The notes beneath the pieces were generated by a model. The model saw only the letters and a list, made by a program, of their open reading frames with translations. It had not been told where the DNA came from and searched no databases. Made by a program: the position numbers and the translations under genes. DNA of 64,000 nt from Eledone cirrhosa (taxonomy: Eukaryota). The stretch spans positions 182,032,001-182,096,000 of the forward strand of contig OZ024742.1 of assembly GCA_964016885.1 (NCBI GenBank). The letters are read 5' to 3'. Position 1 is the stretch's first letter. Each line of letters begins with the position of its first letter. Positions 1-64,000 of this stretch are shown one piece after another.

Positions 1-3000
1 GCTGCGACATCTAAAACTGTTTCATGTATGGCTTTATACTCATACCGCTTCATGACGAGGCCTAACGATTTCAGCACCCTGCACAGGTCACGGGAACTGT
101 TTCACCAGTTTGCAGTTGACATGGCTGCAAAGATGGAGTCGGAGAGACTGTGCTTCATAAAATTGAATCAGAAGCAGCTGCGCTCAGACTCCTACATCCA
201 TTTGCGTGACGGCATCAGGAATGACACTAACCTCCGGAACATCGGCAAAATGTGCATTCTTCCCTCAACATATACGGGGGGGGGCACATGCACGAGCGAA
301 CACAGGACGCTATGACGTTCGTTCGGCATTATGGGCGCCCCGATTTATTCATCACGTTTACGTGTAACCCCAAGTGGGTTGAGGTTACGCGGGAACTTAT
401 CCCAGGGCAGCAGTATTTCCATGGGCATGATATTATTGCCAGGGTTTTCAGGCAGAAGCTGGTTAAGCTAATTGATCTAATAAAAAAAGGGAAGGTTTTC
501 GGGCCTGTTAGGTGCCACATGTATACTGTTGAGTGGCAAAAGAGAGGGTTGCCACACGCGCACATTTTGGTTTGGTTGGTCACCAAAATAGACCCTACAG
601 TTCTTGATGACGTCATCGCAGCGGAAATACCGGACCCCTTTGTTGACCGGCAGCTGTACGACATTGTGAAGGTACACATGGTGCACGGTCCGTGCGGTCC
701 CGGTTTTCAAATGTTCTCCTCATGCCACAAGGACCAAGTGTGCAACACTAAACGATACCCAAAGAGGTTTGTTGAGGAGACCCAGACCGCCGGCGACGGA
801 TACCCACTGTACAGCCGAAGGCGGCCTGAGAACGGTGGATTCACTATGACGTTACGGGGTCATCAAGTTGATAATAGGTGGGTGGTCCCGTACTGTACAT
901 TTCTGATGAAAACTTTCAACGATCATATACATGTGGAGTTCTGTCATTCAGTGAAGTCGATAAAGTACATGTGGAAATATGTTAACAAGGGTTCTGACGC
1001 TGCCATGTTCGGCCTTCAAAACGACAATAGCAGGGACGAGGTCTCGGAGTACTTAGCAGGTCGATATATCAGCAGTGGTGAAGCTTTTTGGCGGATATTC
1101 GGGTTTCCACTTCACCAAAGACACCCCGCCATCATACAACTAGCGGTTTATTTGGAAAACGGCCAGCGGGCTTACTTTACTGAACAGATTGCTGCTCATT
1201 TGGCGGCCAATCCAAAAGAAACAACTTTGGCTGTTTTTTTTACGCTTTGCCAACTTGACACATTTGCAAAAAACACTTTCATATCCTCAGGTCCCGTCCT
1301 ACTACGTGCGGTCAACACTTGGGTGCGTAGGAAGTCAGGTCAAGATGTTGAAGGACATCCTGGTGTCAAGTTTGACAGTTGTCTAGGAAGAGTGTACACT
1401 GTACCTCCCAACCAGCATGAGTGTTTTCACCTGCGCCTTCTCCTCCATGAGGTTTTTGGCCCACAAAGCTTTCGAGACATAAGAACTGTTGACGGTGGAT
1501 TATGTGATACTTTCCGGGAAGCCTGCTTTAGGCGTGGCCTTTTGGAGGATGATTCACAATGGGGTGCCACTATGGCAGAGGGCATTTTGTTGAAATCTCC
1601 TAAACTAAGATCGCTTTTCGATATTCTACTCCTATGGTGCGACTTGGGTGATCCGGCCTCTTTATGGCTTAGCTACAAAGATTACATGTCTGAAGATTTC
1701 CTGCGTCACGCTCAGTTGCTAAACCCATCGATGGAGGTCGGGTACAGTGATCTCATTTACAACAGGGCGCTGCTTGAAATCGAAGATACTGTTCTCGATA
1801 TGGGGGGTAGTGCGTTGGCGGTGTATGGCCTATCTTCAACAAACCGGGAAGGCGGAAACACTCTGTCTTCGGATTTGCTGCGTGAGACATCTTATAATGT
1901 TGACGAGCTTGCCCAGTACATAGCGGAGAGTGAGCCAAAACTCCTTCCAGAACAGAAATTCGCTTACAACTCGGTTGTTAATTCTGTCCGGAGCAAAGCT
2001 GGGAGGGGGGGGGGCGGGTTCCTGGACACTCCTGGGGGACTGGGAAAACTTTTGTCACCAAATTAATATTAGCTGAGATTAGGCGAACAGAAGGCATTGC
2101 CTTAGCTGGGCATCATCTGGAATTGCGGCTACTTTGTCGCCGGGCGGCAGGACAGCTCACTCCTATTTCAAGCTCCCGCTTGACTTAGCGAAGACTGAGA
2201 CCCCCACTTGCAACATCAGTACGAGCTCCGATCAGGCAGAAGTGTTCAGACGATGGAAGCTTGAGACGAATGCACGATGGCCCACATAGGTGCTCTTGAG
2301 GCGCTAGATAGAACTCTGAGAGACATCAAAGACTCTACGGCTCCCATGGGAGGCATAACACTTCTTCTTTCAGGGGACTTCAGGCAAACGCTTCCCGTTA
2401 TTCACAAGGGGACTAGAGCTGATGCAGTACGTGCGTGTCTTAAGTCATCCGCATTGTGGCCTCTGGTGAAGACTCTGAAACTTCACACTAACATGCGTGC
2501 TCATATGCGAGGTGATATCACATCAGCAGCATTTTCTCACACCCTCCTTGCACTTGGCGATGGCAAAACGCCCGGGGATGAAAAGGGTAATATTGCCATC
2601 GACTCACTTTGTACCGTTGTTAGTACGCCTTCTGATCTCAGGGATGCAGTGTTCCCAGATCTCAAAGCAAATTATCAGAATATGGATTGGCTTACCCAAA
2701 GGGCTATTCTGGCCCCGAGGAATAAAACTATTAACCATATTAATGATCAAATGCTAAAATTAATTCCTGGGGATGGCTACGTATATAAGTCTATTGATAG
2801 AACTCCTGACCCCGAGGACGTCATCAACTATCCAATAGAGGTACTAAATTCCTTTGAGCCCCCCGGATTACCCCACACATTTTGAAACTTAAAGTTGGTG
2901 CCTCTATAATGCTCATTCGAAATTTGGTTCCGCCGAAACAATGCAATGGCACACGTTTGGTCGTTAAGTCCTTAGCTCCCAATCTGATTGAGGCCACGAT

Positions 3001-4106
3001 AATCATAGGGTGCGGTCGGGGCAAGGTTGTGCTTATACCGAGGATGCATCTTTTCCCATCAGGAGCAGAACTACCTTTCACATTTCGGAGGACCCAGTTC
3101 CCGGTCAGGCCATGCTTCGCAATGTCAATTAACAAAGCGCAGGGGCAAACACTGTCTGTCGCAGGAATATATTTGAGGGAGCCGTGTTTCTCTCATGGTC
3201 AACTTTACGTTGGCTGCTCGCGTGTCGGCAGCAAGAATGATGATTTCGCGTTCGTTCCGCAAGGAAAAACAAAAAACATAGCGTACAAGGAGGTTTTATA
3301 GGATTACCTCGATTCCTTTTTTATCTTTTTATTTTTTGCCTTTTCGTGCGTACTTTCTAAGTAGGTTAACCTTTACTGCAGTGCACTGGACACTCCCCAC
3401 CATCGGCCGTACAAAGGCTGATTCTCGCGGCGTTACAAAGCTTCATTGCAACTCCGACCCTACTCAAATATCAGCTGTTGCTCCTCACCAACCCCCGTTT
3501 GGTGGGCCTCGGAGGACCGTGGAGAGGTTAGTATTTCACCTCCGTACGACTCTCAAAGGGTGAACAATGTTTTAATGACGGAATTTACATTTTTAGGCGG
3601 TTCCCTGCAATTACTTCACACTTCAACACCTGGCCTCCGCTCAGCTCTATTTCCCTCCCTCCGTCGGCACAGCAGCAGGCTCATCTTCTACGTCCGACGT
3701 ACATGATGCACCAACCATACAATGACACCTATTCCTCTTTTTTGGTTGTCATAATTCGACAATGTTTTCAGGCTCCTGTTTGCGGTTCCCTCAATCCATC
3801 CCCTCCCCCGTTAAAACATGTCATGTAGAACAACTCCATCGCAGCTCTGTTGTTCGGCTGGCATCGTCTACGCGCGTGTTGCGCAAGTACTGTGAAACAA
3901 TAAATTTCAACACTTCTTTGCACAGAGATAATATCAAGAGGCGAAACTACAATTGTCACTGCTGGCGCAGCTCCTGTTTCGGCAGTTCAGGTTTGCAATT
4001 TATTCAACCAGTGCCTGGCAGACAAAAAAGTGCTGCCATAAAATGGGTGGTGCAACCTAACTTTGGTAACTTTCTGACCCCGAGCAACGCCGGGCTTTAA
4101 TGCTAG
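1..4106 (+). mobile_element. Helitron (rolling-circle transposon), 5' end outside window, decayed
   Basis: Rep/Hel coding remnants. Canonical 3' end: hairpin CCCGAGCAACGCCGGG (4079-4094), then CTAG (4103-4106) followed by T, abutting a TA/TG microsatellite. Confidence 0.95.
28..3301 (+). pseudogene. Helitron RepHel (HUH Rep + PIF1-like helicase), split by several frameshifts
   Basis: Rep motifs RPDLFITFTCNPKW, EWQKRGLPHAHIL (HUH) and KYMWKYVNKGSD. Helicase motifs FLDTPGGLGK (damaged Walker A), GDFRQTLPV, RAILAPRN, CNGTRL, QFPVRPCFAMSINKAQGQT and FSHGQLYVGCSRV, spread over ORFs 28-315, 252-2066, 2277-2885 and 2882-3301. Confidence 0.93.
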
Positions 4107-4116
4107 TATATATATA

Positions 4117-4150
<34 letters not shown>

Positions 4151-4430
4151 AGGTGAAATTGGAAATAGCATGGAAAATATATTTAAGGGTCTGTTTTTCT
4201 CTTTTTGATTTCCTTTCTTTGAGAAAATGAGAGGGACAATTCTTTTAAAAAAGAGTTTTATAATGTATATAAAGTATTACCGGTTTCCATGTATTAGTAA
4301 AATTCATCTTATCAAATGTTGAGTATTACAATTAAAAATAATTAATAAGAATTAAAAATTAAAGATTTTAAATTAAGTGTTGAGGTAATTTTTTTTCATC
4401 TTCCTTGTTGTGAAGGAGACTGAAAAAAAA

Positions 4431-4502
<72 letters not shown>

Positions 4503-4533
4503 CAATAATCAAAGTTCAGTTTAAATCATTTAT

Positions 4534-4582
4534 TTGCTTACAATTGTTTCCTCCAAACCGAGGTTTGAATTCTTCGGAGCAA
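4534..4582 (-). ncRNA. Minimal type I hammerhead ribozyme motif (core CCGAAGA)
   Basis: Reverse complement: ttgct CCGAAGA a ttcaaacc tc ggtttgga g GAAA c aatt g TA agcaa. Confidence 0.75.
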
Positions 4583-4720
4583 CTATTTAGTGATCTATAA
4601 CATACTTGACCTCCTTTTCAACACAAGAGACATATAAAACATATGCACATATTGATCCACAGTGGGATGACATCCATCAAAATGATATAGCATGGCAATT
4701 TACATATAAAGGATAAAGGA

Positions 4721-4973
4721 TAAAAATAAAAATAAAAATAAAAATAAAAATAAAAATAAAAATAAAAATAAAAATAAAAATAAAAATAAAAATAAAAATA
4801 AAAATAAAAATAAAAATAAAAATAAAAATAAAAATAAAAATAAAAATAAAAATAAAAATAAAAATAAAAATAAAAATAAAAATAAAAATAAAAATAAAAA
4901 TAAAAATAAAAATAAAAATAAAAATAAAAATAAAAATAAAAATAAAAATAAAAATAAAAATAAAAATAAAAAT
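4721..4973. repeat. Perfect (TAAAAA)n array, about 42 units
   Basis: Directly visible. Confidence 0.98.
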
Positions 4974-5224
4974 GAAGCATTGGCAGTCTATGAAGATAAA
5001 GCAAGAGGAAAGTTTAGAGCAGTCAGTGTATGAAACAATCTCACGTGTAGCATGCACGCGTGTCTTATTTATACAGGATTCAATTTTAAGCAGTGTGAAA
5101 CCGGAACTATTCTTAAAAGACTGCAGTTGCGTTTTTCATTTTTTCCTTATATATATATATATGCGCACGCGCGCGCGTGTGTGTTTATAAACAAGCACAT
5201 ACACGCGTACACACACACATGTAG

Positions 5225-5261
<37 letters not shown>

Positions 5262-5352
5262 ATATACACATATAATATAGATAATATATGTATATTTACA
5301 GAAACATGGCTGACAATTTACGTAATATAAATGTCTCCAACGCTATCAACGT

Positions 5353-5403
<51 letters not shown>

Positions 5404-5819
5404 ATAATAATATACAGATACACGATACATAGAAACAGCAAAAGCAAATGACACACACAGTACAATGAAGAAATATATTAGTTTAACGCTTGCTATAGTA
5501 GAGAAATAGTCTTAACCTTATCAGGTCTGGTCACTTCCCATCATCATTGCTGATTTTCTGGGAACATTGAAAATAATACCAATAATAATCTATATTTTGT
5601 TGTATGTCTTATCGAAAGGAAAAATCTAGTCGGTTGGTACCGAATTCTCACCTGTCCATTACTCTTAAACAAGATCCCGGGCAGCAGTTCATACACCGTT
5701 GGCCACATGAAAGAGTGTCACCAATATGACAAATGAGTTCTATCAACCCGGTTTTGAAATCAGATTGATTCTTCTAGAGGGACTGCCAACCATGGTGAGC
5801 TCTTTCTACTACTTTGACA

Positions 5820-6266
5820 TTAAACTCCGCCAACTGCAGACTGCGCATCAACATGAGATATTTTTCTCCACAAAGTTCGATCACCAACAGCAGAGTTTAA
5901 AGAGCAAAGATCAATTCCAGTACATAGGTTGACATTATCAGGCCATCGTTTTGGCTGTCGGCCTCTGCTTCTCTTACCAACCAACCTTCCTTCCAGGTAT
6001 AACCTATTCATACCACGAGTTGATCTTTTTATATGACCGTATAGTTTGAGTACTCTTGACTTGACAATTGATGTAATTGGTCTAAGTTTGTTAATGTTGA
6101 GCAGCTCACTGATACAGATACGGTCGCTGAGCCGCTTGCCAGTGATAAGTCTCATGATGTGGTTCTGGAATGTAGAAAGCTTCTGAAGTGAGCTTGTCGT
6201 CCAATTAACACAGTGAAGATAATATACAACTGGTAGTATGTAAGTATCGAAGATCTTAGCCTTCAC
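5820..6266 (-). mobile_element. RTE-like LINE ORF2 C-terminal fragment
   Basis: IFDTYILPVVYY...WT, RVLKLYGHIKR, LEGRLVGKRSRGRQPKRW...DRTLWRK: typical RTE C-terminus. Confidence 0.85.
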
Positions 6267-6557
6267 ATGATAGGAAACTAGTTTTGATGTTTTCTACCCG
6301 ATTTTTACTTGTGTTTTGTTGATTTTACACACTATTGGATGGCCGTGGATTCTCCTGATTTCCTCTGCCATTTGACGAGTTTTCTCTTGTTTTTCCTTAT
6401 GCAGGGTATCGAAAAATTACTTTCCTCACTAAGCAAGTTTAGTGAGGTTGCTGGTATAGTTGCTGAGGACCCGGCCATGTGATATGTTGTACTGGATTAC
6501 ATATTGCCAGTAGCACCCGAGAGTCACTGAATACATATATACATAGGAACATACTTG

Positions 6558-6665
<108 letters not shown>

Positions 6666-6848
6666 CACGTGCGTCAGAGTGTTTCTTAAAAAAACAAAAT
6701 GTCATGTTGATCTTGTTGGTTATTTCTAATTAAATCATGTAATTTCTACACACGCACACGGACGCACACACGCATATGCGCGTGCATATATATAGCCAAA
6801 TAATTCCTAGTCAGGAATGGAATGCCAACAGAGATGAAACGTACATAT

Positions 6849-6901
<53 letters not shown>

Positions 6902-6928
6902 AAGTGTATATATATACATATATATATG

Positions 6929-6966
<38 letters not shown>

Positions 6967-7093
6967 TATATATGTGTATATATATATATACACACATATA
7001 TATATATATATATATACATATATATATGTATATATATACACTTATACATATATATATATATACATATATATATGTATATATATACACTTATAC

Positions 7094-7148
<55 letters not shown>

Positions 7149-7683
7149 TATATGTATATATATACACTTATACATATATATATAAGTATATATATATATA
7201 TATAAAGGTATATATATATGTGTGTGTATGTGTGTATGTATATGTGTCTATATACGTATATATAAGTGTGTGTGTGTATGCGTGTTTGTATATATATATA
7301 ATATGAAAAACGATGAAGTTTCGTTTACATATATTTATGTTATACGCGTTTCGTAGATGATTTGCTCAAGGTCACCTAAGGAAGCTATGGACTCGATCTG
7401 CGAATCTATGCGATTTTTATATTATTTATATTGAAAACAATACCATAACATCATTATGAGTGGCCAATTACGGCTGGTTTAAAACGAAAATGGGGACAAA
7501 ATTCTGGCCACTTATGGCCAGTTTAAATGTTAAAGTGTTATGACTAGTGGTAAATATATGTAAACGAAATTTCAATGGAATTTTATTTTTATTACATACA
7601 CTCTGCCTGTACATTGGATACTCATATTGGTACCAGCACCAGTAATTCGCTGAATCACCTACACACACACACACACACGCACG

Positions 7684-7786
<103 letters not shown>

Positions 7787-8831
7787 GTATGTATAGCTTA
7801 TATAGATTTTTGCTTATGGAACGTTGGCAAATAAATCACCAGCTACTTTGTACTATAAACAAATGACCAAAAATTAATATATTAAATCATTTTACTGGAA
7901 CATGTGATACAAAGCTCTTGAAATTGTCATTTTTCTGTCTCATGTTTGTAAAACAAATGAATGCGCATAATGGGAAAATTGTTACTGACACATTTTCGTT
8001 AAATAACTGATTTGTTTCCTCTTGTGATATGATATTCAACGTACTGCAATTCCATTTTGTAGGAAATAACCCATTTCAACTAGTTGGTAGTTGGAAATTG
8101 TTCAATAAATATTGATGGAAATGTTTGAGTTCTACATTTCATTGTAGCCATTTTGGTATCTTGAACCGAAGATCGAGATTGGCGAATTCGATCAATATTT
8201 ATTGAGATAATTCTACGATAAGAAAAAAAAATGTTAAAACATAAATAAATGACAATTTCTACCTTCTTTGCTCTCATGTGTTTTACATATATGATATTGA
8301 ATATCATGTGAGTCAATAGATGAATATATCAAATTTTCTGCATTTGAGTAGCATCTTCTACGGAAAGGGGGGGTTCAGGTTGGGTATTATGGATTATTTC
8401 CTGCAATCTCTGTCCTAGTGTTGTTACAGATAAGCGTTTTCTGTTCGGTATAAACTCTATAGATATGGTTGTGCTAGATCCACCAGCAAATGATCCTGTC
8501 CATGATGCGCGCAAGGTATCGAAACCGTCAATCGCGCATTCGTCCACTGTCCATATAATACTGACATGCTAATTTTTATGTTTATGACAAACAACAGTTA
8601 TCAGGTGCTGATCAGATCAAGCTGCCAGCTGAGATTATTCCTTTAGAACATTCTGCGTTCAAATTACGCCAAGATCAACTTTGACTTTCATCCTTCCAGG
8701 GTGGCTAAAATGAATTACGACTCAAGTACTGCGTTCGATTTAATCGACGACCCACTCCTCACTAAAATTGCTGGCCTTGTGTCAATATTAGAAATAATTT
8801 TTTTTTTTTTGGGGGGGGGGGGGGTGAAAAG

Positions 8832-9020
8832 GGGCGGTGAATTGGCAGTATCGGTAGAGAGTCGGACGCCATGCTTTACAGCATAGTTACGTCCCTTTAC
8901 AATCTGAGTTCAAATACCGCCGAGGTTAACTTTGCCTTTCATCCTTACGGGGCCGATAAAATAAAGTACCAGTAATGTACTGGTATTTTCTGGCCTTGTG
9001 CCAAAAGTAGAAACAAATAT
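8832..9020 (+). mobile_element. tRNA-derived SINE (dominant family; about 30 copies in window)
   Basis: A-box-like TGGCAGTATCGG, B-box GAGTTCAAATAC, core TTTGCCTTTCATCCTTACGGGGTCGATAAAATAAAGTACCAG (resembles the MetaSINE core, from memory), tail GTGCCAAAAGTAGAAACAA. Further partial or diverged copies at about 8640(+), 10130(-), 16250(+), 16420(+), 17150(-), 23800(+), 31868(-), 44690(+), 49550(+), 53086(-), 56920(-) and 57270(-). Confidence 0.9.
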
Positions 9021-9121
9021 TAGAAAGAATTGTTATTGTCATATTTCTTGTGGAAATTTTTATTTCGGCTCTCGCAAAGTACTAATTGTTTTTTTAAGTG
9101 TGAAACCATAACACTCTATAC

Positions 9122-9324
9122 AAGGTGTGTCAGACATGCGGCCCTTTACAAGCACACCTGCGGCCCTCACAAAGGTTTTTACAGCATGAGCATGTTTTAT
9201 CTTTGTAATATAAAATAAAAAAAATATTAGTTGTAATGTGCGCAATTAATTGTCGAGTATGGCCCTCAGACAACTCATATGTGACCCATGTGGCCCTCAG
9301 GTGACCATCAGTTTAACACGTCTG
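9122..9324. mobile_element. hAT/Charlie-type MITE
   Basis: Imperfect TIRs (AAGGTGTGTCAGAC / GTTTAACACGTCTG), subterminal (G/T)GGCCC repeats, near-identical 8-bp TSD CTCTATAC / CTATATAC. Confidence 0.65.
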
Positions 9325-10504
9325 CTATATACGACCCATTGCAAAACAAATATATTTGCATACTTTCAGGCTAACGAAGAACAACAAAATAAAACGCTTT
9401 AATTAGACTTCTTTTATTTTTGTTTTGACTTCCGTTATATTTCTTTCATGGCAATAACAGTCAAATGGAAATAAAAATATCACAGTAGATACAAAATAAA
9501 AAATATACACGAATGTTCTACACAGATATACAGACCTTTTGAAAGATTTAATGACTATCGCACGGAAGGTGACTTTAAGATATCAATTGACAAAAGCAAC
9601 AACAACGGGAAAACAAAACTAGCACTGCCCCAAACTCTAATGATTGCTAAAATAGAATTACAAATAAAAAAATATAAATGAACAGTTTTGCCTATGTTAC
9701 TTCCAAGAGGGAGATAGTGAATACGGTAAAAACCGAAGCGCAGGAGAAGTAATGGTAAAATTGACTCAGCATTGACAGGGAGGAGGAACTGGAAAAAGGA
9801 AGTGGAGGCCACTAGCGAGCAGAATCCACTCCAAAACCACAAGGGGCCAGTAGACGTCTTGTATTTTGTACCTGAGACCAATGAACAAGAGCCGATCTTC
9901 CCTAAAATCAACTATAAAAGAGGCCGAGGAGGAAGGGGAAAGTTCCAGAAATGAAAAGGAGGGAGAGAAACCAAGATAGGAAACAATTGAGCCTTACTTA
10001 AAGAGACTGAGAAAACATTAGATTCACAGTCATTGAAAGAAAAAGAACCAACAAACACGTCATAAAATAATAATAACGTGGGGCCAAAGATATTGCTAAG
10101 ACACCCTACTAACTGAAGATCAAGTAATAATTGTTTCTACTTTAGGCACAAGGCCAGCAATTAAATCCAGTGCATTACTGGTACTTTATTTTATCGACCC
10201 CATAAGGATGAAAGGCAAAGTCAAGTAATAATGGAGTACAGAAAGACGTCAGGCCACAGACATTTTAGAAAAAACAATCCGTTATTGTTATCATCAGCTA
10301 AATGAAGAATATCCAGAAAGAAACTAATATTGGGAAACAAGTGAGGTGAAATAACCTAAGCAGTGGGTCTGTGAAAATTCAGTTTTTGTATGTGATTTTA
10401 AAAATCAATTTTGGTTTTATGTAGAGTTTTTTCTTCTTCAGACAACTATTAGCCACAGTCAGAAACCAAAGCAGAGTAAACAGTCTCGCTCTCTCTCATC
10501 TACG

Positions 10505-10544
<40 letters not shown>

Positions 10545-10773
10545 CGGGCGAAGGATTCAAGAACATGCGCTCTGTCCGTTCTCTTGTTTTAATTTGGATT
10601 GCTTCGGGAACGTAACCTTATTATGCAAGAAGCTGTCTGATAATGTCATAGCACTAGGTACACGGAATCGTGTGGTCACTGTTGTCATTGAAATATGTAT
10701 CACATCATTATCAATAAAGGACTTTAACATCAGAAACTACTTCACAGTTTCTTATTCTATATCTGTGTGTGTG

Positions 10774-10832
<59 letters not shown>

Positions 10833-10847
10833 GTATATATATATATG

Positions 10848-10905
<58 letters not shown>

Positions 10906-10915
10906 AACCAGTAAG

Positions 10916-11009
10916 ACCCCGACAGCTGAGCTCAAGCCGTTTCGACGGCTAATTCTGGACTAAATGAAAATTTATCCTGGTATTTAAATAGCCGATCTTC
11001 TCAAGGGGT
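10916..11009 (-). ncRNA. Hammerhead ribozyme, inverted copy of 14051-14144
   Basis: Reverse complement of the 3' pLTR HHR. Confidence 0.75.
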
Positions 11010-11421
11010 AATTCCATATATGGTCAAAGTGATTGTCAAAAATCAGTAGTAATTCTGTGGTTGCAAATTAGTAGGGGAGATGGTGGCTAAACCTGCCAGT
11101 AGGAGAAAGAGGGGAGGGGGTGGAGTAGACCCAATCAAGCGTTGGTAGTGCCAGCTACAGCTGGGCATGAGGTCATAGAAGATACAGGGGAGGGGGAGGG
11201 GGAGGAAGTCGGAACGGTAGGTAGAACAATGGGGGGTAGAAATATATAGGAAAGAAAAGAAAAAATACTGAGAGTGAAGAAAAGCAAATAAGTGTAAAGA
11301 AAAAAAGTAAAGTAAATTAAATTCTACGACCTAGGTCTCAGGCTATTGTAAGGCTAGAATAAAATAAAGAAAGAAAGAAAGAAGTAAATAAATAAATAAA
11401 TAAAGAAATAACCTAGACCGC

Positions 11422-12936
11422 GTGATACCAAAAGTCAAGCAACACACCCGACTTAGCCTATGGATCAACACCCAGGAAGTAATCTCCTGGTTCAGCAATA
11501 TGGAGGATAAACGAGAAACTAAATTCATACAGTTCGACATAGAGAGCTACTATGCTTCAATCACCTTACCGCTACTTACTGCCGCCTTGGACTTCGCCGA
11601 AACACTTGTGCCCATCACCGACCAGGAAAGAAAGATCATCCTCCACGCCAGGAAGACAGTCTTACTCTTTGACGACTCTAAATGGATAAAAAGAGCTCCC
11701 GACTCACCCTTCGACGTCAGCATGGGCGCCACGGATTCGGCGGAGGTCACAGATCTTATAGGATTATTCCTAATAGCCAAACTCACTGATATGTTTCCTG
11801 CATTCGGTGGTGGATTGTACCGTGATGATGGGCTCCTTACCCTTAAAGGGTACAACCCCAGTAGTACAGATCGAGTCCGGAAACAATTAATCAGATTCTT
11901 CCGCGACTGGGGATTTAAAATAACCCTACAAACGTACCTGACCCGAGTAAACTTCCTGGACGTGACCCTCGACCTCGAAAACGACCTGTACTACCCATAC
12001 AGGAAACCTAATGACAATCTGCACTACATCCACCGCCGATCAAACCATCCTAGGAACATCACAAACAACCTGGTCAAAAACATCTCCCTCCGCATATCCC
12101 GTTTGTCAGCTAATGAGCGGATATTCGATGAACATGCGCCTTATTACAACCAGGCCCTCAAGCGGAGTGGTTTCCGGGAGGAAATATCCTACTGTCCAGC
12201 TCCCATTAGCGGAACCAGCAGGAGACACCGCCGCTCACGCAATGTAACATGGTTCAATCCTCCCCACAACGCACAGGTGACAACTCCCATCGGGAAACTA
12301 TTCTTTAGGCTCATTGAAAAACACTTCCCATTACAACACCGCTACCACAACATAATTAACAAAAATACCATCAAACTCTCTTACAGCACTACACCAAACT
12401 TCGCACAAAACATCGTCTCCTCTAACAACAAAAAACTCAACCCCGATGGCAGAAATAACCTAAATAGCAGTGGAGAACCGACCAGGAGGTGTAACTGCCC
12501 GGATAGATCTATTTGCCCACTTGACAATAGATGCAGAAACCGTAATGTGATCTACCAGTGCAACGTGAGGACGGATACCTCCAACAAAGCCTATATAGGA
12601 CTTACCGCATGTGACTTCAAGACCCGGCTATACCAACATAGACATACCTTCCGAAACCCGACCCGGCGTCACGCCACTACACTTTCGGGCCACATATGGG
12701 ACCTCAAGGACAACAACATCACCTATGATCTCACTTGGAGATTACTGTCCAGAGCCAATTCTTACACGGGAGGACGCCGTCCGTGCAATTTATGCTCGGA
12801 GGAAACTTTACAAATGCTGTTTTCGACGGACCAACTCCTAAACAAGAAAGATGAACTGGTCACTGCATGTAAACATAGATTGCGTAGGACTTACCTCGCC
12901 CTCAAACCCCATAATGACCCGGGGGGGGGGGGGTAG
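11422..12936 (+). CDS. PLE reverse transcriptase + C-terminal GIY-YIG endonuclease (5'-truncated; GTG is not a true start)
   Basis: RT motifs FIQFDIESYY, DVSMGATDSAEV, LYRDDGL and VNFLDVTL; WFNPP; linker CNCPDRSICPLDNRC (CxCx5Cx5C); NVIYQC...AYIGLT (GIY-YIG); CNLCSEE...LLNKKDEL..CKH. Uninterrupted 504 codons. Confidence 0.92.
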   Translation: MIPKVKQHTRLSLWINTQEVISWFSNMEDKRETKFIQFDIESYYASITLPLLTAALDFAETLVPITDQERKIILHARKTVLLFDDSKWIKRAPDSPFDVSMGATDSAEVTDLIGLFLIAKLTDMFPAFGGGLYRDDGLLTLKGYNPSSTDRVRKQLIRFFRDWGFKITLQTYLTRVNFLDVTLDLENDLYYPYRKPNDNLHYIHRRSNHPRNITNNLVKNISLRISRLSANERIFDEHAPYYNQALKRSGFREEISYCPAPISGTSRRHRRSRNVTWFNPPHNAQVTTPIGKLFFRLIEKHFPLQHRYHNIINKNTIKLSYSTTPNFAQNIVSSNNKKLNPDGRNNLNSSGEPTRRCNCPDRSICPLDNRCRNRNVIYQCNVRTDTSNKAYIGLTACDFKTRLYQHRHTFRNPTRRHATTLSGHIWDLKDNNITYDLTWRLLSRANSYTGGRRPCNLCSEETLQMLFSTDQLLNKKDELVTACKHRLRRTYLALKPHNDPGGGG

Positions 12937-14050
12937 ACTAGGGCTATAACACCCCACTTGCCGATTTTGCAATGGGTAACCCCTGCTTGCCAAGGAAGAC
13001 GTAAGATCTTCTTTGTATTCTTTTATCGCTTCCTTTATTTCCTTCCCCCCTCTCTCCTTAGTCCTTCTACCCCAGCTCTTCTCCTTTGTCGGCGTCTTTT
13101 CTCGCCCACCCGAGGCTGCCCTTTGGCCCCATGTGGCCTTAGTACCCCCACCACCCCTCCCCTAGTCTATGATAGATTTGGCGGACTCCGCCCTTTATAG
13201 CAGTTGGCTTAGACCCCGGATACTTGCCCCCTTTTTCCGACCGCTCCCACTATTCTCTGTGCCCTCTATATTTCTTAGTGGCACTTATGCCTTATTTTTT
13301 CGTTTCAGTATTTCTAGCTTCGCTTTTCTTCTGGGCGGGGTGGATTCTGAATTTATTTCTCCGTATTCTACCTTTATTTCGTACGAACTTTCATGTAGCT
13401 TGTTTTAGATCTTTTAGAGTTAGCATTAGTATATATTTTTCTCGGGACTCAGAATTATTATCTCGTACAAGTTCACTTTGCTGCACTGGGTCGTTGCTGG
13501 CCCGGGATGGAAACCTTTATTGTTTATTTCGTGGTAGTCTCTTTAGTATTTTGGCCCCTTTTGTTGACCCGTCACCGTATCATTTACGTACTTATACCTC
13601 TTAAAAGGGTCCTTGCCTATTTCGTCCCACCTAGTTCTTTTACTTATTTCGTTATTTCTTTATTTATTTATTTCTTTACTTCTTTCTTTCTTTCTTTATT
13701 TTATTCTAGCCTTACAATAGCCTGAGACCTAGGTCGTAGAATTTAATTTACTTTACTTTTTTCTTTACACTTATTTGCTTTTCTTCACTCTCAGTATTTT
13801 TTCTTTTCTTTCCTATATATTTCTACCTCCCATTGTTCTACCTACCGTTCCGACTTCCTCCCCCCCCCTCCCCTGTATCTTCTTTGACCTCATGCCCAGC
13901 TGTAGCTGGCACTACCAACGCTTGATTGGGTCTACTCCACCCCCTCCCCTCTTTCTCCTACTGGCAGGTTTAGCCACCATCTCCCCTACTAATTTGCAAC
14001 CACAGAATTACTACTGATTTTTGACAATCACATTGACCATATATGGAATT

Positions 14051-14144
14051 ACCCCTTGAGAAGATCGGCTATTTAAATACCAGGATAAATTTTCATTTAG
14101 TCCAGAATTAGCCGTCGAAACGGCTTGAGCTCAGCTGTCGGGGT
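14051..14144 (+). ncRNA. Type I hammerhead ribozyme with U3-A8 core variant (family A)
   Basis: Stem I ACCCC/GGGGT; core TTGAGAA (14056-62); stem II GA(T)CGGCTA/TAGCCGTC; GAAA 14117-20; stem III ACGGC..TGAGCTCA..GCTGT; cleavage triplet GTC 14137-39. Confidence 0.78.
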
Positions 14145-14235
14145 CTTACTGGTTCCTATTACCCACTCTACTACCTCAAGTATTGAGTACTTTGGTGCGT
14201 TATGGTCCACCTGGTTCCTTACCACATTTCCTTCG

Positions 14236-14281
<46 letters not shown>

Positions 14282-14411
14282 ATTTATATATATCGACAGT
14301 CGATCGACGTTCGTCAAATTGGACCGAGGAAACAATGCTTCTATTGGTCGCAACGCCAGGTAGGAGCATATCGTGAAATAAATGCTCTCCCTCTCCCTCT
14401 CTCTCTATATT

Positions 14412-14442
<31 letters not shown>

Positions 14443-14445
14443 GAA

Positions 14446-15388
14446 ATATGAAATATAAGAATCAAAGAACTGTTCAAAACATTATTGTGCTTACAGCTGT
14501 TTCCTCCAAACCGAGGTTTGGATTCTTCGGAGCAATTTATTAATGCATGGACAGTTATATGACCTCCTTTTCAGCCGAGAGACATACCGATACATATTCA
14601 AACATTGATACATATTCAAACATTGTGGGTCAACATTCATTACAGAATTTAGAGTGGCAGTACACACTTCGAGATTACATTTATATTAAGAGGTACAATC
14701 AAAAATCAAAATACAGGTTAAAATACAACATGAAGATAAGCGGTTATATAGTGCAAATTTTATATGTGTGGCACGCATGTGCGTCTTGTTTATATAGTGT
14801 GGCAGAGAGATATGTGTGGTAGAGGCACTTAGGTAGGTAAACAAGAGTGCCTCTACCACACATATCTCTCTGCCACACTATATAAACAAGACGCACATGC
14901 GTGCCACACATATAACATTTGCACTATATAACCGCTTATCTTCATGTTGTATTTTAACCTGTATTTTGATTTTTGATTGTACCTCTTAATATAAATGTAA
15001 TCTCGAAGTGTGTACTGCCACTCTAAATTCTGTAATGAATGTTGACCCACAATGTTTGAATATGTATCAATGTTTGAATATGTATCGGTATGTCTCTCGG
15101 CTGAAAAGGAGGTCATATAACTGTCCATGCATTAATAAATTGCTCCGAAGAATCCAAACCTCGGTTTGGAGGAAACAGCTGTAAGCACAATAATGTTTTG
15201 AACAGTTCTTTGATTCTTATATTTCATATAACTGCTCTGTAAATCATCTGATGTTTTTACATTGAGCTACTTAACTTACTGGTAATAAGGTAGTAATACA
15301 TTACTGCCTACCACTATTTAGGGTGTGTGTAAAATACTTATAACTGCATAAGGTTTTGTATTTACATAACCATAAATAGTATAACTAA

Positions 15389-15392
<4 letters not shown>
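14446..15392 (+). mobile_element. Family B PLE-type terminus with 384-bp inverted duplication
   Basis: 14446-14829 is the reverse complement of 14846-15229 (16-nt spacer, about 1 mismatch). The right arm continues to (TA)n near 15392. Confidence 0.8.
15141..15187 (+). ncRNA. Minimal type I HHR (CCGAAGA core); mirror copy at 14488-14534 (-)
   Basis: tgct CCGAAGA a tccaaacc tc ggtttgga g GAAA c agct g TA agca. Confidence 0.78.
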
Positions 15393-15464
<72 letters not shown>

Positions 15465-18430
15465 ATAATTATATACAATTGAATATATGAGAGGGATGAA
15501 CACCGATACAAGTATTCATGTGTTCGAATTGCAAATGACCAAGTTAGCTAGGTTGAAAAAATACTAATTTAAAACAATATGGTTTGCCTGTCTTGATTTA
15601 AAGTAATAAATCAATAAAAATAACAAACCTATATCGGGCAACTGCCGTATGACACCCGGACAGATCTAAATCTGCTTCGCAACAATTATAAGTGAAAGAC
15701 ACTATTCCTTTATAAAAGCTAACGCAATATTGTTAAACCTTCATCTGATACTTTTGTGGGAGTCTCTCTCTCTCTGAATATCTAACACTTTAATTGTATA
15801 TCTCGCTGTATAACGGCCTATCTCTATCTTTTTGCCCCCTCCCTATGTGTCTGTCTTTCTCTTTAGATATGTGTGTATGTATTTATGTGTGTGTGTGTGC
15901 AGTTTTCGTCTGATTCAAGCAACCAATAAACATCTTTCTTTTATATTATATATAGATAATCTGCATGTGCCGCTCACTGTGCAAGGGTCAGTCCGCCTCG
16001 TGGACCCGGTATTTATTAAATATCATTATTCTTATATATATGTTAAACATTTCTTTTTTGTATAAGGGTCCCTGACCCACCATTTCTCTATAGCTCGTTC
16101 CTCCTCACGTTTTTATATAACCCCATTCTAGTTTTTAATATGTCATGTCATTGTTCGTTGAATGATAATATACTTAATTGGTCTTAGTGACTAAATAATG
16201 AAAATTATTATTGGATTGACAGAATCATTAGTGTTGGATTAAATGTCATTGCTATCCCATTGAGGTCAACTTTGCCTTTTATCCTGCCGTGTACGATAGA
16301 ATAAAGTACCTATCAAGTAGTTTGATTTAACCAGCTTTGCCCTCCCTCCCAAATTTACTGGCCTTGTACCACAATTAGAAACAATTATTATGATTATTAG
16401 AGCAGTGGATTAGCAGTATCGGAGGTTAGCTGTGCTTTTCATCCTACGGGGTCGATAAAATTAAATACCAGTAAGCACTGTGGTTGTTTTAACCGACTTT
16501 GCCACCCACCAGAATTGTTGGCCTTGTGTCTAAATAAAAAACATTATTTTGTTGTTGTTATTATTAGGCTCTTGTTGTTTAGCCCCAGGTTAACCCTGAT
16601 CGAATAGTGCTACGAGTAATGGCATCTTATCCGTGACCATTCCGTCTTTTATTGTGAAAGGTGCATTTAAGAAAATAAAGTGTGTATTGTGGGGGATTTA
16701 GCTACCACTTCTAGTAGATCAGATGCCCAGATATATATTCTACCGTTTTCTCTTTGTTATTACATGTTTTAAAGAGGGCAATGAAGTAAAAAATATCGGT
16801 AGATCAATAGATCTAATGATTTGCGTTGTTTAATTGCAGGCCTTTGAGTTCTACACTCAATTCACACCGAGGTCGACTTTGTCGTTCCTACATAAATAAT
16901 GTATCTCTCAAGTAATGAATCTCTCAAATACTAGAATCGATCTAACCATGTCTCTCTTCTTTTAATAATATTTATAAGTTTCCAATATATGTATGGACCG
17001 GTAACTCCTAATGGAGTCGTAGGAGCACTTTAAACCTGGCAGAGCCCATCCCCTTCCCAGATCTGAACAGAGACGATTTCTTTCAGAGAAAGAGAAACAT
17101 AGAGCGTGTGTGTCTATGAGAGAGAGAGAGGGGGGGAGGAAGTAATATAGAGAAAGAATCGACACCAGTATTTCATTGATACATTTTTATCGAAAGGATA
17201 AAATATGCAAAGTTGACCTCAGCGGGATTTAAAATCGGAGAGAGCAGAGAGCATGAACGAGTCGCGTAAAACATTTTACCCGAGGCTTTAACGGCTCTGC
17301 TACTTCACTTCCTATTTTCATAGTAATAGCAATTATTAATTCTGAGGTATTAAATATTTCAAGAGGTATTGCTGAAAACTGGCTCTTTGAATTTATATTT
17401 GCCATACATACATATAATATGCTTAATATGTTTCCCTGTAAGTTCAACCAGGGCTGCTTAAGGTAAAAACAACGGTTATCTCTGTTTCAATTATTTGTTT
17501 TTAGCTCTTTTGATGCAAACCCACATGAGACCGCCTTTGGTTCAATGGTTCAAAATTGTCTAGCTTATAGTATTTATATTTAAATCTAAACCTTTTATCA
17601 TAATTGTACGAAATAATCTGATTTTGAGTTATGTTCTAAACGCTAGTGGGGAATTTAGTTATTTTATTAAGACACTCAACATAATTTTAATATTTCAAAA
17701 AAATAATTGAAATACATATACAGAGTATTTCATAGAAATATAGTCACAAAAGGGTTAAAAGAGTATAAAGAATACATTGCAAATGAGAGATTGCAAACGA
17801 CAAACATGTCGGCTACGCTGTAGAAGGTAGAATCGATAGTTCTAAGCACAGACAGTTTCATATATATATTTTCAATCCAACTATTTATATATCTCTTTAT
17901 TTATTTTGATTCGGGAGTGATGGTGGGTTTGGGGAAGGCAGACTGTGCGTGTATGTGTGTATGTGTGTGTGGTTGGAGTGAAGGTTTGGAATGTTGTGTC
18001 TGTGTAGCTGTTTAGAAAATAATAATAATATTAATAAAAAGAAATCGTTTTCCTTGTACGACTCGTTCCGGCTATCTTATTCATTACCATTCCTTCCGGA
18101 TGCCAGCGACGATAGTAGCGCCACCTTGACAGTAGTAGTGGCAGTATATTCTTACCAGGAACTCCACATAGTGGGAAGGTGAAGATATTTCAGAGATGGA
18201 AAACGCAGTAAAAGGCAGAAAGAAAATTATCTTCCTTCAAGACAACGGTTTTCTTAAGACCGTAGTTTGATGTGTGTGTATGTGTGTGTGTGCGTGTGTG
18301 TGTATGTGAGTGTGTGTGTGTATGTGAGTGTGTGTGTGTGTGTGGTTAAGTGCATTCTGAAACAAAACTAGTCACAGTTGCAAATCGAGGCGGAGGAATA
18401 TAGATTGAGAACAATGCACACACACGCACA

Positions 18431-18542
<112 letters not shown>

Positions 18543-18647
18543 CACATACACACACACACACACACATACACACACACACACACGGAGACATACACACACA
18601 CAGACATACACACACTCACAACACACGCTCACACACATACCCACCCC

Positions 18648-18690
<43 letters not shown>

Positions 18691-18693
<3 letters not shown>

Positions 18694-18840
18694 AGAAAGT
18701 ATGATCCCGGCGGCAGAGCTCAAGCCGTTTCGACGGCTATTTCTGGACTATGCCGTCGGGCTCATACTTTTTACTACTCCAAGTATTGAGTACTTTGGTG
18801 CGTTATGGTCCATCTGGTTCCTTACCACAACTCCTTCGTT
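18691..18840 (+). mobile_element. Short family A terminus with 5' inversion
   Basis: Inverted GAGCTCAAGCCGTTTCGACGGCTA segment joined to the direct 3' end ...CCTTCGT-(TA)n. Confidence 0.85.
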
Positions 18841-19212
18841 ATATATATATATATATATATATATACACTCATGTCTGCACAGGTACAAGCAAACACACAC
18901 ATATGCACACAGACACGCGAACACAAACACACACAACTCATTCAACCACACACAACGTTCTTTTAATTTAGTGGTTTCAATCGATGGAATGCGTCCATAC
19001 TGGTGCATCAGATTCAAAGTTTTAGTTATTCAAGTCAGCCATTGTACTTAATTCAGTCTGCTTTATATTTTATCAATCTTTATTTGTCGAACTGCTACGA
19101 TAGGATGTATCCAGGAGGAGATTTGGAATATGTTTCAGATCAAGAAAAGACAGATATGGTTAAGTGTGCGTATATGTAGAGAGATAAATGGACGCACATT
19201 ATATATATATAT

Positions 19213-19480
19213 AGTGAAAAATGGAACGGGAACAAAAGAGAGAGGCAGCACGAACAAAGGTTTATTAGTTTCACGCTCTGAAGAGTGGGGGGGGGGCGTT
19301 TCGGGCATAAGCCCTTCTTCAGGCGAAAAGTGTGTGGGAAGAGAGTTCCAAGGGTGTGTAGGGGAGTGGGGGAGAGACATTTAGAAAAAAAGGGGGAGAG
19401 AGGAGACGGAGGAAAAACGGTGGAAGGGGTACAAATAAAAATAAATATAAAAAAAATAAAAATAAACATGAAGATAAATA
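19213..19480 (-). mobile_element. PLE-type terminus (family D) with minimal HHR at about 19296-19326; homolog at 23380-23540
   Basis: Reverse complement: gc CTGAAGA agggc ttat gccc GAAA cg. The copy near 23448-23483 reads CTGAATA agggcttatgccc GAAA cGTC. Confidence 0.65.
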
Positions 19481-19481
19481 T

Positions 19482-19532
<51 letters not shown>

Positions 19533-19533
<1 letters not shown>

Positions 19534-19655
19534 ACAAAGAAAGTGTGGTAAGAAACCAGGTGGACCATAACGCACCAGAGTACTCGAAACTTAGGGTAAT
19601 ACTGCTGGGTTAGTTCGGATCTAGCTGTCGAAACGGGGGTCGTGACTCTTTTCCT
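19533..19655 (-). mobile_element. Family A-related subfamily terminus with inversion (also 26832-26968, 31648-31801)
   Basis: GTGGTAAGAAACCAGGTGGACCATAACGCACC joined to inverted TTCGGATCTAGCTGTCGAAACGG. Confidence 0.8.
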
Positions 19656-20012
19656 ATATAAATATATATATATATATACACACATATATATACACACATA
19701 AATATACACACACACACATATATATAAATATACATATATGTAAATACACACATATATATAAATAAATATATATATAAATACACATATATTTATAAATAAG
19801 TACATATATATATATATATGTATTTTAATTGTGTCTCATATAAAATAATACAACTGGCTATCCGCAACATACATATAGTTAGCACCCCAAACGTAAAATT
19901 GGGATTATACTAAGGTATATCCTAATGTTTGTTGAGTGAGATAGAAGCCGGTCAGAGTATTGCTTAAAGCTTTCTCTGTTAATGTATTATATATATATAT
20001 ATATATATATAT

Positions 20013-20313
20013 AACGAAGGAAATGTGGTAAGGAACCAGGTGGACCATAACGAACCAAAGTACTCAATACTTAGGGTAGTAGAGTGGGTAATAGGAACGA
20101 GTAGGACCCCGACGGCTGAGCTCAAACCGTTTCGACGGCTAATTCTGGACTAAATATATATATATATATATAACGAAGGAAATGTGGTAAGGAACCAGGT
20201 GGACCATAACGGACCAAAGTACTCAATACTTAGGGTAGTAGAGTGGGTAATAGGAACGAGTAGGACCCCGACGGCTGAGCTCAAACCGTTTCGACGGCTA
20301 ATTCTGGACTAAA
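20013..20313 (-). mobile_element. Two near-identical tandem family A termini (20013-20154, 20172-20313) separated by (TA)n
   Basis: Each matches the reverse complement of about 14095-14236. Confidence 0.9.
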
Positions 20314-20318
20314 TATAT

Positions 20319-20376
<58 letters not shown>

Positions 20377-20694
20377 GGTTATATAAATATAATGTAGTGC
20401 GTGTAAGTGCGCATTCATGCGCGGGTATAAGGTTGTGTATGGGAGCAATTACATATTTGTATGCGTATTATGTGTATACAGGTCTGAATAAAGGTGATTT
20501 CTTCCAGAGAAGGATATAAACAGCGACAGAATGGAAGTGAAAAAGAGATATAGAAATAGAATCGACCCAGTAGTTGACTGGTACGTTTATATCGGCCTCG
20601 ATATAAAGTGTCTTTTTGAAGGACACAACGCTCTTCTCCGCCCACGAACGAACTCACAACCTTACGACTATAACCTCAACACTAAACCACGCAC

Positions 20695-20774
<80 letters not shown>

Positions 20775-20775
<1 letters not shown>

Positions 20776-21263
20776 GATAAATCTACCAAGAGTATACGGT
20801 AGTGTCCAATCCGTATGAAGAACTCAATGTATTCCGGATATCATGGAAAGAAGAGATGTAATGAAAATCCAATTTCGGTGAAAGATAAACGGTATACAGA
20901 GTCAAGATAAAATATTAAACAAATAATGAACAAACAATTCCTTATATTAAACAAAAAAAGTTCACTATTTAACGATCGTTTCTAGGGTATATATGTGTTA
21001 TAATTGGTATGCATATTTAACAGATCTATGTACAAAATTATACAAAATTATACAAATTATATTTCTGAAGACGGCGTATATATGAGTTAGGTATGTATAT
21101 TTAATCTTGATAATTTGTATAATTTTGTATAATTTTGTACATAGATCTGTTAAATATGCATACCAATTATAACACATATATACCCTAGAAACGATCGTTA
21201 AATAGTGAACTTTTTTTGTTTAATATAAGGAATTGTTTGTTCATTATTTGTTTAATATTTTAT
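20775..21263. mobile_element. Family C PLE terminus with 154-bp inverted repeat
   Basis: 20907-21060 is the reverse complement of 21110-21263. Homologous to 42380-42568. Confidence 0.8.
21061..21203 (+). ncRNA. Type I HHR with about 115-nt stem II region
   Basis: attt CTGAAGA cggcgtatatatg...catatataccct a GAAA c gatc g TT aaat. Confidence 0.7.
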
Positions 21264-21284
21264 ATATATATATATATATAAATA

Positions 21285-21332
21285 CAGGGTATGCCCTAAT
21301 AAAAGTGGGTATACATTTTTTGGGACACCCTG
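21285..21332. mobile_element. Tiny Tc1/mariner MITE
   Basis: TA-CAGGGT....ACCCTG-TA with imperfect TIRs of about 20 bp. Confidence 0.6.
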
Positions 21333-21611
21333 TATATATAATATTCATATAGAAACGGCGCGGGTGACTATAATTATAGTCGATCACTATAAATATATGA
21401 ATAATAGATGTAAAAATAATCAGGTAAAGCACCACCCCTGGAAAGGCAACAATTAGAAGTCAATCATTAATTTTTGTTAATTTAATCTATCATTGAATAA
21501 GATTGCCATTCAGTTTTTCGCTCGGTTTTACAGGGTTTGTCATGGATGACTCCAGTGGGGTATTAACTCGAGATCGCTGGCTTCTAATTCTAACCATTAT
21601 TTTACTACTAG

Positions 21612-21800
21612 GGCGGTGGATTGGCAGTATCGGTAGAGGGTCGGGCGCCATGCTTTCCAGCATAGTTACGTCCCTTTATGATCTGAGTTCAAATCCCGCC
21701 GAGGTTGACTTTGCCTTTCATCCTTACGGGGTCGATAAAATAAAGTACCAGTAATGCACTGGATAATTGCTGGCCTTGTGCCTAAAGTAGAAACAATTAT
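21612..21800 (+). mobile_element. SINE, near full length
   Basis: Same family as 8832. Confidence 0.9.
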
Positions 21801-21899
21801 TTTACTACAAGAAAAATGTCCTTCACTACAGGAAGTTACCTCAGACAACTACACTTAATATAACCGCACCGTACCACTAAACCCATAAAGAACCTCACC

Positions 21900-21951
<52 letters not shown>

Positions 21952-22029
21952 TATATTTATATGAAATGATATATATATATATATACGGAGCTCAGCCGTC
22001 TGGGTGGTGACACTTTCCTATATATATAT

Positions 22030-23084
<1,055 letters not shown>

Positions 23085-23102
23085 TATATATATATATATA
23101 TA

Positions 23103-23138
<36 letters not shown>

Positions 23139-23178
23139 TATATATATATATATATATTCATATATATATATATATATA

Positions 23179-23252
<74 letters not shown>

Positions 23253-23318
23253 TATATATATTTAAGTATGTACACACACATATAGATAGATACATATGTG
23301 TGTGTATGTGTAAAAATA

Positions 23319-23351
<33 letters not shown>

Positions 23352-24109
23352 GTATATATATATATATATATTGCAAATTTATACGGGAACAAAACAGAGA
23401 GGCAGACAAATAAAGGTTTATTAGGTTCACGCTTTTGAGAGTGGGGGAGGCGACGTTTCGGGCATAAGCCCTTATTCAGGAGTATATAGGTTAGGAAGAG
23501 AGTTCAGGGGGGGGGGGGGAAATACATTTAGAAAAAAGGGATATATATAAAATACTGGGGTCGATTTATTCGATATTCCCCTCCCCGCAAAATTTCTGGA
23601 CTTTTGCTTATGTGAGAAAAAATTATTACTGTCAAGTTAGTGAAAGCGCCTGACGTGGTTAAAGTTTTGGCCTCATGATCGAAAGGTTACACATTCCCTT
23701 CCCAGACCTGTCGGCGCGTTGTGTCCTCAAGCAAGACACTTCATTTTACGTAGCTGTAGGTCACTCGGCAGGTAAAAATTATTTGTGAACAGTTGTGGTT
23801 AGGCAGGATAGTTGGAGAATCATAAGAAATGGTTATTGATATTTTTTCTGGCCTTTTACGTTCTGCATTCAAATCTCACGTATGTCAGCGTTGCTGTTTA
23901 TCCTTTCTGGCTTGATAAAATAAAGAATCCGTCAAGTACTGGGGTAAATCTATCGACATTCCATTCCCCGAGCCCCGGACATGCGCACGTTCTTATTTTA
24001 AATCGTTCCTGCTGTTGACTTTACATTTCGTTTATGGGCACTAATTTTACATAACTCAATAAAGAAGGAAAGAAGTTGATACACAAATTGAACCAAGAAA
24101 AGTGCTAAT

Positions 24110-24328
24110 AATGGTTTCTTATATAGGCATAAAGCAGCAATTTTGGGGGAGGGTAAAGTCGATTAAATCGACCCCAGTGCGTGACTGGTATTTTATTTCA
24201 TCGACCCCGTAAGGATGAAAGGCAAAGTTAACCTCGGCGGGATTTGAACTCAGATCATAAAGGGACGTAACTCTATGCTGCAAAGCATGGCGTTCGACCC
24301 TCTACCGATACTGCCAATCCACCACCCT
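24110..24328 (-). mobile_element. SINE, near full length
   Basis: Same family as 8832. Confidence 0.88.
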
Positions 24329-25420
24329 ATTGCTAATTCCATTGCTAATAATATCTGGAGGTCCCAAACCTTTACAAAAGAATCACCGATTTAAATCAAA
24401 ATATTATGTTGATGAGAGAAGCAGAATTTGAACTCAGAACTTGGAACAGGTACTGCAAGACATCCGATATTTTCATAATACTTCAGTTCAACGCATCTGG
24501 TCTGATATTCTATTTATTGATCTCAAAATGATGAAAGGCAAATTTGACCTCTGCTGAATTTCAACTCTCAGTGCAGAGTCTCGGAACAAATCTCGAAGTA
24601 CTCATTCAGACGCTCTGACCATTTTTGTCCTGACTTCTGAGGGCGTCCAATCTGTCATTCGACACACCGGGGTTAATATGTCATATGAAGGCATAGATCG
24701 ATAAATAGAAAGCTTCCATCACAAATAAGACAATTAGCTACCCTTGTAAGAATGTCTACCCTCTCCATGACACCGATGTTGTCCAATTGAAAGACAACGG
24801 TTGATATGAAGCTTGACACTAGTATCCTCGTAGACCCTGACATCACAAGAAAAAAACCTGAATAGAAACTAAAGATATCACGTCTGACACATTCACAAAT
24901 AAGCCAGCACACACATCACTGCCCAAATATATACCGAGCCCGAAAGAATGGAAGTCAAAGATGAAAGCAATGACACAATCTAACCGAAATTCATTCTATC
25001 CAGCGCTAACATGACTGAAATTTTACTTGTGTGCGTATATATATATATATTCGGATTATATTACTGTGAGAGCCCTGGTTTTCTGTTGAGCTCTGCTGAT
25101 GATTGAAATTCCAACCGTGACCATCTCCACTGAAAGTTTTCATGAAATAGTCTTTTAAGACTATACAGAGCATTTGATGTTATTCCAAATTGAAGGATAA
25201 GTGTTTCAAACTTTATTTTATCATGAGTTAAAGGTCTATAGATTTTCCCTGGATTTTACTAAATTCTGTGGATGAATTTATATCCTGATTCTCTTTTGAG
25301 ATGAGTTTGAGTTATTTTTCCTAAATCTTTCGTTAACTACTTTTCCCATCTTGACGTTATAGTCGCATATATGTTATAGAATGCCGTTAGCTTCTTGCTA
25401 AAACAATCTCTATACCTCTC

Positions 25421-25463
<43 letters not shown>

Positions 25464-25530
25464 CAAATAACGAAACGAAATTAAATTTCGTTTCGTTTGT
25501 ACCTCACTTTTGTATGACTGACGCTTAAAC

Positions 25531-25866
25531 AATTAAGTTAAAAATGTACATCCACATATGTATACTGAAATACTAGTATGCATATGAATACACACACGTG
25601 TAGGTAAATATTGCTGATGAGATGTAACAACATCGAAACTAGTCCAATATTCCTTGTCTGGCTTTCTGGAGAATAGAGGAAAGGTGTTTCCTCAAAAACC
25701 AGTATGACTCTAAAAACCGGTTTGTCTGTGTGTTTACATACAGAATAGCTGGACACTCACAGTAAAGTGACCAGTGAAAAACTCGGTACATCTACATATG
25801 TACACGTGTGTGTATTCATATGCATACTAGTATTTCAGTATACATATGTGGATGTACATTTTTAAC

Positions 25867-25872
<6 letters not shown>
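25531..25872 (+). mobile_element. Family F PLE-type terminus with about 70-bp inverted ends
   Basis: 25531-25601 is the reverse complement of about 25802-25872. Contains an HHR and is flanked by (TA)n. Confidence 0.75.
25607..25651 (+). ncRNA. Canonical minimal type I hammerhead ribozyme
   Basis: aatattg CTGATGA gatgt aaca acatc GAAA c ta g TC caatatt: 7-bp stem I, 5-bp stem II, palindromic stem III, GUC site. Confidence 0.9.
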
Positions 25873-25897
<25 letters not shown>

Positions 25898-25912
25898 AAT
25901 ATATATATATAA

Positions 25913-26549
25913 TTATTAAATAACAGATTAAAGTTTAAGCAAAGAATCGCTGCTTTCACCCTTAACGGGATCTTCTGAAACTAACAAAGTCAATCTGTAA
26001 ACGCAGAAGTGGATATTTCAAAAAACGTTACAACCGGGGGAAGACAGGAAGACGATACTTTGGTTCGTGGGAACGTTCCCTTCACAAAACATACAGGTAA
26101 TATATACTTACCTATGCAAATAAGTAATGGTATAAACATAACATATACTTAGCTACCACATCAAGACGTAAAATATCTACGTATAGATCGTACTATCCGT
26201 TAGGGTATAATGTGGGGCTGTAATACAGGAAAGTTTTGTGCAATTTATGTTTACAAGCCGAAATTGCCTCAGATTTTTTTTATTAAGATGTGGTCTATGG
26301 CGTAGAGTATTTCCAGGGTCTCAGCGGCGCAGAGGTCACATGGTCTTTTATTTTTGAAATATCCACTTCTGCGTTTACAGATTGACTTTGTTAGTTTCAG
26401 AAGATCCCGTTAAGGGTGAAAGCAGCGATTCTTTGCTTAAACTTTAATCTGTTATTTAATATATATTTGCTCTACGGTTCTTATATATTTGATATATATT
26501 TATCCTTATCGAGCCCTCTTTGGATTTTTGTCTTCAAATTTATTATAAT

Positions 26550-26553
<4 letters not shown>
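25913..26553. mobile_element. Family G terminus pair in inverted orientation; HHRs at 25932-25982 (-) and 26393-26443 (+)
   Basis: About 25913-26025 is the reverse complement of 26351-26460. HHR: agttt CAGAAGA t ccc gttaa ggg t GAAA gca..tgc TT aaact. Confidence 0.75.
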
Positions 26554-26590
<37 letters not shown>

Positions 26591-26648
26591 AAGAATGAAG
26601 AGTAACAGAGTAACATGGTTGGCTGTACAACAAGGGGCCTTATTTCAG

Positions 26649-26760
26649 GTATTGACAATTGTTTCATTGATCAGGTGAGTCTAGAGGCTCACTAATCGCT
26701 TGAAGTTGCGTCACTCGATCTCTATTACATTATTTACCTGTGATCAACACATCAGAATAC
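26649..26760 (-). ncRNA. HHR-like motif with long stem II (family H; A9 substituted)
   Basis: Reverse complement: gtatt CTGATGT gttgatca...tgatcaat GAAA c aatt g TC aatac, inside the (TA)-bounded island 26586-26800. Confidence 0.6.
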
Positions 26761-26790
26761 GAAGATATAAAATTATTCACTCGAGGCAAG

Positions 26791-26835
<45 letters not shown>

Positions 26836-26965
26836 ATGGAGGCGGTAAAAACCAGTTAAATCATTACTCACCAGAATACTCGATAATTGGAGTGGGTAAT
26901 ATGAAAAATTCGTTCGGATCTAGCTGTTGAAACGGCCGGAGCTCATCCGTTGGGGTTCCAAATTG

Positions 26966-27021
<56 letters not shown>

Positions 27022-27024
<3 letters not shown>

Positions 27025-27359
27025 GTAGAATACTGGAAGGTAATATCCATAGTGGTAGAGCACTGACGATGTTGCAGATGTGCAACGAAAGATTTATGAT
27101 AAACTATATATAAGTGTTTGTGTCTATATTGTATCTATATTATTTTTGACCGTCGGTCAGTCAATGGCAGCATTGAGGACCGAGTAGGTTAGATTACCGA
27201 TATAAAAGACAGCGAGAAGCGAAAACCAACCAAACAGTGAGTGTGTTCTGTTATTAATTCTGGCAATATTACACAAATATGACCCTCCCCAAGTATAACA
27301 ATATTTGTTTCGACACACGATTTCATATAAAAAACCTCGCAAAACTAATTCATCGCCGC

Positions 27360-27360
<1 letters not shown>
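27022..27360 (+). mobile_element. PLE terminus related to the 22030 family; HHR-like motif at 27060-27100
   Basis: CTGACGA t gttgca gatg tgcaac GAAA. Shares ATGACCCTCCC..AGTATAACAATAT with 22030-22130, 30733-30845 and 42654-42848. Confidence 0.6.
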
Positions 27361-27398
<38 letters not shown>

Positions 27399-27699
27399 AT
27401 ATTTATTTATTGATTCTCTCGTCGCGAACGACAAATGTGGATTCGGAATTTGTTTTTTCAGTGCGTCTAGATTCCCAAAACACACATATGTCTCTTGAGA
27501 TCTGCAGCTGTCCTGCAGAACATTTGACAGCTGGAGCATGTCATAGACTCATTCTGACCAAGAGTCTGTGGATCACCCACCGCATGCTATCTTGAATGGA
27601 CTGTAAAGCCCGCTTTGCTCCGTACGATAAAATCACAGTGGCAAGTAAGCTTGTCTTTTTGAGAAGCCGCATGCTGCCAGCACGCCATGATATTTGCAC

Positions 27700-27950
27700 G
27701 GTCACTATGTTCAAGTCGCAATGTTGGTCACAATGTTCAAGTCAGCCCCTCTCAAACCTTTGCATAGATAAGAAGTAGCACTGACGCCAGCTCTTGTGCT
27801 CTGGTGCTTTCTTCTCCCACGAAGAGAAGAGGATATTACACCGTTTCAGATTGTCTTTCGGTTTATCTTTGAAGCGCAAGAGGTCTTCCAACTGGCCTGC
27901 CTGACGGTAACTGACCAAAAAGCAGCTGCTTAAGAAGTCTGACATCACTC
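27700..27950 (-). mobile_element. RTE-like LINE C-terminal remnant
   Basis: LRFKDKPKDNLKRCNI...WEKKAPEHKSWRQ resembles the RTE tail (KRYKDxLKxxLK..WE.LA.DR..WR). Confidence 0.65.
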
Positions 27951-28024
27951 AGTCAAGAAAGCTGCTCTGTCCATTCGAGCTTGACTTTCATGAAGATAGC
28001 GTCAATGCTTGATATGTGGCATTT

Positions 28025-28708
28025 ACACTGACAAAGGAACTCTGTACTAGTTTCAAGCTTATTAGCTATCGTCAGCAACGTATACCTTCCTGCCAGATTG
28101 TTGAACGTATATACTTACCTTATGCATACTAACGGCTGAGTAGCCCACTTTGCATATCGAGTGGGTTAATCGGCCGGGTGCACCGAAAACGATAAACGGA
28201 AAAAATGAAACGAAATTTCATTTCCAACTCTTAGTACGGCTGTTACTTAAATATAAGTATGTATACGTACATACATATATGTATACATACGTACAGTAGT
28301 ATGTATATATATATATATACATACATGCACATATATATATATATGTACGTATGGATTCACCGAACATTAACCCACTCGATATGCAAATTGAGCTACTCAG
28401 CCGTTAATATGCATAAGGTAAGTATATACGTTCAACAATCTGGCAGGAAGGTATACGTTGCTGACGATAGCTAATAAGCTTGAAACTAGTACAGCATTCC
28501 TTTGTCAGTGTTGAACAAACGAGCAACGATGGTTGCTAGACACTACGGCTTAATACGGGATGCTTGTTTACAAACACACCGAGCATTATAATAAATGTTC
28601 GGTGAATCCATACGTACGTATATATATATGTGTGCATGTATGTATATATATATATATACATACTACTGTACGTCTGTATACACATATGTATGTACGTGTA
28701 CATACTTA
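28025..28708. mobile_element. Family I termini with nested inversions; HHRs at 28042-28079 (-) and 28457-28495 (+)
   Basis: About 28025-28170 is the reverse complement of 28366-28511, and about 28256-28368 is the reverse complement of 28593-28707. HHR: gttg CTGACGA t agct aata agct t GAAA c ta g TA cagc. Confidence 0.8.
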
Positions 28709-28748
28709 TATATATATATATATATACATATATACATATATACATATA

Positions 28749-28806
<58 letters not shown>

Positions 28807-28807
28807 A

Positions 28808-28845
<38 letters not shown>

Positions 28846-29385
28846 GCGTTTGTATATAAATATTTAGATATATGCATACATACACAAGTTTCTATACAGG
28901 TATAGATTACTTTTTCATATTCCATTAATAATATTTACATATCCAATTATATACTGACGTTCACAATGTAACAGTATTTCTGGCAATTTTACTCAGTGTA
29001 TTAAAAAAGACACTTTTAGTCGCGCATACACACGCATGCACATGGATATACTGGTACACTTAAACACATACATATACAAATACATCCACGTATATGTGTT
29101 TAGATCTGTATTCCTATAATTCTAAAAACATGTGTGAATGTATGTGTGAATGTATGAATCTATTTATGTATGTATGTAAGTATGTATGTACGTATTTATG
29201 GATGTATGTGTGTATATTTGTGTGTATCTATTTGTAAATATTTATGCATAATACATTTATGCCCCAAAACGTTCAAACACAGATATTTATATATATAGGC
29301 TTGTATCTAGATGTGTATGTGTATACATACATGGGCGAGTGTACTCACCGACACACGCCAAAACACACACACACACACACACATA

Positions 29386-29458
<73 letters not shown>

Positions 29459-29570
29459 CTCTGTGTGTGTATATACACATACATATATATATTTAATTAT
29501 GTATAAATATGACTATATGTATCTGTATTATGTACATAAATATATACATTTATTTATATATAATTATGAC

Positions 29571-29739
<169 letters not shown>

Positions 29740-30028
29740 CATATATACATATATCTATGACGGTATGCAAATATGTATGTTTGTGTGTCCGCACGTGTGT
29801 TCCTTAATAGAATATAGAGTGTAATATAGCCAGAAAATAGTGTTATAGTGTGAACATGAAAAGATAATCAGCAATGGATGTATAATTAATGATAAAGGGG
29901 GAGGCAGACATAAACAATAGATGTATAATATATGAAACGTGGGTGGGGGAGGGGGCTAGATATACATACAAACATTCAATTACAGATAATTGTATTATTA
30001 GACGTAAATACAGTATGCATGTGTATAA

Positions 30029-30076
<48 letters not shown>

Positions 30077-30078
<2 letters not shown>

Positions 30079-30342
30079 CCAAAGACTAATATGGTTCGTT
30101 GAATACTCAACGAATACAATATTACAATAGATTAGAAGCACACAACCGTGGATTTTTTATGGAGTTTTTAATATTATTCAAAATGTTAATAAAAAACAAA
30201 TATTCTCATAATCAAAATATATATTTTATTATACATATTTCAAAGGTACAATGGTGTTTAAGTACGTTTTCATCAGACAAAATATATGATTTGATATGTG
30301 ACATACCGCTACGGTTTTGATTATTCAATTCCAGTATTGGCA

Positions 30343-30345
<3 letters not shown>
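30077..30345 (-). mobile_element. Family J terminus; HHR at 30228-30280
   Basis: Reverse complement: tgt CTGATGA aaacgtac...gtaccttt GAAA t at g TA taa. Homologous to 33065, 35270 and 40860. Confidence 0.65.
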
Positions 30346-30394
<49 letters not shown>

Positions 30395-30398
<4 letters not shown>

Positions 30399-30641
30399 TT
30401 AATATAGATGAGATTCTACAGGACTAAAACTGTTTCATTCTTTAGAAATCATCATGATTTCTAAAGAATGAAACAGTTTTAGTCCTGTAGAATCTCATCT
30501 ATATTAAAACTTTTATACTCTGCAATGTATTGAGTACCTTACTTACTGTGGTTACCTCCGATTCAACCCGGAATAACGTACTTTTTAGCACTCTCTGTGC
30601 CCCTTATAACCATCATCAAGAAACCATGCTGACCAAACTCG

Positions 30642-30646
<5 letters not shown>
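30395..30646 (+). mobile_element. Family K terminus with perfect palindrome 30395-30511 truncated inside an HHR core
   Basis: 58-bp arms around a 1-nt loop (30453). (A)TGATGA tttc taaa gaat GAAA cag...ctg TA gaatc. Confidence 0.7.
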
Positions 30647-30677
<31 letters not shown>

Positions 30678-30846
30678 TATATATATCTATATTTATATCT
30701 ATATATCTATATATCTATATATCTATGTATCTATATTGTTATGCTTGGGGAGGGTCATATTGTTATAAAATTGCCAGAAATAATATCAGAACAAACTCAC
30801 TGTATGGTTTGGGTTGGTTTTCGCTTCTGTATCTTTTAAATCTCCA

Positions 30847-30901
<55 letters not shown>

Positions 30902-30902
30902 G

Positions 30903-31216
30903 TTTTATGAAAGGTGGGTGAAAGTGGCGAGAATGGCCCGAGTGAATGGGCCTTCTCTCTATATCAGCCTGTAGGTTGAGGAAAAGGAGGAGGAGAGGAA
31001 AGGAGTACAAGCTCCTCGTACTCCTGGAGATGAGGGTTGCACATTTTTTTTTTCGGGGGTATGTGTTACCCATATAAACTGTCTCCCTCTATTGGGGAAA
31101 ATCGACTAACTTTTAAATTCCATCTGTGTTAACATTTTACACGTTTTTATTGTATGTAAACTTCCCCCTTTGTATTTGTCCCCTTCTTTTGTGCCCCTGT
31201 GGCTAATAAAGAAATA

Positions 31217-31263
<47 letters not shown>

Positions 31264-31545
31264 ATCTATATCTTAGGTGAGGAAGATGAAATATCAAGGG
31301 AGCATCCCCTCTCTGTGCTCCTCAGGAGAATGGTTGCACACTTTTTTCAGTGGTGTGTGCGACCCCCAAGGCGCCTCCTCCCTATTGAGGATTTTGTTAT
31401 TAAATGTATTTTTGTTATATTTTATATATTATTTTTATATCTTGCTGTTGCCTCCTCCTTATTGAGGACGCCTTTTTATGTAAACTCCCCCCATTGTACT
31501 TGTCCCACTCTTTGATGCCCTGGTGGCAAATAAAAAGAAAGTTAT
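30903..31545 (+). mobile_element. Two LINE-like 3' ends (possibly Tx1/L1) in (TATC)n
   Basis: 30903-31213 and 31275-31541 share TGTAAACT.CCCCC.TTGTA.TTGTCCC...CCC.GTGGC.AATAAA, each followed by (TATC)n. Clade assignment is inference. Confidence 0.55.
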
Positions 31546-31550
31546 CTATC

Positions 31551-31635
<85 letters not shown>

Positions 31636-31802
31636 ATATATATATATAAACAAAGAAAGGGTGGTAAGAAACCATGTAGACCATAACGCACCAGAGTACT
31701 TGATACTTAGGGTAGTAGCGGGGGTAATAGGAAAAGAGTTATTTCGGATCTAGCTGTCGAAACGGCCGGAGCTCATCCGTTGGGGTACTAACTCTTTTCC
31801 TG

Positions 31803-31867
<65 letters not shown>

Positions 31868-32001
31868 ATTGTTTCTACTTTAGGCACAAGCCAGCAATTA
31901 TCCAGTACATTACTGGTACTTTATTTTATCGACCCCGTAAGGATGAAAGGTAAAGTTAACCTCGATGGGATTTGAACTCAGACCATATATAATAATAAAT
32001 G

Positions 32002-32085
<84 letters not shown>

Positions 32086-32162
32086 TGATCGAGTATCGAA
32101 AAATCGGCGCACGAGTTCACGATAAACAAAATTCGAAATATATATATATATATTAATATATA

Positions 32163-32360
32163 TACGAGGGGATCTTGGCATTAAGACTATCAGAGGGGCC
32201 TGGTTGGAGTCCCAATTTTTTTGTGGTCCTTTTACAGGGTTTAGGAAACCCGATGGACCGCTTCAATACGTGTGTGAAGATGTTTAACAAAATCATAATT
32301 CACCGATCCTCCTGTATTTTCTTTTACCCAAAGCAAGGAACTTTTCAGCACCCCCGCGTA
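32163..32360. mobile_element. Mariner-like deletion derivative
   Basis: TACGAGGGG start and ...AGGAACTTTTCAGCACCCCCGCGTA end. Confidence 0.55.
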
Positions 32361-32385
32361 TATATATATATATATATATATATAT

Positions 32386-32574
32386 AGGAACCAGTAAGAC
32401 CCCGACGACTGAGCTCAAGCCGTTTCGAGGGCTAATTCTCAGAATTAGCCGTCGAAACGGCTTGAGCTCAGCCGTCGGGGTCTTACTGGTTCCTATTACC
32501 CACTCTACTACCCCAAGTATTGAGTACTTTGGTGCGTTATGGTCCACCTGGTTCCTTACCACATTTCCTTCGTT
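32386..32574 (+). mobile_element. Family A terminus with 5' snap-back inversion
   Basis: Inverted AGGAACC...AATTCT directly joined to CAGAATTAGCC...CCTTCGT-(TA)n. Confidence 0.9.
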
Positions 32575-32945
32575 ATATATATATATATATATATATATAT
32601 ACGTACACACACGTAATATATGTATGTATGTATGTGTCAATATAAGCACACATAGCATACTTCGTACTATATATGTTAATTAATTACTAACACGAGCGCT
32701 AGTTATATGCAATTATATATGTTTGATTGGATGGATGTTATGCACGTCCTAATAAGATCGAAAAATCGATTAAAGGTGTTTAACTACTATTCAATTTACA
32801 GGATAATTCATATATCCTGGCATGTGTATATGCTTATATATTAGATATGTGTATATATTTAAACACGTTGGTGTGGCCTCGGTTACTCACTCTATATTCA
32901 TACAGATATAACTTTATCATACACATCAGGTACAAGCCCACTTTT

Positions 32946-33008
<63 letters not shown>

Positions 33009-33064
33009 ATATTTTCAATTATATATATACATACATATAAATATATATATATATATATGGAAAG

Positions 33065-33492
33065 TTATATTTAAATTGTTGGGTTACAACGAGTAAATAT
33101 TTATAACTGATATAAAAGCACTCAACAAGTATTTGGAGTATATTTACGATATTAAATAAATGGAAACTATATTTATAAAACCATATTTATTTCATTATAT
33201 ATATTTTAGGGATATCATATTAACAATATGTTATGCCTTCTTCAGACAAAATACAATATAGACAGTTTTATAAATAAATAGATTTGACATACCGTTCAAC
33301 ATCGACTTGAAATCGACTTTTCAAATGCAAGTCGATGTTGAAAGGTATGTCAAATCTATTTATTTATAAAACTGTCTATATTGTATTTTGTCTGAAGAAG
33401 GCATAACATATTGTTAATATGATATCCCTGAAATATATATAATGAAATAAATATGGTTTTATAAATATAGTTTCCATTTATTTAATATCGTA
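33065..33492. mobile_element. Family J termini forming a 165-bp-arm palindrome; HHR at 33388-33443 (+)
   Basis: 33145-33309 is the reverse complement of 33328-33492. ttgt CTGAAGA aggcata...tatccct GAAA t at a TA taa. Confidence 0.8.
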
Positions 33493-33534
33493 TATATATA
33501 TATATATATAATATTTTCAATTATATATACATAC

Positions 33535-33614
<80 letters not shown>

Positions 33615-33623
33615 TTGTGTGTG

Positions 33624-33654
<31 letters not shown>

Positions 33655-33659
33655 ATATA

Positions 33660-33702
<43 letters not shown>

Positions 33703-34084
33703 ATAATTAAAAGTAAGTAGCAACAGTGTGTCAGATAGTTTATTCAGGTGTGATATATATAAAACAGAATGAAGGTACAGTCCCAAATTATTTCCTAGGT
33801 ACATACATTTGATAAATCTACCGTACTTTTGAACATATAATATATGAATAAGATTTGCGGTGCTGTGATAATACTTGTAGTAGCGGTGTGGTGGAGTGAT
33901 AGCAGTGACAGTGGAGTGATAGCGATGGCGTGATGTAGCGGCGACAGGGTCAAATGAGGGTATGCTGATTGAGTGTGGCTCGCTGAGAGCTCAACTTTGT
34001 CTTTTTCAATTCCACTCTATTACACATACGAATATAGTTAGTGAAACTATATATATATATATATATATACGTATATATATATAC

Positions 34085-34169
<85 letters not shown>

Positions 34170-34172
<3 letters not shown>

Positions 34173-35160
34173 TAAAATAACAGATTAAAGTTTAAGCAAA
34201 GAATCGCTGCTTTCACCCTTAACGGGATCTTCTGAAACTTACATATTCTGGTATTTAGGGTTTGGCTATGTGTATACGGGAGTTTTGCGTCTGCGTGAGT
34301 ATGCAGGTTCGTACGTATGGTGGGTGTGTGTATATGTGTACTTCTTGTTTTAGTTGACTTACGTCTCCGAACATTCGTGTATTTATATGTAGGTATGCGT
34401 GTGCGCTTGTTATATACGTATTTATTTACTTATATACGTTTATATAATTATTTATTTATTTGTACACAAGCATACACACACACACATATTTATATGTGCG
34501 TCGTTTTGTATACCTATGGTAAGGTTTTGCGTATGCTTGTGTATGTACGTATCTGTTTGCGTGTATGTATTTATTTGTTTCTATTACTTCTGTATTGTAT
34601 TTATTTACTTTATTCTTAACTCTGTAGCGGAGATTCATTCGGTCTCCTAGTTAGAATTTAGTCTACGACTTCTGCTATACCATTTACGTGGTTTTGTCTT
34701 TGCGTGCTATTGTTCTCCACGCTCCACATATGACTTATTATCTTCGTTTTTTCGTTCATTGCCAGAGAACGTCTCTATGCACCACCTAAGAGAACATTAG
34801 TCTACGACCTCTTTTATACCATAAACGTGGTTCTGTCTTTGCGCGTAATTGTTTTTCACCGATCCTATTAATGACGTATTATTCGTTTTTTCCCGTTCTT
34901 TGCCAGCGAACGTTACCACGAACCAAAGTATCGTCTTCCTGTCTTCCTCCGGTTGAAACGTTTTTTGAAATATCCAGTTCTGCGTTTACAGATTGACTTT
35001 GTTAGTTTCAGAAGATCCCGTTAAGGGTGAAAGCAACGATTCTTTGCTTAAAATTTAATCTGTTATTTTAATAAATATTTGCTCTACGGTTCTTATATAT
35101 TTGATATATATTTTCCTTATCGAGCCCTCTTTGGATTTTAGTCTTCAATTTTACTATTAT

Positions 35161-35165
<5 letters not shown>
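34170..35165 (+). mobile_element. Family G element of about 1 kb, non-coding, inverted 5' end; HHRs at 34189-34239 (-) and 35004-35053 (+)
   Basis: 3' part matches 26351-26553. Internal duplication of about 120 bp (TTAGTCTACGAC... at about 34658 and 34797). (TA)n on both sides. Confidence 0.75.
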
Positions 35166-35256
<91 letters not shown>

Positions 35257-35269
35257 ATATACTGGCACT

Positions 35270-35625
35270 CAATATACAATATATTAATAAAGTGAAACTA
35301 TATTTATAAAACCATAATTATTTTATTATATATATTTCAAGGGCAACCAATGTTAATTATGGTGCGCTTTCATCAGATAAAATACAGATTAGTTTTATAA
35401 ATAAATATTGACATACCCGGAAAAAAGACAACCTTAACGGTTGAAATTCGCTGGATAGTGGAGATAATTGAGGGTGATACAAAGTTGTGAGTGAGTATGC
35501 AAATGAGTGTCAGAAAAATTGAAAATATATGTATATTTACTCCACTAGCTTGTTGAGTGCTTTATATAAGTTATAAAAATTGTTTAAGCTTGTTGAATCC
35601 CAACAAATTAAATATAACCTCTCTG
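35270..35625. mobile_element. Family J terminus with inversion; HHR at 35326-35380 (-)
   Basis: Homologous to 40860-41210. Reverse complement: ttat CTGATGA aagcgcacca...ttggttgccctt GAAA tata TA taa. Confidence 0.7.
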
Positions 35626-35645
35626 CATATATATATATATACCCC

Positions 35646-35708
<63 letters not shown>

Positions 35709-36315
35709 TGTGTATGTGTGTGTGCGAGCGTGTGTGTTTCACTATATAGACACAGCTGGGTTTGTAGATTAAGAGATATGATCGTTCAATATTGTGTTAT
35801 TAATCGATATATTTCTATTATTTATAATTATGACACCAATATTGTTGAAATATTTTATTTTTATAGTCCCGGACTGGTTTCCCGACATACAAACAATCAC
35901 ACAAATTTTTGCTAACTTAATAGTTTGCACAAATGAAACAATTACTTATATGTATTACTACGATGTGGAAGAGATTAAAAATAATATATTTGTAATGATA
36001 TTTTAATAATTCATTTCTAGGATATAATTATATAAATGTTTTTCATGCATGTACAATTGACATACAGCGTTAAATGTATGAATCAATTTGGAGTAACCAC
36101 TGCCAGGGATTACATTTAGGATCGGAACCGAGGACCTTGTGATTGGAAAGCAAACTTATCGAAACAATATGATTGAGATACGAGATGCATTCTGTGTGCT
36201 TTTTTGCGTGTATGTGTAAATGGTACAGTTACCGGCACACGTACTCATACACACACTCACACACACACACACACACAGACACACATACACACATCTATAT
36301 ATCTATCTTCATATA

Positions 36316-36540
36316 CAGTGGCAGACTAGGTCTAAAAATATTGGTAGCAAGGAGATGAAGGGGGCCCACCTACATATAGAATGCTATCATTTAATTTTTA
36401 TAATGAATAAATAACATTTCCAAAAAATACATAAATGGAAACAAAACAGTGCAATCAAATTTTTGTGGAAAAATATCTTACATTCTCCAATAAAAAATAT
36501 CATGTATTTTGCAAAATCCAGAGACTTTCAATAATAACAA
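36316..36540 (+). mobile_element. hAT-like left end (second copy at 40430-40648)
   Basis: CAGTGGC(A/G)GACTAGG start; about 220 bp shared with 40430. Confidence 0.7.
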
Positions 36541-36541
36541 T

Positions 36542-36977
36542 AAGTCGACCATAAGTATTACTAATAGCTCTAGGAAAGCCATGAACGACACCACATCTTT
36601 CTAACTTTGATTTTGAAAGTAGGTTTATAATTATCAATTTTCATTCTACTTGTGTAGCTGTCTCGGTGGCCTAGTTGGAGGAATCATGGACGGTAGTGAT
36701 CCTGGTTGAGAGGAGGGTTGCCGGTAAACCTTTTCAGTTTTATTGTATGAGTTGTAAAATAAAAACTGAAAAAGGTTACATGTACCTCTTGCCCAGGATT
36801 GAAGCCAAGGCCAGTATCTCCACTGTCTCTAGTACCTACCACTAGGCCATAGAGACAACTACGAAAATCCCATGAAAATTCATACTTATAAACCTACCTT
36901 CAAAAATTTTCAATACAAAGTGTTGTGGTGTCGTTTATATCTATCTTAATGTTAGTTCTCCTACTTAAGGTCGACTT
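36542..36977. mobile_element. Old foldback/MITE with tRNA-like arms
   Basis: Ends AAGTCGACC.TAAGTA / TACTTAAGGTCGACTT. Arms pair along their length (TTTTGAAAGTAGGTTTATAA / TTATAAACCTACCTTCAAAA; CTTTTCAGTTTT / AAAACTGAAAA). Confidence 0.7.
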
Positions 36978-37225
36978 CTAAATCATTTGGGTGTTACATA
37001 AACTACACCCTCTTTTTGTTTCACATCTATCTAGACTATATTTTAACCTGTAATCCATGTTTCATTTCTGTTGCACCTCATTCCCCCCCCCCTCTCTCTC
37101 TCTTTCTTTCTCTCTGTGATATTTGAATCTACTATGATTTGGGCTTACCTTATTCCTATATATATGTTTTTGCATGCCAGTTAGATTCAAACTTAAAATG
37201 ATTGGCATTATATATATATATATAA

Positions 37226-37410
37226 TGGTGGATTGGCAGTATCGGTAGAGAGTCGGACGCTATGCTTTCCAGCATAGTTACGTCCCTTTACGATCTGAGT
37301 TCAAATCCCGCCGAGGTTCACTTTGCCTTTCATCCTTACGGGGTCGATAAAATAAAGTACCAGTAATGCACTGGGTAATTGCTGGCCTTGTGCCAAAAGT
37401 AGAAACAATT
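37226..37410 (+). mobile_element. SINE, near full length
   Basis: Same family as 8832. Confidence 0.9.
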
Positions 37411-37737
37411 ATATATATATATATATACACAGTTCAAGAGTAACCAATCTTAAAGAGAGAGATGGAGATAGGAGAGGAGATATGAGGGGAGAGATTGGTG
37501 AATTAGTTAGAAGCCAAAGCGTAAAGGCATGTGCTCAATGTGCAATATGCAGTAGAAAGCAGCTAGGTGGCTGGTTTCATGCAGAAATTAGGTGCACAGA
37601 GCTGGAAATATTCATTAGTTAAGCAAAACAAGACCACAAATTTCACAAGGAAGACATTATTAAAAGATTGTCAACATATTTTAGTTTGATGTAAGGAATG
37701 TAGAGAATAATAATAATAATAATAATAATATTAATAA

Positions 37738-37938
37738 TAATTGTTTCTACTTTAGGCACAAGGCCAGCAATTACCCAGTGCATTACTGGTACTTTATTTT
37801 ATCGACCCCGTAAGGATGAAAGGCAAAGTCAACCTCGGCGGGATTTGAACTCAGATCGTAAAGAGACGTAACTATGCTGGAAAGCATGGCGTCCGACCCT
37901 CTACCGACACTGCCAATCCACGGCCAATCCACCGCCCT
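37738..37938 (-). mobile_element. SINE, near full length
   Basis: Same family; inverted relative to the 37226 copy. Confidence 0.9.
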
Positions 37939-37964
37939 AAATAATATTAATAATAATAATGTCC

Positions 37965-38085
37965 GTTTACAATTGTTTCGCTACTCTATATAATATTTCT
38001 GGATCATATGACTATATATCATAATTGATCTGGTTCAGTTGAAAATAATTAACATATTTAAAAAAACAGAGCGGCTCATCGGAAC
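37965..38085 (-). ncRNA. HHR with CCGAUGA core and long stem II (family L)
   Basis: Reverse complement: gtt CCGATGA gccgctct...agagtagc GAAA c aatt g TA aac. Adjacent to a 68-bp inverted repeat 38101-38168 / 38234-38302. Confidence 0.65.
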
Positions 38086-39642
38086 TTCAAAGGAATATAT
38101 ATTAAAATAATGAGAGAATGTTACATAATATAATGTTCCATATATTGGTTTTTCACTATGGTGTCTTGGGTTACCCATAGGCAGATGTCACATAATGCCG
38201 CCTCGACAGATGAATGGCTGACAACTGATGCAACCAAGACACCATAGTGAAAAACCAATATATGGAACATTATATTATGTAACATTTTCTCATTATTTTA
38301 ATTGGAAATTATGATTACAATAACTTACCGAATTTTCCCGTCTATAAATTGCACTTAAAATAATTAAATTTAATCAAAAAACAGCTCTGCGCTTTATACT
38401 CCGGTGAGCCTTATGTATAAATAATACAATGGTAATCAATCACGGCTCTAACAGAAGTAATAGATCTAGACTAAAAGTAAAGAAGATAGCATTTTCCTGG
38501 TTGGCCTTACACGCCGTTGCGCGGACCTGATTTTAAATGATACGCCTTATATCCTGGTGAACCTTATAGAACGGAAAATATCTATTGGAAAAGAATACGA
38601 ATTCATGACCAAGGTGTGACAAAATAGGCGTCTATACAGCGCCTGAAACAAACTTGTCCAAAAGCCTAGGATTTTTCTCGTTAAGTATCCACCCAAAAGG
38701 AACCTTATTTTAGTTACAAAAAATAACCAAAGTGTATAGTAGCTATATTTCTGACATATCATGCCAAAAAGAACAATATATTCAAAAAATGTTCTAAAGT
38801 ACATTCAATCTCTCTTTTTGACCGATATCTTAATAAGCAAGTTATCGATTTTTTATTGGCTGTCAGTGTCTATCTGCATGCAGGTGTGCACGTGTGCGCA
38901 ATTAATTGCAAATACGCTCATAACATTTAGTCGTAAGCAGAACAAAAAATGCCATTAGAGGTGGGCTAATAATGAAGACACAAACCCTGGTGAACTTACG
39001 TTTAAACACCCGAAAAGTTACTCACTTCCTGTGCAAAAGACTGTATTATAAATTAAGTGATTTTTTAGAATCTTTTGTTTAAAAAAGGAAAACATTGGTA
39101 CGACGTAAATTTTTTTACTTGTATTGTATGTGTACAATACAACTTGGTCAACGTATTATTTATTAATTTTTTTTTCAAAAAGCATGATTATTTAAGACTG
39201 TTTGAAAATTTACTCACAGCTTTTAGGTTCACAAAAGACACCATTAAATTTGGTTCCCTTTTCAGATAGGGATAATACTGTATTTCCACTTGAATAAGGT
39301 GGAATATGAAAAGATAAACTCTTTAATGGTTGGTCGTTTACTGAGACAGCTGGGAAGACATGCAGCTGGCCGTCCAATCAATAACGCACGTCCTTATATG
39401 GGCATATGAAATTTATTTTTATTGCGCCAGATGTAAACTAAGAGTTCTTGTGTTCGAATTCACATAAAATTTCATTGGAATCGAAAAACATTCTGTCATA
39501 GAGCCCGATTATCGATTTTTCGAAAATTTCAAGTAGCCTATTCCACTCTACGCGTTGAGTTTTATATATGTGTGAGGTTTCATCAAAATTGGATGAACGT
39601 TGTAGCATGCAAGTTCGGTACACTAAACAATGTCCATCTTCC

Positions 39643-39747
<105 letters not shown>

Positions 39748-39782
39748 AAATGTTCGCTCTATCTGAGTTTATCGAATATTAA

Positions 39783-39975
39783 TAATTGTTTCTACTTTAG
39801 GCACAAGGCCAGCAATTACCCAGTGCATTACTGGTACTTTATTTTATCGACCCCGTAAGGATGAAAGGCAAAGTTAACCTCGGCGCGATTTGAACTCAGA
39901 ATGGCAAGGACCGTAACTCTATGTGTCAAAGCATGACGTCCAACGCTCTACCGATACTGCCAATCCTCCACCCTG
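39783..39975 (-). mobile_element. SINE
   Basis: Same family as 8832. Confidence 0.88.
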
Positions 39976-39977
39976 AT

Positions 39978-40390
39978 CGAATATTAATAATAACATTCGA
40001 TTCGTTTGCAATTATACAAACAAGCCTCAATTTTATAGCCATGTCAGTAGAATGAACCCTTAATTCTTGCTCTCGTGTTGGCATCCGAACAGAACTGCAA
40101 ACACTGATGTTTCTGGGTATCACGCTTCATCAGTACAGCTCACTGTTCACCTGCCAAACTGTCAGAGCTAATGAAAATATATGCTATTTTCAAAAATACA
40201 CATTGACTGCTCGGCTTGATTTGCATATTAGCAGACTGGCTGATCAGTCAGATCTGTCTGCATATTAGCAGATCCACTGATCAGCCAGATTTGCATATCA
40301 ACAGACTGGCCAGTCAGTTTCCTGTATACGAACGATATATGGCTTGTTTGTATAATTGCAAACGAATCGAATTTTATTAAAATTCGAAAA
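39978..40390 (-). mobile_element. Family M element; HHR at 40092-40141
   Basis: Reverse complement of about 57830-58186. Confidence 0.75.
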
Positions 40391-40391
40391 A

Positions 40392-40432
<41 letters not shown>

Positions 40433-40682
40433 TGGCGGACTAGGTCTAAAAGTATTGGTTGCCAGATGAAGGGGGCACACCTACATATAGAATGCTATCA
40501 TTTAATTTTTATAATGAATAAATAACATTTTCAAAAAATACATAAGTGGAAACAAAACAGTGCAATCAAATTTTTGCGGAAAAATAACTTACCTTCTCCA
40601 ATAAAAAATATTATGCACTTTGCGAAATCCAGTAACTTTCAATAATGACCTTTGGTCCTTCACTCTCTCCCTCTCTTTCTCT

Positions 40683-40747
<65 letters not shown>

Positions 40748-40859
40748 TATCTCTCTCTCACTATCTCTCTCTCTGTCTCTCTCTCTATCTCTCTCGTAAT
40801 ATTATTATTTTTTCTCTCTGTCTTTCTTCTCTCTCTTTCTCCAGTGTCATTTAAATAAA

Positions 40860-41210
40860 CGGTTGTTTTTCAATTATTTACATATTCAGTTACATATTCA
40901 CACATAAGTTTGAATAATCCCTAACATATTTCCACTATCCAGTGAATTTCCAACCGATAAGGTATGTTTTCATGGGTACGTCTCTATTTATAAAACAAAC
41001 TTTGTATTTTATCTGATGAAAGCGTACCAATGTTGTCTTGGTTGCCCTTGAAATATATATAATATAATAAATATGGTTTTATAAATATAGTTTCCATTTA
41101 TTTAATACCATTGAATATTTACTCCAGTAAACTGTTGAGTGCTCTAAATCAGTTATAAACATTTATGTTTGTCGGACTTCCAACAAATTAAATACAACTT
41201 CTACTTTTAT
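40860..41210 (+). mobile_element. Family J terminus; HHR at 41009-41063
   Basis: ttat CTGATGA aagcgtaccaa...ttggttgccctt GAAA tata TA taa. Confidence 0.7.
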
Positions 41211-41261
41211 GTATATATGTGTGTGTGTGTATATATATCTATATGTATCTATATATATATA

Positions 41262-42561
41262 TGTAACTGTAGAATCAAAAGAAATTGCCCATTAAAGGGA
41301 AATTGTCTTATTAATAACATAGTCTATAAATGTAAAATTAGCACTAAGTCTCACCTTATTCATATATAGGAGCTACGTCTAACCAATTTAAAATCAGATT
41401 TAATACCCACAAACATAGTTTTAAAAATGCCGCATTAACTAATACAACATCCTTGGCTGAAACAATTAATAATTATAGAAAAAATAATATCGATTACAAC
41501 CTGACCTGGAGTGTGCTCAAAAGGGCCACCCCTTATCAAAATAACAGATACAAGTGTAGGTTATGCTCCCAGGAACTTTTTGAAATCATGAAATCTAAGG
41601 ATATCCTATTAAATAAACGACAGAAATTAATTATATCTTGCAATCATAGAATTAGAAGAACCTTTAAATATTATCAACCTAATTAATATACACCTTACAC
41701 TTATATTTTACATATTATTATAATTAGTTTTTTTTAAATTTAGTTAACCTATAATTAGTACTTTACTACAGAGAACTTCATAATTTTATTTCCCTCTAAC
41801 AGCTCTCTTTTCCTAAAATTAATACCTAAAAGTATACCTATAAATTAATTTAATTTCCTGTTATGAATCTAGATTGCTTGTAGTTTATATAAGATTGGTA
41901 TTTCCCACTACTACCCTTATCCCAACATTTTACTTTCCTTCGTTTTTAACAGCACTCTTTAATAACATCTAATTCTTATTTATCACATTCATATGAATTA
42001 ATATAAATTATCCTTATAAGTATACCTATCAATTAATTTAATTTCTTGTTATAGATCTAGATTCCTTGTGGTTTAAATAAGATTGGTATTTCTCAGTAAT
42101 ACCCTTACCCTAAAATTTTATTTTCCTTCGTTTTTAACATTATTCTTTAATAACATCAAATGTTCGTGTACCGTTCACAGGCTTGCCCTCTTTTCATCCC
42201 CAAATTATTCTTTTCATTCAAAACATAAGTCTGCACTCCTCTACCTCTAAATTAAATTTCTACTACCACTATTCTATCAACCTGACCTCTAACTACTTTT
42301 CTATTGGTCAATTCAAAACCTGTTCCCAAACAGACCTTTTATATTAAATCTTTGTTGTTTTTTTTTCAATAAACAAATCTCATCATTTCTGAAGACAGCA
42401 TGTATATGTGAAGGTATTTCCCCTGATAATTTGTAATATTTTTACATAGATCTATATGATATACATACCAACACACATATACATCCTAGAAACGATCGTA
42501 AAATGATGAATTTTTTAATATAAGGAAGTTGTTCTTTGTTTTTATTTCATTGTTTTTATTA

Positions 42562-42568
<7 letters not shown>
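41262..42568 (+). mobile_element. Second Hydra-like PLE (family C): frameshifted GIY-YIG + 3' UTR + HHR, between (TA)n tracts
   Basis: CNCRIKRNCPLKGNC (CxCx5Cx5C), NIVYKC, YIGAT..FKIRFNTHKHSF, YNLTWSVLKRA...CRLCSQE...LLNKR...CNH: colinear with the C-terminus of the 11422 ORF. Confidence 0.88.
42380..42509 (+). ncRNA. Type I HHR with about 90-nt stem II region
   Basis: tcatcattt CTGAAGA cagcatgtatatgtg...cacatatacatcct a GAAA c gatc g TA aaatgatga: 9-bp stem I. Confidence 0.8.
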
Positions 42569-42655
<87 letters not shown>

Positions 42656-42861
42656 CGTTTCTGAATTTGTTTAGCAAGATTCTTTATCTGAAATCGTGTT
42701 GAAACCGATATTGTTATGGAACCAACCAACCAACCAGAAATTTATAAATTTATAAATTTATTATAAATTTATTATAATAAATTGAAGTGAAAGCAACTGG
42801 TGCGTGTGTTTCTTATTGGCAACATGACCCTCCCAAAGTATAACAATATATATATATATAT

Positions 42862-43702
42862 ATTTAATACAATAACAGAGAAAGTTTTAAGCTAAACTCT
42901 GACTGGTAACCATCTCACTCAACAAACATTAGGATATACGTTAGTATAATCCCAATTTTGTGTTTGGGGTGCTAACTATATGTATTTTGTGGAAAGCCAG
43001 TTGTATTATTTTATATGAGATATAATTAAAATTAAAATATATCTCTCTTTCCAAACAATTGTTTCACTATAAGTTTTCTACAAGTTGGGAGAATGTTTCC
43101 GGTTTATGTAGAAGCCTACATATTTTTCTGTAAGAACATATGCAGGTGGGTACTTATAAATCATCAGTGGATGCCCATTAAACTTTGATATAAGAAAAAA
43201 TTTCTTACCGCAGTTATTTTTCGTGTCCGCTAAGTCGTCCCCTCACGCATCAAATGACTGCCAAATTTGAAATTCCAGCAGTCTTTAGACTGAGGAATAT
43301 CACAGCGTCACGAAGCGGAAAAGGGAGGCAATCGCGAATCACAAGAAAGTAAAATAATATACACGTGGATTAATTAGTTTTTTCAAAAACAACATCAATC
43401 CTGCGTGTTAAGAACTCAATTAATTTTAAAAAAATAATTGTATGCATGTATTAATTACACACGCATATTGATATTTTCTTAGGCTAAAAACAGAGAAGTG
43501 ATACCTAAATAACAAACAATATCTCATAATAGTAATAAATACGGAAAGTTACGTTTAAAAGGTATCTGGAAATATAATTCTCTGGCCAAATCAAGAGTAA
43601 AATATTTAATACAATAACAGAGAAAGCTTTAAGCTAAACTCTGACTGGTAACCATCTCACTCAACAAACATTAGGATATACGTTAGTATAATCCCAATTT
43701 TG
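42862..43702 (+). mobile_element. (TA)-bounded element with about 100-bp direct terminal repeats (pLTR-like); homolog at 19822-19990 (-)
   Basis: About 42862-42961 matches 43603-43702. Confidence 0.6.
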
Positions 43703-43719
43703 TATATATATATATATAT

Positions 43720-44150
43720 ATTCATTGCTGTAGTGGAGTCTGTGCTGTTGTACGGGTCTGAGACTTGGACACTTACCAAGAAAGTCACTCAGATGGTGGA
43801 TGGGTGCTACACGAGAATGCTGAGGATGGCTCTGAACATTAATCAGTATACACTGGGGATAAATAACTCACAGCTGTATGGGACACTCCCAAAAGTTAGC
43901 TCAAAAGTGACACAGAGGAGACTGAGGTTAGCTCGACATGCTCACCGACATCCAGAGTTGACATTACACTCAGTGATCCTGTGAGAGCCGCTACATGGAC
44001 ACAGTGGAAGAGGAAGACCAAGGTTAACGTATGTTGATGCCCTAAGGACAGACACTGGTCTGTTGGCGACGCAGGACATGGCAGCGATAATGAGGGACAG
44101 AGACGGCTGGAGAGATCTCGTTCATGTATCTCGGGAATTTTACCCGCCCT
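43720..44150 (+). mobile_element. RTE-like LINE 3' fragment
   Basis: AVVESVLLYGSETWTLTKK...DGCYTRMLRMALN...RRLRLARHAHRH...GRGRPRLTYVD. Confidence 0.88.
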
Positions 44151-44511
44151 AGATAGAATACATATATGTGTGTGATATATATATGATAGTGCTATTTGCA
44201 CTATCATATATTTTGGTTTCAATTAATTCCCTGGGCAATTGGTTGATCAAATGCTTTGGTTAATTTACTTATTTTTATTTTTTTTATTTTGTTCTTTCTC
44301 TTAGATTTCAGGTATTTTTTGAAAGCAAAGCATTGGCCCCTAAAATACTACAGTGGGCCCTGCAATGCTAATGTGTGCTCTTGCAATGCTACCATGGACA
44401 CCCTGGGGCCCACTTGCAATCGGGCAATCTGGCAACCTGGCCAGTCCGCCACTGTTTATATATATGTTCAAAGATAAAAATACACTTGTGTATTAATATT
44501 GCAGTACAGCA

Positions 44512-44682
44512 GGGCAGGGTAGTTGGCAGAATCATTTGAAGCATCTACCGATATTATTTGCGGTCTGAGTTCAAATCCCGCCGAGGTTAAGTTTGGCTTT
44601 CGTCCTTACGGGGTCGATAAAATAAAGTATCATTAATGCATGGGATAATTGCTGGTCTTGTGCCAAATGTAGAAACAATTAT
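44512..44682 (+). mobile_element. SINE
   Basis: Same family as 8832. Confidence 0.8.
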
Positions 44683-45696
44683 TTGCTATACATTTTCGGC
44701 TCTTTACATCTTGAGTTCAAATTTCGCAGAGGTTAATTTTATCTTTCATCTTTTCGGGGTCAATAAATAACATACCAGAAAATACTGAATTCGATTTAAT
44801 CGACTCTACTTTTCCACCAATATTTTAAACTTGTGTCTCAATTAGAAACCATAATTTCTAACTAGTGTAAAGTGACACTAAAATTAGACGAAATACTTTG
44901 TTCTGAGTTGCAAATTTGCCTTTAATCTTTCGGAGTCCGATATCATCAAATACCAATCAAGGTCTGGAATCGATTAAACATTCCTGCAAAACATTTGTCA
45001 TTGTATCGAAGTTAAGGATAATTATTTCTAGCTAACAGTCGCATCCAGTACACTCTAAAATGTGGTTTATGATAAGAGAGGCATCCAACTGTTGTAAACT
45101 TGCCAAACAAAGCGCTGAGAGTACTCTTCATTTGTGTCAAAGGCATTATATTCCACCTAGTGCTTGGTGTCACTATAAAATGCACACCTCTAATACTTGC
45201 CAGCAGTGAAACGGGCCTTAAATGATGTTGATGATTTCTATACTAAAATAAATATAATTGCATGGATTATCTATACTTTGAATAAGTTGCTGTTAAAAGA
45301 TGCTTGCAATTTTCGTATGCTCTGAAAAGTTAATCCATTCAGAAGTGTTACGTCGAAGTCATCTGGAAGATGGTTTGATTTGAGCTTCATGGTATAACCT
45401 ATTAGATATGCTTCCACACTGTGTTTGTCCAATAGAAGCTGCTCACTAAGCTTGAATTGACTCGTGACTATGGCAAAGATAGTTGGCTAACATGTCACAC
45501 AGTGGCATCGAAACTGGGGCTCCATGATTTCGTAGCGAACGTTTCAAGTATTGGGGCATGCGTATATTCCTGTTTGCTTATAGGGTGCAGCAATAGGAAG
45601 GGTGTGTGTATGTACTATAAGAAAGTATAAGTAAATAGCTGGAATGATCGAGAAGAAATTGTGTATCAGGGTTACATCCTTTAATGCATCCTGAGT

Positions 45697-45915
45697 GTGG
45701 TGGTTTGGCAGTATCGGTAGAGCGTCTGACACCATGCTTCGTGGCATAGAGTTGTGGCCCTTTACGTTCTGAGTTCAAATCCCACCGAGGTTAGTTTTGT
45801 CTTTCATCCTTACGGCGTTGATAAAATAAAGTACAAGTAACGCACTCAGGTCGATTTAATTGACTTTCCCTTCCCTCCAAAATTGTTGGCCTTGTGCCTA
45901 AATCAGAAACCATTA
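45697..45915 (+). mobile_element. SINE
   Basis: Same family as 8832. Confidence 0.85.
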
Positions 45916-45961
45916 TTTAATAAATTCCTCCCTTTTTGGAACACAGCTAAGATTTCTAGGT

Positions 45962-45992
<31 letters not shown>

Positions 45993-46333
45993 GTATTTCT
46001 AGCACTTCAAGCAACCCCATAGAGGCCCGTTATTAGATTGACAGTGATATTGCTGTTATTCCTGGGGCAATGCAATCACGATTACTTTCCCATCTATTCT
46101 TTCAATACCACCACCCACTAGACCTAACAATAAAACGATTGGGATAATTCTAATCTTACAGCATTACTTGCTACTCGAAACTCTATCATTCAGACAATAA
46201 GATTGAAACTTATAATATATGTTGCAATGTATTTCTTAAATGATATCTCTGTTGACTTCATGAAGATGTTGGTTATATACATACATAAATACATACATAC
46301 ATACATACATACATACATACATACATACATACA

Positions 46334-46367
<34 letters not shown>

Positions 46368-46402
46368 CACACACATATATATACATATATATATATATAT
46401 AC

Positions 46403-46468
<66 letters not shown>

Positions 46469-47015
46469 TTATATATATATATATACATATATATACATAT
46501 ATATATATGTGTGTGTGTGTATGTATGTATTATGCTTACAATCATTGTTACACACGCATATATTTCTCTATTTCATACTCTCACTACACGCACATATACA
46601 CCCCTTCATACACACACACATGTTCACGAATATACGAATCTCTCTACTATATGTGTGCATGTATGTATATATATATATCGCTGTGTGAGTTTATTAGTGT
46701 TTGTGTGTGTGTGTTTGGCTATATGTCTGAAGTATTGAATTGTAGGGTAACAGAGTAAACTGCTGTTTCGTGTTACAATACTTGTTTTCACTCCATTATT
46801 TACAACTTGTATTGTACAGGCTTTTCTAAAGCAATTTTAGCGACACGCACATACATATATACAAACATACATACATGCATACATACATACATACTACATA
46901 CATGCGCGCGCACATATTTTTGTGCGTAAATATATGCATAAATGTAAATATATGTATGAATGTAAATATATGTATACTTTCACGTGCACAACGGATAATT
47001 CACTTCCATTTAGCG

Positions 47016-47084
<69 letters not shown>

Positions 47085-47643
47085 TATATTTAGTTGCAAA
47101 TAATAAATCGATAGCTTCCAACACAAATATTTAGGCCTATGTGCAACGCATGGAAAGCTTCATTTGTCATTTGCTGCATTCACTTCAGTCAACTTTCATA
47201 CATCTTATGATGCAACAGGCATTGAAATAAATAGGCATTAAAATAGAAATATTCGTTGTTATCATGTTAGCAGGGAAAATAATAAAAGTATTCAAGAAAA
47301 TTTGATTGAAAGTAACATGATCTGTTAAGATGATAAAAACGTGCCACACTCTCGACATTTTCTTCTCAAGTATTTGACCTACAAGTGAGGACGGAAGATA
47401 AAGTTGAATTTAAACTATGACAGTTATCATCCGGATAAAAATCTATAATCTGACTTACGTCTCCATTAAACATTCTAAAAACATAACGTCTAGCTTTTGG
47501 CTACTTTGCAGACGACAAATGATCAAGAGAATATTGTTGATGTGGCATAAAGCTTCTATATAAAAAAAAATGGAGAATTATAGTGAAAGAATGAAAGAGA
47601 GGATGAGATTGAAAGTCAGACAGATAAATAGATAGAAAGTGAG

Positions 47644-47689
<46 letters not shown>

Positions 47690-47784
47690 ATTGATAGATA
47701 GATAGATAGAAAGATAGATAGGGGAAAACAAAACCAGAGAACAAAATGAGAGAAAGATATAAAGAAACATATATATAGAGAGAG

Positions 47785-47871
<87 letters not shown>

Positions 47872-48590
47872 AAAGATAGTGGAAGAACAAAATAAGAGAG
47901 AGAAGAAAAAGATCGAAGCGAAAAAGAGACACAAACAGACAGATAGATATAAAAAAAGTTAGTGAAAGAACAAAATGAGAGAGAGGAAGTAAAGAGAGAG
48001 AGAGAGGGAGAGTGAGAGAAGGAGATACAGGGGGAGAGAGAGTAAGAGAGAGAAAGAAAGAGAAATATGAGATTCGGCTAAACTAAGACGTTTGCTTGAA
48101 AGACATTTCCAATCTCTTGACTGTACATCTTTTCTTACCCCACCGTTAACTGTTAACTCTTCTGCGTTTAATAGAAAATAAGGAAGATTACTTGAAAATT
48201 CTTTGAATTGCTTTTGTCGCATTGCCAAATACTAAATCTTTAGGTTTACTTGTGCCAAATATCAGGCAATTGATGTTGGTTAATTCCTTCTAGGCATTCT
48301 TTTTGTCTTGTTTGGTTATTTTTGTCGCAACTCCTTCAAGTTATTGTTAACATTTTAGCTAACCTCCCAATGATCATTTTTCCAACTGTTACAGAGAGAC
48401 ATTCTGTCGACAGAATGTTATGAAGTGACACGCTACACCATACTCTAAGTCTAATAGGTCAATGAAGTAATGCCTGCCGGTTCGATGTTCTCTTTGGCTT
48501 TATTTCTAATTCGATGTTGTATACCTCAAATACACATACAACCATGCATACACACGCACACACTCATACAAACACACACAAACACACACA

Positions 48591-48650
<60 letters not shown>

Positions 48651-48707
48651 TATATATATATTTGTGTGTGCATACAAATATATGCGTCTATATAGGGATT
48701 GCATTTA

Positions 48708-48753
<46 letters not shown>

Positions 48754-48761
48754 ACATGCGC

Positions 48762-48826
<65 letters not shown>

Positions 48827-48862
48827 TCATACATACATATATATGTGTGTATATATATATAC

Positions 48863-48910
<48 letters not shown>

Positions 48911-50900
48911 TGTACTGTGATTTACCAGGATTAAAAGTTCAAATTCATTATATGATGTTCAAAATACTCTTATCGGCTATTCTCGCAGATTTGATAACCT
49001 AAGGCAATAGCGTCACGCTCTTGGATGCTAAGGTATCTCAATTGAAAAGCATTTCAATGAGCAGCGATTAGATATATGCTATAGTTTCCTATGACTCAAC
49101 ATCTACTGTAAATGCAACTAACAAAAACAACTTTATATAATAGACCATTAGTTAATTGAAAACATTACAGTTCTGCTCATCCTCGTATTATCTTAATTCA
49201 TTCTCTACCATATTAATGAAACTCTTTGGATAATATTTTAAAATCAATTCTAAAATAATAGAGAATTTTGAAGGATTTTCTAATTTTCTGGTTATTTATC
49301 TGCTGTTGGAACATAACCTAAGCATTGTTAAATAAAGTTATATAGGAATGTTTGTTAGATAAATATGTAAAACTTTCGTTTCCATATTTCGTTTCCATAT
49401 TTCCATTAGAATTCATCCCCGGTTACATTCAAATAATGTACGAAATAATTATGAATCTGGAAGAATTTTATAATATAACAAACTTTCCTATCATTCTTTT
49501 GGTTTTTAAAACATAATTTGTGATATTCAATATATTATTAGTTATGTAAGGGAGATGAATTAGTTGAATTGTTAGAACACCGGACAAAAAGCTTTGCGGC
49601 ATTTAGTTATGGCTTTTTAGATTCTGAATTCAAATAGTACTGAGGTTAACTGTGCCTTTTATCATCCCAGCGTGATGAAATAAAGTACCGTAATCGATTT
49701 CCATCCTCTAGGGTCGTGCCTAAATTAGAAACCTTTAGTTTGAGAAACAGGATTCAGGCATGGTTGAGAGTCTACGAAGTTCGCTTGGCAATCATGACTT
49801 CACAGAATGGGATCTTGGAAAAGTGTCTTTGCCATATCCTCGGGTCGTCCAAACCTTTGTTAGTTAAATTAGGTAGAAGAAAACTGTGTAGAAGCCCGTC
49901 GGATGGAATGTATCTGTAATTCAAAGTTCTAGTTTAGTTGTATACGATCATTCAATTAAGGAATTATGTCTGTGGAATACTGAGGTAGTTACACATTACC
50001 TACCAAGTCTGATGTTCAGTTCATCGAATAACTGTTTGATCATCGTTCGAACTGACGGAGGATCCTTCATCAGTTAGTCAGAAGAGGAGGGGCAATGTCA
50101 GTGACCTCTACAGGCACTCTGGGGGCTATATTTCAAACATGTAACAGAATACAGAATATTTTCAACACTTCCTTTATTTGCAATGTATTTCATAAATAGA
50201 ACATTATATGTGAGCACTTATAAACATATTTATTCATATATTTATGCATAAATAAATTTAAACGTCTATAAAGATATATAATATTTACATTTATTTATTG
50301 CGTATTATTTCCAGTGTAAAGAATGTTTTTATCGATGTTTTGATCGTAATGTATATGTTATTCTTTATTCAAAAATGTGTTTCCATAGAAACCTTTCATT
50401 CATTTCGCTCTCTTCCTCTCACTCTCTCATTCTCTCACACACACACATGCATTCACTCACTCACACACACTCTCTCTCTCTCTTTCTCTCTCACCCCTTC
50501 TATCTCAATGCTTTTTCCCCACAAACCGCAACCGCATTTCATTGCAGAATTCTATAATATTGAAACCATTACATTATATTTTCTTTTCTTTCTTTGTTCT
50601 CATTTTTACACGAAATACTGCTTGCAAACTCAAACATTCCTCGAATCGTAGATTTTAACAGGCAAAAACTGATTTAACAATTAAATTCAATAAATATTTT
50701 ACGAAAGATATGTTAAAAAAAAATATAAGACATAATAAAAATAATAATGATTAAATGAAATTGTTTTAAATTCCTTGAGAAAAACTATTTCGTCTTTTAA
50801 ACATTGTTTCTTATTTCATTTGTGTGGAAACTATTTTGAGTAAATGTTTCGACTTCCAGATTTTTACACAATGGCATGCATTTATATACATATATATATA

Positions 50901-50955
<55 letters not shown>

Positions 50956-50958
50956 GTA

Positions 50959-51051
<93 letters not shown>

Positions 51052-51053
<2 letters not shown>

Positions 51054-51240
51054 CGAAGGAAATGTGGTAAGGAACCAGGTGGACCATAACGCACCAAAGT
51101 ACTCAATACTTGAGGTAGTAGAGTGGGTAATAGGAACCAGTAAGACCCCGACAGCTGAGCTCAAGCCGTTTCGACGGCTAATTCTGGACCAAGAATTAGC
51201 CGTCGAAACGGCTTGAGCTCAGCTGTCGGGGTCTTACTGG

Positions 51241-51244
<4 letters not shown>
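51052..51244 (-). mobile_element. Family A terminus with snap-back inversion
   Basis: Reverse complement of 14100-14236 joined to direct 14104-14155. Confidence 0.9.
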
Positions 51245-51295
<51 letters not shown>

Positions 51296-51649
51296 ATGTG
51301 TGTGTGTGTACATACATATACATATATATATATATGTATGTACATATAAATATATGTATGCATGTGTGTGTGTATGTGTAATCAATTTATTTAAGATAAA
51401 ATTGGCTTCTGTGGAAACTATTTTGAGTACATTTTTCGACTTCCAGATTTTTACACAATGACATATGTATATTTATATAAATATTTTATTTCGGATAGAA
51501 ATAGCTTTTAGAGAACTAGCAGTGTTTCACACTATATAAACACGCTTCTGTAATATTTCCGTCATTTTCTGCTTATTATATAGGATGGAAGCAGGAATCC
51601 TTTGCTTAAACTTTTAATCTGTGCTAATGATAATAGAATAATAATAATA

Positions 51650-52296
51650 ATTGTTTCTAGTTTAGGCTCAAGGCTAGCAATTTGAAGGGGAGGAGAAGAA
51701 AGGCGAATAAATCGACCCGAGTGCTTACTGGTACTTTATTTTATCGAATGCACAAGGATGAAAGACAAAGTTTGCCTCGCCGGAATTTGAAACCAGAAAG
51801 TAAAGAACCGTAACTCAATAATGGTTTCTTATATAGGCACTAGGCCAGCAATCTTGGGGGGGTAGGGGAAAGTCGATTAAATCGACCCCCCCAGTGCATT
51901 ACTGGTACATTATTTTATCGACCCCGTAAGGATGAAAGGCAAAGTTAACCTCGGCGGGATTTGAACTCAGAATGGCAAGGGCCGTAACTCTATGCGTCAA
52001 AGCATGGCGTCCGACACTCTCCCGATACTGCCAATCCACTGCCCCTACCGTAACTCAATAATAATAATAATAATAATAATTGTTTCTACTTTAGGCACAA
52101 GGCCAGCAATTTGTGGGAGGGGAAAGTCGATTAAAACGACTCCAGTGCATTACTGGTATTTTATTTTATCGACCCCGTAAGGATGAAAGGCAAAGTTAAC
52201 CTCGGCGGGATTTGATCTCAGACCATGAAGGACCGTAACTATAGGCCGGAAAGCACGATGTCCGACACTCTACCTATACTGCCAATCCACCGCCTT
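51650..52296 (-). mobile_element. Three consecutive SINEs
   Basis: Copies at about 51650-51812, 51818-52047 and 52078-52296. Confidence 0.85.
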
Positions 52297-52591
52297 CTTA
52301 GAAGGTGCCGGCCATTTTTTTTTTATGCCTTCTGTTCGTTGAAGAGAAAGGGAATATGTCGGTATGTGTGTTTTTGTGAGAGAGACAGATGTCACCTATT
52401 TATCTTTTAATTCAATATATATATATATATATTGTTTCTTGCTTCTCTCCTCTCTCCGACAAAACATAATTCTGAAACGCCAGTTCCACTTTCCTCTACA
52501 ACATATTAACACATTCATACATACATACATACATACATATATATACAATATATACACCACTATAAAACAAAAAATAACAGTATAAATGTGA

Positions 52592-52930
52592 AGGCGCATA
52601 GCTCAGTGGTTAGAGCATTGGGCTTGTTATTGAGAGGTTGTGAGTTCGATTCTCGGACCGGGTGATGTGTTGTATCCTTGAGAAAGACACTTTATTACAC
52701 GTTGCTCCAGTTTACTCAGTTGTAGAAATGAGTTGCGACGTCTCTGGTTCCAGGCTGTAACAACCATTGCATTTCCCTTGGACAACATCGGCGGCGTGGA
52801 AAGGGGAGACTGGTATGCATGGGTAACTACTGGTCTTCCACAAAACAAACCTTGCCCAGGCTTATGCCTCGGAGGGAAACTTTCTAGGTGCAAATCTATC
52901 GTCATTCGTGACCAAGTGGGGCCTTCAATT
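52592..52930 (+). mobile_element. Second tRNA-derived SINE family (CORE/V-like); fragments at about 23645 (+) and 20590 (-)
   Basis: A box TAGCTCAGTGG, B box GAGTTCGATTC, then TGTATCCTTGAGAAAGACACTT. Confidence 0.75.
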
Positions 52931-53244
52931 GGGGGTGGAGATTTGTAGACTGAGGGAAGATGAAATATTTGATCAGTCAAACATGTGACCTCAAGATGTC
53001 ACAGACTATTGACTGTCTGTTTGTCTGTTGACTGTTACTTATCCCTGGGGAACATGTTGTAGTAAATTAAACTTCAATACAATATAATTGTTTCTACTTT
53101 TCGCACAAGGCCAGCAATTACCCAGTGTATTACTGGTACTTTATTTTATCGACCCCATAAGGATGAAAGGCAAAGTTAACCTTGGCGGGATTTGAACTCA
53201 GAATGGCAATACAATATAATACTTATATATATACATATATATGA

Positions 53245-53706
53245 ATCACTACTTCCCTACGGACAAATGACACTGCACACGAGGCCCGAATACAGAAGAG
53301 CCGAACTCTCATTGTCATCACCTCCATCTATCATGACCTCCCCATCTCTCTGTATTATGAGCAAATGGGGTCCCACGTGCTTGCCACCCATGACCCCGGT
53401 GGACAAAATGGAGAAGGCATTTCCCCGGAGGATGGTAACGGAGATGCGCTGGAAGAGCGATTCCATCTAGCGAGGCTCACACCAGCGGCTAGCCAGATCA
53501 GCGCCTATGATGATAAGTAGGGAGGTAACCATAGAGCCAAGGACACCATAAGTCTCCACTGCTAGGGGAACGACTGCAAACCTGTCGGAGAGGGACCGAT
53601 ACTTGGAAAGTTTACCCTCCTTAGCCCGAAGTGCAGCAGAACCTGGGTTAGTCGCAGACTGCACCAGGTTGCGGCTGGAGAATGTGTCGTTGCAAGTGAC
53701 ATCCCA
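53245..53706 (-). mobile_element. CRE-like non-LTR retrotransposon 3' fragment (restriction-like endonuclease)
   Basis: WDVTCNDTF...AALRAKEGKLSKY...FAVVPLAVETYG, then QRISVTILRGNAFSIL after a frameshift. Confidence 0.75.
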
Positions 53707-54320
53707 GTGGTGGGTGGAAAATGTTTAACTGATACATCATTCACATCAATTTCTCTTTGACTGTTTAAATGTTGACACTTGACTGATACCTGTCATTGGT
53801 GAGTGGGAAAGGTTTAAACAACACACGGGTCATATAAATGTGACTTTGGCTGCCTGGTTGTTGACTTACCTGTCATTGGGGAGTAGCATATGTTTAACTG
53901 ACACATGGCTGCTTCACTGTTGACTTACCTGTCGATGATTAGGGGCCTAGTTTAACTGACACATGGGTCAACAGAACATGACTGGCTGCTTCACTGTTGA
54001 CTTACCTGTCGATGATTAGTGGCCTAGTTTAACTCACACATGGGTCACAGAGACGTGACTCTGGCTGTCTCGCTGTTCACTGTTATCTGTCGTTGTTAGT
54101 GACATAGGTTTAAGTGATACATGGGTAATAGGAAAATTACTCTGATTGCCTGGCTGTTGACTTATTTGCCTGGCTGTTGACTTATCTGCCGTTGGTGGGA
54201 GGGAAAGGTTTAAGTGACACATGGATCACAGGAACGCAACACTGGTTCTTTGACTGTTGATTGTTACCTGTCGTTAGTAGGCAGCAAATGTTTAACTGGT
54301 CCCTGAATCACAGAAACCTG
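53707..54320. repeat. Degenerate minisatellite, unit about 55-65 bp
   Basis: Recurring CTGTTGACTTACCTGTC...GTTTAACTGACACATGG. A related unit lies at about 52960-53060. Confidence 0.85.
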
Positions 54321-55470
54321 TCTCTAATTGAATGGCTAACAATCACACTTGGCGTGTGGGAATGGTCTAATCCTTTAATTCTTTAACACTCTGCAATGAT
54401 TTAACAGAAAATGTCTATAAATGGATTTATTTTCAAATATTTATAATATCCTTACTAGTGAACAGATGTGAAACTTTGTAGCATTGAAATAAAGACTTTG
54501 AAATAAAGATTGTGTTATGAGTTGTAGCCATAGAGCTGTTTTGTACTTTTCATAATCCAGTTTCATGTTGTAGAGGAGTTAAAAATTCACAGAAAGTTGT
54601 CTGGAATTCTACTCCAGCGAACTCTTTAACCACACAGCCATACTAGCACTGTATCTACGATAGCCCATATAATTGCATATTTGTGAATACATGCGTATAG
54701 AACAGAAACCACGTCGATCACAGCCCTTTTCTTCTGATAACATCAACCACACGGATTAGGGAAGGCCTGGGAAGGCTATATACCAGTCTTACTCCTGACC
54801 AAACCAACCACATGTTACTAGGAAGGCCTGAGATGGCCATACACACGGCTATTACTCCGCACCACATCAACTACAGGGGTCTGGGAACGCTTGGGAAGTC
54901 CTTACACGCTGACTTTTCTCCAGACTACTCTTATAAAAGAAGTCTAAGAAAGCTTGAGAAGACCAGGCACGCAGTTCCTTACTCTAGACCACACCACCAC
55001 CACCACCACCACCAATACCAACAACAGCATCACAACCATCATGACCACTTCCTCTGCCGTCTGTCCAGTGACGTCATTACTACGGATTTAATACAATATT
55101 CTTCTAAAGTGTTTTTCTTTTGCATCTCAAACACCTCTTATCGTCTGTATTTATCGATTTATTGTGTCATGTCGAGGTGAGGGAGAGAGAGAGGTAGAGA
55201 GTGTGATAGATAAATGGAGGCATAAAACGTGAGTGGGGTAGATAGATAGATAGATGGGTGGATGGATGGAGACGTGAAGAATGAGTGAAATATATAGAGA
55301 GCGGTATAGAGAGAGACAGAGGTAGCTAGAGGGAAATATAGGGAATAAGAGAGGCAAATAGATAAAGGAAAGATAGATAAATAGATAGTCAAATAGAGAG
55401 GGGGTAGCTAGAGAGAACGGAGGGGGGATAGAAATGTGAGGGGAGTAAAGAAGTAGGTAACAGAGAGGTA

Positions 55471-55535
<65 letters not shown>

Positions 55536-56211
55536 GGTAGTAATTGTAGAAGTAATTGAAGGGATTAGAGTTAGAAGAAGGGAAAGAAAATGATAAAGAA
55601 AAATATGAAAGAGAGAGAGAGAGAGGGGGGGGGGTTAAAGCAGAGAGAAAAAGAGAAAGGTATGAAGAAAGATAGGGAAAAGCGCGAAGAAAGAAATTAA
55701 GAGGGGGGGGGGGGTGAAGATAGAAATTAATAGAAAGAGAGAGAAAAGTATGAGGAGAGAGATTTAAAGAGCTAGAGAGAGGGAAAGGTAAGAAGAGAGA
55801 GATTAGGAGAGAAAGACACGACGAGAGATAGAGAATTTAAGATATGCAGAGAGAAAGAGAGAGAATCGAAGAGAAAAATATATGAAGAGATAGAAAGACA
55901 TATAGATAGGTTGAGAGAGATACTAAAAAAGTAGAAGAGATGCAGAGAGATGTAAAGAGAGAGAGGGCGAGAACAAGATAGAGAGAATCACAGTGAGAAG
56001 GTAAGATATTGAAGGAAAGAACAAGAAACAGAGAGAGAAGGAAAGAAACAGTGAATAATATGAAGAGAGTGGTGGTGACAGTGGCATATTTATACATACA
56101 TATATAACAAGATAAAATAAATGGAGAATAGGAAGGCTGTGGAGTTGCTAGATAAGGTAGGCTTAACATTAAGAAGAAAGCAAGAACGAGGGCGGGGGGG
56201 GGGGGAATGTT

Positions 56212-56673
56212 TTCCTCCTCAGTTATCTACTGGGGGTCTCAGATATTACAACGCTTTAAAGACAATATATCTACCTACAGAGTGTTCAATAACTAAGTAA
56301 GTTATTGGGAAAACGGAGGAGGAAAGGAAGGGCAATGGAAAGGAAAAGGGAAAAAAGGGAAGAAAGAGAAAAACAGCGAAAAAAACAACAAACCGGAGAA
56401 TGTGCGAGTAACTTCAAGAAAGAAAATCCAAGTCCACAACGGAGCTGAACGTAAGTTCTAAAGCGTGTGGACGAATGAATCCCAGCGAGTGTAAGTGAGA
56501 AAAGGACGCTGTTGTTCTCTTTTCTTCCCTTTTTCCTTTTTCCTTTCTATTTTCCTTCCCTCCCTCCTTCGTTTTCCCAATAACTTACTTAGTTATTGAA
56601 CGCTCTGGGGGTAGATATATTGACTTTAAAGCGTTGAAATATCCGAGACCCCCAGTAGACAACTGATGAAGAA
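56212..56673. mobile_element. Foldback element, arms of about 170 bp
   Basis: CAGTTATCTACTGGGGGTCTC...TTCAATAACTAAGTAAGTTATTGGGAAAACG versus its reverse complement at about 56510-56673. Confidence 0.75.
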
Positions 56674-56734
56674 TCCCTCCCACCCTGTTCTTGCTTTCTT
56701 CTCAATTTTAAGCCTACATATATAACATATGTAT

Positions 56735-57375
56735 TCACACCCACCTCCATATATGGTATGGTTCCGTAACACCCGAGGGAGTCGTGGCAGCAGCATATTG
56801 TCATACTCGTACAGCATTTTAAGCCTGGTGGACCCCCATCCCTCTCCTGGCCAGAGTACAGCAGATTTCTTCCAGAGGAGGATAGAAAGTGCGAGAAAGG
56901 AAGCTAGAAAAATAATCTTTCCCAGTACTTGACTGGAACATTTTTTATCGACGACGACAAAGTTGACCTTGGCGAGATTTGAACTGAGAGAGCACAGAGC
57001 TGCAACGAATACCACAAATCATTCTTACCGACGTTCTAACGATTCTGCCTATTTGCCACCTTACACGACCCCCATATATATATGGTATGGTATGGTCCAA
57101 TAACTCCTGATAGAGCCGTACCGGGCGCCGTATTGACAGACGGCGTTACTTTGGCATTTTAAGCCTGGCTGATCCCATCCCTTTTCAAGCTTGAGTACAG
57201 CAGATTTCTTCCAGAGAAGGATAGAAAGTGAAGAAAGGAAGCTAGATAGAGATATAGATGAAGAATCTACCCCAGTACTTGACTGGTACGTTTTTTATCG
57301 ACCTCGAAATGATGAAAGGCAAAGTTGAGCAAAGAGCCGGAACGACTACCACAAGTCGTTCTTACCGACGTTCTA
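56735..57375. repeat. Diverged tandem duplication of about 320 bp, each unit ending in a SINE fragment
   Basis: GCATTTTAAGCCTGG...GAGTACAGCAGATTTCTTCCAGAG...GGAAGCTAGA occurs at about 56814 and 57154. Confidence 0.8.
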
Positions 57376-58190
57376 ACTGCAGACACTAATGTTTCTGGGT
57401 ATCAGTGGAGGAAAGGTGATGAAAGGTGATACCCAGAAACATTAGTGTCTACAGTTCTGATTACATGCCAACACAAGAGAAAGAATGAAGGGTTCATTCT
57501 ACTGACATTGGTATAAAAATGAGGCTTGTTTGTATAATTGCAAAAGAATCGAATGTTTGGCAGTATCGGTAGAGGGTCGGACGCTATGCTTTGGCGTATA
57601 GAGTTACAACCCTTGCCATTCTGAGTTCAAATCCTGCCGAGGTTAACTTTGCCTTTCATCCTTACGGGGTCGATAAAATAAAGTACCAGTAATGTACTGG
57701 GATAATTGCTGGCCTTGTGCCAAAAGTAGAAACAATTATTAATATTTGAAAAACTCAGATTACATTTATTGTATTCAGCCATATAGAGCAAACATTTCCT
57801 TTTTTTTTTAATGTGGCAAAGCCGGCCATTGATCGCTCGTATACAGGAAACTGACTGGCCAGTCTGCTGATATGCAAATCTGGCTGATCAGTGGATCTCC
57901 TAATATGCAAAACTGACTGATCAGCAAGTCTGCTAATATGCAAATCAAGCCGATCAGTCACTGTATATTTTAGAAAATAGCATATATTTTCACTAGCTCT
58001 GGCAGTTGGCAGGTGAACAGTGAGCTGAACTGATGAAGGGTGACACCCAGAAACATTAGTGTCTGCAGTTCTGTTTACATGCCAACACAAGAGCATGAAT
58101 GAAGGGTTTATTCTACTGACATGGCTTTAAAAATGAGGCTTGTTTGTATAATTGCAAAAGCAACGAATGTTATTATTAATATTCGAATAA
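57376..58190 (+). mobile_element. Family M partial tandem with 5' inversion and a SINE (57557-57738); HHR at 58022-58071
   Basis: gagctgaa CTGATGA a gggt gac accc a GAAA ca ttag tg TC tgcagttc. About 57417-57557 repeats 58031-58170, and 57376-57404 is an inverted copy. Confidence 0.78.
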
Positions 58191-58203
58191 CTTAGACTAC
58201 ATT

Positions 58204-58273
<70 letters not shown>

Positions 58274-58669
58274 GTGGAATAGGAAGAAATGGAGGTAGGG
58301 AGAGGTAGAAAAAGCAAGGGGGTGGGAGAAGAAAATTAATTGAAGGGAGAAGAGTTAAAGCGAGAGAAAGTGAATAATGAAACAGTATAAGGAGAGAGAG
58401 AAAAGGTTAACGTAAGCAGTTAGGGAGAGTGATATATCTAATGAGAAAGAGTGGTTAAATTGTTGTTGTTGTGTAGCCCCAGGTCAATTCTGATCGAGCA
58501 ATGGTTATGTCAGCTAGGTGGTCTTAACATAATAGGAATATCAAAATATAAGAAGACTGAATATATTGTTTTATTCTTTGAGTCTTTGACTGCATTCCCT
58601 CAACAATAACAAAAAGCGTACTAATGCCATTTTCTCTGTTAAAGCAGAGGTTAACCTTGCGGGCTCCTG

Positions 58670-58880
58670 ACAAACTTTTCCATTTTTCCCCATCCTTTGC
58701 ATCTCCCATCACTAACTTTCATTTCTCCTCCATCGTCTTCAGCTATTTCTTTCTTGGTCATCCTCTTCTCCTACTTACCTCCTCTTTCATTTCCATCCTT
58801 CTCCTCATCCAACCACTTTTACTCTTCCTCAACACATTTCTCTTCACAGCATTCATCACTGACTCTATTCCTATCATCCC
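58670..58880 (-). mobile_element. Decayed RTE-like LINE tail
   Basis: Reverse complement gives ...RRRG*PRKK*...GDAKDGEKWKSL. Confidence 0.5.
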
Positions 58881-58999
58881 GGACAGTTCATTGTACCAGA
58901 AAGAAAAAAATTAAATACTGAAGTCGATATGGTGAGCCAAATTCCTTCCAGGCGGTATCCGAGCATGGGCCCAGTCTAATGAATGAAATCAATGAAATA

Positions 59000-59196
59000 T
59001 GAGGGTTGAATAAAAGTTCATAGGCTGACCAAGATACTCTCATGGAATGACCAAATGAGGTTTATTTTTCAACATAGTCCCTGGAAAGAAACAATGCAGT
59101 TATTAATAAGAAGAGTTGAAATTAACACATGCAATATTTCACAGCTGTAGCATCTCTCCTTCATAGTTAGCCGATATACTTTTCAGCCCACCCTAG
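59000..59196. mobile_element. Mariner-like MITE
   Basis: TATGAGGGTTGAATAAAAGT / ACTTTTCAGCCCACCCTAGTA ends. Confidence 0.55.
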
Positions 59197-62004
59197 TAGG
59201 TGTATTTAGGCTGGCTTGATCTTGGGGCAAAACAAGAGCAAACATAGCAACAACAACAGAACAAATTAAATGCTTTCTAACAGTTTTAAAAATTCCGCTT
59301 GGGCTGTGTCATATTAGTATGCTGCATGATGCTACACACAGAAATATAAACCGTGCTATATAAGCGGAAGTCCCTATAACATTGTTTACAGAGGAAATGA
59401 CACCTGAGCAGTACACTGTAATCAATATCACCATCGACTCCTAACTCACCTAAGTACAATGGATACATTTTATCAGTATTTTATCGATGTTATAGCAACA
59501 TTCAGACCTGCACGATTCTTCTCACGAATTATCTTAGAAATATCGTTTTCATTCGGGCTATCGTACACCTAAAGACACCTTCCTGGACTAATAAAAGTGT
59601 ATGTATGGACATGTTTGTGTTCTCATGTGTTCTCATGTACAGAGCCATGTTCTCACTTTAGCAATGTTTATTCAATGAATACATCAATATATTAAGTCGA
59701 TATATTATATCCTTGTATTTCTGCATTTTTTTTACATCCGGGAGATTATATTATTTGTAAGCGCGCACACACACGTACATACATACCTATACACACACAC
59801 ACACACATACATACATACATATACATATATACATACATACACACACATATATATATATACATACGCACACGCACAGGCACACATACCTATATACATACAC
59901 ACATATACATATATACATATATACATACATACGCACACACACATACATATATACATACATACATACACATACATATATACATTCACACATATATACATAC
60001 ACACACACATACATATGTGTGCGCGTGTCTGTGCAATTCAAAATACAACAAAATATGTTGATCTTTAATATTTTGTGGGTGTTTCTAATTGAATCATGGA
60101 ATTTCTACAGGGTCAACTAGTACGTATAATTATACACGCCCACACATCCTGTAAACCCTTTTTGTAACACGTTTTATATTTATGAATTCTTCCTGTCAGT
60201 GAATGAATTAATATTGAAGGTTTGTAAGTGGTAGAGGTTAGACCCTTCATAACGTACTTTTAGTGCCAGATAAGCTGAACATAGTAAACTATTAAAATAT
60301 CGGCCTTTGCTTTCCAGTCGGTTTGTCATTGAACCTATGGTAGAAAATACTGGTACTTTTGGTTCTGGAACGATCTCCCTACTCGCTGCTATTGGGATAG
60401 AGTTGGTCGTCCGCGAGAGAAAGTACCCCGGTTATTTCAGTGGTTATTTCAACGCGTCTCCCTCACTTTCGCTATTCTACCAAGTACGAGGCGGCAACCA
60501 TCTGGGACTCTGCACGTCGGAGAGCCTCATCCCACAATGTCCAGGCATATATCATTGTGGTAGCGATGATAGTGATAGTGATGCTCTGTGTATTTACAAT
60601 ACATTCATATATACATAGAGACTTCCTTCAGATACTAACTACACTCATTTACCCTTTCTCAGTTTAAATCTGTCAGATGTTGAGTTTTATCCCGGGATCG
60701 ATAAAATAAGTGCCAGTAAATTAGTGAGGGCTGGTTAAATATAAGGTAGACACGAGGACAGACATTTTGAAGGTTAGGTGTATTGTCGATTCAATCCATA
60801 CAACTGTTGTTCTTCTCTAGTACTTAATTTATCGACAACTTAGTACTGAAAGCAAAGCTGAGCAGCGTTCTGACACCATAGCTCATAAGTTAAAGAGATG
60901 TTATTTAATTTACATCAACGCTCTACCAATTTTGTCACTCAACACCCTAAAAAATATAAATGAAAATAAAAATAACTTGACATCAATAATGAATAAAAGA
61001 TGAATAAGGAAAAAAAGATAGACAGTAAGATATAATAAACAACATTAACAACACTAGCAGCAACAGCAACAACAACTATTGCGACAGCAACAACAGTAAC
61101 AACAACAACTATTGCAAGAGCAACAACAGAAATATCAAAATTAATAAAAGCAAGTAAAACATTTCCTGTGAAAAGTGTTGGGTGGGGGAGGGTGTTGTAT
61201 TATTTTTCTTTTTTTATGGTGGCTAGAGAGGTGGGATGCCAGAGATGTTTGAGAGATACGTGGAAAATTATAGGCCGTAATGAGCGGTTTTTAGCTTGCT
61301 TGGCCCCCCGAGGGTCTGTGGAGATGTGGGAGACCAAATGAACAAGGTATGGTAGTTGGTGGCGTGGGGGTAGGGCACAGAAACTGACAAATAGCGAGAT
61401 AATCTGAGAAAGGAGAGCAATGCTGCGGTGAATATCGAACGGGGGTGGGTGGGAGGTAAATGGGAACAAGAGGAAGAGTGAGAGAAAGTGTGTGTGAGAG
61501 AAGGGGCGGGAGCAAATGGAGAGATGGAGGGATGGAGGGAGAAAGGTGGAGGGGCGGTGAGAGAGAGAGAGGAGATGAAAAACGGGATGCAAGAGTGAGG
61601 GAGTTAGCTGTAGGGAAGTTGATAAATGGATGGGGAAGAGAGAAAGAGGACGAGAAAGTGAAAATGAGAGAAAGCAAGAAAGGAAGAGAGAGGGGGGAGG
61701 GGAGAGGGAAGAGAAGTGAAGGGGAAAAAAACGATAAATGATTCTTGTGTAAGGAGATGAAATGATGATGATAATGAAGATGAGTCTGGCTAGAAGATAA
61801 CGATGTTGTTACAGTGCTGGTGGCGGTGGTGGGGTTGGTTATGATGACGGTGCTGTTGGTTTTGTTGTTATTGGGAATGTTGGTAGTGTTTGTAATGGTG
61901 GTGGTGGTGGTGGTGGTGGTGGTGGAGGCGTTACTAGCGACTGTAGTGGGGGAAGCAGTATTGGTGGTGTTTGTTCAATAAGTAACATCACTAGCAGCAT
62001 TAAT

Positions 62005-62007
<3 letters not shown>

Positions 62008-62074
<67 letters not shown>

Positions 62075-62099
62075 CAGTAGCAGTGGCAGCAGTAGCAGC

Positions 62100-62158
<59 letters not shown>

Positions 62159-62175
62159 CAGCAGCAGTAGCAGCA

Positions 62176-62211
<36 letters not shown>

Positions 62212-62247
62212 ATAGTAGTAGCAGTAGCAGCAACAGCAGCAGCAGCA

Positions 62248-62282
<35 letters not shown>
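62008..62282. repeat. (AGT/AGC)n trinucleotide array
   Basis: Directly visible. Confidence 0.97.
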
Positions 62283-62283
<1 letters not shown>

Positions 62284-62567
62284 TTGGTGGTTGTGGTAGA
62301 TAAAATTAAGGATGAGGAACCGGGGGTAGGGGAAGAAATATATGTGGGTGGGTAGATAGAAATAAGGGAGGTGGATTGGTGGTGGGTTGAGGAGGGGGAA
62401 ATGAAAGTGAAGTGTAATTGGTGAAATAATAGAGAGAACGTGTTAGATAATAAGGGATGATAAAAGCCAAGTGTGAAACTGGAAGAGGAGGAAGAGAAAT
62501 TAAGAAAGACCCCAAAAAAGATGGCGAAAATAAAAATAAAAATAGTAGTAAATAATAATAATAATAA

Positions 62568-62640
<73 letters not shown>

Positions 62641-62643
<3 letters not shown>

Positions 62644-63005
62644 TGTTTCTACTTTTGGCACAAGGCCAGCAATTATCTCAGTACATTACTGGTACTTCAT
62701 TTTATCGACCCCGTAAGGATGAAAGGCAAAGTTAACCTCGGCGGGATTTGAACTCTGATCATAAAGGGCCGTAACTCTATGCTGCAAAGCATGGCGTCAG
62801 ACCCTCTACCGAATAATTGTTTCTACTTTTGGTACAAGGCCAGCAATTATACCAGTACATTACTGGTACTTTATTTTATCGACCCCGTAAGGATGAAAGG
62901 CAAAGTTAACCTCGGCGGGATTTGAACTCAGATCATAAAGGGAGGTAACTCTATGCTGCAAAGCATGGTGTCCGACTCTCTACCGATACTGCCAATCCCC
63001 CCCCT
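62641..63005 (-). mobile_element. Two tandem SINEs
   Basis: Copies at about 62641-62812 and 62814-63005, with an (AAT)n tail upstream. Confidence 0.88.
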
Positions 63006-63285
63006 CAACAACAACAACAATAATAACAACAACAGTAATAGCAATAACAAAAACAATACTATCACCACCACCACCACCACCACCACCACCACCACCACCA
63101 CCATCACCACTGACAACAACAACAATAATAGCAACAACAGTAATAGCAATAACAAAAACAACACTGCCACCACCACCATTACTACTAACGCCACCACCAC
63201 CACCACCAACAACAACAACAATAATAACAACAGCAATAGCAATAAGAAAAACAACACTACCCCCACCTCTCTTACCACTAACACC

Positions 63286-63316
<31 letters not shown>

Positions 63317-63395
63317 TCAACAGCAATAGCAATAAGAAAAAAACAACACTACCCCCACCTCTCTTACCACTAACACCACCACGACCACCACCACC

Positions 63396-63427
<32 letters not shown>

Positions 63428-63925
63428 CAACAACAACAGCAATAGCAATAACAAAAACAACACTGAAAATATCAAGAATCTAAAGTGAGAAATGTGATGT
63501 GTGAAAAACAACGGAATATCACGTCGCATCATAACCGGTTGGTGGTATGGGTGTTGGGGGAGGTGGTTTGGTGGTAGTGGTGGGATGGGGGGGTTAGTGG
63601 TGGTGGTGGTGGTGGCGGTAGTGGTGGTGGTAGAAGTGGTGGTAGAGGTGGCGGTGGTGCTATTGTTGTGGTGGTGGTGGTAGTGGTGGTGTTAGTAGTA
63701 GTGATGGCGGTGGTGGTGGAGGTGGTGGTGGTGGTATTGTTGGTAGGTGGTGGTAGTGGTGGTGTTGGTAGTAGTGATTGTGGTGGTGGGTGTGGTATTG
63801 CTGGTGTTGGTAGTGGTGGTGGGTGATAGTGGTCGTGGTGGCGGTAGTGGTGGTGTTGGTGGTAGTGATGGCGGTGTTGGTGGTGTTGGTGGTGTATTGT
63901 TGGTGTTGGTGGTGGTGGTGGGGGG
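63006..63925. repeat. (ACC/AAC)n followed by (GGT/GTT)n low-complexity arrays
   Basis: Directly visible. Confidence 0.9.
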
Positions 63926-64000
63926 GGGGGGGGTACGTGTGCGTGTGTGGAGTAGAAGACAGAGTGTATGTTTGTGTGTATCTGTGTGTGGTGTGTTTGT

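What the first reader, a model, noticed from the sequence alone, without database searches (positions are those of the whole stretch)
14063..14116. Candidate core promoter inside the ribozyme's stem II loop, coinciding with the 5' ends of all short copies
Seen: the stem II loop contains TATTTAAA (14070-77) and TTAGTC (14097-14102), with the A at 14099 lying 29 nt downstream. The short family A copies (18691, 20013, 20172, 32386, 51052) begin at positions equivalent to 14095-14104, not at the predicted cleavage site (14139). The sister subfamily (19533, 26832, 31648) begins at the equivalent place (TTCGGATCTAGCTG). Established: about 30 nt is the standard TATA-Inr spacing, and PLE promoters lie in the pLTR. 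Inference: transcripts started here carry only the 3' half of the HHR, so the intact ribozyme forms only on read-through RNA or in trans. This would be a split promoter/ribozyme switch that also spawns about 140-nt non-autonomous copies.
Basis: partly seen in the sequence, partly recalled or inferred. Interest (0 to 1): 0.8.

Follow-up and report, generated by a model that had tools for sequence, protein, structure and literature searches.

The report
Transposon RNA starts inside its ribozyme
A jumping gene has left thousands of tiny copies, half or more of which stop within a few letters of one spot inside its predicted self-cutting RNA fold, likely because its RNA begins there, so the genome itself would record both where the RNA starts and where the ribozyme cuts.

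Summary
The motifs are there, and the clustering is real genome-wide. The element is a Hydra-like Penelope retroelement with a hammerhead (U3-A8 variant, long loop II). Of 90 position-ordered copies, 55 begin at 14095-14105 and none at 14023-14094; an unselected 1 Mb gives 26 of 52 arms at 14094-14106. Arms ending at A14099 carry an unexplained extra G (7 of 8, against 7 of 28 elsewhere), the known trace of a copied cap. A14099 is therefore likely the capped RNA start. The TATA is doubtful: older subfamilies degrade it and the sister family lacks it yet stops at the same A; only the initiator is kept. Most short copies are two head-to-head cDNAs, likely primed 61 and 141 nt inside the RNA and running off its 5' end: abortive products rather than a SINE. 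New here: a minor class stops exactly at G14140, the predicted cleavage site, with an added A/T instead of G, which suggests that the ribozyme cuts in vivo. No RNA data were available; the switch itself is untested.

The parts
14099..14099 (+). Likely main capped transcription start (+1); hard 5' edge of short copies
   Evidence: 6,308 genome matches with a non-T letter before this A (includes long copies of the TCAGT variant); mode of arm ends in unselected 1 Mb; extra G
14097..14102 (+). Initiator-like TTAGTC (TCAGTC, TTAGTT, TCAGTT in other subfamilies)
   Evidence: Drosophila consensus TCAGTY from PMC5580651
14093..14098 (+). Second initiator-like TCATTT; A14095 is a likely minor start
   Evidence: ends at 14095-14096; none of 100 arms listed runs past 14094
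14070..14077 (+). TATA-like TATTTAAA at -29, overlapping the end of stem II; not conserved
14037..14046 (+). CCATATATGG, kept or nearly kept in both families (CArG-like, label recalled; may instead be the stem I extension)
14051..14144 (+). Type I hammerhead: stem I 14051-55/14140-44, core UUGAGAA 14056-62 (U3-A8), stem II 14063-74/14106-16, GAAA 14117-20, stem III 14120-25/14133-38
   Evidence: fold; 87% of cells paired, 2 pairs with compensatory change in 9 sequences
14139..14140 (+). Predicted cleavage site (GUC|G); minor class of copies stops at G14140
14110..14125 (+). Predicted alternative hairpin AGCCGU-CGAA-ACGGCU that hides the GAAA core in RNA started at +1
14116..14120 (+). CGAAA at +18 to +22: ribozyme core at the place of the Drosophila MTE motif CGANC
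   Evidence: sequence and PMC5580651; function untested
14157..14159 (+). Likely first internal reverse-transcription start (outer end of inverted arms)
14237..14239 (+). Likely second internal start (end of the 80-nt tail); in full units the sequence runs on into the 5' UTR and ORF
   Evidence: 72 of 90 copies end CCTTCGT+(TA)n exactly
11413..12936 (+). 5'-truncated RT + GIY-YIG ORF of the element (full ORF about 720 aa in other copies)
   Evidence: no Pfam match
10901..11412 (-). Inverted arm of the main insertion (equivalent of 14159 to 13651)
18692..18839 (.). Short family A insertion: inverted arm to 14098, tail arm from about 14134
20014..20153 (-). Short family A copy, 140 nt, starts at 14095-14096
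20173..20312 (-). Tandem twin of the previous copy
32387..32573 (+). Short two-arm insertion (arms end at 14104 and 14103)
51053..51243 (-). Short two-arm insertion (arms end at about 14100 and 14104)
19533..19654 (.). Sister-family short insertion; one arm reaches about -15 to -17
26832..26968 (.). Sister-family short insertion, arm starts at +2
31649..31806 (.). Sister-family short insertion, arm starts at about +3

Best explanation
The short copies of this Penelope-like element stop at a sharp edge inside the long loop of its predicted hammerhead, and that edge, A14099, is likely the capped start of the element's RNA, set by an initiator rather than by the TATA-like box. An RNA begun there holds only the 3' half of the ribozyme, then two internal priming sites (+61, +141) and, in head-to-tail units, the 5' UTR and ORF (AUG at +232). 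Inferred: the RT primes from both nicked strands of a (TA)n target at these two sites, both cDNAs run off the nearby 5' end and often copy the cap, and they are joined head to head with some trimming, which gives the 140-200 nt copies and the spread to 14105. Inferred: read-through RNA holds the whole ribozyme and gives the long copies; some of it is cut after C14139, and the cut product is also copied, leaving a minor class that stops at G14140. Shown: end positions, junction letters, conservation, unit layout. Predicted: folds. Untested: transcription, cap, cleavage, promoter elements.
For: Edge: 55 of 90 tail arms at 14095-14105, 0 at 14023-14094, 10 longer, 25 further down; 54 of 67 inverted arms at 14095-14105; 26 of 52 arms at 14094-14106 and 0 at 14023-14080 in an unselected 1 Mb; contig depth in run X5 rises from 0.13-0.20 million (14030-14089) to 3.2-3.9 million (14110-14139). 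Sister family: 30 of 30 arms that reach +3 end between -3 and +3 by ungapped extension (L196 may run further). Extra G: 7 of 8 unexplained letters at 14099, 10 of 13 at the three A starts, 7 of 28 elsewhere, Fisher p=0.003; 5 of 13 against 1 of 21 TA-abutting junctions, p=0.02 (hand count); 408 A/T-flanked G/C junctions at 14099 against 18 at 14105. About a third of SVA insertions carry such a G, attributed to the cap (PMC3287187). Single spacer between two arms: G/C in 5 of 6 at 14099, A/T in 10 of 11 at 14140, p=0.005 (hand counts). Four haplotypes each have long and short copies. The inverted arm often reaches further 5' than the tail arm and both can carry the extra letter, so both are copied from RNA. 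L277 is a whole unit starting at 14100. Cleavage trace: of the first 50 of 163 tiny palindromic inserts, 19 have both arms at 14140 with foreign letters between, 22 are ambiguous C/G-run joins, 5 have one arm at 14140 and the other 1 nt off, 4 reach 14137 or further. Two adjacent internal RT starts on both strands are shown in vitro for another PLE (PMC11167929).
Against: No RNA evidence: the run search gave contigs only and none of 4 RNA or RNA-guess runs had a contig on the stretch. Raw letters before A14099 are G 48, C 44, A 8 in the first 100 rows; the C rows seen were partner-arm letters, inserted repeats or the TCAGT variant, but only 30 were read. At the control site 14105 G also leads C (10 to 8; 6 to 1 after pure TA), so only the frequency, not the G:C ratio, separates the sites. 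One search holds duplicates and some mutated long copies, and n is small. The unselected 1 Mb shows 0 of 52 arms at 14139-14142: the cleaved class is a few percent at most. Of 15 near-full ORF copies with a 5' pLTR, 13 run past +1, 1 stops at 14100, 1 at 14187: simple capped mRNA is not the usual template of long copies. The alignment fold does not recover the hammerhead, and two long sister copies do not fold into it as lowest energy. Several older copies have C3 opposite A8, which should weaken the core. The alternative hairpin has probability 0.65 or 0.32 depending on the 3' end folded.
Confidence: 0.75

Rival explanations
1. The edge is an uncapped end or a stall: RT halts at the hairpin in loop II, or a nuclease trims the RNA there, and the RT adds C by itself.
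For: A hairpin 14083-14103 is predicted in loop II; many ends lie at 14103-14105; G leads C at the control site too.
Against: The modal end lies inside the hairpin arm; the sister's loop hairpin ends about 5 nt before +1 yet its edge keeps the initiator register; RT passes the stronger stems II and III first; at 14140 the added letter is A/T, so C is not the default; the edge sits on an initiator consensus.
Confidence: 0.14
2. The start is at A14099 as in the best explanation, but in the young subfamily the TATA-like box does help to set it, as the first reader proposed (a variant, not exclusive of the best explanation).
For: T at -29 is within the usual -32 to -28 range, one mismatch to TATAWR; TATTTAAATA in 44 of 47 long copies of the -29/-30 type; family A lacks the downstream CGG that the TATA-less sister has at +27 to +29.
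Against: 9 of 9 long copies of the older CC haplotypes have TATTCA.. at -31; 4 of 4 long sister copies have none; both stop at the same A; the first letters are needed for stem II.
Confidence: 0.3
3. The short copies descend from one or a few truncated masters (a SINE-like family), or the edge reflects TA microhomology with the target.
For: TA lies at 14098-14099; some junctions recur, such as AATTC|AGTCC; C24 holds many like sister matches.
Against: 67 of 90 copies join arm to arm, not to the target; junctions differ copy by copy; recurring junctions occur in both arm arrangements; short and long copies share four haplotypes; a second family shows the same edge.
Confidence: 0.05
4. The edge is a 3' splice site (pyrimidines + TTTAG|TCC), as Penelope has an intron ending at its ribozyme.
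For: Both families read YYYAG here; the D. virilis intron ends at helix I (PMC4209133).
Against: Arms keep the AG and often TTT before it; no common upstream exon or leader precedes 14101 in the junctions read.
Confidence: 0.04

Closest known systems
Hydra clade of Penelope-like elements (PMC8557442: passages, section 11, supplement part 2 of 59)
   Same: C-terminal GIY-YIG, DKT, RW-basic motif, CxCX5C linker, CxxC and CxH, (TA)n target, inverted 5' copy, tail, hammerhead in the pLTR.
   Different: Unit is 3.56 kb (listed Hydra families are mostly under 3 kb); listed Hydra hammerheads have CUGANGA and loops of 3-10 nt, this one has U3-A8 and a loop of over 30 nt holding the likely start site; tail is about 80 nt.
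PAc Poseidon element of the green anole (PMC11167929: parts 1-2 of 4 and passages)
   Same: Both strands cut and extended; two adjacent internal RT starts that define the tail; AT-rich target; hammerhead upstream of the starts.
   Different: No start site was mapped there and no reads began or ended at the cleavage site; here genomic ends mark both a likely capped start and the cleavage site.
Drosophila virilis Penelope promoter (PMC2377424 and PMC4209133: passages and parts 1-2)
   Same: Start in the upstream pLTR of a partial tandem; TATA-less promoter with initiator and downstream element.
   Different: There the start lies 46 bp before a 75-bp intron that ends at helix I, so (my reading of the two papers together) upstream of the whole ribozyme; here it splits the ribozyme.
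Adineta vaga Penelope pLTRs (PMC3846280: passages)
   Same: Putative TATA + Inr noted in a pLTR; head-to-head inverted pLTRs and tail.
   Different: Motifs were not tied to copy ends; self-priming on an antisense template was proposed, whereas the arm pattern here favours two cDNAs from sense RNA.
Cap-derived G and twin priming of L1/SVA (PMC3287187, PMC11702581: passages)
   Same: Extra G at full-length 5' junctions; second cDNA primed from the other DNA end.
   Different: In L1 the two cDNAs cover adjacent parts of the RNA; here they overlap and both run to the 5' end.
Retrozymes (10.64898/2026.07.22.740005 part 1 of 5; PMC12029980 passages)
   Same: Short non-coding relatives of retroelements linked to hammerheads.
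   Different: Retrozymes carry whole ribozymes in tandem units or LTRs, with the NbRZ1 start upstream of its ribozyme; these copies carry half a ribozyme and are dispersed.

Membership tests
PLE, Hydra clade | Single ORF, RT then C-terminal GIY-YIG | tested here: met
   720-aa ORF read by eye: YRDD, YIGLT..R; Pfam gave no match
PLE, Hydra clade | DKT, RWK, CxCX5C linker, CxxC and CxH, no CCHH | tested here: met
   SDKTGN, RLRWR (R for K), CNCPDRSIC, CNLC, CKH
PLE, Hydra clade | (TA)n target, partial tandem, inverted copy, tail | tested here: met
PLE, Hydra clade | Generally under 3 kb with a canonical hammerhead | tested here: not met
   unit 3,558 nt; U3-A8 core and long loop II against the table
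PLE, Hydra clade | Placement in an RT tree | not tested
   no reference proteins were fetched
Type I hammerhead | Three stems round the core, GUC triplet | tested here: met
   Rfam did not list it among the 150 of 210 rows shown
Type I hammerhead | Core C3-G8 or a paired variant | tested here: inconclusive
   U3-A8 in the young and sister families, a variant reported in PMC4209133; C3 opposite A8 in several older copies
Type I hammerhead | Self-cleavage | not testable with these tools
   indirect only: ends at G14140
TATA-Inr core promoter | TATAWR at -32 to -28, conserved | tested here: not met
   one mismatch at -29; degraded or absent in relatives
TATA-Inr core promoter | Initiator at the start | tested here: met
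   TYAGTY in all long copies compared, TCAGTY in some
TATA-Inr core promoter | Capped RNA 5' ends at +1 | not testable with these tools
   no raw RNA reads; extra G is indirect
Non-LTR retrozyme | Tandem units each with a whole hammerhead | tested here: not met
   short copies hold the 3' half only
SINE-like non-autonomous family | Spread from own masters | tested here: inconclusive
   haplotypes shared with long copies, varied junctions; no tree built; an internal promoter is not excluded

The most novel reading that the evidence does not exclude
The element starts its mRNA in the middle of its own ribozyme, so capped mRNA cannot cut itself while read-through RNA (or the two halves brought together from the two pLTRs) does, and the catalytic CGAAA doubles as a downstream promoter contact; the genome holds a readable fossil record of capped and ribozyme-cut RNA ends, the first in vivo trace that an animal PLE hammerhead cleaves and that one RNA templates both arms of an insertion.
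Probability: 0.3. Interest if true: 0.8.

Novelty: new variant of a known kind. Interest (0 to 1): 0.62.

Why it matters
What PLE hammerheads do is stated to be unclear (PMC8557442), and RNA-seq showed no ends at the cut site in the one element studied in vitro (PMC11167929). Here thousands of insertions act as a built-in 5'-end map: one class marks a likely capped start, another the predicted cut. That makes start site, cleavage and the origin of inverted pLTRs testable from sequence alone in any genome with an abundant PLE, and gives exact positions for bench tests. It also explains a large class of tiny repeats (about 30 insertions per Mb in the 1 Mb sampled) as abortive products of one element. 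Searches of the open library found no paper that places a PLE start site inside a hammerhead; subscription papers and most supplements were not seen.

Tried and rejected
RNA evidence: one run search gave 10 runs, all contigs; laying X1-X4 gave no contig, which proves nothing. X9 and X10 had 3 contigs each, too few to judge other organisms. Rfam listed no hammerhead at this locus in the rows shown; Pfam missed the ORF. The protein search for distant families in the genome returned only 97-100% identical copies, so no third family was tested. The first DNA search is biased to long matches and was not used for the histogram. RNAalifold gave another structure, so the hammerhead pairs were counted by name; its shuffles do not allow for kinship. 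One row was on the wrong strand and is ignored. Foldback of one cDNA was rejected because the inverted arm often runs further 5' than the tail arm and cannot supply the tail. A second start upstream of the ribozyme was looked for among 67 long arms: ends thin out with distance and show no clear G or purine pattern, apart from 14032-14033. The scan's earlier notes held nothing. Scripts up to cut the reference at 14230, so 3' ends printed as 14230 mean 'reaches the tail'; the true end is 14236-14239. Dropped from the count: 14 of 48 junctions (5 at 14101 where G is templated, 6 at 14096-14097, 3 with partner-arm letters); two tandem triplets counted once.

Full report
Context. The window lies in a 3.0-Gb animal genome rich in (TA)n (organism not determined). 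The finding sits near the 3' end of a Penelope-like element: a truncated RT + GIY-YIG ORF at 11413-12936, a 1.3-kb 3' region ending at 14236-14239, and an inverted copy of 14159-13651 in front, all within (TA)n. Near-full copies elsewhere are head-to-tail units of 3,558 nt in which the tail runs straight into the 5' UTR and a 720-aa ORF with DKT, RWR, CxCX5C, CxxC and CxH motifs, the marks of the Hydra clade (PMC8557442). The family is young: the 150 best EN matches are 97-100% identical.

The ribozyme. 14040-14161 folds as a three-way type I hammerhead with a long loop II (z -0.29, so stability is ordinary). The core is U3-A8, a variant reported in Schistosoma PLEs (PMC4209133). Across 9 sequences of two families 87% of cells pair and two stem II pairs change on both sides; the alignment fold and two sister copies do not recover it unaided.

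The observation. The motifs are where stated but are common by chance. The clustering is the real signal. A 35-mer just below the cleavage site has 7,124 exact matches. I read the first 90 by position: 55 start at 14095-14105, none at 14023-14094, 10 are longer, 25 start at 14108-14140. 67 of the 90 have an inverted arm that begins at 14159, and 54 of these arms stop at 14095-14105 too. In 100 evenly spaced 10-kb stretches, 52 arms (about 30 insertions by my grouping) gave 26 ends at 14094-14106, mode 14099, one at 14087 and none at 14023-14080. Contig depth in run X5 rises about twentyfold across the same place (rough, and possibly the source sample). Among 2,914 arm-to-arm joins reaching 14099, none of the first 100 arms passes 14094.

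Is the edge a capped start? Reverse transcription of a cap leaves an extra G, seen in about a third of SVA insertions (PMC3287187). By script, letters explained by neither template, partner arm nor TA target were G in 7 of 8 arms ending at A14099, 10 of 13 at A14095/14099/14104, and 7 of 28 elsewhere (small, with some duplicates). By hand, 5 of 13 TA-abutting junctions at 14099 had an extra G against 1 of 21 at four other positions. Genome-wide, A/T-flanked G/C junctions number 408 at 14099 and 18 at 14105, a ratio of 23 where TA-abutting ends differ by 13 to 5. Against: G also leads C at 14105, and raw letters before A14099 are G 48, C 44, A 8 in the first 100 rows, the C rows read being partner letters, inserted repeats or a TCAGT variant. 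One whole unit, L277, begins at 14100. No RNA reads could be had.

Which promoter elements? The initiator TYAGTY is kept everywhere and matches the Drosophila TCAGTY exactly in some subfamilies. The TATA is not: 9 of 9 long copies of the older haplotypes read TATTCA.. at -31, and 4 of 4 long sister copies read GATTCCC, GATATCC or GGTCCC there, yet 30 of 30 sister arms that reach +3 end within 3 nt of the same A. The sister has CGAAA at +18-22 and CGG at +27-29, close to the revised Drosophila MTE (CGANC, CGG); family A has CGAAA but TTG. This complementary pattern rests on two families and a fly consensus.

What the short copies are. Both arms are antisense cDNAs read from fixed outer ends (14157-14159 and 14237-14239), as for the two internal RT starts shown for PAc (PMC11167929). 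Either arm can be the long one, the inverted arm often reaches further 5', and both can carry the extra letter, so both copy RNA; a single foldback does not fit. The sites lie 61 and 141 nt from +1, so priming at the 5' copy of the pLTR gives short products at once. Short and long copies share four haplotypes: they arise again in each subfamily. Whether the template is the full mRNA or a transcript from a lone 3' pLTR cannot be told from the copies.

A trace of cleavage. Five of the 90 tail arms end at G14140 against 19 over the 34 positions before it (p=3e-4), and all 3 inverted arms ending there pair with such a tail arm. Of 469 matches with a non-C before G14140, about 53 of the first 100 are true ends. 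Of 163 tiny palindromic inserts, the first 50 show 19 with both arms at 14140 and foreign letters between, 22 ambiguous C/G-run joins, 5 with one arm 1 nt off and 4 reaching 14137 or beyond. The single spacer letter is A/T in 10 of 11 here and G/C in 5 of 6 at 14099: two kinds of RNA end. The class is rare (0 of 52 arms), and a stall at the G run is not excluded.

The switch. RNA from +1 lacks core 1 and the 5' strands of stems I and II; it is predicted to hide GAAA in another hairpin (0.65 or 0.32 by 3' end), whereas read-through RNA forms stems I-III (0.75-0.96), and the two halves are predicted to pair. 13 of 15 near-full copies with a 5' pLTR run past +1, so long copies come mostly from read-through, circular or switched templates. 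This is the least tested part.

Literature seen: PMC11167929 parts 1-2 of 4 and passages; PMC4209133 parts 1-2 of 4; PMC8557442 passages, section 11, supplement search and part 2 of 59; passages of PMC2377424, PMC3846280, PMC3287187, PMC11702581, PMC12029980, PMC5580651; part 1 of 5 of 10.64898/2026.07.22.740005 (its supplements not seen). A pLTR promoter, a pLTR hammerhead, the tail and inverted copies are known. A start inside the ribozyme and a genomic record of the cut were not found in searches; unread supplements and closed journals may hold them. The CArG label is recalled.

Verdict. Observation largely right; start site likely right (0.75); TATA doubtful; short copies are likely abortive twin cDNAs; cleavage trace is a new, moderately supported result. 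New variant of a known kind, interest 0.62.

Noticed in passing
window 25596-25667 +: A second, unrelated hammerhead with a canonical CTGATGA core and short palindromic stem III; Rfam HH9 34.6 bits, below the gathering score.
   Followed up: no
window 231-3301 +: Helitron Rep/helicase-like ORFs in three frames; PF14214 match on the first.
   Followed up: partly
window about 14445-15230: A near-perfect inverted repeat of about 390 bp per arm right after the element's (TA)n flank (read); possibly a MITE or another head-to-head insertion.
   Followed up: no
window 14031-14033; L004, L021, L024: Four arms in three loci end here, both arms in L021, at an initiator-like TCAC(A/T)TT: a possible minor start upstream of the whole ribozyme; from a biased sample.
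   Followed up: partly
window 14037-14046: CCATATATGG kept across families while flanks diverge; a factor site or the stem I extension that pairs with the first priming site.
   Followed up: partly
window 14202; L277:3220: An upstream AUG at +104 opens a 13-codon frame in the tail before the ORF AUG at +232.
   Followed up: no
G000:C24: About 25 of 84 sister matches lie on one 31-Mb contig, most with the same AATT junction: likely local duplication of one insertion.
   Followed up: no
L183, L185, L196, L217, L231, window 19533: Some sister arms run 8-17 nt past +1, more than seen in family A; a more dispersed start in the TATA-less family is possible.
   Followed up: partly
window 5820-6293 -: A 157-aa frame resembling the C-terminal end of a LINE ORF2 (resemblance recalled); no Pfam match.
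   Followed up: no
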